A stretch of 63,812 nucleotides of DNA, the filler included, from Licmophora abbreviata (Eukaryota): the NCBI GenBank assembly GCA_900291995.1. It is 23 parts of 23 records of this genome, joined end to end, with 100 filler letters (N's around TTAATTAATTAA, not from the genome) between each part and the next. Parts side by side here need not be neighbours in the genome. Positions count along the whole stretch, not along the records: positions 62,675 to 63,812 come from OLMU01006084.1; 22 more parts are not named here. One strand, written 5' to 3'. The notes beneath the pieces are model-generated. The model worked only from the letters and a program-made list of their open reading frames with translations. It made no database searches and was not told the DNA's origin. Both the position numbers and the translations under genes were made by a program. This document shows positions 1-63,812 of the stretch, piece after piece (position 1 is the first letter of the stretch; each line of letters opens with the position of its first letter).

Positions 1-219
1 CTGTATCGGATATCAGTACGAACTCTTGTGGCAGAGTATCTGTCGTCGATAGCTCGCCGGGAGCGTATCATAATGAGCTATCGTGTCACGAAGACTCTAT
101 TCATAAGAACAGGCCCAAGGGAAGACTTGTGGTCATTTCGTGCCATTTTTCACCGCGACCCTGCCCATGGCGATATTATTTATCGTCATACGGAGTACTA
201 TACACGGCTCTGCTTCACC

Positions 220-1176
220 ATGAAGACGTCAAGAGTCCTGTTCTCACTACTTTCGCCTACCTTTCTACTAGCGCTTCTGCTAGTCGTAGTTGTGCCACGA
301 GGCTCCACCAGAACGAGACAAAGAGACGACGCCGTAGCCTCTTCCTCACTACGCCGACGACACCTCAAAACCGCCTCCTACAAGAGTCTCGCCCAGCTCT
401 ATCAAGAAGATCGCAGCTACCAAATAAGCCGCGACTACCACCTTGTGTACACACACATTCCCAAAACGGGTGGGAGTACTATCGAAGAGAGCGCCTTGTT
501 TGAAGAGAAACGGAATGTGGGTGGTTCTGCCAGGAGTCATTTTCGTATCGAAAACGTCATGGCGAATGCAGAGGAGCGGCGTATAAGTCGCTTTACAACA
601 GCCACTACGATACGACATCCCTGCGAGAGGTTTCTGTCTGGATTTCATTACGTCAAGGGACTCTCGAAGAAACGTGTACACGCCAATGCAGAATTCTTCC
701 ACATGAACGACTTTGATAGCGTCGAGGAGTGGGTCGAGTGGCTGGACACGACGCCTGACATGTGGCGACAACTCAAAGTTCGTTTCAATCACTTTATTCC
801 CATGGCGCAGTGGCTGATATATAAAAGTGATCAGACATTCGGAATTGACGTCGTCATGTGTCAAGATCACTGGAACGAAGGCATCTATCGCTTGTTTCGC
901 ACACTGCAACAACCCGTCGTTGACGGTGTCCTCATGCACAAGAATGCCGGACGCAGTGCGCACCCATCCTGTGATGCGTTGGACGAGAAGACGTACACTA
1001 GCATTATGGAGGCATATGAGTTGGATGCGTGTCTGTTTGGGTATGGGGAACAACACTCGATTCCGCACCACGATCCGAGCCAGACGTGTGTTGGTACGTC
1101 GCACTCGCGCGTATTCTTTACGAGACGATATCGAGAGTGTGTCCAGGTTCTGTATGGAGCAGTGATTGAAGGATAG
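220..1176 (+). CDS. Sulfotransferase family 2 (carbohydrate sulfotransferase-like), type II membrane protein
   Basis: N-terminal hydrophobic anchor after ATG 220; 5'-PSB motif HIPKTGGSTIE; 3'-PB motif IRHPCERFLSGF. Confidence 0.85.
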   Translation: MKTSRVLFSLLSPTFLLALLLVVVVPRGSTRTRQRDDAVASSSLRRRHLKTASYKSLAQLYQEDRSYQISRDYHLVYTHIPKTGGSTIEESALFEEKRNVGGSARSHFRIENVMANAEERRISRFTTATTIRHPCERFLSGFHYVKGLSKKRVHANAEFFHMNDFDSVEEWVEWLDTTPDMWRQLKVRFNHFIPMAQWLIYKSDQTFGIDVVMCQDHWNEGIYRLFRTLQQPVVDGVLMHKNAGRSAHPSCDALDEKTYTSIMEAYELDACLFGYGEQHSIPHHDPSQTCVGTSHSRVFFTRRYRECVQVLYGAVIEG

Positions 1177-1194
1177 AGAGGGTCGCGTAGGAGC

Positions 1195-1433
1195 AGTCAC
1201 CTTCTTGGCGCGACTGGTGAATGCACGAAAGGCAGCGATTTGTAGGTCGTCCACGTTTTGTACGGAAGCCGTGATTGCGACCAAAGAAGCACAACCCATG
1301 GGCCGTTCATGCGGCCAAACGATACCCGAATGTTCATTCATACACGGCACCGCGACTGAGCAACAATTATGTTTCGCAGCTGAGCGACCAAGATATGTTG
1401 ACGAGGCTGCGAGAGCAGGATCCCAATGTTGGA
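1195..1433 (+). pseudogene. Fragment of a fucosyltransferase-like domain, paralogous to part of ORF 5136-7367
   Basis: LARLVNARKAAICRSSTFCTEAVIAT, then frameshifted KHNPW...APRLSNNYVSQLSDQDMLTRLREQDPNVG; matches the region at ~6205-6465 with a ~28-nt deletion; no N-terminal part. Confidence 0.75.
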
Positions 1434-1533
1434 NNNNNNNNNNNNNNNNNNNNNNNNNNNNNNNNNNNNNNNNNNNNTTAATTAATTAANNNNNNNNNNN
1501 NNNNNNNNNNNNNNNNNNNNNNNNNNNNNNNNN
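1434..1533. other. Artificial gap spacer (first of 22; others start at 4005, 11456, 13496, 18990, 21378, 23017, 27718, 29068, 32274, 33727, 36885, 38302, 40830, 43459, 46145, 47935, 49392, 54598, 56787, 59975, 62575)
   Basis: Identical N-run + TTAATTAATTAA (stops in all six frames) + N-run, 100 bp each. Confidence 0.98.
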
Positions 1534-2050
1534 ACGACACCCAAGAAAGCTGACGACCTGGTACGGGAATGCCTCGACCCCTGGAGAGGTCCAGCGTGGA
1601 ACCCTGGTTGAGAACATACGGTCAATATGCTTTTTGGGTAACTTTGTTGAGCTTCGTTGAGTATCCGGATACATAAGTCTTGTATCGACAGATTATAATA
1701 CAGGCTAATACTGTGTGTCACTTAAATGTCAAGCATCTGCGCTCCACGTAGGAGTCAGTAGTGAATAGGTGTAGCCTGCTTGCCTCGTATCATACACAGT
1801 GAACGGTGAACGCGAGAACGCGCACCTCTTGTTCCGTCGTCGATTGACTGACTCACTCGACTTTAGACTGACTACATCGCTTTCGGTCGGACGCTAGGTT
1901 CCTAGAGAAAAATGAAAAATCAGCTAGACCTATCGTAGTTCTACGAGCGGCTAACTTGCTTTTTCGACTAATATAATAATACTACAGTTGTCATACTATA
2001 TGTCCACTAAGGTTTGCTGATATGCAAAGCCGTCAGTAGTCGGGAGGAGA

Positions 2051-3421
2051 TCATCGTCGTCCATTGATCGAGTGCACCAGACGAGCCACTCGGAGGCGAC
2101 GTTCCTGCAAGGGGAACAAGGGGAACAACACGTGACCAAAGCACCTCCACACAATAGAGCACTGAACGTCTTCTGGAAGATGCTCGGCGAAGGTACCGTC
2201 CTGCAGCAGCGTCAAGACCAAATGTCGAGCCTTATCGTGGGCAGAGTGGAACACGTTTCGAAGTTGCGCGTTGTTGAGATTGTCTGCCTGCGAGAGCACG
2301 AAAGCAAAGTCAAATTGCATCCGATTGCTCACGAACAGAGACAAAGCCTCATCTCGAACCCGGTCCGGGAGGTCGCCAAAAGCTTCGACTCGATAGACTC
2401 GAGGTTGTTGGATCAGGACCTCAACGATCTCCGTGAAACCAGACTCGACTGCTGCACGGATGGCAAGATTGTTGTGCACACCAGGGTCTACACGTTCATC
2501 TTTCAGCAATCGGTTGACGATCTCATAATGGCCATTCCTGGACGCGTCTCGGATCGCCTCATTGTCACTGGCACTCGGATCTACTCGTGAATCCTCCAGC
2601 AATCGGTCCACGATCTCAAGGTGGCCTCTCCGCGACGCAAAACGAATAGCAAGACTGTCGTAGACAGTCGGATCTACTCTCGCATCCTCCAGCAATCGGT
2701 TCACGATCTCAAGGTGGCCCTTCACGGACGCGGCCAGAGTCGCAACACTCCCATCGACTCGCGCATCCTCCAGCAATCGGTTCACGACCTCAAGATGGCC
2801 ATTATTGCACGCGTCTCGGATCGCCCTATTGTCAGTGGCACTCGGATCTACTCGCTCATCCTTCAGCAGTCGGTTCACGACCTCAAGGTGGCCATTCTTG
2901 GACGCGAACTGAATCGCCCGATTGTCACTGGCATTCGGATCTACTCGCGCATCCTCCAGCAATCGGTTCACGACCTCAAGATGGCCATCATAGCACGCGT
3001 TTTTGATCGCCACATTGTCACGGGCACTCGGATCTACTCGCGCATCCTCCATCAATCGGTTCACGACCTCAAGATGACCATTATTGCACGCGTTTCGGAT
3101 CGCCCTATTGTCACTGGCACTCGGATCTATTCGCTCATCCTTCAGCAGTCTGTTCACGACCTCAAGATGGCCTTTCTTGGACGCGAAATAGATCGCCTCA
3201 TTGTTGTTGGCACTCGGATCTACTCGCTCATCCTCCAGCAATCGGTTCACGACCTCAAGGTGGCCATTCGCGGATGCCCACGAAAGAGTTCGGCCATGGA
3301 ATGTCATCGCCATCGGATCCACCTCCCGATCGCGTAGCAAGCGAGTGACCTCCTCAAGATGACCGAGTTCAGCAGCCCTAACGAGTCGTTCGTCAACAGC
3401 GGCAACAGGAGAGCCCAACAT
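2051..3421 (-). CDS. Ankyrin repeat protein (about 10 repeats of 34 aa)
   Basis: Tandem DxRVDPSAxDNxAIxxAxxNGHLEVVNRLL repeats; 102-bp periodicity in the DNA; no intron apparent. Confidence 0.92.
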   Translation of the reverse strand: MLGSPVAAVDERLVRAAELGHLEEVTRLLRDREVDPMAMTFHGRTLSWASANGHLEVVNRLLEDERVDPSANNNEAIYFASKKGHLEVVNRLLKDERIDPSASDNRAIRNACNNGHLEVVNRLMEDARVDPSARDNVAIKNACYDGHLEVVNRLLEDARVDPNASDNRAIQFASKNGHLEVVNRLLKDERVDPSATDNRAIRDACNNGHLEVVNRLLEDARVDGSVATLAASVKGHLEIVNRLLEDARVDPTVYDSLAIRFASRRGHLEIVDRLLEDSRVDPSASDNEAIRDASRNGHYEIVNRLLKDERVDPGVHNNLAIRAAVESGFTEIVEVLIQQPRVYRVEAFGDLPDRVRDEALSLFVSNRMQFDFAFVLSQADNLNNAQLRNVFHSAHDKARHLVLTLLQDGTFAEHLPEDVQCSIVWRCFGHVLFPLFPLQERRLRVARLVHSINGRR

Positions 3422-4104
3422 TTTTTCAGAGTACCGGTATCAGGTCGGTCTACCGATAACAAACAGAGACGTGCGAGCAGCTACTTTTGAAGCAGCAACA
3501 AAACAGTAGTGACAGTCGCTTTCAACGAATGCAATCGACGCAATGGTGTGTGATATTATCGATGTGTCAATCACTGGCTGGTATCACTTGTTATGTGGCT
3601 TTCCCGCCTGAACGTCGAACGAATTTTCGTTTCAATTTTCGACTCGAATTTCTCCATCTGCAGTTCTGCGAGATCACCTAACGCATGACTAATTTGGAGC
3701 CACGACTGAGATACCTTTCTTCTTCGCACACAAAAACGGGATACCTCGCTAGCACTCAATACACATCCGTGCATTCCGTTTGGAACCTTTACACCACTGT
3801 AGTTATAATAATAGGAAGAACCCCTTGTCAGAGTTGAATGGCGCGATGCTTTGCTATGTGTGGATCGCAAGCTAGGTATGATACTATGATATGGCCAGGC
3901 CGATCGACGCGCGTTTCTAAAGTTTTCATTGCGCGTCGAGAGCTCGCCATGTCTTAGGCGACACACAACACATCAATGCTCCCATAGCGCCTCGGATTGT
4001 CTCGNNNNNNNNNNNNNNNNNNNNNNNNNNNNNNNNNNNNNNNNNNNNTTAATTAATTAANNNNNNNNNNNNNNNNNNNNNNNNNNNNNNNNNNNNNNNN
4101 NNNN

Positions 4105-4680
4105 AGCAGCAGCAGCAGCAGCAAGTCTCCGAAAACCGTCTTGGACAAGATCGTGTTTGCCATTCGAAGGCAGCATCCGACGACATCCGCCAATGGCGTC
4201 TCTCGGAGCGCCATATCCAAGTATCTAAAGAGTGAATTGTCCTATGAAAACACGAATGCCATCAAGCTGGCTCTGAAAAAAGGGGTGAGCAATGGAAGAC
4301 TTGTACAAACGGGACAGAGCTTTCGTGTTGCTGGAGATGCTCTTCCGATGCTGCCACCGGAAGAAAGCGTTCAAACGCATGACGTCAAGGTAGGAACGGG
4401 TCCTCCCGCTACTGTCGGTGACACGGTGGTGGTTCGATATCAAGGCAAATTAGCATCGAAGGATGGAAGTAAATTCGACTCTGCCAATTCGTTTGAGTTT
4501 GTGCTCGGCGCGGGCGATGTCATAAAGGGATGGGACAAGGGCATCGTTGAGATGCGAGTGGGTGGCACGCGTGAGCTTCAAGTTCCCGCGAAACTGGGGT
4601 ATGGCAAACGAGGATCGGCACCTGACATTCCACCCAATTCAGATCTCTTTTTTACAGTAACATTGAAGCAGATAAAGTAG
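4105..4680 (+). CDS. Linker histone H15-like winged-helix domain fused to FKBP-type peptidyl-prolyl isomerase (5' end lost in gap)
   Basis: GVSRSAISKYLK...AIKLALKKGVSNGRLVQTGQSFRV (H1 globular domain signature), then VRYQGKL..FDS..FEFVLG..VIKGWDKG..MRVGG..LGYG..IPPNSDLFF (FKBP). Confidence 0.85.
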   Translation, partial: SSSSSSKSPKTVLDKIVFAIRRQHPTTSANGVSRSAISKYLKSELSYENTNAIKLALKKGVSNGRLVQTGQSFRVAGDALPMLPPEESVQTHDVKVGTGPPATVGDTVVVRYQGKLASKDGSKFDSANSFEFVLGAGDVIKGWDKGIVEMRVGGTRELQVPAKLGYGKRGSAPDIPPNSDLFFTVTLKQIK

Positions 4681-5135
4681 AAGAAGTACTGTCTATCGTA
4701 GTACGAGCTAGCAGGGGTAGGGTGTTTCAGTCTATAGGAGACTTAAAAGTCTTACGTAGGCTTGAGTGCAATGCCGCTCACGGCAATGCGCTTCTTGTGG
4801 AGCAGACAAGTCGATCCGATTTCAGGGTCGCCACAAAGACACACCTTATCCGAGATGTGATTGATATGTGATACCAGGAGACTACTTTGTGATTTGTCTT
4901 GAGTGTGTTGGATGTGGTCTTGGTGTTTCGAAAGATACGTAAAGATATCGGAGTTCGTAGCTCGACAGCCTTGAAAAAGTCACAATGACCAAGAAAGTCC
5001 ATTGGGTGCGTCCAGTCCCAGTCGCCGCGGGAAGTCTTGCGCCACAACATTATCAACAACCATACTTTCGAGAGAAAAAGTCGCGGACATCTCGACTGAC
5101 TCTCGTTGTCGTTGTCGCTTGCTGTTCTGACAAGG

Positions 5136-7367
5136 ATGAATCCGATTGTGCTTTTCTTGGCAGCGACGGTCGTCTTGACCGTCGTCTGTGTCATCGTGCG
5201 ACTGCAGCCGTCGAATTTGATGATCAGTACGAGAACGAGAACTAGTAGTAGTCAACGACAGCTGCGAATCATGACCCTTCCTCAGCAGGCATCGCTGTCC
5301 GACTTTCAGGACCCAGCCAGTATTGAGACCAAACAGATGGCTCCTATTCCTAGCAGCAGAAATGATGTCTTCATTCCTCTTCCTTCTCCACTCCCCACAC
5401 AAACGACCTTGCTGGATGACGGCACCCTGTTGGAAGTCCGCAAGGCTGGCAAGAACCCCTGTGACTTTTTACACTTGCAGCAGACACAGCAAGTCAAACG
5501 CATTCACTATCACTTTGACGAGTGTGTCGAGGGCCAGTTGGGCAATCGACTGGGAGAATATTATGGGAGACAGCTTGTGGCCAATGCATGGAGGGTGCCC
5601 TTTACACTCTCTTGTGGAGATCCGAACGATTCTAGTTTCTTGCAGCATCTCAACAAGGGCAACAGTCACAATGGAGGATTGAAGGTGTCGGTACTTAAAT
5701 TGTTGAGCAGACACAATGAGCTGCCCGGTCCTATCCCAGTCGATATGAACGGTCATGAATATACTGCAGCGGACGTTTGTCGGACGTGCAATCCACCCTC
5801 GTGGTTCTGTAAGCGAGGAATCGACATGATGGCGGAGAAAATGAGGGAGGATATGCGCTATCTTGCAGCGACCGAGTGGGTGAATACTTTGCCGCGTGAT
5901 GATGCGGTGATTCATTTGCGGCTGGGGGATAGTATGAATGGAGAGCGTGAACGGGATGAAGGGATTGGACTCTTCCCGCATCAAACGTATTCGACATTGT
6001 TGTTGCAAGCGCAAAAGGAGAGGGGGCATATACGAACCATTGGATTGGTCACGGCGCCCTTTGAAGGAAAAGAGGGACGCAAGTTTGATCGAAGGTACAT
6101 GTCTAGGAGTAAACTTGTGGCTATGGATCTTGTGGATCATTTGCAACAAGTCTTTCCGAATGCCAAGATTTCCATTCACAACGGTCCCGACGAAATTCCA
6201 TTGGCGTCGCTCGCACGGCTCGTCAAGGCCCGCAAGGCGGCCATTTGTGGGTCTTCGACCTTTTGTACCGAGGCTGTACTGGCCACAGACGGGATCGGCT
6301 TTGTCTATCGCGCCTTGAAGCACAATCCATGGGGACCGACGGCAGCGGAACGCTACGACAATACGCGTGCCTACGAGGCACCGCGATTGGCGAATCACTA
6401 CGTTGCGAAACTGAGCGATGCAGACATGTTGAGATGGCTGCGAGAGCAAGATCCGACTGTGGGGTGTATTTCCATTGTGGAGCCGCCGCTGCTGAGGAGC
6501 GGTAATTTGACAGTAACTCCACCTGTACAGTCGACGCGACATGCATCGCGACAGTTGTCATCTACGGTCGACTACGCGAATAGTACTACTGTGGAGTTGT
6601 ATCAACAAGATCAGGGCTTTCAGATTAGTCGAGACTACGGATTGGTGTATGTTCATATCCCCAAGACAGGCGGTTCAACGATTGAACTGTCCCAAATATT
6701 TCAAGAAAAACGACGTGTCGGCCAAGGAGGACGGAGTCACTATCGGATCGAGTATATGATGCATGACGCGGAAGCTCGCCAAATCAGCAACTTTGTCACG
6801 GCCACAACAATTCGCGATCCATGCGAGCGGTTTCTGAGTGCCTTTCATTATGTAAAGAGGCTGTCGGACTCATCCGCTGCGCATCGAGTGTCCGAGACGT
6901 TCAATATGCACACCTACGACAATGTCCAGGACTGGGTGGCATGGTTGGACAGCACTCCCGACATGTGGCGCCAGCTTCGGAAAAAGTTCAACCATTTCGT
7001 TCCCATGTCACGATGGACTGTGTATGAAAGCGGAGAATTCGGTATAGACGTCGTCATGTGCCAAGATCAGTGGAACGAGGGAATCCACAGGTTGTTTCAG
7101 ACTCTAAATAAAGGCCGCATTCCCTTTGGTGTCCTGTCTCACAAGCTCCGAACACCTCACCCATCCTGTGACGCTTTGGATGCTACCACAAAGAATTCGA
7201 TTATGCGAGAGTATGCTCTCGACGCCTGCCTGTTTGGATACGGCGAATGGGCAATCACGGGCCACGGTCGTAACGTCTGTGTTGGGCAGGCACACTCACG
7301 GAACTTCTTCACGCGGCGATATCGCGACTGCCAGACTGTCTTGAAAGCCAGAGGGCTAATAGCATAG
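5136..7367 (+). CDS. Two-domain Golgi-type protein: fucosyltransferase-like (GT11/NodZ-like GT-B) domain + sulfotransferase family 2 domain
   Basis: Single uninterrupted ORF with TM anchor; GQLGNRLGEY, VIHLRLGD and ICGSSTF resemble fucosyltransferase motifs; C-terminal HIPKTGGSTIE and IRDPCERFLSAF. Confidence 0.75.
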   Translation: MNPIVLFLAATVVLTVVCVIVRLQPSNLMISTRTRTSSSQRQLRIMTLPQQASLSDFQDPASIETKQMAPIPSSRNDVFIPLPSPLPTQTTLLDDGTLLEVRKAGKNPCDFLHLQQTQQVKRIHYHFDECVEGQLGNRLGEYYGRQLVANAWRVPFTLSCGDPNDSSFLQHLNKGNSHNGGLKVSVLKLLSRHNELPGPIPVDMNGHEYTAADVCRTCNPPSWFCKRGIDMMAEKMREDMRYLAATEWVNTLPRDDAVIHLRLGDSMNGERERDEGIGLFPHQTYSTLLLQAQKERGHIRTIGLVTAPFEGKEGRKFDRRYMSRSKLVAMDLVDHLQQVFPNAKISIHNGPDEIPLASLARLVKARKAAICGSSTFCTEAVLATDGIGFVYRALKHNPWGPTAAERYDNTRAYEAPRLANHYVAKLSDADMLRWLREQDPTVGCISIVEPPLLRSGNLTVTPPVQSTRHASRQLSSTVDYANSTTVELYQQDQGFQISRDYGLVYVHIPKTGGSTIELSQIFQEKRRVGQGGRSHYRIEYMMHDAEARQISNFVTATTIRDPCERFLSAFHYVKRLSDSSAAHRVSETFNMHTYDNVQDWVAWLDSTPDMWRQLRKKFNHFVPMSRWTVYESGEFGIDVVMCQDQWNEGIHRLFQTLNKGRIPFGVLSHKLRTPHPSCDALDATTKNSIMREYALDACLFGYGEWAITGHGRNVCVGQAHSRNFFTRRYRDCQTVLKARGLIA

Positions 7368-7499
7368 CAGTAGGATGTTGATAAATAGGGTCGTCGACAA
7401 TGTGCATTCACGGTACAACCAGCGATCGCCCAGAAATCTTACGACGCGATTTGTGCTCTCGTACCTACTACTCCTTCCCTCCAACGCCATATAGGCGAC

Positions 7500-8520
7500 G
7501 ATGGCCCCACAAGCGAGGAAGAAGTCAGAAGTCGCAACGCGAACAGCTCTCCCACGACTTCCAATATTCTGATAACAGAAATCCCAGCATAAGACCCATC
7601 GCCCCTCCAATGCCACCTAGAAGGTCGGCCAAAGTATTTGAATTTGTCTCTGTTATTCTTTCGAGCCTCACAATGTCATAGTGAAATTGTCGGCGGTCCG
7701 TAATGCGCTCGACCGCAGTGTATAGACAATTGCACGACACGGCGGGGCAAGACGATCACACACATCCTCCTCCACGGCACTGCAAAAGTCGTTTGGGCCG
7801 CAGTGCGGCAATTCCTTCGCACTCTTGCGATTGTCGCATAGCTCACGGCATCGGCATGCACCCACCGTCTCTTCATACCGACAATGTGCATGACAGCGTT
7901 CCTGCTTATACCGAGGCGCCGACAAGACGCAGGTCGACCAAGGTTTGTCTCGTAACCGCACGTGCTCGGCGGATCGAATGTGAATAAACTTCAACTCTCC
8001 AGGCTGGGCCACGGCAAAAGGCATTTCGCTGACAACTCCAGAACCGGGTTCTGAAAGAAAGACCACAGCACCGGCAACTTCAGTTTCCTGTAGATACTCG
8101 GACTGATTGAGATTGGCCGTAAAGTCCAACCCTCCTGCTTCACCAGGATCGAGAACTTATACAATTGTCGAGAACTTCCAGCAGAGCCCTCGAAAGGTAA
8201 TCACGGGCGCCCAAATACCCTTTGGATATTGTACACCGTTGAATCGAGTCTCTCCCATGAAATTGTCCAGCGTCTGCGACACAGTTACGACTTGAGTCTC
8301 GTTGGCAGGGAACGTAATTCCACTACGATTCAGTAACGAAGCCTGAAAGAGATTGGCATTGCACACGGTCACATCAGGAAAGGGCAAACTGTCGGGAGCC
8401 GTCCAAGTGGAGGTAGCGTCCGTTTGTTATTCTAGGTACTGGGTAATGAGATCGACCACGAGCCATATCATGGCGCCGATGCACGTCAGGACCGTCACAG
8501 CCCACAAGATTCGTTTCCAT
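7500..8520 (-). pseudogene. DEG/ENaC (amiloride-sensitive sodium channel/ASIC family) pseudogene
   Basis: TM1 WKRILWAVTVLTCIGAMIWLVV..YLE*, then FPDVTVCN, GLCWKF, a Cys-rich thumb region, and TM2 LLGGIGGAMGLMLG/SVIRILEV; two in-frame TAA stops and at least two frameshifts. Confidence 0.8.
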
Positions 8521-8846
8521 AGCTGAATCTAGCACAGCAGCAACGCGACGACATCACCGACGCATGCAATGTGATTGGAACAGAAACTTGCTTGGTGCTG
8601 CAAAACGCAAAACTGAAACGAAACTTCCAAATTCGAACTTTGCGCGCTACAGTCTGGCCCTCGCCCGTCATCAAATTATTAATACATACCATTCAGTACA
8701 CAGCTATTTAATAAATATATTCAACACAATATATTAGGCCCAAAGCCACATTCCGTCTCTCATCGTCGGGGGTCATTCTATTTCGAACTTCGATGTGAAT
8801 GAAATGACAACGGCGGCAGGACCTTCTTGCTGTCCAGATCCCCACG

Positions 8847-9746
8847 ATGAAGAGCAATCTCATACTGTCCACTGGAGTACTACTACTTCTACTGATGCTA
8901 CTCCCCAGTATAGTTCGACGACGACAAGAACGACGCCTCACAGCCACATCCGACTCTCCCACTTCCTTCCAGAGCACCGCCGAGCTCTACAAACAAGACG
9001 GCGCATACCAAATCAGTCGAGACTATCGTCTCGTGTACATTCACATTCCCAAGACAGGCGGAAGTACGGTGGAAGAGAGTGCCTTGTTTGACGAAAAGCG
9101 ACGCGCCGGCGGCGCCGCGCGCTCGCACAATACGATCCGCACCGTCCTCCACGATGCGGTCGAACGACGTATATCGAACTTTACAACCGCCACGACCATC
9201 CGACATCCCTGCGAACGATTCCTGAGTGCCTTTCATTATACCAAGAAACCGAATAATCTCAACAAGGGTGTCCGAGCGAGGCAAAAGTTTCGACTGGACG
9301 ACTTTGAGAACGTGGAGGAATGGGTCGACTGGCTGGACACTGCGCGCATGTGGGGTCACCTCCAGGGACAGCTATATCACTTCAAGCCTATGTTTTCGTG
9401 GCTCTTGCATAGCGACAACACGTTCGGCATTGATGTCGTCATGTGCCAAGATCACTGGAACGAGGGCATCCACCGTCTCTTTCGAACACTACAACAGCCC
9501 GTGGTGGAAAGCGTGCTGACTCATAAGAATGCCGCCCCGTCGGGACATCCCTCGTGTGACGCCTTGGATGAATCGACTCGAACTAGCATTATGAGAGCCT
9601 ATCAACTAGACTCCTGTCTCTTTGGCTACGATGGCGATTGGCCCATCCGGGGACACGATTGGCGTTCCATGTGTATTGGCACGAAGCATTCACGAGACTT
9701 CTTTACACGGAGGTATCGGGATTGTCAAACGGTGTTGAGCGGGTGA
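8847..9746 (+). CDS. Sulfotransferase family 2 paralog
   Basis: TM anchor, HIPKTGGSTVE, IRHPCERFLSAF; closely similar to 220-1176. Confidence 0.88.
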   Translation: MKSNLILSTGVLLLLLMLLPSIVRRRQERRLTATSDSPTSFQSTAELYKQDGAYQISRDYRLVYIHIPKTGGSTVEESALFDEKRRAGGAARSHNTIRTVLHDAVERRISNFTTATTIRHPCERFLSAFHYTKKPNNLNKGVRARQKFRLDDFENVEEWVDWLDTARMWGHLQGQLYHFKPMFSWLLHSDNTFGIDVVMCQDHWNEGIHRLFRTLQQPVVESVLTHKNAAPSGHPSCDALDESTRTSIMRAYQLDSCLFGYDGDWPIRGHDWRSMCIGTKHSRDFFTRRYRDCQTVLSG

Positions 9747-11664
9747 TAGTAGTAGTCTAAAAGTAAAATCATTGAACAGCCAACAATGCATATTTGTTAT
9801 TGGGGCGAGAGTTTCATGACTGGCTAGCTAGCATTGGGTGCTTCTGTCTGTAACTGGAGAGCTTTCCAGGTACAGCCCACACTACAGTGCGGTACTAGTT
9901 CCTCGTCGTCGCCGTTCACAAACATGGATGCCGTATGCATGTAAAAAGGCACTCTTCACCCCCAACATGAGGCTGAGACTGATGTCATCATGGCCCGCTT
10001 GCATCTGTGGTACAGCATCACAAAAAATCGTTGAGAAAGACACAGTACCAACTCTTAGACTCAGCATAGCAACAACAGTAGTTCGATACGCATGCGCAAC
10101 AACAACAACAACCACAACGCCAGGATCAGATATGTGTGAAATTTCTCGACAGTATACGCCATGTGAGCGTCATTCCGTCAGCAATTGGACACTTTCAGTG
10201 TTATCATCCTATCCTGGGGCCTGTCCCAGCTGTATGTAGTCTACGACTAGCGTAGCTAGCATATATAATCATCATACGGCGGGTGCTTACCTCGAGCGAT
10301 TGACGTTCGCTATCATAGTATGTTTTGCTCACGGGCATACAAACTACCGTATCTCTGCCCAAGGACAATCAAGTTACTAGCAGTCTTGTGAGGTGCCTGT
10401 GGTCAAGCAACCCGTCGTGTCTTCCATTGCCGAAGATCGAGGAAGGGGGTTGCTGTTTTCTTCTTCCACTGCGCCGGAGAAAGCGGTTGTAACAGGTCGC
10501 AGTGGTCCTCCTATCCCCCCGGAGGACGATCGTTCACCACGTGCGCTCGAAAGTGCCGACCCGTACGATTCGGTCGGCTCAACGTACCTACGAGTACACC
10601 CCGCGCACCGCAGCCGCTCTCACCGATTCTTCCAGACTGTGTTTCCTCCAACAAGCACCCCAAAGAATCTCAGGAGGAGCTGGGTCGTGGTCAATGTATT
10701 CTGTCGGACGGGCGACACGCCTGGTACTCGTATGAAAGATCCGACAGCGATGAACCTGATCTCATTGATGCCCAGACGGGCTATGCGGAATACGAGATTA
10801 CACCAGACATGGTCGAGGGTACACTTCCAGAGGACTTGATCGGTGACTTGTACTGAAACGGGCCGGGAACGATGGGAGTCAAGCGACGAACGAGTGCAAC
10901 ACGTCTTGGACGGCTGTCGATGGATTGATTTTTCGCGTGCAGTTTCCCAAACACCCTACGAACGGGACGCCTCGCGAGATTAAATTTCAAGAGTGTCTTT
11001 GGAGACTCGCCACACCAAGGCGTCAACGCGAATCCACCTACTACGCCATTGCTATCCAACATCGCTGGGAATGCCTTTCGGACCAGCCTCAAGAATACAG
11101 CAAATACGCATGTCGAGTCTTTTGAAGGCAAAAGTATTGGCTCTGTTGTTATCGGATTATAGGAAGCGGGTCGCCAGTCAGGTCTGCCCGTCCATCAGAC
11201 ATGTCCTCTTCCGTCCGTGCGCGTCCCGTCCACGCGCCGCGCGGCTTATGATGTTTGATTTACATAGCACACATCTCAAGACGCCTCCTATGATCACAGT
11301 CCCTCGAGTCTTTCAAGTGAACCCTCAAGTCCTTCGAGTGAACCCATCACTTAAGCAAGTGTTTACTTCCGTCAGTCAAGCGGAAGCATTTGTTAGAGGA
11401 TTTCACCAGGCTAAAGGGAAGTCCTTATTCATCTCATTCCCTTGTGGTCGTTCCANNNNNNNNNNNNNNNNNNNNNNNNNNNNNNNNNNNNNNNNNNNNT
11501 TAATTAATTAANNNNNNNNNNNNNNNNNNNNNNNNNNNNNNNNNNNNNNNNNNNNGGCCCGCGCGAGACGATCTATGCCACCGGTGCGATCTGGAAATTC
11601 GCAAAGCTTGTGGGCGAGACCTACAAGGGGGCTGTGACCCATCCCGGCGGCAAGGCCGAGCGGC

Positions 11665-12450
11665 ATGTCTACATGGACCTTTGACGGGCCAGCGGCCCGG
11701 CGCATGGTGCGCCGGGCCTTTGTGCTTGGTGTGTGTTTGCCACTTGCGGGGTGCGTGATCGCGCCTCAGACCCGGTCGCAGTCGGATGTGGTGCAGCAGG
11801 TGGCGCTTTATGATGGCGAAGTGGTGGTCTCCGGGCCGCCAGGCTATTGCGTGGATGGCGCGCATATCCGGCGCAGTGCCTCGGGCGCCTTCGTTCCGAT
11901 GGCCAGTTGCGAAAGCCTGACAGGCACGCCGGGCGTCCCCGTGCAGGCGGCTCTGATGACCGTGTCGGTGCTGCCGCGCACAGGCGCCCCCGCCCAACGT
12001 CCCACCGCGCAAGAGATCGCCGCCTCGATGGCACCCATCGAAGCGCTTGACGTGATCGACGGCCCGGATCTGTCGATGGTCCGCTTCGCCATGGGCGGCG
12101 GGCAGCTCCTGCCGGGCGGCGATCCGCGCTATTGGCGGGGCGGCATGGTCATCAACGGGCATCTTCTGGGCCTGTCGGTCTATGGGCCTGCGGGCAGCTC
12201 TCTTGCTGGTGCTGACGGGCGGCGCCTTCTGTCGGATCTGGCTCAGGCGCTGCAGGCGGGCAGCCCCGATCTGGTCCTCGTGTCGGCCTCCGGGAGCGCG
12301 ACATCGCAGCCTTCCACCCAAACCCCGGATGCCGCTCCCGAGCCATCGGATGACACAGGCGCGGACACATCCTCCACCGATCCCGATACCGACGCGCGCC
12401 CAACCGGGTTGCGCTCGCTATTGAGTGGATTGTTTCGGAATTCAGGTTAG
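11665..12450 (+). CDS. Rhodobacteraceae hypothetical lipoprotein
   Basis: Lipobox-like LAGC; GPPGYCVD motif; GC-rich codon usage. Confidence 0.65.
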   Translation: MSTWTFDGPAARRMVRRAFVLGVCLPLAGCVIAPQTRSQSDVVQQVALYDGEVVVSGPPGYCVDGAHIRRSASGAFVPMASCESLTGTPGVPVQAALMTVSVLPRTGAPAQRPTAQEIAASMAPIEALDVIDGPDLSMVRFAMGGGQLLPGGDPRYWRGGMVINGHLLGLSVYGPAGSSLAGADGRRLLSDLAQALQAGSPDLVLVSASGSATSQPSTQTPDAAPEPSDDTGADTSSTDPDTDARPTGLRSLLSGLFRNSG

Positions 12451-12507
12451 TGCTATGACAGATCGTGTCGGGACAAGTTGGGCGGGTCGAGCCGGGATGA
12501 CATCTGC

Positions 12508-13281
12508 ATGATTGACAAGGGCACTGCCGTTCTGGACTGGCTCATGCATCGGCGCAATTTGCGTCGTTGGCGCAAGGTGGCCCGCAAGGCGCATGATCTC
12601 AGCCTGTCGCAATTGCGCATCGAGCGTGGGCGCGCCCATCACCTGCGGCACAGTCTGAACGAGGTGATCTCGGTGGCCGACAGCCGTCTGGCCCTGCCGA
12701 TGATCGGCTCGAACATCTTTCACAAGCCGCATGGCACCGACTGGTCATGGCGCCCGAACCTCTGGTGCCAGCCTCTCGCGATGCCCGGCATGTCCACCGT
12801 GGCCAGCAAGACGCGCCTCGGCGATGTGGTGACATTGTATCACGATTGCGAACAATCCGAGCTGACCCTCCGGCAGGTCCGGAACCAGAGCGAGGCCGAT
12901 CTTGCCCCGTTCGGTCTGCGCATGGACGTGTTCCGCTTCGACGGCTCTTTCCTGTCGCTCTTGCTGGACCTGCCCGAGCAGGCGATGATGGGCCTCCAAC
13001 GCCGCCACCTGATCAGGCTCGACACAAACATCGAACTGGAAAAACCAATCGAGATCTTCATCCGTCTCAACATCAAGCACGGCCCGAACACCGAACAGCT
13101 CGTGCGCGAATTGCCCCTCCACGAAGACGAGATCGCGGTCGAATTCGATCTGGCCTATTCCAACATCAACGAAAAGCGGGTCGAGCGCGCTTGGGTCGAT
13201 CTGATCTTCGAGAACCCGCAGATGAGTCAGGTGATCATCCGCGACCTGACCTTCTGCCGCCACCCCCGCGCCGAGTTCTGA
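12508..13281 (+). CDS. Conserved Rhodobacteraceae protein (DUF6478-like)
   Basis: Long ORF with typical codon bias; DWSWRP, FDGSFLSL and NIKHGPNTEQ motifs; start codon uncertain. Confidence 0.65.
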   Translation: MIDKGTAVLDWLMHRRNLRRWRKVARKAHDLSLSQLRIERGRAHHLRHSLNEVISVADSRLALPMIGSNIFHKPHGTDWSWRPNLWCQPLAMPGMSTVASKTRLGDVVTLYHDCEQSELTLRQVRNQSEADLAPFGLRMDVFRFDGSFLSLLLDLPEQAMMGLQRRHLIRLDTNIELEKPIEIFIRLNIKHGPNTEQLVRELPLHEDEIAVEFDLAYSNINEKRVERAWVDLIFENPQMSQVIIRDLTFCRHPRAEF

Positions 13282-13295
13282 TCCAGAGGTTTCGC

Positions 13296-13762
13296 ATGTC
13301 CAAGCTCACACTGACCAAGACACGGCTGCTCGAAGGCGTCTGGCAAGGCGTTCTGACCTGCGAGGGCGAGGGCAATTACCAGCCCGATATTCAGGTGACC
13401 CACCTGCAAGAGGATATCCCCGGCGTCGAGATCGTGGAAAACCCCGAGCAAAAGCTCTGGACCATCCGCATCCCGATCCCCCCGGAAAAGATCTCNNNNN
13501 NNNNNNNNNNNNNNNNNNNNNNNNNNNNNNNNNNNNNNNTTAATTAATTAANNNNNNNNNNNNNNNNNNNNNNNNNNNNNNNNNNNNNNNNNNNNAGACC
13601 TTCTTGATCCTCGACCGCAAGACCGGCGAGACATTGGACAGCTTCACGCTGATCGCCGGTGACGCGCTCAGCGACGACATCCGCGCCGAGGTGACGCTCC
13701 TGCGCGAGGAACTCGACATGCTCAAACGCGCCTTTCGTCGGCATTGCCTCGAGACGATGTAA
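13296..13762 (+). CDS. Conserved hypothetical protein, interrupted by gap
   Basis: MSKLTLTKTRL... before the gap; ...DDIRAEVTLLREELDMLKRAFRRHC after it. Confidence 0.7.
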
Positions 13763-13795
13763 GGCTCAGGCCGGGCCGGTGCCGGATCGAGGGGC

Positions 13796-14341
13796 CTACG
13801 CCGCCCCCTTCCATGTCAGCGGCGTGAGATACACCATGCCGTCTCCGACACTGACCATCACCTCGCCGTCCTGGATATTGACCTGAATTTTCATCGCGCG
13901 GCTGGCAAGCTTCGCCAACGCGCCAGTCTCCTCTTCGGAAAACCCGATCACCTGCAGATTGTCGAAGCGCGCGGTGCTGCCCTTGATCTTGTCCCACCAG
14001 ATCTCGGCGGTCCTGCCGCCATAGGGATACAGGACCACCCGCCCCGCCTTGGCACAGGATTGCCGCACCACCTTGTCACTGGGCAGCCCCAGCGTCACCC
14101 AGACATCCAGCTCCCCGCTCAGGCTTTTTTGCCAGATATCCGGCTCGTCATCGGTGGACAGCCCCTTGGTCATCTCCAGATGCTCATGGGCATTGAGCGC
14201 AAAGGCCACGATGCGCAGCATCATCCGCTCATCGGTTTCCGAAGGATGCTTGGCAATGGTCAGCTTGTGGGTCTCGTAATAGTGACGATCCATGTCACTG
14301 ACCGACAGCTCGACCTTATGGATGGTAGCATTCTGCGCCAT
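13796..14341 (-). CDS. yaeQ: YaeQ family protein
   Basis: ATIHK..SDMDRHYY..HPSETDERMMLR..GLSTDDEPDIW. Confidence 0.92.
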   Translation of the reverse strand: MAQNATIHKVELSVSDMDRHYYETHKLTIAKHPSETDERMMLRIVAFALNAHEHLEMTKGLSTDDEPDIWQKSLSGELDVWVTLGLPSDKVVRQSCAKAGRVVLYPYGGRTAEIWWDKIKGSTARFDNLQVIGFSEEETGALAKLASRAMKIQVNIQDGEVMVSVGDGMVYLTPLTWKGAA

Positions 14342-14439
14342 GCGATGTCCCGACCTTGCAAAGATCGCGATGCCTACAGCGTCTTGGAGGATTGTGAAAG
14401 GGGGGAGTGGGGGTGTTTCCGAGCGGGCATACCTAATTA

Positions 14440-16164
14440 TTATGAATTACCCTTGCTCTTCTTTTCTTCAATCAGTGAAGCAGTGCGACGGAGTGCTTCT
14501 TCTAGGAAAGGTTGGGATTTCAAAACATCACGCGAAATATCAGGGTCCGGAATACCGGTCGTGATGAGCGCTTCCAGTTCATTAAATTTTTCGCCATCGT
14601 TTGCTGAAAATAGGCCATATATGGCGTCAAACTTGTTATTGAAACCACTGATCTTAAAGAGCGCGCCACAATACTGAGATGCTAAAGAGAGAATGTGCCA
14701 GCGGAGTTTGGAATAGCGCGGATCAAACCTCTTGTTCGAAATCAGCAACTTTATTCGATATAGAGCGTAGCAAGAAACATAATATAAGTCTTCTTTGTGC
14801 TTGGTTGAGTATACCTCACCCAAAAGATCGCCGGTTAACCGATTTGGATAACGACTTGCAATATCCGGTCGCATCATCTGGGTAGCTGCAAAACAGCGAG
14901 CCGTCTCCCTAACGTCAAAAATCCTTACCGCAGCGATATTTTCTGGGCCATATTGACCTTTCCGACGTTCAAAATAAAGCCGGTTGGCCTCATCTTCACC
15001 TCTTGCGCGAAAATACTGCTCTAGATCTTTCAAAAAGCTCATCGTGGATACGAATTGTGCGTCTTCAACTTTAGATTGGCGATTTGTCGCACGAACAATG
15101 TCATCAATGACATTTGGATCATCAGCTTGAATGAGTTTCACCATAAGGCTTACACCATGCTGAATATTTTCATCCTCCGCGATCAACATATTTGAGGTTT
15201 GACATCCATTCACAATCTGAAAATCGCGCACGAAGATGTCTTGGCCGGCAACACGAACATCATCAGCGACTATGGTCACTCCGTTATTCATGATGCCAAA
15301 TCGATCTTTTTTCGTTGTGTCTGAAAGCGTTGCTGACATTTCGGAGTTCACTTCTGCATCAACGCCCAAAAAGTCCCTCACATTTTCCTCAAATAATTTT
15401 TTTCGGACATTTCCTCCGGAATCTTTCAGCACAGAATCGATGAAGTCTCTGGCGTGAACTGTGGCTACGTATGCGTTCACAATGTCTGGTGCGACTGGAA
15501 ACGGAGCGTAGCCTACCGTTTTCAGTGTAGCTTCCACGCTACCGTTAATGCCTAGCCAAAATTCATGGAGCACATCCCGATGCGCTTTTTCAAACGCAAC
15601 AGCAGAAAAGAAGCCCGTCTTTTCAAGTGACTTAGCGCCAATCATAAAAGCAGCATTAATTTCTGTTGCATCTGTATCAGGCGCAGCTGTTGCAAAATAT
15701 GCTCGCACTTCCGGACGTCCGCCTTTAACACGCCCAATGTTTTTAAAGATCGCGTGGAAGATTTTTTTGAACTCGGCCAGTGCTTCACCATGAGGCTGCG
15801 CGGGAGTTTCTGACAAAAGATCAACTATTGCTGCAGCAAAAGAATCAATTTCTTTCTTTTGCCAACTGACCGAACTCTTAGCTTGCGTGAAGACAACCGT
15901 GAAATCCATGTCACGCTTTGAGGAGCTAAGAATCGAAGCAAGCTCTTCGACGGAAAAGACGGCCCTGTCTTCTACAAAGACAAAAGCCCCATCGATACCT
16001 GGATCGGCATCTTCATAGACTAATTCTGAGGGCTCAATATTGTCGGCTGAAAATTGTGAGAAGACACAATAGTTTGCAAAGCACTCAAAGTTTTTGCCAT
16101 CATCGTACGGTGGATTGAACTCGTTACAAAATGCGTCAAAGTAGGATTTGGTTACCAGATGCAT
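14440..16164 (-). CDS. AIPR family (abortive infection phage resistance) protein
   Basis: GIDG, LFEENVRDFLG, NNGVTIVA, QIVNGCQT, ATNRQ and YFERR motifs; clearly lower GC than flanks. Confidence 0.88.
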   Translation of the reverse strand: MHLVTKSYFDAFCNEFNPPYDDGKNFECFANYCVFSQFSADNIEPSELVYEDADPGIDGAFVFVEDRAVFSVEELASILSSSKRDMDFTVVFTQAKSSVSWQKKEIDSFAAAIVDLLSETPAQPHGEALAEFKKIFHAIFKNIGRVKGGRPEVRAYFATAAPDTDATEINAAFMIGAKSLEKTGFFSAVAFEKAHRDVLHEFWLGINGSVEATLKTVGYAPFPVAPDIVNAYVATVHARDFIDSVLKDSGGNVRKKLFEENVRDFLGVDAEVNSEMSATLSDTTKKDRFGIMNNGVTIVADDVRVAGQDIFVRDFQIVNGCQTSNMLIAEDENIQHGVSLMVKLIQADDPNVIDDIVRATNRQSKVEDAQFVSTMSFLKDLEQYFRARGEDEANRLYFERRKGQYGPENIAAVRIFDVRETARCFAATQMMRPDIASRYPNRLTGDLLGEVYSTKHKEDLYYVSCYALYRIKLLISNKRFDPRYSKLRWHILSLASQYCGALFKISGFNNKFDAIYGLFSANDGEKFNELEALITTGIPDPDISRDVLKSQPFLEEALRRTASLIEEKKSKGNS

Positions 16165-16273
16165 CACACTGCTCCGCCGAGTTGAGCTGATTTGGCGACA
16201 CATTATCTCAGATTGAAGTCTGATCCAATTCTTATTTCTCCAGTATGATAATTCATTTGCTTTGCGCTAACTA

Positions 16274-17443
16274 TCACCCCCCCTTGGGCAGGGAAACGAT
16301 CGTCGGTTCGGTCTCGGGGGCCAGTTCCTCGAAGTCGAAATTGTCCAGTCGGCGGGCGCGGCGGCCGGCCTTGTCGGCGGAAATCTTGATCTCGCTGATA
16401 TCCTTGGCGGCCTGGTTGAAATGCCGGTCAAGGTTCTCCACCCGCGTCCCCAGCCGTTCCACATCCCCGAAGAGCAGCCCCAATTCGCGCCGGATCGCCC
16501 CGGCCTGTTCGCGCATCCGCGCGTCCTTGAGGATCGCGCGCATCGTGTTCAGCGTCGCCATGCAGGTGGTCGGCGACACGATCCACACTCGCTTGTCGAA
16601 CCCCTCGCGCACCAGCTCGGGGAAATTGGCGTGCAACTCGGCATAGACCGCCTCGGAGGGCAGGAACATCAGCGCCCCATCCGCCGTCTCGCCATCGAGG
16701 ATGTATTTCTCGGCGATGTCCCGCAGGTGCTTGCGCACCGAGGCGCGCAGGAACCTGGCGGCCTCGTTCACCTCCCAGTCGGTCGTGGCGCGGCGCAGCG
16801 CCTCATAGGCCTCCAGCGGGAACTTGCTGTCGATGCAGATCGGCCCCGGCGGGTTGGGCAGATGGATCAGGCAATCCGCCCGCCGCCCGTTGCTCAATGT
16901 CGCCTGCAGCGTGTAGCTGTCCGAGGGCAGCGCCTTGGTCACGATGTCGTGCAGCTGGATTTCCCCGAACGCGCCGCGCGTCTGCTTGTTCGACAGGATA
17001 TCCTGCAGGCTCAGCACATCGCCCGACAGCTTGGTGATGTTCTCCTGCGCCTTGTCGATCGCCATCAGCCGTTGCTGCAGATCCCCCAGCGATTGCGCCG
17101 TGCGCCGGGCCGACCCTTGCAGGTTCTCGGCCATCTGCCCCGACACGTCCGACAGCCGCTTTTCCATCAGCTGCAGAAGATGCGACTGCGCCGCCGCCTG
17201 TGCCTCGGACACATGGTTCAACCCGCCCGCCAGCTGCTGTTGCCCCTGGCTCAGCATCTGCACATTCTGCCCCAGCTGGCCCACCTGCCGTGCCAGCGGT
17301 TCGGTCATCCGCGCCGTGCGCGCCGCCGTGCGGACCGCCATCATCAGCAGGACCAGCACCAGCACGATCAGCCCCGCCGCCGCAATAGCCGCCAGCACCA
17401 CGGGATCATCCAAGGCATAGCGCGTCTCGCCGATCTGGATCAT
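16274..17443 (-). CDS. rmuC: DNA recombination protein RmuC
   Basis: [28 protein letters not shown]; start overlaps mutL stop (ATGA). Confidence 0.92.
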
Positions 17444-19356
17444 GTGCGTCCGAACAGCCTCTCGATATCGGCCAGCTTGAGATCCACATAGGTGGGCCGG
17501 CCATGGTTGCACTGTCCCGAATGGGGCGTCGCTTCCATCTCGCGCAAAAGCGCGTTCATCTCCTCGGCCCGCAGCCGCCGCCCGCTGCGCACCGATCCAT
17601 GACAGGCCACCCGGCTCAGGATCGCCTCGATCCGCGCCTGCACCGTGCCGCTGTCTCCCTGATCGGTCAGCTCATCGAGGATATCCAGCAGCATCGCCCG
17701 CGCGTCACAGGCCCCAAGGATCGCGGGCGTTTCGCGCACCGCCACCGCCCCGCCGCCGAACGGCTCGATCACCAGCCCCAGACGCGCCAGATCCTCGGCC
17801 AGCTCCAGCAGGCTCGCGGCATCGTCCCCCGACATCTCGACGATCTCGGGGATCAGCAGCGCCTGACTTGCAACGCCTGTCTCGGCCATCTGCCGCTTGA
17901 GCTTTTCATAGACGATACGCTCATGCGCGGCATGGGCATCCACGATCACGATCCCGTCGGTAGTCTGCGCAAGGATGTAATTTTCATGAAGCTGCGCGCG
18001 CGCCGCGCCAAGCGGCAGTGCCTCGGGTGGCACGTCATCGGGCGCGGTCTCGTCGGCAGGATCGCTGCATGGCTCGACCCGCGCGCTGAATGCGCCCGCC
18101 ATCTCGGCAAAGCCCGGCGCCTGCGCCTGATAGGCCGCGACGCGCGCCTGTGCCGACGGGCGGTCCATCTGATAGACCCGGGCCGGCCCTGCGGGCTGGG
18201 GCCGCATCGCGCCAAGCGTGGCGCCCGCCACCGTGCTTGAGGCGCGATGCCCCGCCTCGGCCAGCGCATGACGCAGCCCCGACACGATCAGCCCGCGCGC
18301 CAGACCCGGATCGCGGAACCGCACCTCGGATTTGGCGGGATGCACGTTCACATCCACCAGCATCGGATCGCACTCCATAAACAGCGCCGCCGCCGGGTGC
18401 CGGTCCCGGCTCAGCACATCCATATACGCCGCGCGCAGCGCGCCGATCATCATCCGGTCGCGCACCGGCCTGCCATTCACGAACAGGTATTGCGCCACCG
18501 CCGATCCGCGTGAATAGGTGGGCAGCGCGGCATAGCCCGTCATCCGCAGCCCGTCGCGTGTGGCATCGATCCTCAGCGCGTTATCCGCGAAATCGCTGCC
18601 CAGGATCCGCCCCAACCGGCCATGCAACGCATCGAACATGTCGCCGGTCTCGGCATCCGCGCGAAACACCATCCGCCCCTCGCCGCCACCCGACACATCG
18701 CGCAGGGTAAAGCTCACGAAGGGCTCGGCCATCGCCAGCCGTCGCACGATATCACCGATCGCCTGCGCCTCGGCCCGGTCCGAACGCATGAATTTCAGCC
18801 GCGCAGGCGTGGCATGAAACAGATCGCGCAGCGTGACGATCGTGCCGCCATTCAGTGCCGCGGGCTTCACCTTGCCCATCTGTCCGCCGCTGACGGCGAT
18901 CTCGGCGGCCTCGTGACCCCTCGCGCGTGAGGTGATCGTCAGACGCCCCACCGCGCCAAGGCTGGGCAGCGCCTCGCCGCGAAACCCGANNNNNNNNNNN
19001 NNNNNNNNNNNNNNNNNNNNNNNNNNNNNNNNNTTAATTAATTAANNNNNNNNNNNNNNNNNNNNNNNNNNNNNNNNNNNNNNNNNNNNCGTGGCGTGCC
19101 GCGACAGCGCAAGCGCAAGGCTGTCCGGCGCGATCCCGCAGCCATCATCGGTCACCCGGATCAGTGTCTTGCCGCCATCCGCATAGGCCACGTCGATTCG
19201 CCGCGCGCCTGCGTCCAGCGCGTTTTCCACCAGTTCCTTGACCGCCGAAGCCGGTCTTTCCACAACCTCGCCCGCCGCGATGCGGTTGATCGCCGCGTCG
19301 TCCAGCTGCCGGATCACCGGCTGCGATTGGCTCATATTGGGGCTGGCTGTGTTCAT
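17440..19356 (-). CDS. mutL: DNA mismatch repair protein MutL, interrupted by gap
   Basis: [50 protein letters not shown]. Confidence 0.96.
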
Positions 19357-19457
19357 GCCCCAATACCTAGCATGGGTGGCGCCGATTCTGCCAGATCACT
19401 CTTGGGTCTGCCGCGGTGGTCGAAAAAGACCCACGTTGCGGGTTGGAATGCTATTGT

Positions 19458-19473
19458 ATTCAATTACGTGAAT
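19458..19473. promoter_or_regulatory. Putative SqrR/BigR-type persulfide-responsive repressor box (ATTC-N8-GAAT)
   Basis: ATTC-AATTACGT-GAAT about 50 bp upstream of the persulfide dioxygenase gene. Confidence 0.6.
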
Positions 19474-19521
19474 GCAAAGCTGTTTGATGATCATTCAGCC
19501 AACCACATGGAGGACATGCCG

Positions 19522-20421
19522 ATGTTCAGCCGCACCAGCCCCGGCACGGGCGCACAGTCACCCACCGTAACCGGGTTTCACGATCCCGCCACCGGATCGA
19601 TCCAATATGTCGTTGCGGATGACAGCACGAAGAAAGCCGCCCTGATCGACGTGGTGCTTGATTTCGACCCGGCCGAGGCCCGCACCCGCCACGACTCGGC
19701 GCAGGAGATCGTGGATTTCGTCCGCCGCGAAGGGCTCGAGGTCGAGTGGGTTCTCGATACCCACCCGCATGCCGATCACCTCATGGCCTCGGCCTGGCTC
19801 AAGGAACAGCTTGGCGCGCCCGCTGCCATCGGCGCGCGTGTGCGCGACATCGCCCGGCTTTGGGAAAAGATCTACAACACGCCTGACGCCTTCGATCCCG
19901 ACCGCGATTTTGACCGCCTGTTCGAGGACGGGGACACCTTCAAGCTGGGCAATCTGGACGTGCGTGTGATGCTCTCGCCGGGGCACACGCTTGGCTCAAT
20001 CACCTATGTGGTGGGCGATGACGCGGCTTTCGTGCATGACACGCTGATGCATGTGGATGTCGGCACCTCGCGTGCGGATTTCCCCGGTGGATCGTCGAAC
20101 GAGCTTTACGACAGCCTGCGGGCGATCTTGGCGCTGCCCGATCAGACGCGGCTTTTTATCGGCCATGATTATCCGCCCGTCGGGGATCGCACAGAGCCTG
20201 CCTGGGAAGCGACCGTGGCCAGCCACAAGGCCGACAATCCGCATATCGGGGGCGAGGCGACGCGTGAAACCTTCACCAGGCTGCGCGATGAGCGCGACGC
20301 CACGCTCGGCCTGCCGGACAGGATACTTTACGCCTTGCAGGTCAATCTGCGCGGCGGTCGCCTGCCCGATCCCGAAGGCGACGGGAAGCGCTATTTCAAG
20401 ATCCCCGCAAACCGTTTCTGA
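19522..20421 (+). CDS. MBL-fold persulfide dioxygenase (Blh/ETHE1-like)
   Basis: THPHADH, PGHT, RADFPGG, GHDY, LQVNLRGG; GGAGG RBS upstream. Confidence 0.88.
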   Translation: MFSRTSPGTGAQSPTVTGFHDPATGSIQYVVADDSTKKAALIDVVLDFDPAEARTRHDSAQEIVDFVRREGLEVEWVLDTHPHADHLMASAWLKEQLGAPAAIGARVRDIARLWEKIYNTPDAFDPDRDFDRLFEDGDTFKLGNLDVRVMLSPGHTLGSITYVVGDDAAFVHDTLMHVDVGTSRADFPGGSSNELYDSLRAILALPDQTRLFIGHDYPPVGDRTEPAWEATVASHKADNPHIGGEATRETFTRLRDERDATLGLPDRILYALQVNLRGGRLPDPEGDGKRYFKIPANRF

Positions 20422-20439
20422 GCCCCGAAAGGACCAAGA

Positions 20440-20817
20440 ATGAAAACCGAAACCATAGGTTCCGCCGAATTGCAGATCTGGACCGTCGACGAGGTGGCGC
20501 AAGCCTGGGCGCGCAACGAGGTCGTGCTGATCGACGTGCGCACGCCGCAGGAATACATGTTCGAGCATATCGAAGGCGCGCTGCTTCTGCCTTTGCCGTT
20601 CTTCAACGCCGACAAGCTGCCGGGCCAGAGCGACAAGAAGATCCTGTTTCATTGCGGCTCGGGCATACGCTCGGACAAGGTGGCGCGCGCGGCTCTCGGC
20701 GCCGGGATCGACCGGATCGCCCATATGGAAGGCGGGTTCGCCGCTTGGAAACAGGCGGGCTTGCCCTTTATCGGCACCAACATGGCCACCGGCGCGCCAC
20801 AGCGCGTCAACGGCTGA
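20440..20817 (+). CDS. Rhodanese-like sulfurtransferase
   Basis: LIDVRTPQEY..HIEGA; active-site loop HCGSGIRS; MEGGFAAW. Confidence 0.9.
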   Translation: MKTETIGSAELQIWTVDEVAQAWARNEVVLIDVRTPQEYMFEHIEGALLLPLPFFNADKLPGQSDKKILFHCGSGIRSDKVARAALGAGIDRIAHMEGGFAAWKQAGLPFIGTNMATGAPQRVNG

Positions 20818-20842
20818 TCGCTTCGTCGTCAGACAACGAAAA

Positions 20843-20866
20843 ATCCCGGGCGCTGACGCCCGGGAT
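20843..20866. terminator. Intrinsic terminator between convergent rhodanese and amtB
   Basis: Perfect 10-bp stem ATCCCGGGCG-ctga-CGCCCGGGAT next to an A-run (U-tail on the minus strand). Confidence 0.75.
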
Positions 20867-20898
20867 CTGTTTCTCGCAAGTCACTGATCGGAAGGATA

Positions 20899-22329
20899 TC
20901 AGCCCTTCGAGAATTCGGGATAGGCTTCCATCCCCAGTTCGGCCTTGTCCAGACCGTTGATCTCGGCTTCTTCGCTGACGCGAATGCCCATCACGGCCTT
21001 GAGGATGAACCACAGGATCAGGCTGCCGACGAAGGTGAACACACCGTAGGCGATGATGCCCATCAGCTGCGTGCCAAGGCTCGCGTCGCTGTTGTAGAAG
21101 ATGACCGCGATCGTGCCCCAGATACCTGCGAACAGGTGCACCGGGATCGCGCCGACAACGTCGTCGATCTTCAGCTTGTCCAGCAGCGGCACCGTGAAGA
21201 CCACGATCACACCACCGATGGCACCGATCCACAGCGCACCGAAGAGCGAGGGCGCCAGAGGCTCGGCCGTGATCGACACCAGACCAGCCAGCGCGCCGTT
21301 GAGCACCATGGTGAGGTCGGGCTTCTTGTGGAGAACCTGCGTCAGGATCAGCGCGGTCACCGCACCGGCCGCAGCCGNNNNNNNNNNNNNNNNNNNNNNN
21401 NNNNNNNNNNNNNNNNNNNNNTTAATTAATTAANNNNNNNNNNNNNNNNNNNNNNNNNNNNNNNNNNNNNNNNNNNNGTTGGTGTTGGCGAAGATGCGCG
21501 ACACGTCCGACACGTCACCCACGGTGCCCATGGCCAGCTGCGAGCCGCCATTGAACCCGAACCAGCCCAGCCACAGGATGAACGTACCCAGAGTGGCCAG
21601 CGCCAGGTTGGAACCCGGCATCGGGTTGACCTTGCCGTCCTTGCTGTACTTGCCAAGACGCGGTCCCAGCACGATGGCGCCCGCCAGAGCGGCCCAGCCA
21701 CCCACCGAGTGCACGACGGTCGAGCCGGCGAAGTCCGAGAACCCGGCTTCCGACAGCCAGCCGCCGCCCCACTGCCACGACCCCGAGATCGGGTACATCA
21801 CACCGGTTAGCAGGATCACGAAGATCAGGAACGGCCATAGCTTGATCCGCTCGGCCAGCGCGCCCGACACGATCGAGGCCGTGGCGGCGACGAACACCAG
21901 CTGGAAGAAGAAATCCGACCCGATCGAGGCATAGTCCAGCGCCGCATCTGCCGCCGCAACACCCACCGGATCCAGAACCGTGGTCGAGAAGAACGGCCCG
22001 ACCCAGCCCGCAACCATCCAGCCATCACCCGGATACATCAGGTTGAAGCCGATCAGCCAGTACATGATCGCGGCAAAGGAATAGAGCGCGATGTTCTTCG
22101 TCATCTGCATGGTGACGTTCTTCGACCGCACCAGCCCGCCTTCGAGCATCGCAAAGCCCGCGGCCATGAAGAAGACCAGAAAGCCCGCCATGCAGAACAG
22201 CAGGGTCGTCATGATATAGGGGCCGATTTCGTCGAAGCTGGGTGCCGCGTCCTGCGCAAGCGCCAGCGTCGGCAGCGCGGTCAGTGCCGCAGCCGCAAGG
22301 CCGGTCTTCGTGTATCGTTTCATGTCCAT
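20899..22329 (-). CDS. amtB: Ammonium transporter, interrupted by gap
   Basis: DFAGSTVVHSVGG, LWLGWFGFNGGS, NGALAGLVSIT, DDVVGAIPVH. Confidence 0.95.
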
Positions 22330-22349
22330 TATCCTTTCCCCCACGCGTC

Positions 22350-22688
22350 TCAAAGCGCGTCTTCGTTGGTTTCGCCGGTGCGCACGCGCACGGCCTGCTG
22401 GATGTCGAGAACGAAAATCTTGCCGTCGCCGATCTTGCCGGTGCGGGCCGTATTCGTGATCGTCTCGATCACCTGATCCGCCATCGACGCCGAGACCGCG
22501 ATTTCAAGTTTGACCTTGGGCACGAAATTCACGGCGTATTCGGCGCCGCGATAGATTTCCGTATGACCCGACTGCGAGCCGAAGCCCTTGATTTCCGTCA
22601 CCATCATCCCGCGTACGCCGATTTCGGTCAGCGCCTCGCGGACCTCCTCCAGCTTGAACGGTTTGATTGTCGCAATGATGAGTTTCAC
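22350..22688 (-). CDS. glnK: PII nitrogen regulatory protein
   Basis: IKPFKLEEV, EIYRGAEY, TGKIGDGKIF; directly upstream of amtB. Confidence 0.95.
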   Translation of the reverse strand: MKLIIATIKPFKLEEVREALTEIGVRGMMVTEIKGFGSQSGHTEIYRGAEYAVNFVPKVKLEIAVSASMADQVIETITNTARTGKIGDGKIFVLDIQQAVRVRTGETNEDAL

Positions 22689-22801
22689 TGGTGTCCCTTT
22701 CGGTTACGTTCACCCTGTGCGGTTTGCACTTGCAGCAAATGCGGTGAATCTCGAATCCGGAAGGCGACTCGGCGGAAAGATCGTTACTTCTCGGGGGTAA
22801 A

Positions 22802-22847
22802 TGATTAATAAATGTGCAATAAAATTAAAATGCATATAAAATAATCA
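22802..22847. promoter_or_regulatory. Two putative NtrC-binding sites upstream of glnK-amtB
   Basis: TGATTAATAAATGTGCA (22802-22818) and TGCATATAAAATAATCA (22831-22847) resemble TGCAC-N7-GTGCA, in an AT-rich patch. Confidence 0.55.
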
Positions 22848-22942
22848 AACATGGAAGGCAGCACCCCTGTTCGGCAGGGGTCTACTTTTGTTTTTCAACG
22901 GTATAATATCCCCAAAACAGACAAGTCCCGGGCAGGACCCAC

Positions 22943-25079
22943 ATGAGTAATTCAGGTCGCAAGAAACCCCGTCTCGTGGCGGACAAGCGCTATGGCGCGC
23001 CCAAGGCACCCTCGGGNNNNNNNNNNNNNNNNNNNNNNNNNNNNNNNNNNNNNNNNNNNNTTAATTAATTAANNNNNNNNNNNNNNNNNNNNNNNNNNNN
23101 NNNNNNNNNNNNNNNNCTTCCGGCTGGTCTGGGGCATCGGCTGGCGGCTCGGAGCCGTTGTTTTCCTGATCCTCGGCCTCGCCGTGGGCTATACCTACAC
23201 CACCTTGCCCGAGGTCGATGAATTCCTCGACGGGCGTGCGCGCGGCTCGGTCACGCTTCTGGACCGCGAAGGCGATGTCTTTGCTTGGCGGGGCGATCAG
23301 TTCGGTGGCGTGGTCAGTGCCGACACCGTCAGCCCGCATCTCAAAAACGCCGTCATCGCCACCGAGGACAAGCGCTTCTACATGCATCCCGGCGTCGATC
23401 CCATCGGCATCGCCAGCGCCATCCGAATCAACCTGAGCGAAGGGCGCGGCCCGCTTCAGGGGCATGGCGGCTCGACCATCACGCAACAGGCCGCGAAACT
23501 CCTGTGCTTCGGGGTGAAATACGACCGCACCCAATGGGAAAGCGAAGCCGCCTATATCCGTGACTGCCGCCGCACCTCGCTTGCGCGCAAGCTCAAGGAA
23601 GCGGTCTATGCGATGGCGATGGAGGCCAAGTATACCAAAGACGAGATCCTCTCGATCTATCTCAACCGGGCCTATCTGGGCGGCGGGGCTTACGGCGCCG
23701 AGGCTGCGTCCCAGCGGTTTTTCGGCAAGGGCGCCGCGCAATTGTCGATTTCCGAAGGCGCCATGCTGGCGGGCCTTCTGACCGCGCCCTCTACCCTTGC
23801 GCCGACCGCCAATCTGGAACGCTCGCAGAACCGCGCCTCGGTCGTGGTGCGGCTGATGCGCGACCAGGGATATATCTCGGCCTCTGACGCGGCCACGGCC
23901 TTGGCCCAACCCGCCGAACTCAGCGAAGCCGCCGAACGGCAGGCGGGCGGCTATTTCGCCGATTGGGTAATGTCGTCAGGGCCGGAATTCTTCACCCGCG
24001 ACACCACCGAAGACGTGATTATCCGCACCACGCTCGATCAGCGCATGCAGACCGCTGCCGAAGAGGCGCTCAGCTACATCTTCGAAAACAAGGTTCGCGA
24101 AGGCTCCAAGGCGCAGGCTGCGATCGTGGTGATGTCGGCGGATGGTGCGGTGCGTGCGATGGTCGGCGGGCGCAAGACCCGTGTCACCGGCGCCTTCAAC
24201 CGCGCCACGCAAGCCAAGCGCCAGACCGGCTCGGCCTTCAAACCCTTCATCTATGCCACGGCACTTGAATTGGGCTACACGCATGATTCGACGGTGGTCG
24301 ATGAGCCCTTCTGCCTCGATGTTCCCGGCTCCGGCCGCTGGTGCCCGGAAAATTACACCCGCAACTATTATGGTCGCGTCACGCTGACCGACGCGCTCAA
24401 GAACTCGCTCAACATTCCCGCGGTGAAGATCTCGGAAAGCGTGGGCCGTGATCTGGTGCGCAAGGTGGCCAGCGATTTCGGGATCGAAAGCGCTCTGGAC
24501 GCAGGTCCGGCCCTTGCGCTCGGCACGTCGGAAAGCACGCTGATCGAAATGACCGGCGCCTATGCCGGCATCCTGAATGGCGGCTCGTCGGTCACGCCCT
24601 ATGGTCTGGTCGAACTGCGCCTTCTGGGCGACGAGGAGTCGCTGATGGGAACCGCGGGCGGCATCCGCGAGCGTGTCATTCAGGAAGACGCCGCGCGCGA
24701 GCTGATCTGGATGATGCATCAGGTGGTTCAAAGCGGCACGGGCGGGCGCGCGAAACTCCCCGACCGCGAAGTGGCGGGCAAGACCGGCACGACACAGGCC
24801 GCGCGCGATGCGTGGTTCCTTGGCTTCACCGCCGATTACGTCGCCGGGGTCTGGATGGGCTATGACGACAACACGCCGCTGACCGGGGTCACCGGAAGTG
24901 GGCTTCCGGCTGAAATCTGGCACGAGACGATGCTGCGGGTCCACGAGGGGGTCGAGCCGCGCCCGCTGCCCATGCTGCGCCCCGCTCCCAAACCGGCCCC
25001 CTCCCAGCCGGTCCGCCGAGAGCCTGATAGCGGCAATGCGATCGAAAATCTGTTGCGCGGTCTGTTCGGCGCGCAATGA
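22943..25079 (+). CDS. Class A penicillin-binding protein (PBP1A family), interrupted by gap
   Basis: EDKRFY, GGSTITQQ, RKLKE; transpeptidase motifs SAFK, SLN, KTGT. Confidence 0.93.
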
Positions 25080-25196
25080 CGGCGGTGTTTTTGCGGCCCG
25101 GATAATCCGGCCTTCAGCGACTTGTGGACACAAATTCGGGTTTCGGATCGGTTTTTCGTCCTAAACGCGCGTAGGTTTCGTACGGTTCGTACAGAC

Positions 25197-25802
25197 CTAT
25201 CCGGCGCTGCGCAGGTCTTGAATCAGCCCGTCGATATCGCCCCGGCGGCGGTCCAGCATCGCGCCGATCTCGGTTCGTTCGCTCAGACGCAGGCTGATCC
25301 CTTCGATCACCATATCGAAGAAAAGATCTTGTCCAGACCGGTCCGACACTAGGAAACGTACCTCGAAAGGCGCCTCGCCACGCAGATAGACGGTCGAGGC
25401 GACCTCGTGCCAGGACTTCACCTGACGCACGCCCTTGACCTCGATCCGGCCTCCGACGAACTCGTTGAAACGCTTGCCATATTTCCGCGCAATGTAGCCG
25501 CGGAAGGCATCCACGAACGCCCGCATCTGCCCCGAACTCAGCCGCCGCGAATCCGGCCCGAGCGTCGATTGAGCGATGATGTTCACATCCGCATAGCGCG
25601 AGAAAATACGCTCGAAGTCGCTGATCATCGCGCCCACGGGCTTGCCCGAGCTGATCACACGGTTGATCTCGTTGACCACCTGATCCACCAACGCCTTGGC
25701 CTTGGCGTCGGTCAGCGCAAGCGCCGCACCGGGTGCAGTCACAAGTCCTGTAAGTGCAAGCCCTGTAACGATAAAACCGCGTCTTGATAGATCATTCATC
25801 AT
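25197..25802 (-). CDS. mlaC: Phospholipid-binding protein MlaC/Ttg2D
   Basis: Tat-like SRRGF signal; FFDMVIEGISL; overlaps the mlaA stop. Confidence 0.82.
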   Translation of the reverse strand: MMNDLSRRGFIVTGLALTGLVTAPGAALALTDAKAKALVDQVVNEINRVISSGKPVGAMISDFERIFSRYADVNIIAQSTLGPDSRRLSSGQMRAFVDAFRGYIARKYGKRFNEFVGGRIEVKGVRQVKSWHEVASTVYLRGEAPFEVRFLVSDRSGQDLFFDMVIEGISLRLSERTEIGAMLDRRRGDIDGLIQDLRSAG

Positions 25803-26616
25803 AAGGGTCCCCGTAACTTCCGGTGGGCAGATCGTATGGATCATCCGCCGTTCCGTATGTTGCATCATAGGGGTCAAGATAAGAACCCTCCCGGCCTTGG
25901 CCCAGTTCGAACCGTCGATTCTGAAGATAAAGTGATCGGGCCTGTGCGTAGCTGTCCGCACTCTCGTAAAGAATGGAATCGATCGTATCCGAGAACCGCC
26001 CCCGGTCACTCAGCCGCGACGATACCGAAGCCACTGTTCCGTAATAGTTTTCCGGTGAGTCCAGTGCGTAGGTCAGCGGGTTGGTGAAGACATCCACGAC
26101 CTTGCCCCATGCCGCCCGTTCGGTCGATGGGCCAAGCAGTGGCAACTCCACATAGCCCCCCTCGCGCACGCCCCAGACATACAGCGTCTCGCCGAAATCG
26201 GCGTCCGTCGCTTCTGGCATGCCAAGTTCGGTTGCTGGATCGAAGAACCCGCCAAGCCCCATGGTCGAGTTTACCACGAACCGATAGGTGTCCTCGGTCG
26301 CGCCCCTGCCATTGCCCTGCAAGATATTGTTAACAATGGATCCCGGCAGCGAAAGGTTGAAGGCGAAACGCCCGATCAGCGTTTCGATATCGTCCGGAAG
26401 AAAGTTGGAATACCCCCGCCCCGCCGGACGGATCACCGCGCGGTCGAGCGATCTGTTGAATTCATGGATCTTGCGATTCGTCGGCTCATAAGGATCGAAC
26501 GGATCTTCGGGTGAATGTCCGGGGCCGGGTGCCGCGCAAGCAGCCATAAGCAGCAAAGCTCCCAATGCGGGAGCCAGTCGGAAAGGACGGGATATCAGGG
26601 TCAGGGCAGCAGACAA
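25792..26616 (-). CDS. mlaA: VacJ/MlaA lipoprotein (start uncertain)
   Basis: DPYEPTNR..FN, RFVVNSTMGLGG, DFGETLYVWG, LPLLGPST. Confidence 0.9.
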   Translation of the reverse strand: MSAALTLISRPFRLAPALGALLLMAACAAPGPGHSPEDPFDPYEPTNRKIHEFNRSLDRAVIRPAGRGYSNFLPDDIETLIGRFAFNLSLPGSIVNNILQGNGRGATEDTYRFVVNSTMGLGGFFDPATELGMPEATDADFGETLYVWGVREGGYVELPLLGPSTERAAWGKVVDVFTNPLTYALDSPENYYGTVASVSSRLSDRGRFSDTIDSILYESADSYAQARSLYLQNRRFELGQGREGSYLDPYDATYGTADDPYDLPTGSYGDPYDE

Positions 26617-26840
26617 GGATAAGACCAATTCAAATGCAACGTAGGGCGTACATAACGCATCCAAGCATGATGCCCATAAAGCCGTAAAGCGAGTCATTTT
26701 TGTTGTTGCATTCAGGTGACAACTTCCGGGCCCCGATTGAGTGGCACTTCCGCTGGCCGCGCCCGTTTTCAGGGCATTTTTTTGATTTCCTTCCTGCGGT
26801 TCACGGGCTAGCGTCCGGCGAAACCTGAACAAGCGAGGAC

Positions 26841-27308
26841 ATGACTATGGGAACATTCGAAGCGAAACTGGCCGAGCTTGGCGTGTCATTGCCCGACGCT
26901 CCGGCGCCGGCGGCCAATTATGTTCCCTATGTGCAGGTGGGCGACATGCTGTTCGTGTCCGGCCAGATTTCCAAAGACGGTGACACGTTGATCACCGGAA
27001 AGCTCGGGCAGGACATGGACACGGCAGCAGGCGCCGAGGCTGCCAAGGTTTGCGCCATCGCGCTGCTGGCGCAGGTCAAGGCGGCGTGCGGGGGTGATCT
27101 GGACCGGTTGAAGCGGGTGGTCAAACTCACTGGCTTCGTCAACTCCACCCCGGAGTACACCGAACAGCCGCAGGTCATCAACGGTGCCTCGGATTTCATT
27201 GGTGCAGCGCTTGGGGATGCGGGCAAACATTCACGCTCGGCGGTGTCGGCAGCGGCGCTTCCCTTTGGCGTAGCTGTTGAAATCGAAGGGATATTCCAGA
27301 TCGGATGA
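26841..27308 (+). CDS. RidA/YjgF family protein
   Basis: PAANYVP, VSGQI, NGASD, HSRSAV, VAVEIE. Confidence 0.9.
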   Translation: MTMGTFEAKLAELGVSLPDAPAPAANYVPYVQVGDMLFVSGQISKDGDTLITGKLGQDMDTAAGAEAAKVCAIALLAQVKAACGGDLDRLKRVVKLTGFVNSTPEYTEQPQVINGASDFIGAALGDAGKHSRSAVSAAALPFGVAVEIEGIFQIG

Positions 27309-28051
27309 GCACTCTTCCCGAGGTTTTCCGCCGCCTGCCCATGGCGCATCGCGGATTGCATGATGTGCGATCCGGGCGGCCGGAAAACTCGGTCGAGGCT
27401 GTCAGTGCGGCGATCGAGGCCGGCTACGGGATCGAGATCGACCTGCAGCTTTCCTCCGATGCCCGTGCCATGGTCTTCCATGATTACGACCTGACCCGGC
27501 TGACTGGTACCAAGGGGCCGATCCGCCAAAGAACAGCGCAGGACCTGACCGCCATGCCGCTGCTTGGCGGTACTGCGGGCATTCCGACTTTCGCAGCGCT
27601 GCTCGATCACGTTGCGGGGCGCGCCCCCTTGCTGGTTGAACTCAAGGATCAGCACGGTCAGATGGGTGAAACCGATGGGCAGCTTGAGCAGGCTGTTGCA
27701 AGAGATCTGCAGGGATANNNNNNNNNNNNNNNNNNNNNNNNNNNNNNNNNNNNNNNNNNNNTTAATTAATTAANNNNNNNNNNNNNNNNNNNNNNNNNNN
27801 NNNNNNNNNNNNNNNNNCTCAGGCGCGGGGTGCGGCATCGGCTGCGCGACATCCCGGACTATGACCGGGTCGGCGCCAGCTTCATCAGCCATTCCGCGAA
27901 AGGTCTGGATCAGCCGAGGGTGGCGGAGCTCAAGGCGGCGGGCGCGGCTGTCTTGTGCTGGACCATTCGTTCCGGCGCCGAAGAAACACAGGCGCGCAAG
28001 GTGGCCGACAACATCACGTTCGAGGGCTATTTGCCTGAAATTCCATCTTGA
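27305..28051 (+). CDS. Glycerophosphodiester phosphodiesterase, interrupted by gap
   Basis: AHRGLH, PENS, IEIDLQ, VFHD, LVELK; C-terminal WTIRS...NITFEG. Confidence 0.88.
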
Positions 28052-28103
28052 TCCGCGCCGCGCCGGCCACAGATTGCAGGCAAGGGTCACAAAGCGAATG
28101 GTC

Positions 28104-29067
28104 ATGGCAGAGCATCAGGTCGAGATCACAATCCACCACAGCCTTGCGCAGATCGATGCCGAGGTCTGGGATGCCTGCGCCTGTCCCGAAGCGGCGGATG
28201 GCGGCAGGCCTTTTGATCCGTTCACCACATATCGCTTCCTCAAGGCGCTGGAGGACAGCCGGTCGGTGGGCACGGGAACCGGCTGGACGCCCTATTACAT
28301 GACCGCCGAGTGCGCCGGTCAAACCATTGGCGCAGCACCACTTTTTCTCAAGTCCCACAGTCAGGGCGAATATATCTTCGACCATAATTGGGGCCATGCC
28401 TATGAACGCGCAGGCGGGCGCTATTACCCCAAGCTGCAGATCGCGGTTCCGTTTACCCCGGTCACCGGTCGGCGCTTCCTGACCCGGCCCGGTTTCGAGC
28501 AGCAGGGCCGTGCTGCGCTGGTGCAGGGGGCTGTGCAACTTGCGGAAAACAATGGGCTTTCCTCGCTTCACGTGACCTTTTGCACCCAAGAGGAACTTGA
28601 CGCAGGCGCCGCCATGGGGCTGATGCCCCGGCGCACGCAGCAATACCATTGGGTCAACCGCACCTACCCGGATTTCGAAGGGTTTCTGGACTCGCTCAGC
28701 TCGCGCAAGCGCAAGACGATCCGAAAAGAGCGGCGCGTTGCCCAGGAATTCGGAGGTGAAATCAAACAGTTGACCGGGGATGCCATCGAAAGGCACCATT
28801 GGGACGCGATCTGGCAATTCTATCAGGACACCGGCGCGCGCAAATGGGGGATGCCCTATCTCACGCGGGCGTTCTTCGATATCGCCCACCGGGATTTGCG
28901 CGACGATATCCTTCTGGTGCTGGCTGAACGCGATGGAAGGCCGGTTGCAGGGGCGATGAACCTCATCGGTCGGGACCGGCTTTATGGGCGGTACTGGGGC
29001 TGTTCCGAGCATCACCCCTGCCTGCATTTCGAGCTATGTTATTATCAGGCAATGGATTTTTCGATTG
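28104..29067 (+). CDS. GNAT/FemAB-like protein (3' truncated)
   Basis: KSHSQGEYIFD, YYPKL..VPFTPVTG, LYGRYWG, LHFELCYYQ. Confidence 0.88.
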
Positions 29068-29167
29068 NNNNNNNNNNNNNNNNNNNNNNNNNNNNNNNNN
29101 NNNNNNNNNNNTTAATTAATTAANNNNNNNNNNNNNNNNNNNNNNNNNNNNNNNNNNNNNNNNNNNN

Positions 29168-29534
29168 CGAGGCCTGCGGGCGGGGCGTCGAAATCCATGC
29201 CGACGGCTTTGGTGAAGGCCGAATCAGGATCGCCCAGCATGGTGATCCCGGCATCCGCCGCGCCGGTGTCCTTGCCCCAGGCGCGCATCACGAACGGGTC
29301 ATTGACCGAGATGCAGATGATCTCGTCCACGCCCTTTTCGGCGAACTGGTCCTTGGTGCGCATGAAGCTGGGCACATGCGCGGAATGGCATGTCGGCGTA
29401 AAGGCGCCCGGCACGGCGAAGATCACCACCTTGCGGCCCGCGGTCTTGTCGGACAACGTCACGCTCTCGGGGCCGTTCTCGCCCATCTGAAGAAGTGTCG
29501 CGTCGGGGAGTTTGTCGCCTTTGGAAATTGTCAT
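29168..29534 (-). CDS. Peroxiredoxin (Prx5 type), 3' truncated
   Basis: PGAFTPTC..HVP; SVNDPFVM. Confidence 0.92.
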
Positions 29535-29624
29535 GGTTCGTCCCTGTCTGTGAATTGCGTTTCGACTGAAGCTGGTTATAGGGTCAGCAGGATCGGGTGA
29601 CCATGAAAAATCAGGAGATTCAAG

Positions 29625-30836
29625 ATGGCCGGTATCGTCGTGATCGGGGCAGGGCAGGCGGGGGCGTCCTGTGCGGCGAAACTGCGCGCCCTTGGGCATG
29701 ATGGCCCGATCACCCTGATCGGCGAGGAACCCGTGCCGCCCTATCAGCGCCCACCGCTCAGCAAGAAATACCTGCTGGGCGAGATGGCGCTCGAGCGACT
29801 CTTTCTGCGACCCGAGAGCTATTACGCCGAGGCGGATATCGCCTTGCACCTCAATTGCACCGTGACGGCGATCGACCGCAAGGACCGGGCGGTGATCGCA
29901 GGCGGGCAGGCCATTGGCTATGATGAACTGGTGCTCACCACAGGCTCGGTGCCGCGCCGCCTTCCGGGGCGAATCGGCGGCGAATTGGCGGGTGTCCATG
30001 TGGTGCGTGATCTCAAGGATGCCGACAGCATGGCGCCCGAATTCGTGGCGGGCCGCCATGTGCTGATCGTCGGCGGCGGGTATATCGGGCTCGAGGCGGC
30101 GGCGGTGGCGGCCAGCCGGGGTCTGAAGGTGACGCTGGTGGAAATGGGCGCGCGCATCCTGCAACGGGTGGCCGCGCCGGAAACCTCGGAGTATTTCCGC
30201 GCGCTGCACCGCGCGCATGGGGTCGATATCCGCGAAGGGATCGGGCTCGAGACCTTGCTGGGCGAAACCCGTGTGCGTGCGGCGCGGCTGAGCGACGGCA
30301 CCGAGATCGATGTGGATTTCGTCATCGTGGGGGTGGGCATCACGCCGGCGACGGAATTGGCCGAAATGGCGGGGCTCGAGATCGAGAACGGCATCCGCAC
30401 CGATGAATTCGGGCGCAGCAGCGATCCGCATATCTGGGCGGCGGGCGATTGCGCGTCGTTCCCGCATGAGGGCGGGCGCCTCCGGCTGGAAAGCGTGCCC
30501 AATGCGATCGACATGGCCGAATGCGTTGCGGCAAACATCCTCGGCGCCGAGACGCCCTATGTGCCGCAGCCGTGGTTCTGGTCGGATCAGTATGACGTCA
30601 AGCTGCAGATCGCCGGGCTGAACACCGGCTATGACCGGATCGTCACGCGGCAGGGCGACGGCGCGGGGCATGTGTCGTTCTGGTATTACAAGGGCGACCG
30701 GCTGCTTGCGGTCGACGCCATGAACGAGCCGCGCGCCTATATGGTGGGCAAGCGGCTGATCGATGCGGGCAAATCGGCCGATCCTGCGCGCGTGGCCGAT
30801 CCTGCCACCGACCTCAAGGCGTTGCTGAGCGCGTGA
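29625..30836 (+). CDS. NAD(P)/FAD-dependent ferredoxin reductase
   Basis: GAGQAG, PYQRPPLSK, GGGYIGLE, AAGDC, PWFWSDQY. Confidence 0.9.
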   Translation: MAGIVVIGAGQAGASCAAKLRALGHDGPITLIGEEPVPPYQRPPLSKKYLLGEMALERLFLRPESYYAEADIALHLNCTVTAIDRKDRAVIAGGQAIGYDELVLTTGSVPRRLPGRIGGELAGVHVVRDLKDADSMAPEFVAGRHVLIVGGGYIGLEAAAVAASRGLKVTLVEMGARILQRVAAPETSEYFRALHRAHGVDIREGIGLETLLGETRVRAARLSDGTEIDVDFVIVGVGITPATELAEMAGLEIENGIRTDEFGRSSDPHIWAAGDCASFPHEGGRLRLESVPNAIDMAECVAANILGAETPYVPQPWFWSDQYDVKLQIAGLNTGYDRIVTRQGDGAGHVSFWYYKGDRLLAVDAMNEPRAYMVGKRLIDAGKSADPARVADPATDLKALLSA

Positions 30837-31390
30837 GGATTATCGCGGGCGCATTCCGAGGCCGACGGCTGGCCAGTGTGGGCAAGGGCGACGCGGGCGC
30901 GCATCTGCGCCCCACGGCCGACAGGGTCCGCGAAAGCCTGTTCAACGTGCTCACCAGCCGGTTCGACGATCCCTGCTCGGGCGCGATTGTGCTCGATCTT
31001 TTCGCCGGGACCGGGGCGCTGGGGCTTGAGGCGCTGTCGCGCGGCGCGGCAAGCGCTGTCTTCGTGGAAAACGGCCGCACGGCGCTGGGCCTTTTGCGCC
31101 AGAATATCGCGCTCTGCGATGTCGCGGACCGGGCGCGCATCCTGCAGCGCGACGCGCGCAAGATCGGCGCCTGCACGGATCAGGCGGCGACGCTGGTGTT
31201 TCTTGACCCGCCCTATGGCAAGGCCCTGGGCGAGGCGGCGCTTGCAGCGGCGCTGGACGCGGGCTGGATCGCGCCGGGTGCGCTAATCGTCTGGGAGGAA
31301 AGTGCCGCCATCACGCCGCCCGAGGGCCTCGCTCTGCAGGACGAGCGGCGCCATGGCGACACGGTGATCCGCATCTTTCAGCGCGCCTGA
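30833..31390 (+). CDS. rsmD: 16S rRNA m2G966 methyltransferase
   Basis: MRII.G, RPT.DRVRESLFN, DLFAGTGALG.EALSRGA, DPPY. Confidence 0.93.
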   Translation: MRIIAGAFRGRRLASVGKGDAGAHLRPTADRVRESLFNVLTSRFDDPCSGAIVLDLFAGTGALGLEALSRGAASAVFVENGRTALGLLRQNIALCDVADRARILQRDARKIGACTDQAATLVFLDPPYGKALGEAALAAALDAGWIAPGALIVWEESAAITPPEGLALQDERRHGDTVIRIFQRA

Positions 31391-31398
31391 CCCTGCTG

Positions 31399-31452
31399 TT
31401 TCTTCTGGCCTGAAATATCCTATCCGGATTTCAACGGCGGGGGCTTGCCCCC
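31399..31452 (-). repeat. Short intergenic palindromic repeat, copy 1
   Basis: Reverse complement GGGGGCAAGCCCCC...GGATATTTCAGGCCAGAAGAAA matches 32919-32991. Confidence 0.65.
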
Positions 31453-31467
31453 GCCGCCGGTTGCCCT

Positions 31468-32273
31468 TCAGCCTTTCATCAGGTCCGGCAGATCGCCGGT
31501 CAGCCCCGCGGCCTCGCGGATGAAGCCGCGGCGCAGTTTGGGCCATGCATTGAGCGCGCCCATGCCAAGATCGCGCCCGAGGCGCAAAAGCGGGTTGTCG
31601 TTGGAAAACAGCCGGTTGGTGGCATCGGTCACCAGCGCAAGTGTCGCGGTGTCGAAGCGGCGCCATTGCTGGTAGCGCGCCAGCACGTCCGCAGCGGCGA
31701 AATCCTCGCCCCTGTGGCGCGCGTCGGCGATCACCTGCGCCAAGGCGCCGACATCGCGCAGGCCCGCGTTCAGCCCCTGACCGGCGATCGGGTGCAACCC
31801 GTGGGCCGCGTCACCGATCAGCGCCACGCGCGGGGCCACGAGGCTGTTGGCCAGCGTCAGGTTCAGCGGATAGGTGTAGCGTTTGCCGCGCAGGCGGATA
31901 TCGCCCAGGAAATCGCCGAAGCGCGGGCGCAGCACCTTGAGGAAATCCGCATCGCTCAAGGCGACGAACTCGCGGGCGGTCTGGTCGCTCTCGCTCCAGA
32001 CGATCGAGCTGACATTGCCCGGCAGCGGCAGGATCGCCAGCGGGCCGGGGGGCATGAAGAACTGATGTGCGATGCCGTTATGCGGCAGCTCGTGTTCGAT
32101 GGCGGCGACAAGGGCGGTCTGACCATAGCCCCAGCCGGTGCGCCTGATGCCCGCGCGCCGCGCCGTGCCCGAGGCACGCCCGTCCGAGCCGACGATCAGC
32201 CTTGCGTTGACCGTATCGCCCGAGGCCAGTGACAGGCTGGCGCCTTGTGTGTCGGCCTGTTGAGCGATGACGG
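31468..32273 (-). CDS. UbiH/UbiF family FAD-dependent hydroxylase (5' truncated)
   Basis: GDAAHGLHPIAGQGLNAGLRDV. Confidence 0.9.
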
Positions 32274-32373
32274 NNNNNNNNNNNNNNNNNNNNNNNNNNN
32301 NNNNNNNNNNNNNNNNNTTAATTAATTAANNNNNNNNNNNNNNNNNNNNNNNNNNNNNNNNNNNNNNNNNNNN

Positions 32374-32905
32374 GGCCTATGAGGCGGCGGTTGCCCGGCT
32401 GGAGGCGGCAGGCGCGATCGTCGAGTCGGTGGAGGCGCCAGAGCTGCTCGAGGCGATGCCGATGTCGGCGGTGCTCTATACGGCGGAGGCCTATGGCATA
32501 TGGTCGGAGGTGATCGAGGCCGCCCCGGACAAGATGTTCGCGCCGATCCTCGAGCGGTTCAGGGGCGGACGAGATGTGCCGGCGGCGGCGTATGTCGCCG
32601 CGTGGCGCAGGCTCGAGGAGCTGCGGAGCGCATGGCACGCGCGGATGGCGGGATATGATGCGGTCATCATGCCCACGGCGCCCAACCTGCCGCCCGATGC
32701 GGCCAAGCTGATGCAGGATGATGCCTATTACGTCACCGAGAACCTGTTGACATTGCGCAACACCCGAGTGGGCAACCTGATGGGGCTTCCGGCGGTGAGC
32801 CTGCCTACGGGGCGGCCCTCCTGCGGGGTGATGCTGTGCGGCGCACCGATGCAGGAAGAGCGGCTTTTGCGTCTGTGCAAGGCGGCAGAGGCGGCTTTGG
32901 GCTGA
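32374..32905 (+). CDS. Amidase family protein, C-terminal part
   Basis: DAVIMPT, LRNTRVGNLMGLPAVSLP, EERLLR. Confidence 0.8.
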
Positions 32906-32918
32906 ACCGGAGCGGGGT

Positions 32919-32991
32919 GGGGGCTCTGCCCCCGCAGGTCAAATCCGAGGGATTTGACCGCCTCCCCCGGGATATTTGTGGCCAGAAGAAA
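32919..32991 (+). repeat. Short intergenic palindromic repeat, copy 2
   Basis: GGGGGCTCTGCCCCC, internal hairpin GGTCAAATC/GATTTGACC, then GGATATTTGTGGCCAGAAGAAA. Confidence 0.65.
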
Positions 32992-33131
32992 CCCGGATCG
33001 CTGCGCAGGCTTCTGCGAAAATGCCACAATCATGCTGTCAAGGCATTGGTTTTGCTGGACGCACGCCGGGCGCTTGGGTAGATTCACGGTAAATCGGGAC
33101 GCAACGATCCCGAAGCTTGAGGCAGTAAAAG

Positions 33132-33726
33132 ATGTTTCCCGAGCGGTTTTCGAACCTACCGGCCTATGCGTTTCCGCGCCTGCGGAGCTTGCTCGACGCC
33201 CATGCGCCGGGCGGCGAGGTCTTGCATATGACCATCGGCGAGCCGACGCATCCTTTTCCCGACTGGGTGGGCGATGTGGTGGCCGAGCACGCGCATGAGT
33301 TTGGCCGCTACCCGGCGAACGAGGGCACGATCGAGCTGCGGCAGGCGATCTGCGACTGGACGCAGCGGCGCTATGGCGTGACGCTGGAGCCGGAGCGGCA
33401 TGTCATGGCGCTGAACGGCACGCGCGAGGGGCTCTATAATGCCATGATGGCGCTGTGCCCCGAAGAGAAGGCGGGCGGGCGGCCCGTGGTCTTGTTGCCC
33501 AACCCGTTCTACCAGGTCTACATGGTGGCGGCGTTGAGCGTGGGGGCGGAGCCCGTGTTGTTGCCGGCCACGCCCGAGACCGGGCATCTGCCGGATTTCG
33601 CGGCGGTTCCCGAGGCGGTGCTGGAGCGCACGGCGGTGGTTTATCTGTGCTCGCCCTCGAACCCGCAGGGGGCAGTGGCGAGTGCGTCCTATTGGCGCGA
33701 TCTCATTGGCTTGGCGGAGCGGCATG
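33132..33726 (+). CDS. Class I/II PLP aminotransferase (DapC-like), 3' truncated
   Basis: IGEP, NGTREGL, PNPFYQVY, CSPSNPQG. Confidence 0.85.
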
Positions 33727-33826
33727 NNNNNNNNNNNNNNNNNNNNNNNNNNNNNNNNNNNNNNNNNNNNTTAATTAATTAANNNNNNNNNNNNNNNNNN
33801 NNNNNNNNNNNNNNNNNNNNNNNNNN

Positions 33827-35792
33827 TGCCAAGATCGCGGATGTCATCAAGACCCGCGTACGTCAGAGCCCGGCGGTGCAGGTGCCATCGGTGGCGCCGC
33901 TTACCAAGGGGCGGGGCCGGGGGCCGGAACCTCTGGTGTTGAACACCGCGCGCAGCGCGGGAGGATTGCCGCCCGAGCCGCCGCTGACCGCCGCCCACGC
34001 CGCGATGCCCGCCGATCCATATCTGCAGGCCGATCCGTATGTGATGGTGGAGGAGCCCTATGGGTCGGACGATGCATACGACGCATACGATGCCTATGGG
34101 GCGGAGATGGAGTTGTCCGAGCCCGAGCGCGGCTATCAGACCGCGGAGGCGCCGAGGATTCCTGTGGCCGAGCCGAAAAAGGTCGTGCAGCACGCGCCGC
34201 GCCGCGCGCCGCAGCCCTCGACGCGGGCCTTGGCCGAGGCGCAGCCCCGGTTGCAATTCGAGGAGAGCGCGCAGGCCGATTACGACCTGCCGCCGCTGAG
34301 CCTTCTGTCCAGTCCCGAGAACATCACGCGGCATCATCTGAGCGATGATGCGCTCGAGGAAAATGCGCGGATGCTGGAGAATGTTCTGGACGATTATGGC
34401 GTCAAGGGCGAGATCGTCAGCGTGCGGCCCGGACCGGTGGTGACCATGTACGAGCTGGAGCCTGCACCGGGTCTGAAGGCGAGCCGGGTGATCGGGCTGG
34501 CGGATGATATCGCGCGCTCGATGTCGGCGCTGTCGGCGCGGGTTTCGACGGTTCCGGGGCGCAGCGTGATCGGGATCGAACTGCCCAACGATCACCGTGA
34601 GATGGTGAGTTTCCGCGAAATCCTGTCGAGCCGCGATTACGGCGATGGCAACCACAAGCTGCCGCTGGCGCTTGGCAAGGATATCGGCGGCGATCCGGTG
34701 GTGCAGAACCTGGCCAAGATGCCCCATCTGCTGATCGCGGGCACGACGGGGTCGGGCAAGTCGGTGGCGATCAACACGATGATCCTGAGCTTGCTTTACA
34801 AGCTGACGCCGGATGAATGTCGGCTGATCATGATCGACCCCAAGATGCTGGAACTGAGCGTTTATGACGGCATTCCGCATCTTCTGAGCCCGGTTGTGAC
34901 CGATCCCAAGAAAGCGGTCGTCGCCCTGAAATGGGTCGTGGCCGAGATGGAGGAGCGGTATCGCAAGATGTCCAAGATGGGGGTCCGCAACATCGACGGC
35001 TATAATGGCCGGGTGGCGGATGCGCAGCGCAAGGGCGAATTGTTCAGCCGCACGGTGCAGACGGGCTTTGATGACGAGACCGGGGAGCCCGTGTTCGAGA
35101 CCGAGGAATTCGCGCCCGAGAAGATGCCCTATATCGTCGTGATCGTGGACGAGATGGCCGATCTGATGATGGTCGCGGGCAAGGAGATCGAGGCCTGCAT
35201 CCAGCGTCTGGCGCAGATGGCGCGGGCCAGCGGTATCCACCTTATCATGGCGACGCAGCGCCCGTCGGTGGATGTCATCACCGGCACGATCAAGGCGAAC
35301 TTCCCGACGCGGATCAGTTTCCAGGTCACCAGCAAGATCGACAGCCGCACCATCCTGGGCGAGATGGGGGCCGAGCAGCTGCTGGGGATGGGCGACATGC
35401 TTTACATGGCGGGCGGCGGCAAGATCACCCGCTGCCACGGGCCGTTCGTCAGCGATGAAGAGGTCGAGGAGGTGGTCAACCATCTGAAAGCCTATGGCCC
35501 GCCGACTTATGTGAACGGTGTGCAGGATGGGCCGGACGAGGATCGTGCCGACAGTATCGACGCGGTGTTGGGGCTGAACACCGGCGGCAACACGGATGGC
35601 GAGGATGCGCTTTACGATCAGGCGGTCGCGATCGTCATCAAGGATCGCAAATGTTCCACCTCGTATATCCAGCGAAAGCTGGCGATCGGCTATAACAAGG
35701 CGGCAAGGCTGGTCGAGCAGATGGAGGAGCAGGGCGTCGTGACACCTGCCAACCACGTGGGCAAACGCGAAATCCTTGTCCCCGAGCAGTAG
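33827..35792 (+). CDS. ftsK: DNA translocase FtsK (5' truncated)
   Basis: [35 protein letters not shown]-terminal gamma domain. Confidence 0.96.
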
Positions 35793-35986
35793 GTTCGGCG
35801 GCGATACGCAGGCAAGCTCACGGCAAGATGATGCCACCGGCCCCAATGGGGGGCGGTGGCGGCCTTGATTACCGGCGCGCAGGCTCAGATATGTGATCGA
35901 TGCGCTGCATGATATCGCATATCACGCGGCAAGGGGGCATAAGCTGTGCTTGTCGTGACCCGCCGGATCGAGAGGAACGTGATCGC

Positions 35987-36595
35987 ATGAAAGCCTTGGC
36001 CATTCTGACATCCATCGCGCTGAGCGTGGCGATGGCGCTGCCTGCGGCGGCGGAAAAGCTGTCTCTCGGGGCGATCTCGGGCTATCTGAACGGATTGCAG
36101 ACGGCGCAGGGCGCGTTCACCCAGATCAATGATGATGGCACGATTAGCACCGGGCGCATCTATATCAAGCGGCCCGGACGGGTGCGGTTCGAATATGATC
36201 CGCCCGATCAGACGCTGGTGGTGGCGGATGGCGATACGGTGGGCATCGTCGATCCCAAGTCGAACACGGGGCCGGAAGCCTATCCGCTGCATCGCACGCC
36301 GTTGAAGATCATTCTGGCGCGGAATGTCGATCTGACGCGGGAGCGCATGGTCACCGGGCATGCAAGCGACGGCACAAGCACCACGATTCGCGCGCAAGAC
36401 CCCGACAATCCGGAATATGGCAGTATCGACCTTGTGTTCACCGCCGACCCGATAGAGCTGCGCCAATGGGTCATCAACGATAGCGGCGGTGGGCGCACCA
36501 CGGTCGTGCTGGGCGATTTGCGGACGGGCATGCAGTTGGCGAATGATCGGTTCGTCATTCCCGGCAAGGGCCCGGAGATCCGTCAGGACAGATAA
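35987..36595 (+). CDS. lolA: Outer-membrane lipoprotein carrier LolA family
   Basis: Signal peptide; FTQ, KRPGRVRFEY; downstream of ftsK. Confidence 0.88.
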   Translation: MKALAILTSIALSVAMALPAAAEKLSLGAISGYLNGLQTAQGAFTQINDDGTISTGRIYIKRPGRVRFEYDPPDQTLVVADGDTVGIVDPKSNTGPEAYPLHRTPLKIILARNVDLTRERMVTGHASDGTSTTIRAQDPDNPEYGSIDLVFTADPIELRQWVINDSGGGRTTVVLGDLRTGMQLANDRFVIPGKGPEIRQDR

Positions 36596-36647
36596 CCGCC
36601 GCGCCGGGCAGAGCCGGCATGGCGGTCATGAGGGCTGGGGGGCGTCG

Positions 36648-36884
36648 TCAGAAGACGCCAAAGCCCCGGCCATTGCAGGCCCGCAATTGCGCCTCGTACA
36701 TGCGGGAGCGATCCTCGACCCGGTCGGCCACGCGCAACAGCCATGGTTTGCTGTTATAGGTGCCGCGCGCAAAGCCGGTCCGGCCTTCGTGATAGGCGAG
36801 ATACTGGTTGCGCGTGTCGTTGAGCGCGATGCCGAGGCGGCGGTTGGACTGGGTCATGTACCAGCCCATGAAATCCGTCGCGTC
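36648..36884 (-). CDS. SLT-type lytic transglycosylase-like protein, C-terminal part
   Basis: DFMGWY...QYLAYHEG. Confidence 0.7.
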   Translation of the reverse strand, partial: DATDFMGWYMTQSNRRLGIALNDTRNQYLAYHEGRTGFARGTYNSKPWLLRVADRVEDRSRMYEAQLRACNGRGFGVF

Positions 36885-36984
36885 NNNNNNNNNNNNNNNN
36901 NNNNNNNNNNNNNNNNNNNNNNNNNNNNTTAATTAATTAANNNNNNNNNNNNNNNNNNNNNNNNNNNNNNNNNNNNNNNNNNNN

Positions 36985-37552
36985 TCGCCATCTGGCCGCA
37001 GAGGCTTAGGGTATTTGTCAGGAAAGTCGGGGTTTGCCAGCCCTGCCAAAGGAACAGGCCGCCAAGAACGGTTGCACCGACAAGCGGCTCTTTCAGGACC
37101 TTGAGCATCGACCCGCCGCCCGACACAAGCCAGATTCCGTAGGTGAACGAGCAGACCGCCATGACGGCAAAGACCACCACGGCATAGTCCAGCCCGATTT
37201 CGCCGAAGGCGAAGAGCGCCAGAGGCAGGCCCAGATTGCCCGTATTGCCGAAGATCAGCGGTGCCGTGTAGGTCCGGGTTTCCAGCCGCAGAGCGCGGGT
37301 CAGAAGCCATGTCGTTGCGGTCAGGGCGCCATAGCCGGCCACCGCAGCCGCCGACAGCGCCGTAAGGGCGGCGGGCGCGATCTCGGTCTGCATGAGCGAG
37401 ACGAAGATCAGGCAGGGCACCGACAGGGTCATCGCCATCCGTGTGACGAACTCCACGCGGTATTCGAATCCCAGTTTCACCCAGAGGAAACCGCAGGCCG
37501 CCAGCAAGAAAACCGGAGCGACGATTTCGAGGACTGTAAAGGCAAGGCTCAC
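36985..37552 (-). CDS. AEC family membrane transporter (3' truncated)
   Basis: Multiple TM segments; NTGNLGLP motif. Confidence 0.85.
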
Positions 37553-37637
37553 AAACTGTTTCCCGTGTTTTTGTCTTCTGGGGTTGGACAAACGCCCCTT
37601 GAAACCATTAGTCTTGGCGAGTAGGGGCTACAATGTG

Positions 37638-37964
37638 ATGATGAAAGCACGCGCTAAATATTCTCTGGGCCAAGTGGTCCGGCACAAGAAACACCCGTTC
37701 CGCGGGGTGGTTTTTGATGTCGATCCCGAATTCGCGAATACCGAGGAATGGTATCACGCCATCCCCGAGGACAGCCGTCCGTCGCGCCAGCAGCCGTTCT
37801 ATCATCTGTTGGCCGAAAACGAGCAGAGCTATTATGTGGCCTATGTCTCGGAGCAGAACCTGGTGGCGGATTATTCCGGGGAGCCGGTGGATCATCCCGA
37901 TATTCCGGATCTGTTCGGACCGTTCGAGGACGGTCACTATCCGCTGCATTTCCAACTGAATTGA
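37638..37964 (+). CDS. hspQ: Heat shock protein HspQ
   Basis: GQVVRH..FRGVVFDVDPEF..QPFYHLLAE..YVSEQNL. Confidence 0.92.
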   Translation: MMKARAKYSLGQVVRHKKHPFRGVVFDVDPEFANTEEWYHAIPEDSRPSRQQPFYHLLAENEQSYYVAYVSEQNLVADYSGEPVDHPDIPDLFGPFEDGHYPLHFQLN

Positions 37965-38017
37965 GCTTTTGAAATCAGGGCGAGGCGCGACCGATTGGCC
38001 GCGCCCCTGAGCCGTGA

Positions 38018-39625
38018 TCAGTAGCCGAGCGCGCAGCCATCCTTGCGCGGATCGCTGGCCCCTTCGAGCACGCCATCGGGACGGATGACGATGGCCTGAG
38101 CGCCGCCGATCGGACCCTTGGGCACGATGACGTCATGGCCCAGCTCGGCCAGTTCGGCACGCACGGTGTCGGCATAGCCGCTTTCGACGCGAAGCTGACC
38201 CGCCTCGGCATAGCTGCGGGGGGCGTCGAGCGCGGCTTGGGGCTGCATCCCGAAATCGCGCAGGTTCGACACGACACGGGCATGGCCGGTGGGCTGATAG
38301 GNNNNNNNNNNNNNNNNNNNNNNNNNNNNNNNNNNNNNNNNNNNNTTAATTAATTAANNNNNNNNNNNNNNNNNNNNNNNNNNNNNNNNNNNNNNNNNNN
38401 NCATCGGGCGCTTGCCGCCCGCCATCTCGTTGGGGTGGCCCGGTGTCAGGTTGAAGCCGCCCCCACGGTTCTGGAAGAGGACGCCGAATTTTTCCGACGC
38501 GATGCCCGAGCCGAAGCCGTGGAAGATCGAATAGATCAGCGACACGGCCATGCGGTCACGGTCCACCACGGTGATGTAGACGGTTTCGCGATGGACCTCT
38601 TCGGTGAGCGGGGCCGCGGCGGGCATGGCGTTCGATGGATCAATGAGGGCCGCCAGTTTGGCGGCGGTTTCCGGGGCGAGCATATGGGCCAGCCGCGTCG
38701 TATGATCGGGGTCCGCGATGATCCGGTTGCGCGCGTCATAGGCCAGTTTCGTGGCCTCGGCCTCGATATGGGCGCGCTGGCTGCCGAACGGGTCCATTCG
38801 CGCAATATCGAAATGTTTCAGGATGTTGAGCATCAGAATCGCGGTGGCACCGTGGCCATTGGGCGGATGCTCGACCAGATCGACGCCCTTGTAGTCGCCG
38901 GAGATGGGGGTGGTGTAATCGCAGGCGGTTGCGGCGAAATCATCGGCCGTGTGTACCCCGCCAAGGGCGATGAGAGCGGCAATCATATCCTCGGCCACGT
39001 CGCCCTTGTAGAACCCGTCGCGGCCCTGCGAGGCGATGCGGCGCAGCACCTCGGCCTGACCGGGGGCGCGGAACATCTGACCAACGCTCAGCGGTGCGCC
39101 CGCGTTGGAGAAATGGGTCAGGCCATGCCCCTGCAGCGCCTTGGCGGCGTCGGGCCAGTCGAAGGCCACACGGGGTGCCACGGGCACGCCGTCTTCGGCA
39201 TAGCGGATCGCGGGCGCCAGAAGCGCGTCGAGGCCCAGCTTGCCGTGATCGTCCGACAGGCGGCAGAAGGCGTCGATGGCGCCGGGGATGGTGACGGCGG
39301 CGGGGCTGTTGAGGGGCACGGTGTCATGGCCCTGATCGCGCAGGGCGGCGGCACTGGCGGCGGCGGGCGCACGGCCCGAGCCGTTGAGCGCGTGGATCTC
39401 ATCGCTGCCGGGTTTGGTGAACAGGGCAAAGCAATCGCCGCCGATCCCGGTCATCTGAGGCTCGCAAATGCCGAGAAGAACAGCGCCGGCGATGGCCGCG
39501 TCCATGGCGTTGCCGCCCCGTTCGAGAATGTCGATGGCGGTTTTTGCGGCCAGAGGGTGCGACGTGGCGCACATGCCGTTGGTGGCGTAGACGGCCGAGC
39601 GGCCGGGCAGGTGAAAATCGCGCAT
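38018..39625 (-). CDS. Gamma-glutamyltransferase family protein, interrupted by gap
   Basis: GGNAMDAA, GIGGD, ETVYITVVD, NRG, ASDPRKDG. Confidence 0.92.
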
Positions 39626-39971
39626 GGGAAATCCTTCATCCAGTGGCGAGGCGCAACTTAAAGCGTTGCGCGAAAAACCTGAATCACAGATTTTCGCGAA
39701 ATGCAGCGCTCCGTTCAATCGTTGCACGCGTTCCGCCTTCAGCTGATGCCTCAGGTTAAAGGCGCAACTTAGGCCCATGTCGCGCGGATGCCAATCGGAT
39801 GAGGGGGGGATTGAGAACCTCGACGCCGCGCACTGGGTGGGGGCTGTAAAACGCGGCGCCGAGGGAAGCCATATGCAGCTACAGGTTCATGTATGCCCGG
39901 CCTTTCAGGCAGCATTTCGGGTAGAATGGGGCAATACGGTGTCTTCGGCCCCGAAGGCCAGAAAATCGCTG

Positions 39972-40493
39972 TCAGGGTGTCGCAAATTCCAGGGTCAGAC
40001 GGTTTTCCGAGCCGTGGCGCACATAATCCACATGGTCTGTCAGGTCGCGAATCAGAAACCAGCCAAATCCGCCCTCGGGCAGATCGTCGATGGGCCGGTT
40101 CACATCCGGCGGCGCGCCGATCGGGGGGACAAGCCCCGGCAAGGGACGGCCCATATCGCGCAGCACGATGCACAGCCGGTCGCCATCATGGCGCGCATTC
40201 AGGGTGACCGGACCGGGCCGGGTTCCGGCATAGGCGTGTTCGGCGACGTTGTTCAGCGCCTCGGCCAGCACCAGTTCGATGGTGGCCAGCCGGTCCTCGG
40301 GCACAGGGAGGGTGGCCAGATGGCGACGGGCCTGCCGCAATGCTGTGCGGATATTGTCGGTGGCGCCGGAAAACCGCAGGGTCAGCTTTCCCTTCGTGGC
40401 CCGTGCGGGGGGCGCGCCGGAGCCCCGGTCCGAGCCGGAGCTGTCGCCCGAAGCAGAGCCCGAACCGGTTTCACTCGCTTTTGCCACGCCCAT
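39972..40493 (-). CDS. Anti-sigma factor (RsbW-like HATPase)
   Basis: EALNNVAEHA, D.G, EGGFGWFLI. Confidence 0.85.
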   Translation of the reverse strand: MGVAKASETGSGSASGDSSGSDRGSGAPPARATKGKLTLRFSGATDNIRTALRQARRHLATLPVPEDRLATIELVLAEALNNVAEHAYAGTRPGPVTLNARHDGDRLCIVLRDMGRPLPGLVPPIGAPPDVNRPIDDLPEGGFGWFLIRDLTDHVDYVRHGSENRLTLEFATP

Positions 40494-40500
40494 GGCGGGA

Positions 40501-40829
40501 TCAGCCCGCAGCACGAGACAGGCAATGCGTTGTATCGGCATGAATGGTGAACACGGTATCCATCCGGGTCAGGCGGAACACCTTTGCGACATCACGCGTC
40601 AACCCGGCCAGTTCAAGCCGCTTGCCGGTGGGCATTTGCTTGAGCGCGCCGACAAGCGCCCCAAGGCCGCTGGAATCGATGAAGGTGACGGCGGAGAGAT
40701 CGAGGATCACATGATCGGGGCCTGTTTCGGTCAAGCTGCGCATGAGATCCTTGAAGCGAATCGCGACGCCGGAATCGATCCGGGTTTCGCTAACGGCGAT
40801 GAGATTGATGTCATTGTTATAGGTGCTGT
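40501..40829 (-). CDS. STAS-domain anti-sigma factor antagonist (5' truncated)
   Basis: LDLSAVTFIDSSGLGALV. Confidence 0.9.
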
Positions 40830-40929
40830 NNNNNNNNNNNNNNNNNNNNNNNNNNNNNNNNNNNNNNNNNNNNTTAATTAATTAANNNNNNNNNNNNNNN
40901 NNNNNNNNNNNNNNNNNNNNNNNNNNNNN

Positions 40930-41071
<142 letters not shown>

Positions 41072-41117
41072 GGGGCTTGGCCCCCCGACCGATGATCCGG
41101 GTCGGGGGCGGTCCCTG

Positions 41118-43458
41118 TCAGGCTTTCACGCGCGCGCCGGTTGGATCGTAGAGCGGTTTGAGGCTGGCCTCGGCCTGTACGCGGGTGCCGGCGACATCGA
41201 TCTCGTAGCCGGAGGCGAGAAGCTGATCGGAGGTTTCGCCCTTGCAGGGGACGTAGCCCAACCCGATCGCCCCGCCCAGGTGGTGGCCGTAGCTGCCGGA
41301 ACTGAGGAAGCCCACGATCTGCCCGTCGCGAAGGATCGGCTCGTTATGATAGAGCAGCGGTTCGGGATCGGTCAGGCGGAATTGCATCATGCGGGTGTCG
41401 AGCCCTGCATCGCGCTTGCGCGCGACCGCGTCGCGGCCGATGAAATCGGGCTTGGTCTTTGACACCGCAAAGCCGAGACCGGCCTCGAGCACATGATCCT
41501 CGCAGGTGATGTCATGGCCGAAATGGCGAAAGCCCTTTTCGATGCGGCAGCTGTCCATCACATGCATCCCGCAGAGCTTCAGCCCGTGATCGGCGCCTGC
41601 CTCGATCAGGGTTTCGAAGACATGGCCGGCCATGTCGGCGGAGATGTAGATCTCCCAGCCCAGTTCGCCCACATAGGACACGCGATGCGCGCGCGCGAGG
41701 GCCATGCCGATCTCGATCTGGCGGGCCATGCCGAACGGGTGCGCGTCGTTGGAAAAGTCATTGGGCGAGACGGCGCGCATCACGTCGCGGGCCTTGGGGC
41801 CCATCACCGCGAGCACGGCCTCGGCGGCGGTGACATCGGTGATGACCGCCATGCGCCCCGAAAGATGGCGGCGCAGCCAGGTTTCATCGGCGAGCCGCGT
41901 GGCGGCGGGGGTGACCACCATCCAGGCGCTCTCGGACAGGCGGGTGACGGTGACATCGGCCTCGATCCCGCCACGGGGATTGAGGAACTGGGTATAGACG
42001 ATGCGGCCCACCGGTACCGAGATATCCGCGCCGCAGACATGGTTGAGAAACGTCTCGGCCTCGGGGCCTTCGACGCGCAGCTTGCCGAAGGAGGACATAT
42101 CATACATCCCCACGCCGCCCCGGATCGCGGCATGTTCGGCGGCGGCATTGGCGAACCAGTTCTGCCGGCCCCAGGAATAGGCATATTCGCGGTCCTGACC
42201 GGGGGTTGCGAACCAGTTGGCGCGTTCCCATCCCGCGATCTCGCCCATGACGGCGCCATGGTCGAGCAGATGGGCATGCAGCGGGCTGCGGCGCACGTCG
42301 CGCGCGGTGGCTTTCTGGCGGTAGGGGAAGTGATCGGCGTAAAGCAGCCCCAGCGTTTCGGTGGAGCGGCGCGCAAGATAGGTGCGGTTGCCCTGAAAGG
42401 GCTGCATGCGCGAGATGTCCACATCGCCCAGATCGAAGGGTTTCGCGCCATCCTCCATCCATTGCGCCAGCGCCATGCCCGCGCCGCCCGCTGACTGGAT
42501 GCCGATGGAGTTGAACCCGGCGGCGACCCATACATTGTCCATCTCGGGGCAGAGACCCAGATGATAGGCGTCATCGGGGGTGAAGGATTCAGGGCCGTTG
42601 AAGAAGGTGTGAATGCCCGCCTCGCCCAGCATGGGCATCCGGGTCACGGCCCATTCGAGGATCGGTTCGAAATGGTCGAAATCCTCGGGCAGCTGGTCGA
42701 ATTCGAAATCCGCGGGGATGCCCGAGAGCGCCCAGGGTTTCGAGACCGGCTCGAACGCGCCGAGCATCATCTTGCCGGCGTCTTCCTTGTAATAGGCGCA
42801 TTCATCGGGCACGCGCAGCACCGGCAGGGGGCCGAGGCCCGCGATCGGTTCGGACACGATGTAGAAATGCTCGCAGGCCTGCAGGGGCACGGTGACGCCC
42901 AGCATCGCGCCCAACTCGCGGCCCCACATGCCGGCGCAATTGACCACATGTTCGGTCTCGATATGGCCCGAGCGCCCATCTTCGGCCTGCCAGTCGACGC
43001 CGGTGATGCGCCGGCCCTGACGGGCGACGCCGGTGGCGCGGGTGCGCTCGGCCACCACCGCGCCGCGCAGGCGGGCGCCCTTGGCCATGGCCAGCGCGAT
43101 ATTGGCCGGATCGCCCTGACCGTCCTTGTCGAGATAGACCGCGCCGGTCACGCCCTCGATATTCAGATGGGGGTATTTGGCCTTGACCTCGGTGGGCGAG
43201 ATTTCCTCGACCGCGACGCCGAAGGCGCGGGCCATTGCGGCCTGTCGCCAGATTTCCTCGCGGCGTTCCTCGGTCAGGGCCACGGTGATCGAGCCCACGC
43301 GCTTGAACCCGGTGGCGACGCCGGTTTCGGCTTCGAGATTGCCGTAGAGTTCCTGCGAATATTTCGCGAGCTTCGTCATGTTCGCGGTGGCACGCAGCTG
43401 TGCGATGAGGCCTGCGGCGTGCCATGTGGTGCCGCAGGTGAGCTGCTTGCGTTCCAGC
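41118..43458 (-). CDS. GcvT-family FAD dehydrogenase (sarcosine/dimethylglycine dehydrogenase-like), 5' truncated
   Basis: TTWHAAGL, NGPESFTPD, GWERANWF, VSYVGELGWEI, CRIEKG. Confidence 0.9.
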
Positions 43459-43558
43459 NNNNNNNNNNNNNNNNNNNNNNNNNNNNNNNNNNNNNNNNNN
43501 NNTTAATTAATTAANNNNNNNNNNNNNNNNNNNNNNNNNNNNNNNNNNNNNNNNNNNN

Positions 43559-45883
43559 GCGGACCATGGCCAGCGCCACCGAGGCCCCGACCCGGTAGCC
43601 CCAGGCGCCCGATGTCGTCTCGCCGACGATCTGCCCGTCATGCCAGAGTGTCGACATATAGGGGGCGTCGGCCTCGGCTGCGTCGACGATCAGGGTGACG
43701 AAGCGCTTGGAAGGGCCACGCTGCTGTTCGGCGCGCAGGGCGGCCTTGCCGGGAAAGTCCTGAGGCTTGTCGAATTTGACGAACCGGTCGAGCCCGGCTT
43801 CGAGCATCGAATAATCGGTCGACAGATCGCCTTTCCAGGCGCGGTAGCCTTTTTCGATGCGCAGGGAATTGAGCGCATACATGCCGAAGGGTTTGGCCCC
43901 TGCCGCCAGCAGCGCGTCATAGATCGCGGGGATGGCGGCGTTCTCGGCGTGGATTTCCCAGCCCAGTTCGCCGGTGAAGCTGACGCGGATCAGGAAGGCC
44001 TTTTGCCCCGCCACGGTGCAATGCTGATGGCTGAGCCAGGGCAGCGAGAGATCGGCATCGGTGAGCGGGCCGAGAACCGCGCGGGAGGTGGGGCCAGCCA
44101 GCAGGAGCGCGTCGCGCTCGGTGGTGGTTTCGCGCAAGGTCAGCCCCTCGGGAAGCGCGCGGCGGACCAGCTCGCCGTCATGCCATTGGGCGGTGGCGGC
44201 GGTGATCAGCACGAAGCTGTCGGGCGCGAGGCGGATGCAGGAGAACTCGGTCAGGACACGGCCACGGGCATCGGCCACGTAGACGAGGTTCATGCGGCCC
44301 AGCTTGGGCAGGCCGCCGGTGACGAAGCCGCGCAGCCAGTCATCGGCGCCCGCGCCTTCGATCCAGAGGCGGGTGAAGCCGGGCAGGTCGAGCACGCCGC
44401 AGGCGTCGCGCACGGCGGCGCATTCTTCGGCGATGCGCGGCTCCCACGGGCCGGTGCGGTTCCAGGTCTGGGTCGCTTCTTCGGAGGTGTTGTCGCCGGG
44501 TTTGGCGAACCAGTTGGCGCGTTCCCAGCCGTTATAGGCGCCCATCACCCCGCCGAGGTCCTTGATGCGATCATGCACCGGCGACAGCTTGCGATCGCGG
44601 CCTGCGGGCCATTCGTGCCAGGGGAAATGCATCGCGTATTCATGGCCGTAGACCTCGAGCCCCTTCGCGATGCAGTAGTCGGTATCGGTGTAGTCGGTGT
44701 AGCGGCGCGGATCGCAGGCCCACATGTCCCATTCGGTGGCGCCTTCGCTGACCCATTCGGCCAGCACCTTGCCGGCCCCGCCGCCCTGAGCGATGCCGAA
44801 GGTGAAGACGCAGGCCTCGAACGCGTTGGGCACACCGGGCATCGGGCCGATCAGCGGCAGGCCATCGGGGGCATAGGGGATCGGGCCGTTGATCACCTTG
44901 TTGACGCCACCGGTGCCCAGAAGCGGCACACGGGCCATGGCGTCTTCGACATACCATTCGATGCGGTCGAGATCGTCGGGATAGAGCTGGAAGCTGAAAT
45001 CGTCGGGCATCGGATCCGAAGGGTCGACCCAATGCGCGCGGCCATGCCGTTCATAGGGGCCGAGGTTGAGCCCGTATTTTTCCTGCCGCAGATAATAGGA
45101 GCTGTCGACATCGCGCAGCAGGGGCAGCTTGTGACCGGCCTCGCGGCTCCAGGCTTCGAGCTCGGGGATTTCGTCGGTCAGAAGGTATTGGTGGCTCATC
45201 ACCATCATCGGCACCGTGCGCCCGCCGAAGGGCTTGAACCATTCGCCGACGCGCTGCGCATAGTATCCGGCGGCGTTGACCACGTAGTCGCAGCGGATGT
45301 CGCCCTTGTCGGTATGCACGATCCATTCGCCATTCTGGCGGCTGACGCCGGTGGCGGGGCAGAAGCGCAGGATGGTGGCGCCCATGTCGCGCGCGCCTTT
45401 GGCCAGCGCCTGCGTCAGCTGTGCGGGGTCGATATCGCCATCGTTGGGATCATAGAGCGCGCCTTGCAGATCGTGGGTTTCGATGAACGGGTAGCGGGCC
45501 TTGATCTCGTCGGTGGCGAGGATCTCGAGATCCATCCCCTGATAGCGGCCCATGCCGCGGGCGCGTTCGAATTCCTGCATGCGTTCGCGGCTATGGCCCA
45601 GCCGGATCGAGCCGGTCTGGTGGTAGTTCATCGGGTAATCCACCTCGTCGCCAAGGCGGGCATAAAGCTCGGTCGAATAGCGCTGCATGTTCATCACCGA
45701 CCACGAGGTCGAGAAGGTGGGCACATTGCCTGCCGCGTGCCATGTGGAGCCTGCGGTCAGCTCGTTTTTTTCCAGCAGCACGCTGTCGGACCATCCGGCC
45801 TTGGCCAGATGATAGAGACAGGATGCGCCCACGGCGCCGCCGCCGATGATGACCACGCGGGCTGTTGTTGGAAATTCGGCCAT
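43559..45883 (-). CDS. GcvT-family FAD dehydrogenase (dimethylglycine dehydrogenase-like), 3' truncated
   Basis: GGGAVG, GSTWHAAG, NGPIPYAPDG, SFTGELGWEI, LRIEKGY. Confidence 0.9.
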
Positions 45884-45909
45884 GGTTTGGTGCCTCCCCG
45901 TTCGGTTTT

Positions 45910-46144
45910 CTATAAATAGATTTGCGGCAGATCGTCCGCGATGTCGTAGTAATCGCCCTTGGAGGCGGTGAAGATATGCTTGCTCAGCGTGAGGCCCGTG
46001 AGCGGGTTCAGCGCGCCGAGCGCGAAACTGATCCTGTCCTCGTCATGGGCCGCCCAGAAGAGCGATGACCCGCAGCGCGGGCAAAAGCCGCGTGTGGCGG
46101 TGGGCGTCGCCTCGAACCAGCGCACGGGGCCGGTGATGGTGATC
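45910..46144 (-). CDS. GFA family protein, C-terminal part
   Basis: RGFCPRCGSSLF..HIF..SKGDYY. Confidence 0.85.
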
Positions 46145-46244
46145 NNNNNNNNNNNNNNNNNNNNNNNNNNNNNNNNNNNNNNNNNNNNTTAATTAATTAA
46201 NNNNNNNNNNNNNNNNNNNNNNNNNNNNNNNNNNNNNNNNNNNN

Positions 46245-47934
46245 ATCTCAACTGTTGCGGTATCATTATCATCGAGACTTCCTATTTCATCACTGCCGGC
46301 TACAGTCACTGTATTTTTGATGACTGAAGATGTACGCGTGTACGGGACGGTGAAAGAGCACATGTACGTTTCACCTAAGGCGAGGGTTTTGGTCTTGCAA
46401 TCTGTGTCAGTACCGGTCAACGCGAGTACATCTATCGTTTGTAAGCCCCCACTATCAGTGAACACGTCTTTCATATCTGTCAGCATCACAATAGTATATC
46501 CCGTGTTGGTAACTTCTATTGTGAACGTTGCATTGCCACCCGGCTCCGTTAGAGTTGGTGTTTGCGTGGTCTTGACGACTTCAATTGATCGATCGAACTC
46601 AATGGGATTTGTTACAGAGAAAGGGATCTCCAAACTGCCCCAGACAGCTAGTCCCGTGTTTGTAAACTCCTCGGAGGTTACTGGCGGTGGCTTGACTTTG
46701 ACTTCGAAGTTGATGAAAAGAGTAGTTCTTGCGGGAAGAGATTCGGGAAGTTTCCATCCTTCATCTAGCGGAAACTTCGAGCCTCCACTGCTATCGCTGA
46801 TGCTTTTGTCGAGGATGGAAGATACGTCTGAGGCAGTATCTGTAATACTGTAGGTCGTTGAATCTTCGATGTACACGACTTCGTCTGGTAGGGTGTCAAA
46901 GACCTCGATACTGTTCCCCGATACCGACTGCTGGCCTGTATTCTGTACACTTATCGTATACTCGACGGTGTCTGACGGTCCAATAAGACCATCGCTGTTC
47001 TCATCAACAATCAGCGTCGCCTTCTTACCGGCCTCAAGCCTTGGGAATGGCAAGACAACTGTTCCAAGATCCAGAGCCTGAGACTCTGTGCCGTCGGACG
47101 GTGCGATAGGGTACTGCCCCCAGGCAACTGCAATATCGACGGGCGTGCCTCCTGTAGGCTTCGTCGCCCAGATTAGAGCACCGCTCATGTCAGTGTCGCT
47201 CTCTTTGGTATCAACAACTACTACAGACTCCAGTTTGACTGCATTGATTGTCTTATCTGCGACTCCATCACCGTCAAAGTCAATATTGATCTTGGCATTC
47301 TCGACGGGTGTTACCCACACTACGCTCCTCTCCTTGAAATTACCGGGCGTTGCGGATGAATCAGTACCACTACAGGCACCTGATGCGGGACTGTTGGTAC
47401 AGCCATAGCCCCATGCGATGAGAGCCTGATCCGTCAACTGTTTGGTGGGGATAAGTGGGTGACCCCAGTCTGCATGCCAGCAATCGACAACGAGACGATA
47501 CGCTTTGGTGAATCACACACTTCAACAGCAGCGCAATTAATCATGAAACGGGACTTACCTTGTGCTCTGCCGGTGAAGGTATTTTGGTTGCTATCGGTCT
47601 GGGTTACAGCAAAGAAAGTCATATCGTCGCTTGTATAGAAGCGTGCGCCAGAGCCTGTTGGAATGACCGGAGACTGATTGGTCCCTCCTGCTGGAACGTC
47701 GAAAGAGTCAGTGGTCCCTCCTTTGAGCTCGAAGTTGACAGTTATTGCACTTCCATTATCGTTGTAAACCCAGACAGTGGTCTCTCCGACTCCATCTTTG
47801 CCGACTGGGGTCCAGTACTCCGTTGCCCAATCTTCGACGGGTGGCAGTGCATACCAACGCAATTCATATGTATCACCTTCGTCACCGACCAGCAAGTCGA
47901 CCTGAACATTCTTGGTGGATCCATCCACGCCTTC
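46245..47934 (-). CDS. Large surface protein with DUF11/Ig-like repeats; intron 47558-47470; truncated at both ends
   Basis: G|GTAAGT...GCAG| splice joins the two ORFs in frame (GRAQDWGHPLIP); DTVEYTISVQNTG, DTLP and ATFTIEVTNTG repeat motifs. Confidence 0.75.
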
Positions 47935-48069
47935 NNNNNNNNNNNNNNNNNNNNNNNNNNNNNNNNNNNNNNNNNNNNTTAATTAATTAANNNNNNNNNN
48001 NNNNNNNNNNNNNNNNNNNNNNNNNNNNNNNNNNAGCTGGCGTAGATGTAGACTATACGAGAAAGCACC

Positions 48070-48723
48070 TACCTGGATTGGAACTGCCTCCAGTCGCCGA
48101 CCCCTGACGCTTGGGCTTCGAGGCATCTCTGCGACGAGCTGATCTGTCACCTGTTGAAGACGTACGTATGGAGGAGTGATACGGGTAAGCTATGAGAACA
48201 TGATGTGTCTGCGACGTCTGCAACATGTTGCTGATGTGCTCTTACCGGTACAACTTTGAAGCCAGATCGCAGAGAATGGAACTGGGTAGTCGGTAAGCAG
48301 CAGCGAAGAAGTATGGAGAAAGGAAGAGACAACGGTTAGCGATATATCGATGACGCGTGGCATGTAGCGGTTGATGATGCTTACCTCCTTCCCCGTGGTC
48401 GTCTGCATTTCTTTGGGGGCGAATCGCCCGGTATTGACCGCTCCGGGGACGACGACAACCTGTCAACATGTACGGCAGAGAGATAGATGATTAGATCATT
48501 CGCTGACAGTAGGCTCGCATACTTTCTGTGATCGCAATGTACATGCCAGACTTACCGATGACACACTTTCATGCTTGCCCTTCAGTGCTACCGAGCCCCG
48601 CATTACTCGTGCACGCTCGTCATGATCTTTGTCGCCTGTGGACCAATTCCACCAGCCACCGCGCACACCAATTCCTCTCTTGGCAACCATTAGAGCCACG
48701 AAGAAAGCAATGTGAACCCTCAT
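48070..48723 (-). CDS. Probable 5' micro-exons of a secreted protein, possibly the surface protein downstream
   Basis: Signal-peptide-like MRVHIAFFVALMVA from ATG 48723; several GTAAG donors and CAG acceptors spaced like short introns. Confidence 0.4.
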
Positions 48724-49054
48724 GTTTGTTAAATGTTTTTTTACGGAAATGGATCGCAATTCCAAAACCGGGACAGCGCCATTCAGTGGAGCTCTCCAGT
48801 CGCTTTTTTGTGATCGGATTTTCGATCTTTGCTTGTTTTGTCGACTGACATCCGGAACGGATGACCTCCCGATGCAGCTACGAATAGAGTTCTTCCACAT
48901 TTAAGGGATAAAATGTCATCACAGTCAATGGCATCTAAATTTGTTCACGAACGTCGCTTCTCCCAACTTTACTTAAAGAATTGGGCTTCTCAAGACAATG
49001 TGCGATTGTAACAAATTTGCATAGTCAGACGAGATTTAAGCCAGTCTTATTAGG

Positions 49055-49783
49055 GAAGAGAGAACAATTATGTGTCCGAGTACCCAAATTTATTAGAGCA
49101 CGGATATGCGTATCACGTTATCATAATGCCCATGCCTTAGCATATGAGGGTTATGCCTAAGCTAATGACATTCTGAATCTGAGAGTGGGTCGAGACATAA
49201 AAATCACGCGCGCACTGAAGATGACGGTCTTTTTTCTAATCACGAGTTCCATTTATCCTAACCCTGCTCGTAGTTAGTATCGTCAAAAAAGCGAGATAAG
49301 ATTTAACCCTAGCAATTTATGAAGAGACAACAATTATGCGTCGTAGTACAGGAACATTTATGCTCGGCCATACCAGGTAAGTAGTCACCGGNNNNNNNNN
49401 NNNNNNNNNNNNNNNNNNNNNNNNNNNNNNNNNNNTTAATTAATTAANNNNNNNNNNNNNNNNNNNNNNNNNNNNNNNNNNNNNNNNNNNNAATATTATG
49501 AAGAGACAACAATTATGTGTGGTAGTACGGGAAGAGATATGCTCACCCATAGCCATAGCAATTTCTCCGTACCAAGTAGCGTACTTTGCTCGTACTCGGA
49601 GTAGTCTACTACCGGTAATCGAAAAGCGCGAGAAGAGACAACAATTATGTGTACGAGTATTTGTGTGCTTATGCTCAGCCATAGGCGTACGGCTAATAGC
49701 AATATCACATGCCCATGCCTTTTGATGTGGCGGCTATGCCTCGGCTGCTATCATACCACGACAATCCCAATCTGAGATTGGAT
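49055..49783. repeat. Degenerate repeat with ~132-bp period; core GAAGAGACAACAATTATGYG-N4-AGTA-N10-TATGCTC-N2-CCATA
   Basis: Cores start at 49055, 49321, 49500 and 49632, with a weak copy near 49189; copies 1 and 4 also share ATGCCCATGCCTT and AATCTGAGA. Confidence 0.75.
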
Positions 49784-50047
49784 CTAGGGAGTGTCGAGCG
49801 AGGTATACCAGGTAGTCGAGTGAGTCGTAGCAAGTTCGAAATGAGAAAGGACGAAGACGAACGACGATGTCATGACGCAGGTTGACGAGTGACTCGCAGA
49901 GCATGAAGAATCGAATCAGTCAGCATCAGCGGCAAGAAGACGACGAGAGTGAGGCACTGCATTAAGAAGTTCATCCGATCACGGCTCTGCGATTTCATAG
50001 ATTTTCGCAGTCGATAGAGCTTTATCAGAAAGGGTACCGACGCTGCG

Positions 50048-51859
50048 ATGCTATTTGGCCGTCGCCATCTGATCATTTTCTCGTCCACACTTGGACTTGT
50101 CCGCGCGTTCTTGCCCCACTGCGTCGTGTCGACGACTTCGTCTGTGCTCTTCCGAACTGCTTTTGCCCTGCGGCCAGTTACTGCAGGATCCTCTCCTCCT
50201 CAAAGTTCCACGGCACGCCGTAGTATGACTGCGACATCCAGCGACAAGGCTGTCGCGTCCGCGGAGGCGTACACGACGCTGACGGAGAAACTGACAACCA
50301 TTACGCAGCTGCAACGCGCCAAGAGCGTTCTAGAGTACGATCGAATGGTATTCATGCCACAGGGCGATACCACATCTGTGGAGCGAGGGGCTCAGCTTGC
50401 AGCGTTGGCCGAAATCATCCACGAAAAGACGACTTCGCCTGATCTCAAGGCACTCATGGACGATGCGACGTCGAAGCTGGAGCATGGCAAGCAGGATGAT
50501 GCCACACGATTGCTTCAGCTGGAACGAAAGAGCTTTGAGCAGAACGCTCGGATTCCCACAGAATTAGCTAAGAAGCAGGCTAGTCTGTCGTCATCGGCGT
50601 ACTCGGCGTGGGTAAAAGCCCGACAGAACGACGACTTTGCCAGTTTTGCACCAGTCTTGCAGGATTGCTTCAATACAGCCATCGAAGTCGCCAAAGCCAA
50701 GCGAGGCCCAGAGGATATCTCTTTGTATGCTCAAATGCTGGACGAGTTTGAAATGGGCATGGATCCTGAACGAATCGATGCCATTTTCGATCAAGTGCAA
50801 TTGGCTCTCGTCCCCCTCATCGCAAAAGTGACGAAAAGTCCTAACGCTCCCACCAAGGATGCACTTGCCGGAGACTTTCCGATTGATCAACAAAAGAACT
50901 TGAGTGAGAAACTCGTGACAGCCCTTGGCTTTGACAAGTCAGTGGGGCGTATTGATGTGTCAGTCCATCCATTCACGACCTCGTTTTCCCCGAGTGACGT
51001 TCGTATTACCTCACGCTTCCGAGAGGATGAATGGTACCAGGGCCTCGCAGGGACTCTGCACGAAGGAGGACATGGTACGTGCATGTAGGACGGATGGGCT
51101 CGTGGCACAGTACTGCTCTAACCTCGGTCACCTTCTCACACGATACATCTCGTTGTTCCTTCGTCTGCAGCTATTTACGAGCAGAATCTCAAGTCGTCCG
51201 CGCTGAGTATCGACACGCCGCTCTCCATGGGAACTCATGAATCTCAGTCTCTTTTCTGGGAGCGCCATGTAGGCTTGAGTCGTCCCTTTTGGAAGTGGGC
51301 GACGCCATTTTTGAAGGAAACCTTTTCTGACTTTGACTTTTCTACCGAACAAGTCTATGCGGCAGTCAATGCCGTATCGCCAAGTCTGATTCGTGTCGAA
51401 GCAGATGAACTGACGTATCCGCTGCATGTAATAATGCGATATAACATCGAGCGCGACGTTGTTGAAGGTAAAATGGACGTCAAGGACATTGCCCAGCGGT
51501 GGAAAGATGATATGAAATCAATGTTGGATATGGATGTCCCATCCGATTCTCAGGGCTGTCTTCAAGATGTCCATTGGAGTGCCCTGGCCTTTGGATACTT
51601 TCCCACATATCTGATTGGATCAGCTACGGCAGCCCAGTTGGCCCATTGTTGCCACAAGGATATTCCCGACATGGACGAGCAGATGGAACGAGGGGAGTTT
51701 GGTGCCATAAAGGCTTGGTTAACAGAGAAGATTCACCGTCACGGCAAGCGATATGAATCCTTGGACGCCATGCTGGAGGATCAGCTCGGAGAAAAGCTCA
51801 ACGCCACGTACTTTATCGACTATCTGACAAACAAGTATTCCGACCTGTACAAGCTATAG
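50048..51859 (+). CDS. M32 family carboxypeptidase (Taq-like); intron 51075-51170
   Basis: HPF, DVRIT, spliced HEGGHAIYEQ, HESQ, IRVEADE, QDVHW, GYFPTY. Confidence 0.92.
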
Positions 51860-51911
51860 AGGAGTGACGAAATAACAAACGATTCTTGATTCTTACTTCT
51901 AGAGCGTATTC

Positions 51912-52706
51912 TCAGTCTTTCTTGGATGGTTCAAGACTGCGACTGGGTGATCTTGAATAGGATCGCCCTTTTCGGCTACGTCGGCTTTCTCGTTCGCCTC
52001 CTTCGCTATCACTGTCATCGCGGCGGCTACGACGACTCTTCTTTCTCCCTTCATCTCTATGACTTCGTTTCTTCCGCTTCTTGCGATCCTCTTCATACTT
52101 CCTCTCCTCCTTCTCGCGCCTTGAATGCTCCGCATCTTCCTCCATCGACCGAATAAGGCACATGGGGACAGGCTTCGCATGCAAGAAGTTACAGAATCCT
52201 CCACGACTGCAAGTTCCTTCGTCGAAATCGCGACACCGCGCCTCACGAAAGTCTGTCACGGGCGAGAACTCTACCTGCAACAAGCGACCATCGTAGTATC
52301 GACCCTGTAATCCCATCAGAGCGTCGCTAGCTTCCTCTTCGTCCGAGAACTTGCAGTATGTATGGCCAATCATGTGATCTCCCAAATTGTCGCAGACATG
52401 AAGCTGTTCGAGTCTCCCAAATTTGCTGAGTTCAGTGTACATGTCCTCGAAGAAGGAGATGAACTCTTCCGTGGCCTGATCTGGATCCACGGACTGAGGC
52501 GGAAGTCCCTGCTGAGCTGCTTTCAGTTCCGCCTGTCGCACAGGGTGGCGATATAGGTGCTTGATCAGAAGAGTAGGAGAAAACGCCGGCCGGTGATGAA
52601 GTCGAGAGCAGCGGTCCGAGTGACGACACGCGCCAATCTTGAAGTAGAAAGGACAGTTCACCTTATCCTCCTCTGTTCCGTGAATGCGAGCCAAATGTTT
52701 CGCCAT
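51912..52706 (-). CDS. U2AF1: Splicing factor U2AF small subunit
   Basis: GTEEDKVNCPFYFKIGACRH, UHM domain, second CCCH finger, RS tail. Confidence 0.96.
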   Translation of the reverse strand: MAKHLARIHGTEEDKVNCPFYFKIGACRHSDRCSRLHHRPAFSPTLLIKHLYRHPVRQAELKAAQQGLPPQSVDPDQATEEFISFFEDMYTELSKFGRLEQLHVCDNLGDHMIGHTYCKFSDEEEASDALMGLQGRYYDGRLLQVEFSPVTDFREARCRDFDEGTCSRGGFCNFLHAKPVPMCLIRSMEEDAEHSRREKEERKYEEDRKKRKKRSHRDEGRKKSRRSRRDDSDSEGGERESRRSRKGRSYSRSPSRSLEPSKKD

Positions 52707-53035
52707 TGCGATGAGCAAAGCTGGAGTTTTTTAGTCTACCACTTGTTTTATAAAGTCAACGAGATAGTAGCGGCCGTGAAGTTGTGCGACGATGTTGCGA
52801 CCATGTGCTGCAATCTGCAATTGATGAGTGTGTGTGCTGGGAGGTTTGAGTCTGTGTCGATTACTACAAAGTATGTGGCTGTCATGCCACGAGTCTCATG
52901 GCGCGAGCTACAGAAAAGTTCTTCGAAGTTCTTTAGCTCGTTGTTCGTGACTCATCCAGTCGAGTCACGGTTTGTTTGCATGACCCGAGATGCGACAAAG
53001 GATAGACTACTTGTACCTGGTTAACTAGCAGCCTC

Positions 53036-54318
53036 TTAGGCCTCCTTAGTCACGCGATTCCACATGTACCCGTAGTTTGTTTTGGTGTCGACTCGCAGAT
53101 TCCGACTTTCGAACCGCCGGACAAACCGATGAGGGAGATACTTGGCCAGCAGATTCATAATCTGGATGCAGCCAGGGGAACGAAACAAAATCCGCGAAAA
53201 TAGGGGTATACGAAGCGTCCATCCAACCCAGAACAACAGTACGTCCATGTTTGCACTCGTATTGAGATCGACGTATCCACGGGAGCAGAGCGTGCCAACA
53301 TGTGGTGATATTCTGTCTATGCGGTTGCCTTTCAACAGACTCTTGACATGAGGTCGCAAAAGTGTCAAGTGCGGGCCAAGAGTATCGAGATTGGAAAGAT
53401 ACATCTTTACGTATGGAAGCATTCGATTGGACATTTCGAGACAATCTTTGTCGGTGTGAGCGTACAGCAGCAACTCATCGAAATGCTTCATCATGAGGCC
53501 TGTGTAGGGGGCCAGAACGTCAATATTATCGAGCAACCATGGCAGTTGGGGCTCAATGTCGTCGAACCGTTCCAAGACCTCGTCCAAGTAGGGCTCAATG
53601 GAGGCCATATGGCGTCGATTGTTGAGCACTCGTTCTAGCGTCGGAGTCAAATGCCTCTCGAGAATAATAGATCGAGCAAAAATGGCAGGTGTGTGAGGTA
53701 TGACTGCCGGTGTATATGGATCGACCAGTTGAAGCAGTCGATCCGGCTTTTGCACAAAGCTACCGATCATGCGAGCGGTCGCTTGTATCTGATGGATCAA
53801 AAAATGAGGGATCCCATTCCACTCACGGTTGCGTCCAGTTTGTCGATGTACGCGAGCCAGCTTTCGTCCTAGAACATTGCTACTTTTCACAAACCTTGAG
53901 ACAGCCCACTGTAAAGTGCGGATAGGGAACTCTAGGAACGTCTCGTGCAGAATCTGAGGGCCGTTCTCTGAACAGACAACTTGCTTTTCGAGCTGACCAA
54001 GCTGAAGCCGTTTTTCTCGAATCGATGAGCGTAGCACACCCGCTCGGGCTCTCAACAGATCGTAATTGCGTAATTGCCTCCGTAATCCTTGTGTTCGGGC
54101 GTAAAGACTGGCATTTGAGGCAGCTCAAATGCAGTGAAATTAAAGTCATGCTGTAAGAATTCTAGCTCGCTTTCTCGCTTGATCCATTCTAGATTGGATC
54201 GAAGCTCATCAGCCCCTCTTTTTGTGACTGAATCCGACAGTGACGAGAAGCAGAAAGTGCTCCAGGGGGAAGACAAGAGAAGGAGTGCAAAGAACAGAGT
54301 TGGATTTCGGCCTGTCAT
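53036..54318 (-). CDS. Hypothetical protein with signal peptide; one frameshift near 54057
   Basis: ORFs 54052-54318 and 53036-54055 abut in different frames; internal L-x-P-(Y/H/Q) repeats. Confidence 0.6.
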
Positions 54319-55138
54319 CGTAGCTAAGATCGAATTCAGAGGCGAGAGTACGACACTAAGGCCTTCGTTTGCGTTGATATACGTCTGGACGCCTCTATAT
54401 CGACTATGCCTTCAAGTTCAGGTGAAAGTTTGGATTCTTGCTCGTCTTCTTGCCGCCTTCGGTCGCGATCGCGTTGTTCCATCATTGCCAGATTGCGACG
54501 AGTGACAAAACTTCGAGCGCGGCTGCGCAGGGTTCTCACGCGCGTTTTGTCTCTTTGCGATGGCGAATAAAGTGAGTCGTATTTTGTTAAGTGATGCNNN
54601 NNNNNNNNNNNNNNNNNNNNNNNNNNNNNNNNNNNNNNNNNTTAATTAATTAANNNNNNNNNNNNNNNNNNNNNNNNNNNNNNNNNNNNNNNNNNNNCCG
54701 AATAAAGTGAGTCGTATTTTGTTAAGTGATGCATGTGTCACGATGCGATCATGGCGAGAAGTGAAGTTGGTGGACTCGTGAATGACCTTCACGTTTCCTG
54801 TTGCCAATTCATGGGCTCACAATGAAGGTTCTAGTGGTAGCGTCAGTATACATAATCTGTGTTGTTTCCCGTCTATCCATCTGAGTTACGCGAGTAGTAC
54901 TACATTTACTCGATGGCAAAGCGCGTTTTATATTGACCTCGAGAGCTCGAACCTCGACCCCCGCCGACCATCATCAAAAGCGATATTGAACGACGTAGTT
55001 AGCCAAAGATTTACCTCTTGTAGACAAACATCCTAATGTAGTTTCCTTTGCACTAGCAGTTAAGATGCACATACAGTGGATTAAGGGATCACCATTGCGC
55101 ACTCTACTTATAATGATAAAGGCTTCGCTGCTTGCCTC

Positions 55139-55546
55139 TTACGAGCGAATTCGCAAGCGCCTCAAAAGACCACGACGGCGCTTCGTCTTCTGTAAGGATA
55201 TTGAAGGTGATGGAGTACCATCCACTTGAGGAGAACAAGAGCGAGGTGTTGTTGGGCATCTGCTGGCAGGATCATTTTGGGGCCCCTTCTGCGCAGGAGC
55301 ACATTCGTCATCCTCTTTGCCAAGTCCGAAAGCAGGAAAGATATGATTGCTAGATGCACCCGAGGAATCAGACATAAACACGGTTAGGCTAGACTCCGTA
55401 TCAGAGCCTAGAAAGCCACCCGGGATCGCTGGATTCTCTTGTTTTGTTGAGCTATTCTCGAATTCCTGCTGGACTTTAAGTAGTAGATAGAAAGCGATTC
55501 CAGCAGCCAAGACAAACTGAACAAACGCTGCTGCTTCACTCAACAT
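55139..55546 (-). CDS. Small hypothetical membrane-anchored protein
   Basis: ATG start, N-terminal TM segment, basic C-terminus. Confidence 0.45.
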   Translation of the reverse strand: MLSEAAAFVQFVLAAGIAFYLLLKVQQEFENSSTKQENPAIPGGFLGSDTESSLTVFMSDSSGASSNHIFPAFGLGKEDDECAPAQKGPQNDPASRCPTTPRSCSPQVDGTPSPSISLQKTKRRRGLLRRLRIRS

Positions 55547-55820
55547 GATATGAATTCAGTTTTTGCGAGTAAGAGTAATCTCAGAGGGAAACTGAATGGG
55601 TGTATACTGAAAGTATAGATCGAGCGTGGTCCATTTCCATCACGAATCCATTGCCATCACCAATAGTGGGAATGGGTGGGCCAAATTTTTCTGCACCTCT
55701 GCTCCACCAGGTAGCTAGGTGCGTACAACGTACCTCTATATGGCATTCACGATGACCCGAAGATGCGAGCAGATTCTATACCAGATATCGTATTGTCAGT
55801 CCGTTCCTCTGCGGTCTAAC

Positions 55821-56786
55821 CTAACGCGATTCAGGCTCGAGCTTCTTCTGAATCCTCTTAACCGTCTCGTCGTCACCTCGTTTGAAGGCATGTGCCATTT
55901 CGGACTGCAATTGTGCCTGATGCTTCATATCCTGTATTTTTTCCGCATTCATGGTGGCCCGAAGTAGCTGCGTCTGGGCATCTAGCTTTGCCTTGGCCTT
56001 TTGCCGCATCTCTGCCTGATGACGTGCCTCATCGGCCAGCACCGTGTTGTGTCCCTGTTTTTCTTGATCACGCGCTTCTTGTTTGCGATACTCTTTCATT
56101 TCCCAATCGTCGTAGTCATAATATTTCATGTGCGGGAATGTAGCAGTATTAAAGTCTTCGCAATACTCGGCAAAGTAGTTCTGTAGCTCCCACTTGGGTC
56201 CATTGAAGGATTGGATGCCCTTGACCTCGGCCATCCAAATTTCGAACGAGCGCTGCTTCTTGTAGAAATCCGACGCCTTGACGATGCCATACTTTCCGAA
56301 GGTAGCCCCAACTGGTGGTGGTAGTTCGTCTTCCTGTTTCTTTCTGTGCTCTTCCTTCTTCTTGTGCTTGTGTCGCTTCTTGCTCTTCTTTCGATCCCTC
56401 CGACGACGCCGATACGATGAATCGTCACTGGACGTAGACGAATCATCGTCGCGTCTCTTTTTCTTGCTCCCCTTCCGTGAACGATCATAGGAGTCATTAT
56501 CCGAACTGCTATGGCGTCGATCGTCCCGACTGATGCTGTCGGAACGATCCCGGTCGCTACTACGATGTCGAGCCTTTGACTTCTTCTTGCAGTACTTCCG
56601 TCGCTTCTTGTCACTTTCACCACGCTCGGATGATTCATCACTTCTATCATAGTCACGGCGCTTGCGATCTCTGGACTTTTTCTTTCGCTTCTTATGCCTT
56701 CGATCGTCGTCGTGATCACTATGGTCGGTGCTGCTGCGCTGAAGACGATGCTCGTCGCGTGATGATGACCGCTTGTCATCGTTTTG
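55821..56786 (-). CDS. Eukaryotic hypothetical protein with Arg/Lys/Ser-rich N-terminus (5' truncated)
   Basis: Frame appears open to the gap; globular block FGKYGI...W..EVK...EDFNTATFPH.KYY. Confidence 0.75.
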   Translation of the reverse strand, partial: QNDDKRSSSRDEHRLQRSSTDHSDHDDDRRHKKRKKKSRDRKRRDYDRSDESSERGESDKKRRKYCKKKSKARHRSSDRDRSDSISRDDRRHSSSDNDSYDRSRKGSKKKRRDDDSSTSSDDSSYRRRRRDRKKSKKRHKHKKKEEHRKKQEDELPPPVGATFGKYGIVKASDFYKKQRSFEIWMAEVKGIQSFNGPKWELQNYFAEYCEDFNTATFPHMKYYDYDDWEMKEYRKQEARDQEKQGHNTVLADEARHQAEMRQKAKAKLDAQTQLLRATMNAEKIQDMKHQAQLQSEMAHAFKRGDDETVKRIQKKLEPESR

Positions 56787-57162
56787 NNNNNNNNNNNNNN
56801 NNNNNNNNNNNNNNNNNNNNNNNNNNNNNNTTAATTAATTAANNNNNNNNNNNNNNNNNNNNNNNNNNNNNNNNNNNNNNNNNNNNACCGTAACACACTT
56901 TTACTTTCTGCCGTCGTCGCGATGAGAGGCATCATGAGCGCAAGAAAAATTGGAGTTGATTGATTGATTCGACTCACCGGAAGTGTTAGAAATGTCGACC
57001 TTTCTGTCACTTTTTCAGAATTTTGGATTGACCAAGATCCAAAATCATTGCCATCGAAACGCGACGCACAGTGATGATGATGGGTGCGAAGACGACGAGA
57101 GAACGCCGTCACCGATCACCATCGCTCCTCTCCTTCCTCACTCACCGTCCCACAAATTATAA

Positions 57163-58604
57163 ATGCTACGTCAGATTCGTCGTACTGCAACAAGGGCGGT
57201 AGTGAGTACCGTTGCTGTCGTTGGATTGGTCGAAATCACGACACAGCTCCCATCGCAAGGCCGATCCTCCAAAACCTACCACTGGCTCTCGGATGAAATC
57301 GTTACCCCGACACTGCGTCGACTTTTGGACCCTGAAACAGCTCACAATGTGGCGTTGGAATGTACCAGACGTAACCTGGCCCCGAGTACCGACCGTCGGC
57401 CGTCGAGCAGCAGTTGAGACCATACAATAGCAACGGCACGAAGGGTGATGGTATCCGACCTTTTGCCAAGTACCCAGACGTGGCCTTTCCAAATTTCCTC
57501 GGTTTGGCCGCTGGGTTTGATAAAGACGGAGTTGCTATTGACTCGCTTCTCAATTTGGGCTTTGGATTTGTTGAAATTGGTTCTGTCACGCCCCTTCCGC
57601 AACCTGGAAACCCGCAGCCACGCATGTTTCGCTTGCCTCTCGACCGGGGTGTCATTAACCGCTATGGCTTCAACTCGCAAGGCGCGGATGTTGTGGCAGA
57701 AAATCTGCGAGAATATCGAAATCAGGGGGATCCTGAGGGCAAACAAGAGCTAGGAGGAGACGATGGCGAGGATGAGTCTGCCAGTCCGCATTCCACGCTG
57801 AAACTCGTTGCCCGGCAGATAGAACATCTTGTCATTCGGCCGTTGCTCCCGGAAAAAAACTTCTTCTTCATCTGCAGGCTTGGTGGGCGTCAACTTGGGC
57901 AAAAACAAAGCCTCCGAGAATCAAATTGAGGATTATCGGCATGGTATTCAGCAACTGGGTCCGTACGCAGATTATCTCGTCATTAATGTATCGAGTCCGA
58001 ACACGCCAGGCCTTCGTGAATTGCAACGACCGGAATCGCTGCGAGAACTCCTGACCGCTGCGTCGGAAGCGCGGGATGCGTTGGAAGCACCGGTCCCTCT
58101 CTTGGTCAAACTAGCACCTGACTTGACCGATGAAGAGCTGGGGGATATTGCAAAGACAGTATTGGAATGCAACGTTGATGGTATGGTGGTGTGCAACACG
58201 ACAAACTCGCGTCCCTTGTCAGTCTTGTCAAGGGAAAAACAGGAGACAGGTGGCTTATCTGGTGCTCCCCTCAAGGACAGATCCACCGAGTGCATTCGCA
58301 TCTTGTACGAGGCTACTGGTGGAGATGTACCAATCATTGGAGTGGGCGGCGTGGGCTCGGCTCAGGATGCCTACGAAAAGCTCAAGGCGGGCGCATCATT
58401 GATTCAGATTTATAGCATGATGGTCTATGAGGGTCCTGGCGTAGTGACGCGGATCCGACACGAGTTAGCGGAGCTACTGAGACAGAATGGGCATAGGAGT
58501 GTAACGGATGTCTCGGTATGGATCAAGACGACATCTACTGGAGGAAGCGCGAAGAGAGCATGTTGAAACGACAAAACGAAGAGAAGGTTCTCGTATCAGA
58601 ATAG
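57163..58604 (+). CDS. DHODH: Dihydroorotate dehydrogenase (quinone, class 2), with three apparent frameshifts
   Basis: [59 protein letters not shown]; frame changes near 57385, 57855 and 58512. Confidence 0.92.
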
Positions 58605-58634
58605 AGTTCTCTAAGTTCTAGTGTTTAACGAAGC

Positions 58635-59756
58635 CTAAAATGTGGCCACTTCAGCCGCTGGGGAGCTTTCAGTCTTGTTGGGCATAGATGGCAAAGAGTA
58701 CCCCTGATCACAAATGTATTTCTCAGTGGAGTCCCACAAGCTTTGGCGCAGCATAGAGTCCTGAGCAGCTGCTGTAGGAGTGGTCACCTTACAATCCGAA
58801 TAATACGCCCCATTTTCGACCTCCGAAGCCAGAGCACAAAATACGTTTGTTGCGGCACCTTGTTCGATGGTCTTATCGGCAATCAGTCGCGTGAGCGGCA
58901 TGAGTAAGGGGTTCGAGTAGCGCCACAAATTGGTACGAATGACGCCAGGATGCAACGATACCGACGACACATCGTCATGGCCACATGCTTCCAGCTGATC
59001 CTGAAGTGCTTTCGCAAAGACAACATTGGCCAATTTGCTAATTCCGTACGCTCCCCACGGGGTATACTTTTCCTTATGGTAGACGTCCCATTCCTCCACA
59101 GTGGAGGACGGCGCCATGCTATGTGCGGTGGACGCCACAGTAACAATACGACCATTCTCGTTCAATTTAGGAAGTAACAAGCGTGTCAACATGTGATGAC
59201 CCACATGGTTCGTTCCGAACTGTAGCTCCAGACCTTGCTTCGTTTCTGTCCGAGTCGGCACAGCCATGACCCCCGCGTTATTGACAATGACGTCAATACC
59301 ACTACTGCCGAATTTATCAACAACAGTCTCCGATGCCTTCTGGATCGAGTCCATGTCGGCAAGGTCAAGCTGTTGGATTGTCACTCGGGAACGACACCAC
59401 CCTGGAAGACTTTCTTCCACTACTTTCTCGGCGCTGTCGACATTGCGAGCACACAGAATCACCTGCATGCCAGTCAAGGCCAAGGACTTTACCGTCCACA
59501 CACCAATGCCCGAGTTTCCACCAGTCACGAGGGCCACGCCACTTTTCGACGGTGGCGCGTCTTCGTCGTTGTTGAGTTGCTTGGGAACATACGACGCAAG
59601 GCGGTTCGAACGATTCAGCTCTTCCACAACGTCAAGAGCCGTACTCTTTTTGCCGAGACTGGCGGCTTTGGGAGACGAGGAAAAGGACCAAGCGAACAAA
59701 CTGAAGGGCGAAGAGGTCATGACGGTTGCCACAAGAAGAAGTTTTGAGAGAAGCAT
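58635..59756 (-). CDS. Short-chain dehydrogenase/reductase (retinol dehydrogenase/Tic32-like) with presequence
   Basis: TGGNSGIG, NNAG, YGISK, LHPGVIRT. Confidence 0.9.
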   Translation of the reverse strand: MLLSKLLLVATVMTSSPFSLFAWSFSSSPKAASLGKKSTALDVVEELNRSNRLASYVPKQLNNDEDAPPSKSGVALVTGGNSGIGVWTVKSLALTGMQVILCARNVDSAEKVVEESLPGWCRSRVTIQQLDLADMDSIQKASETVVDKFGSSGIDVIVNNAGVMAVPTRTETKQGLELQFGTNHVGHHMLTRLLLPKLNENGRIVTVASTAHSMAPSSTVEEWDVYHKEKYTPWGAYGISKLANVVFAKALQDQLEACGHDDVSSVSLHPGVIRTNLWRYSNPLLMPLTRLIADKTIEQGAATNVFCALASEVENGAYYSDCKVTTPTAAAQDSMLRQSLWDSTEKYICDQGYSLPSMPNKTESSPAAEVATF

Positions 59757-60610
59757 GGGGCCAGGATGAAAATGTGAACTGATTGGCCGCAGAGAACAGA
59801 AGAAAGCTTTTTGAGGCTAACTTCTTTGAACATCGATGCAGAAAGTCAATGAGCGGTGTGAAACAGCCTCCTTGGCTCTTGCTGTGTCGAAATCATCCAC
59901 ATGACTGCGAGAAAAGTGCGACTGAGTCATCATCTGTCAGTTCCAAAGTCAGTCATGGGTAATGGCGTCATACGNNNNNNNNNNNNNNNNNNNNNNNNNN
60001 NNNNNNNNNNNNNNNNNNTTAATTAATTAANNNNNNNNNNNNNNNNNNNNNNNNNNNNNNNNNNNNNNNNNNNNGAGAAGAACCAACGGAGCGATGAAGC
60101 GGAGGAAAAAACGATATCCTACCATGGTACTTGGTCAGCAACTTGCTAAGATACAGCTTACTGTGTGTGTGTGTGCGGGATGACGAGTATCATAGTGATC
60201 GCAAAGAGGTTCGCGGAGGAAGCGAAATGTATCATACTATTATACAGGTACATTCATAATCCGCGCCCGCCTCGCCTATACTCTCACATTTATCTATCCC
60301 CAACAGACAATCCTGCAGCGCCGGCCGACAAGAGTTTTATCAATATCATACCAATGGTCCTCTTGTATACCGCTCACCACTGACTATCATTAGTGGTCGA
60401 TACCGGTATGCCTGCATAGCCAATTCTTCAATTTTTACTTTTTTCTTCTGCGATTATGAGAGTGCGTTCCTCTCGTCGTCGTCGCCGTTCGTCCACACCG
60501 CACACCGGCCTCTTTCACAATTAACCGCCGGCATCGGTACGACGTACGCCTTTTCATAAAACGGCGTTGAGGATTGCGCATTCCTTGACAACAGAAAGTG
60601 TGTCTTTGGC

Positions 60611-61892
60611 ATGAGGAGACGCGCTGTGAAGGTGCCGGTGGCGCGGTTGATGACGGCATTGCGATGCTTGACAGCGGTTGTGATCCTCGTCACCATGCGT
60701 AACATCCACTTCATCTTGACTGGTGGCCTTTCCGATTGCGAACTGAGCTTACAGGCGGAGCCGGAGAAGGTTCTCATTTTTACTTGGCTTTTTGGGGAAA
60801 TGAAAAGCAACACTCGCCATCTTCAATTGTTTATCGAATCGGCGCGCGGGTGTGGAGTTGATGTTGCGATTGTCGGATCCCCAGAACCAAATTGGAGGTC
60901 CCCCTTGCCCCCAAATGTGTTTCATATACCAGTCACGTGGGATGAACTCACAGACAGAGTGAAATTTCGAGTCTTTGACGGTGTGGAACCAGGGAAATTG
61001 CGGCAGAATCCCGAGTCCAAGTACGGCTACTACAAGATTAGTAAGTGACGACATTCTTGGTTGCGTGCGCTTGAAGACGTCGTGATTCTCAGTCGTCTAA
61101 CGCAAAGACTTCTTATAAACAGATGACTTCAAACCTTTGTTTGGATATCTCTTTCCTGAGCACGTCAAAGAATATCAATTTTGGGGATATGTCGACAATG
61201 ACGTACTTCTGGGCAACATTCGCCGCTTCTTGGCCCCCGAAAGACTCGCTGTGTCCGACATTATCAGCGCTGTTCCAAAACAAGATCAGAGTCTCATATT
61301 TGGTGGCTTCACACTTTATCGCAACATACCGAAAACAAACGAGCTATTTCGACTTGCAAAGCGCCCACCAGAGGAAATTTTCGCCGTTCAGAAAACTCAA
61401 TACTTTGACGAAGCTGGCGGTAAAAACGAGGGTGACGGCTCTGGCTTGGAATCCTCCATTCAGGGCATTATGAACGAGTTTAGCCAGCGACTTGGCATCC
61501 GGTTCACAGGCATAGTTAGAAGAACTGTGTGGGATGGTGTCTGTCTCGGCGACTCAAATTTAGGACCGTGTTTCGGCTGTGAATTGTCTCATCGGCAGGT
61601 CGATGGCCAGCAAGTGTTGAAGGAGGTCTGGTCCAGACGCAAACGAACTCACAAAAACGAAATAATACTCTGCCACTTTCAGCATACCAAGAAACTCATG
61701 GAGAAGTACCTGGAATCAGAAGCTCTGATGAACGATCTACTGAAAGTGGGACACTTTCGATACGATATCCATGGAGGCTTCTTCCGCGTGAATGGGGCAC
61801 GCTTTCCCCACCAGGTTCCTGTTTTGACTGTCCCTAGATCACCGGCAGAGGCGAGGTCAAAGGAATTCTGGAAAAACGTCACCGGCGACTAG
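60611..61892 (+). CDS. Type II membrane DUF6625-like putative glycosyltransferase; intron 61041-61122
   Basis: Splicing gives YKINDFKPLFGYLF...FWGYVDNDVLLG (DxD motif); later YFDE. Confidence 0.65.
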
Positions 61893-62674
61893 TTGCTGTA
61901 ACTATTGTCTATTATAACTCTGGTGAAGACAAGCAGCTCGGTCCACCAAGACGCGACTGATTGCTTTCGTCATGCTGCTGTGCAAGTGTCCGCGCTGGCC
62001 TCGTTTTCCGTTTTATCAGTGGTCCTACGATTTATTTGTGCAAAACGCGGGATAGTTTAACAGTGGACCATATTCTCAGACGCAAATATTGGTGCAAGGG
62101 TGCGAATCGTATCGCTCCATCTTCACTTTCACGAAATGCTGTGTAGCATCAGCTTACGCATACTTCAATGTCGCTGGTTGTAGCCTTTGTGAACAAGTCC
62201 TTGGACTACTTACTTGGTGTGATACGTATCGTAGTCTGATCCTAGTTGATGGAAGTGCGTCCACGTTGCGGCGGCTTCGTCATTGGCTCGAGCTCTTTCT
62301 CAACCCATTACTTATTGCCCACGAGTGAGCCCGCTTGGATCTCACTGAATGCAATGTACAGGACTTTAATAAGACACAACAGAATTCTATCGAAATCTTT
62401 TCGCAGCGCGCTGGGCCGATCGTGGGGAGCACCTCTCAAGAACTCTCACGGGATCCCTGCTTGCTCGCAGAATCACCCACTCACACTTCGCCCACATTCT
62501 GCCACACGCATCCACAAAGCTTGACACGGCTGACAGCAAAAAGCAAGCCTATCTCTCGTTCCATCTGCGCCACCNNNNNNNNNNNNNNNNNNNNNNNNNN
62601 NNNNNNNNNNNNNNNNNNTTAATTAATTAANNNNNNNNNNNNNNNNNNNNNNNNNNNNNNNNNNNNNNNNNNNN

Positions 62675-63812
62675 CAAACTCCTCAGCAAGCTCTCGAACA
62701 TGCGACTTCTCGTAGTGCCCAATCGGGAAGAGAACACGCTGTAGCTGATCTTGCGTGAGGGCGCAGAGAAAGTAACTTTGGTCTTTTACAGGATCCGGCG
62801 CGCGTAGCAGTCGAGTCAGACCAGTCCCGCCGTCCTTTGTGAGCTGAGCATAGTGACCCGAAGCGACGTGGTCAAACCCTCGTCCTTCAATTGCTTCGTA
62901 GAAGCAACCAAACTTGACACGTGAATTGCACATAATGTCCGGATTCGGTGTTCGACCTCGCTCTGCCTCGTGGACCGCATACGAAATTACTCGATCCTTG
63001 TACTCTTCCTGCAGCGAAATCGTCTCAAGAGGTACTCCTGCTTGCTCACATACTGCCTGGCACATGCGAAAATCGTCCTCCCATGGACACTGTCCCAAGT
63101 GAGCAAGCTCATCTTCTAGCCAAATCTTCAGGTAGAAAGCAGTTACATTGTAGTTCTGTCGAACGAGCAGATTGAGTGCGACGGAAGAATCAACACCTCC
63201 TGACAATAGCATCGCCACGGTCGGCCTCTGCTCGTCCTCCGTGTCATGGACTTGTCTCTCTGCTTGAGATAATTGTGGCCGATTGGGCTTGATCTCAAGC
63301 AAGCTCCGAACCTGGTCTTGCACCACTCGCATCATGCTTGCTAGTCCATCGTTTCGCCCTCTAGTAAGCGTACCACGTAGACCGAGATAGTCCGCTACTC
63401 TTTCGGGATCAATCTGGAGTATGTGCTCCGCAGTGGGTGGCTGCGGATAGATAAATCAAATGGGACACCTCCTGCAAGCGTTCGCGACAGCAACGCCAGC
63501 AAGCCACGGCCAGTCATGGCGTCGGCCTCTCCATCCAGCCAAACCCGGTACGTTTGGGATTGTTCAGCCGATCCCGAACAGTCCTCTGGCACCAGTATTG
63601 TTCGCACCTTTACATTGGCCACACACCCCCTCACACGATCTAACGGAGATGTCAGAATGCCTCGACGAGACGATTTGAACAGTTCGTCGAACGTGGCCCC
63701 CTTTCCGTAAACTCGCTCAAATATTTCTCGACATTCCACGGCATCCGCATCAATGGGTACGTAACGACGTTCCACAACGAGGACCCAGTCGTTCTCATCT
63801 GCACGGAAGTCA
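62675..63812 (-). CDS. mnmA: SufE-like domain fused to tRNA 2-thiouridylase MnmA; truncated at both ends, one frame break near 63445
   Basis: RVRGCVANV, DGEADA..RGLLALL and LGL...RNDGLASM (SufE); SGGVDS, TPNPDIMCN, SGHYA and KDQSYFL (MnmA). Confidence 0.85.

What the first reader, a model, noticed from the sequence alone, without database searches (positions are those of the whole stretch)
62675..63812. SufE-MnmA fusion: built-in sulfur relay for tRNA 2-thiolation
Seen: the SufE-like C-terminal helix region (TAEHILQIDP..LGLRGTLTRGRNDGLASM) runs in frame into the MnmA catalytic domain. The SufE Cys motif (RVRGCVANV) lies just upstream, across a single frame break. Known: SufE accepts persulfide from SufS, while E. 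coli MnmA receives sulfur through IscS/TusA-E. Inference: an organellar, probably plastid, MnmA fed directly by the SUF desulfurase through a fused carrier.
Basis: partly seen in the sequence, partly recalled or inferred. Interest (0 to 1): 0.7.

Follow-up and report, generated by a model that had tools for sequence, protein, structure and literature searches.

The report
Lipid-type barrel inside diatom SufE-MnmA
This diatom gene joins a sulfur-carrier domain (SufE) to the tRNA-thiolating enzyme MnmA, a fusion already reported in malaria and Toxoplasma parasites, but here the carrier domain is interrupted by an extra domain predicted to fold like animal fatty-acid-binding proteins, which may bind a small hydrophobic molecule or a membrane.

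Summary
The fusion is real. The frame break is most likely a one-base assembly error: two independent runs carry an extra base there, and the closest homologue aligns straight across. The SufE cysteine is kept in 116 of 116 homologues that span it. A likely plastid-targeted SufS and a separate SufE-BolA are in the same genome. The fusion and the relay idea are published for Toxoplasma and Plasmodium, the fusion runs from red algae to apicomplexans, and this scan found it at least six times before on other DNA. They are the end of a ~160-residue insert between SufE helix 2 and the cysteine loop, present in 41 of 120 homologues. AlphaFold models of two homologues give it a FABP-type barrel (Z 16.9, Foldseek E 2e-7), invisible to Pfam. 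It was probably gained once and lost several times. I found no mention of it in print or in earlier notes. Its function is untested, and only its last strands lie in this window. Verdict: new variant of a known kind.

The parts
63704..63812 (-). Last two strands of a ~160-aa insert predicted to fold as a FABP-type beta-barrel; the rest runs off the contig. Includes the conserved C-x-E-x-F motif (63707-63733).
   Evidence: Residues 4-36 of the upstream frame match insert-profile positions 130-162, 21.7 bits, best of 200 shuffles 4.1 bits; fold from homologue models
63294..63655 (-). SufE core (Cys loop, strands, C-terminal helices). The two N-terminal SufE helices would lie before the barrel, off the contig.
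   Evidence: Pfam PF02657 halves; read-through with X covers profile 2-106, E 1.5e-41; homologue model matches SufE 1wlo Z 15.8 over residues 47-367
63623..63625 (-). SufE persulfide-site cysteine codon
   Evidence: Cys in 116 of the 116 homologues (of 120) that span the column; 4 are cut short
63442..63443 (.). Frame break, most likely a one-base assembly deletion
   Evidence: Extra G in contigs of X1 and X3; P0001 aligns across it, 67% over 382 columns
63222..63293 (-). Variable linker between SufE and MnmA
   Evidence: Poorly conserved in alignment A1; low pLDDT at 376-382 in the P0003 model
62676..63221 (-). MnmA catalytic (HUP) domain: PP-loop 63186-63203, CPWEDD 63072-63089, D-x-x-C 62928-62939; continues on G000:C6083 with the third Cys and two tRNA-binding domains
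   Evidence: Pfam PF03054 E 3e-62; NCBIfam MnmA 208 bits here plus 121 bits on C6083; contigs abut in frame

Best explanation
This is one nuclear diatom gene for a likely plastid-targeted MnmA whose fused SufE domain would take sulfur from SufS and pass it to the MnmA active site, and whose SufE domain carries an inserted, predicted FABP-type barrel that likely serves as an optional ligand- or membrane-binding module. Shown: domain order, all catalytic motifs, conserved SufE Cys, one reading frame in related runs, insert position. Inferred: plastid import (from homologues), SufS to SufE-Cys persulfide transfer, hand-over to the D-x-x-C/Cys site and thiolation of U34 in plastid tRNA-Lys/Glu/Gln. 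Predicted: the barrel fold. Speculative: that the barrel binds a neutral hydrophobic ligand or docks on a plastid membrane, about 25 residues upstream of the Cys, and so tunes sulfur loading.
For: One frame; continuous SufE-to-MnmA ORFs in genomic loci L106-L108. Fusion conserved: 118 of the 120 best longer homologues carry PF02657 plus PF03054; Cys 116/116. Plastid: 63 of 92 long Met-starting homologues pass a crude signal-peptide-plus-Phe test, no control run; orthologues localise to the apicoplast (PMC9420914, PMC10219651); fusion named only in red algae and red-plastid lineages among 20 representatives looked up. Partners in G000: SufS above the TIGR01979 cut-off with a signal-peptide-like start, a separate SufE-BolA, a second eukaryotic MnmA. 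Barrel: pLDDT 87.8; ten best VIA rows are FABP-type, Z 13.9-16.9, next 10.1; Foldseek FABP4 E 2e-7; same result in the full-length model; insert present in transcript-derived proteins (P0054, P0120).
Against: No biochemical test of the relay exists in the papers read. B. subtilis MnmA, which has no SufE domain, complemented the Plasmodium knockout (1 of 4 attempts; PMC10219651), so the domain is not strictly needed there. Land-plant and bacterial relatives lack it. Whether D-type MnmA uses a persulfide or a [4Fe-4S] cluster is unresolved (PMC11784392). The targeting peptide and most of the barrel of this very gene are missing from the assembly. The barrel is absent from 79 of 120 homologues (some are 5'-truncated), is less conserved than the SufE core (26% vs 52% mean identity) and has no sequence match to FABPs. 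The two runs with the extra base are low-depth and from one study.
Confidence: 0.6

Rival explanations
1. The SufE domain supplies sulfur to build or repair a [4Fe-4S] cluster on MnmA (or stimulates SufS to release sulfide), as proposed for the plant SufE3-quinolinate synthase fusion, rather than relaying a persulfide to tRNA.
For: E. coli D-type MnmA is reported to bind a [4Fe-4S] cluster through Asp99/Cys102/Cys199 (PMC8053098, abstract and section titles); the same D-x-x-C plus Cys set is here. SufE3 precedent is recalled; only its paper title was seen.
Against: Loss of SufC/SufD or SufE does not destroy the apicoplast while loss of SufS or MnmA does (PMC10219651), which fits a route independent of the SUF scaffold. 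The cluster model is contested (PMC11784392).
Confidence: 0.2
2. The barrel is a neutral passenger: an old insertion tolerated in a surface loop, kept only as a stable fold and lost freely.
For: Insert-bearing proteins are not one clade (AU p 3e-7); 7 changes on the careful tree, at least 4 forced. Close relatives differ (P0086 with, Thalassionema P0043 without). No FABP Arg/Tyr pair.
Against: Kept in Chaetoceros, Attheya, Dactyliosolen and this lineage, with near-fixed residues (W 44/45, V 44/45, G 41/45, E/Q 44/45, C 33/45). A 160-residue insert beside an active Cys would be expected to decay or be deleted if useless (inference).
Confidence: 0.35
3. The frame break is real in the source strain (null allele or pseudogene), or is removed by a 26-nt GT-AG intron at 63441-63466.
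For: The assembly has the break, and a 26-nt GT..AG stretch would restore the frame. The source reads were not available.
Against: Two near-identical runs have the extra base. It is the only plastid-type MnmA found in G000. Introns seen elsewhere in this genome are about 80 nt. P0001 encodes a matching peptide at the site.
Confidence: 0.07

Closest known systems
Apicoplast MnmA of Toxoplasma gondii (TGGT1_309110; PMC9420914) and Plasmodium falciparum (PF3D7_1019800; PMC10219651)
   Same: N-terminal SufE(-like) domain fused to a D-type MnmA; plastid location; the same relay was proposed.
   Different: No FABP-type insert is mentioned in the passages read. The Babesia and Theileria proteins seen here have no match to the insert.
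Red-algal and insert-less diatom SufE-MnmA (Porphyridium, Agarophyton, Galdieria, Cyanidiococcus, Thalassiosira, Seminavis, Phaeodactylum cluster)
   Same: Same architecture and SufE Cys.
   Different: Helix 2 to Cys spacing has a median of 29 residues against 204 in insert-bearing forms (n 60 and 38).
Intracellular lipid-binding proteins (FABP, CRBP, CRABP, UnaG, LBP-8, SAHS)
   Same: Predicted ten-stranded barrel with helix-turn-helix lid; Z 16.9, rmsd 2.2 A, 126 of 138 residues aligned to LBP-8.
   Different: Nested in an enzyme instead of free-standing; no Pfam or PDB sequence match; Glu/Phe where FABPs have Arg/Tyr, closer to the CRBP Gln/Phe (register inferred; residue roles from PMC3344936); the family is described as absent from plants and fungi (PMC3483278, one passage).
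E. coli IscS-TusA-TusBCD-TusE-MnmA and B. subtilis YrvO-MnmA
   Same: Same end reaction and D-type catalytic residues (PMC7025502, PMC10219651).
   Different: Sulfur comes through separate Tus carriers or directly from a desulfurase; 0 of 80 closest bacterial loci have SufE fused or within the flanks.

Membership tests
MnmA (D-type) | PP-loop SGGxDS | tested here: met
   63186-63203
MnmA (D-type) | D-x-x-C plus distal Cys, plus one further Cys | tested here: met
   D-x-x-C at 62928-62939, CPWEDD Cys at 63087-63089, distal Cys on C6083; motif definition from PMC7025502
MnmA (D-type) | Catalytic, central and C-terminal domains | tested here: met
   NCBIfam NF001138 profile 2-177 in the window and 181-345 on C6083; each half alone is under the 284-bit cut-off; in-frame junction
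MnmA (D-type) | s2U34 formation on tRNA | not testable with these tools
   Needs an assay
SufE | Pfam PF02657 above gathering score | tested here: inconclusive
   Window halves 15.6 and 19.3 bits, cut-off 27; 28 of 28 long insert-bearing homologues pass
SufE | SufE fold including the two N-terminal helices | tested here: met
   In homologue P0003: Z 15.8, rmsd 3.0, 134 of 136 residues of 1wlo. The N-terminal helices of the window's own gene are off the contig.
SufE | Conserved persulfide Cys | tested here: met
   63623-63625; 116 of 116 spanning homologues
SufE | Accepts sulfur from and stimulates SufS | not testable with these tools
   Needs biochemistry
Plastid-targeted diatom protein | Signal peptide plus Phe-type transit peptide | tested here: inconclusive
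   5' end missing for this gene; 63 of 92 homologues pass a crude, uncontrolled test
iLBP/FABP | Ten-stranded barrel with helix-turn-helix lid | tested here: met
   Predicted for homologues P0003 and P0005; only the last strands are in the window
iLBP/FABP | Sequence match to PF00061 or PF14651 | tested here: not met
   0 of 30 proteins at E up to 1; no FABP among 28 PDB sequences at E up to 10; Atlas feature scores 0.76-0.86, leads only
iLBP/FABP | Arg-x-Tyr carboxylate clamp on the last strand | tested here: not met
   Glu 38, Gln 6 of 45; Phe 33, Tyr 11 of 45. The register against FABP is inferred from recall, not from a printed alignment.
iLBP/FABP | Binds a hydrophobic ligand in the cavity | not testable with these tools
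   Needs ligand capture or a structure. Filed as 'folds like a FABP', not as a member.

The most novel reading that the evidence does not exclude
Many diatoms have a ligand-sensing FABP-type barrel wired into the sulfur-carrier loop of their plastid tRNA thiolase. A lipid, pigment-derived or electrophilic metabolite bound in the cavity (lined by a conserved Cys and Glu) would gate sulfur loading, tying plastid translation to lipid or redox state. A same-site insert in Triparma would date it to before diatoms.
Probability: 0.2. Interest if true: 0.8.

Novelty: new variant of a known kind. Interest (0 to 1): 0.5.

Why it matters
How sulfur reaches MnmA in plastids is open, and the persulfide-versus-cluster question is unsettled even in E. 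coli. A one-chain SufE-MnmA with a conserved Cys is a clean test system, and culturable diatoms offer forms with and without the insert. The insert places a fold described as animal-specific inside a plastid enzyme, next to a reactive cysteine. If it binds a ligand it would be an unrecognised control point on plastid tRNA modification; if not, it is still a well-dated case of domain insertion and repeated loss.

Tried and rejected
No RNA holder was listed for this stretch; X2 is only guessed to be RNA and stops short of the break; X5-X7 laid nothing. The 5' part of the gene was not found in G000 with three queries, and C6085 is not its continuation; the assembly is fragmented, so this is not absence. 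No free-standing relative of the barrel was found: 0 of 162 candidates; 3 of 1134, all fragments of the same gene; no PF00061 in G000. These searches are word-based or of low reach. Galectin-10 hits (E 0.05-0.2) were rejected as chance. The SufE (C2281) and MnmA (C2212) on GC-rich G000 contigs were set aside as bacterial contamination. A bacterial source of the fusion was not seen in 80 loci, the best of 474 confirmed from 12 of 64 parts of the collection. Literature searches with no relevant paper on the insert: 0; 0; 1, unrelated; 1, unrelated. Figure 3-supplement 8 of PMC10219651 (the SufE alignment) and all supplements were not seen and could bear on apicomplexan inserts.

Full report
Observation. 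Window 62675-63812 is one 1138-base contig between N spacers, G000:C6084. On the minus strand two frames overlap near 63440. The upstream frame holds RVRGCVANV and matches Pfam SufE positions 35-81; the downstream frame matches SufE 82-120 and then tRNA_Me_trans at E 3e-62.

The frame break. Of four runs laid, two cover the place, and both (X1, X3; two samples of one study, depth under 5) have one extra G behind 63442; the X3 contig spans 63334-63531 with no other difference. Read through with X, the protein aligns to its closest homologue P0001 at 67% over 382 columns with 7 gap positions. A 26-nt GT-AG intron would also restore the frame, but introns seen elsewhere in this genome are about 80 nt. 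I take it as an assembly error (about 0.9). The 3' part of the gene is on C6083, which abuts in frame and supplies the third catalytic Cys. The 5' part was not found.

The fusion is common and known. Of the 120 best longer homologues, 118 carry both PF02657 and PF03054; the named ones are diatoms. The SufE Cys is present in all 116 that span it. A full HMMER search gave 150 representatives, 64 with the SufE part. Of 20 looked up, named SufE-bearing ones were Porphyridium, Agarophyton, Cyanidiococcus, Galdieria, Triparma, Chromera, two Babesia and Theileria; the two land-plant proteins (Vaccinium, Selaginella) lack it. None of 80 close bacterial loci has SufE fused or in flanks of up to 4 kb, while the same profile finds both free SufE genes of G000. 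Yang et al. 2022 report a SufE domain in Toxoplasma MnmA (PMC9420914, passages). Swift et al. 2023 report a SufE-like domain in Plasmodium MnmA and propose this same relay (PMC10219651, passages and part 1 of section 7). Six earlier notes of this scan describe the fusion in other genomes.

Compartment and partners. Of 92 long, Met-starting homologues, 63 pass a crude test for a hydrophobic signal peptide followed by a Phe motif; no control was run. G000 holds a SufS above the TIGR01979 cut-off with a signal-peptide-like start, a separate SufE-BolA gene and a second, intron-bearing MnmA without SufE that is probably mitochondrial (location inferred). So the fused SufE is an extra, dedicated copy.

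What was missed. The first ~36 codons of the contig do not belong to SufE. In 41 of 120 homologues a ~160-residue insert lies between SufE helix 2 and the Cys loop; 37 of these built the profile and 4 were found by it. Helix-to-Cys spacing has a median of 204 residues with the insert and 29 without. The window's residues 4-36 match the end of this insert at 21.7 bits against at most 4.1 in 200 shuffles, and its nearest relatives on the tree all carry it. The AlphaFold model of full-length P0003 (mean pLDDT 84.6) matches MnmA (Z 32.7), SufE as one fold spanning residues 47-367 (Z 15.8, 134 of 136 residues) and, nested inside at 84-249, UnaG and other FABPs (Z 14.9) (Foldseek). The insert of P0005 folded alone (pLDDT 87.8) gives ten FABP-type chains at Z 13.9-16.9 before the next family at 10.1, and FABP4 at E 2e-7. 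By sequence it is invisible: no lipocalin family in 30 proteins, no FABP in the PDB profile search, Atlas scores of 0.76-0.86 only. It is in transcript-derived proteins, so it is not an unspliced intron. Its last strand has C-x-E-x-F (C 33, E 38 or Q 6, F 33 or Y 11 of 45), which the window keeps. FABPs use Arg126/Tyr128 and retinol-binding proteins Gln128/Phe130 (PMC3344936, passages); my mapping onto those positions is from recall. One paper passage says FABP genes are not found in plants or fungi (PMC3483278), though the top Atlas hit was a mostly chytrid cluster, so the fold is probably not confined to animals.

History. The insert is in Chaetoceros, Attheya, Dactyliosolen and the window's group, and absent from Thalassiosira, Cyclotella, Thalassionema, Seminavis, Entomoneis and the Phaeodactylum cluster. 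On MnmA-domain trees the insert-bearing proteins are not one clade (19 against 24 rows, AU p 3e-7; 7 changes, 4 forced). Trees used subsets: 121 rows after dropping 10 C-truncated proteins, 43 and 40 picked rows. With one shared site and one shared profile, a single early gain with repeated loss is simplest (inference). Triparma has an insert of similar length at the same site, but its kinship to the barrel is inconclusive. Among the 150 representatives only 9 matched the insert.

Mechanism. Most likely plastid SufS loads a persulfide on the fused SufE Cys, which hands it to the MnmA catalytic cysteines for attack on adenylated U34 (inferred from known SufE and MnmA chemistry). Against a strict need: B. 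subtilis MnmA without SufE rescued the Plasmodium knockout in 1 of 4 attempts. The alternative, supply of a [4Fe-4S] cluster, stays open because the D-type mechanism is disputed (PMC8053098, abstract; PMC11784392, abstract and section 8; types defined in PMC7025502, passages). For the barrel I favour an accessory role in binding a neutral hydrophobic ligand or a membrane (about 0.5) over a neutral passenger (about 0.35); nothing here tests either.

Novelty. The fusion is known. The nested barrel was not found in the paper searches or in earlier scan notes, both of limited reach. It is a prediction from homologues, and only its end is in this window. New variant of a known kind; interest 0.5.

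Noticed in passing
G000:C2212 (L012) and G000:C2281 (L010): GC-rich, intron-free contigs with bacterial-type mnmA, a response regulator and sufE; they look like alphaproteobacterial contamination of the assembly.
   Followed up: partly
P0178 (EEC45088.1) in the cluster of P0008: The NCBI Phaeodactylum tricornutum model is partial and starts at the MnmA domain, while longer members of its 90% cluster have the SufE domain. The annotation hides the fusion.
   Followed up: partly
P0102, P0106, P0110, P0184: Some homologues near Seminavis have a SET domain region joined in front of SufE-MnmA (about 1150 aa). It may be a real fusion or read-through of a neighbouring gene.
   Followed up: no
P0200, P0327 (Triparma laevis): Insert of about 155 aa at the same SufE site, weak in-register similarity to the barrel.
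   Followed up: partly
window 60560-61892 (+): Two-exon gene with an intron of about 80 nt near 61041-61122; the second exon matches DUF6625 (E 2e-24).
   Followed up: partly
window 57823-58566 (+) and 58635-59816 (-): Dihydroorotate dehydrogenase and a short-chain dehydrogenase with a signal-peptide-like start; on another contig, unrelated to the finding.
   Followed up: partly
G000:C5727 (L011 982-2230): SufE-BolA fusion with a signal-peptide-like start, the likely housekeeping plastid SufE.
   Followed up: partly
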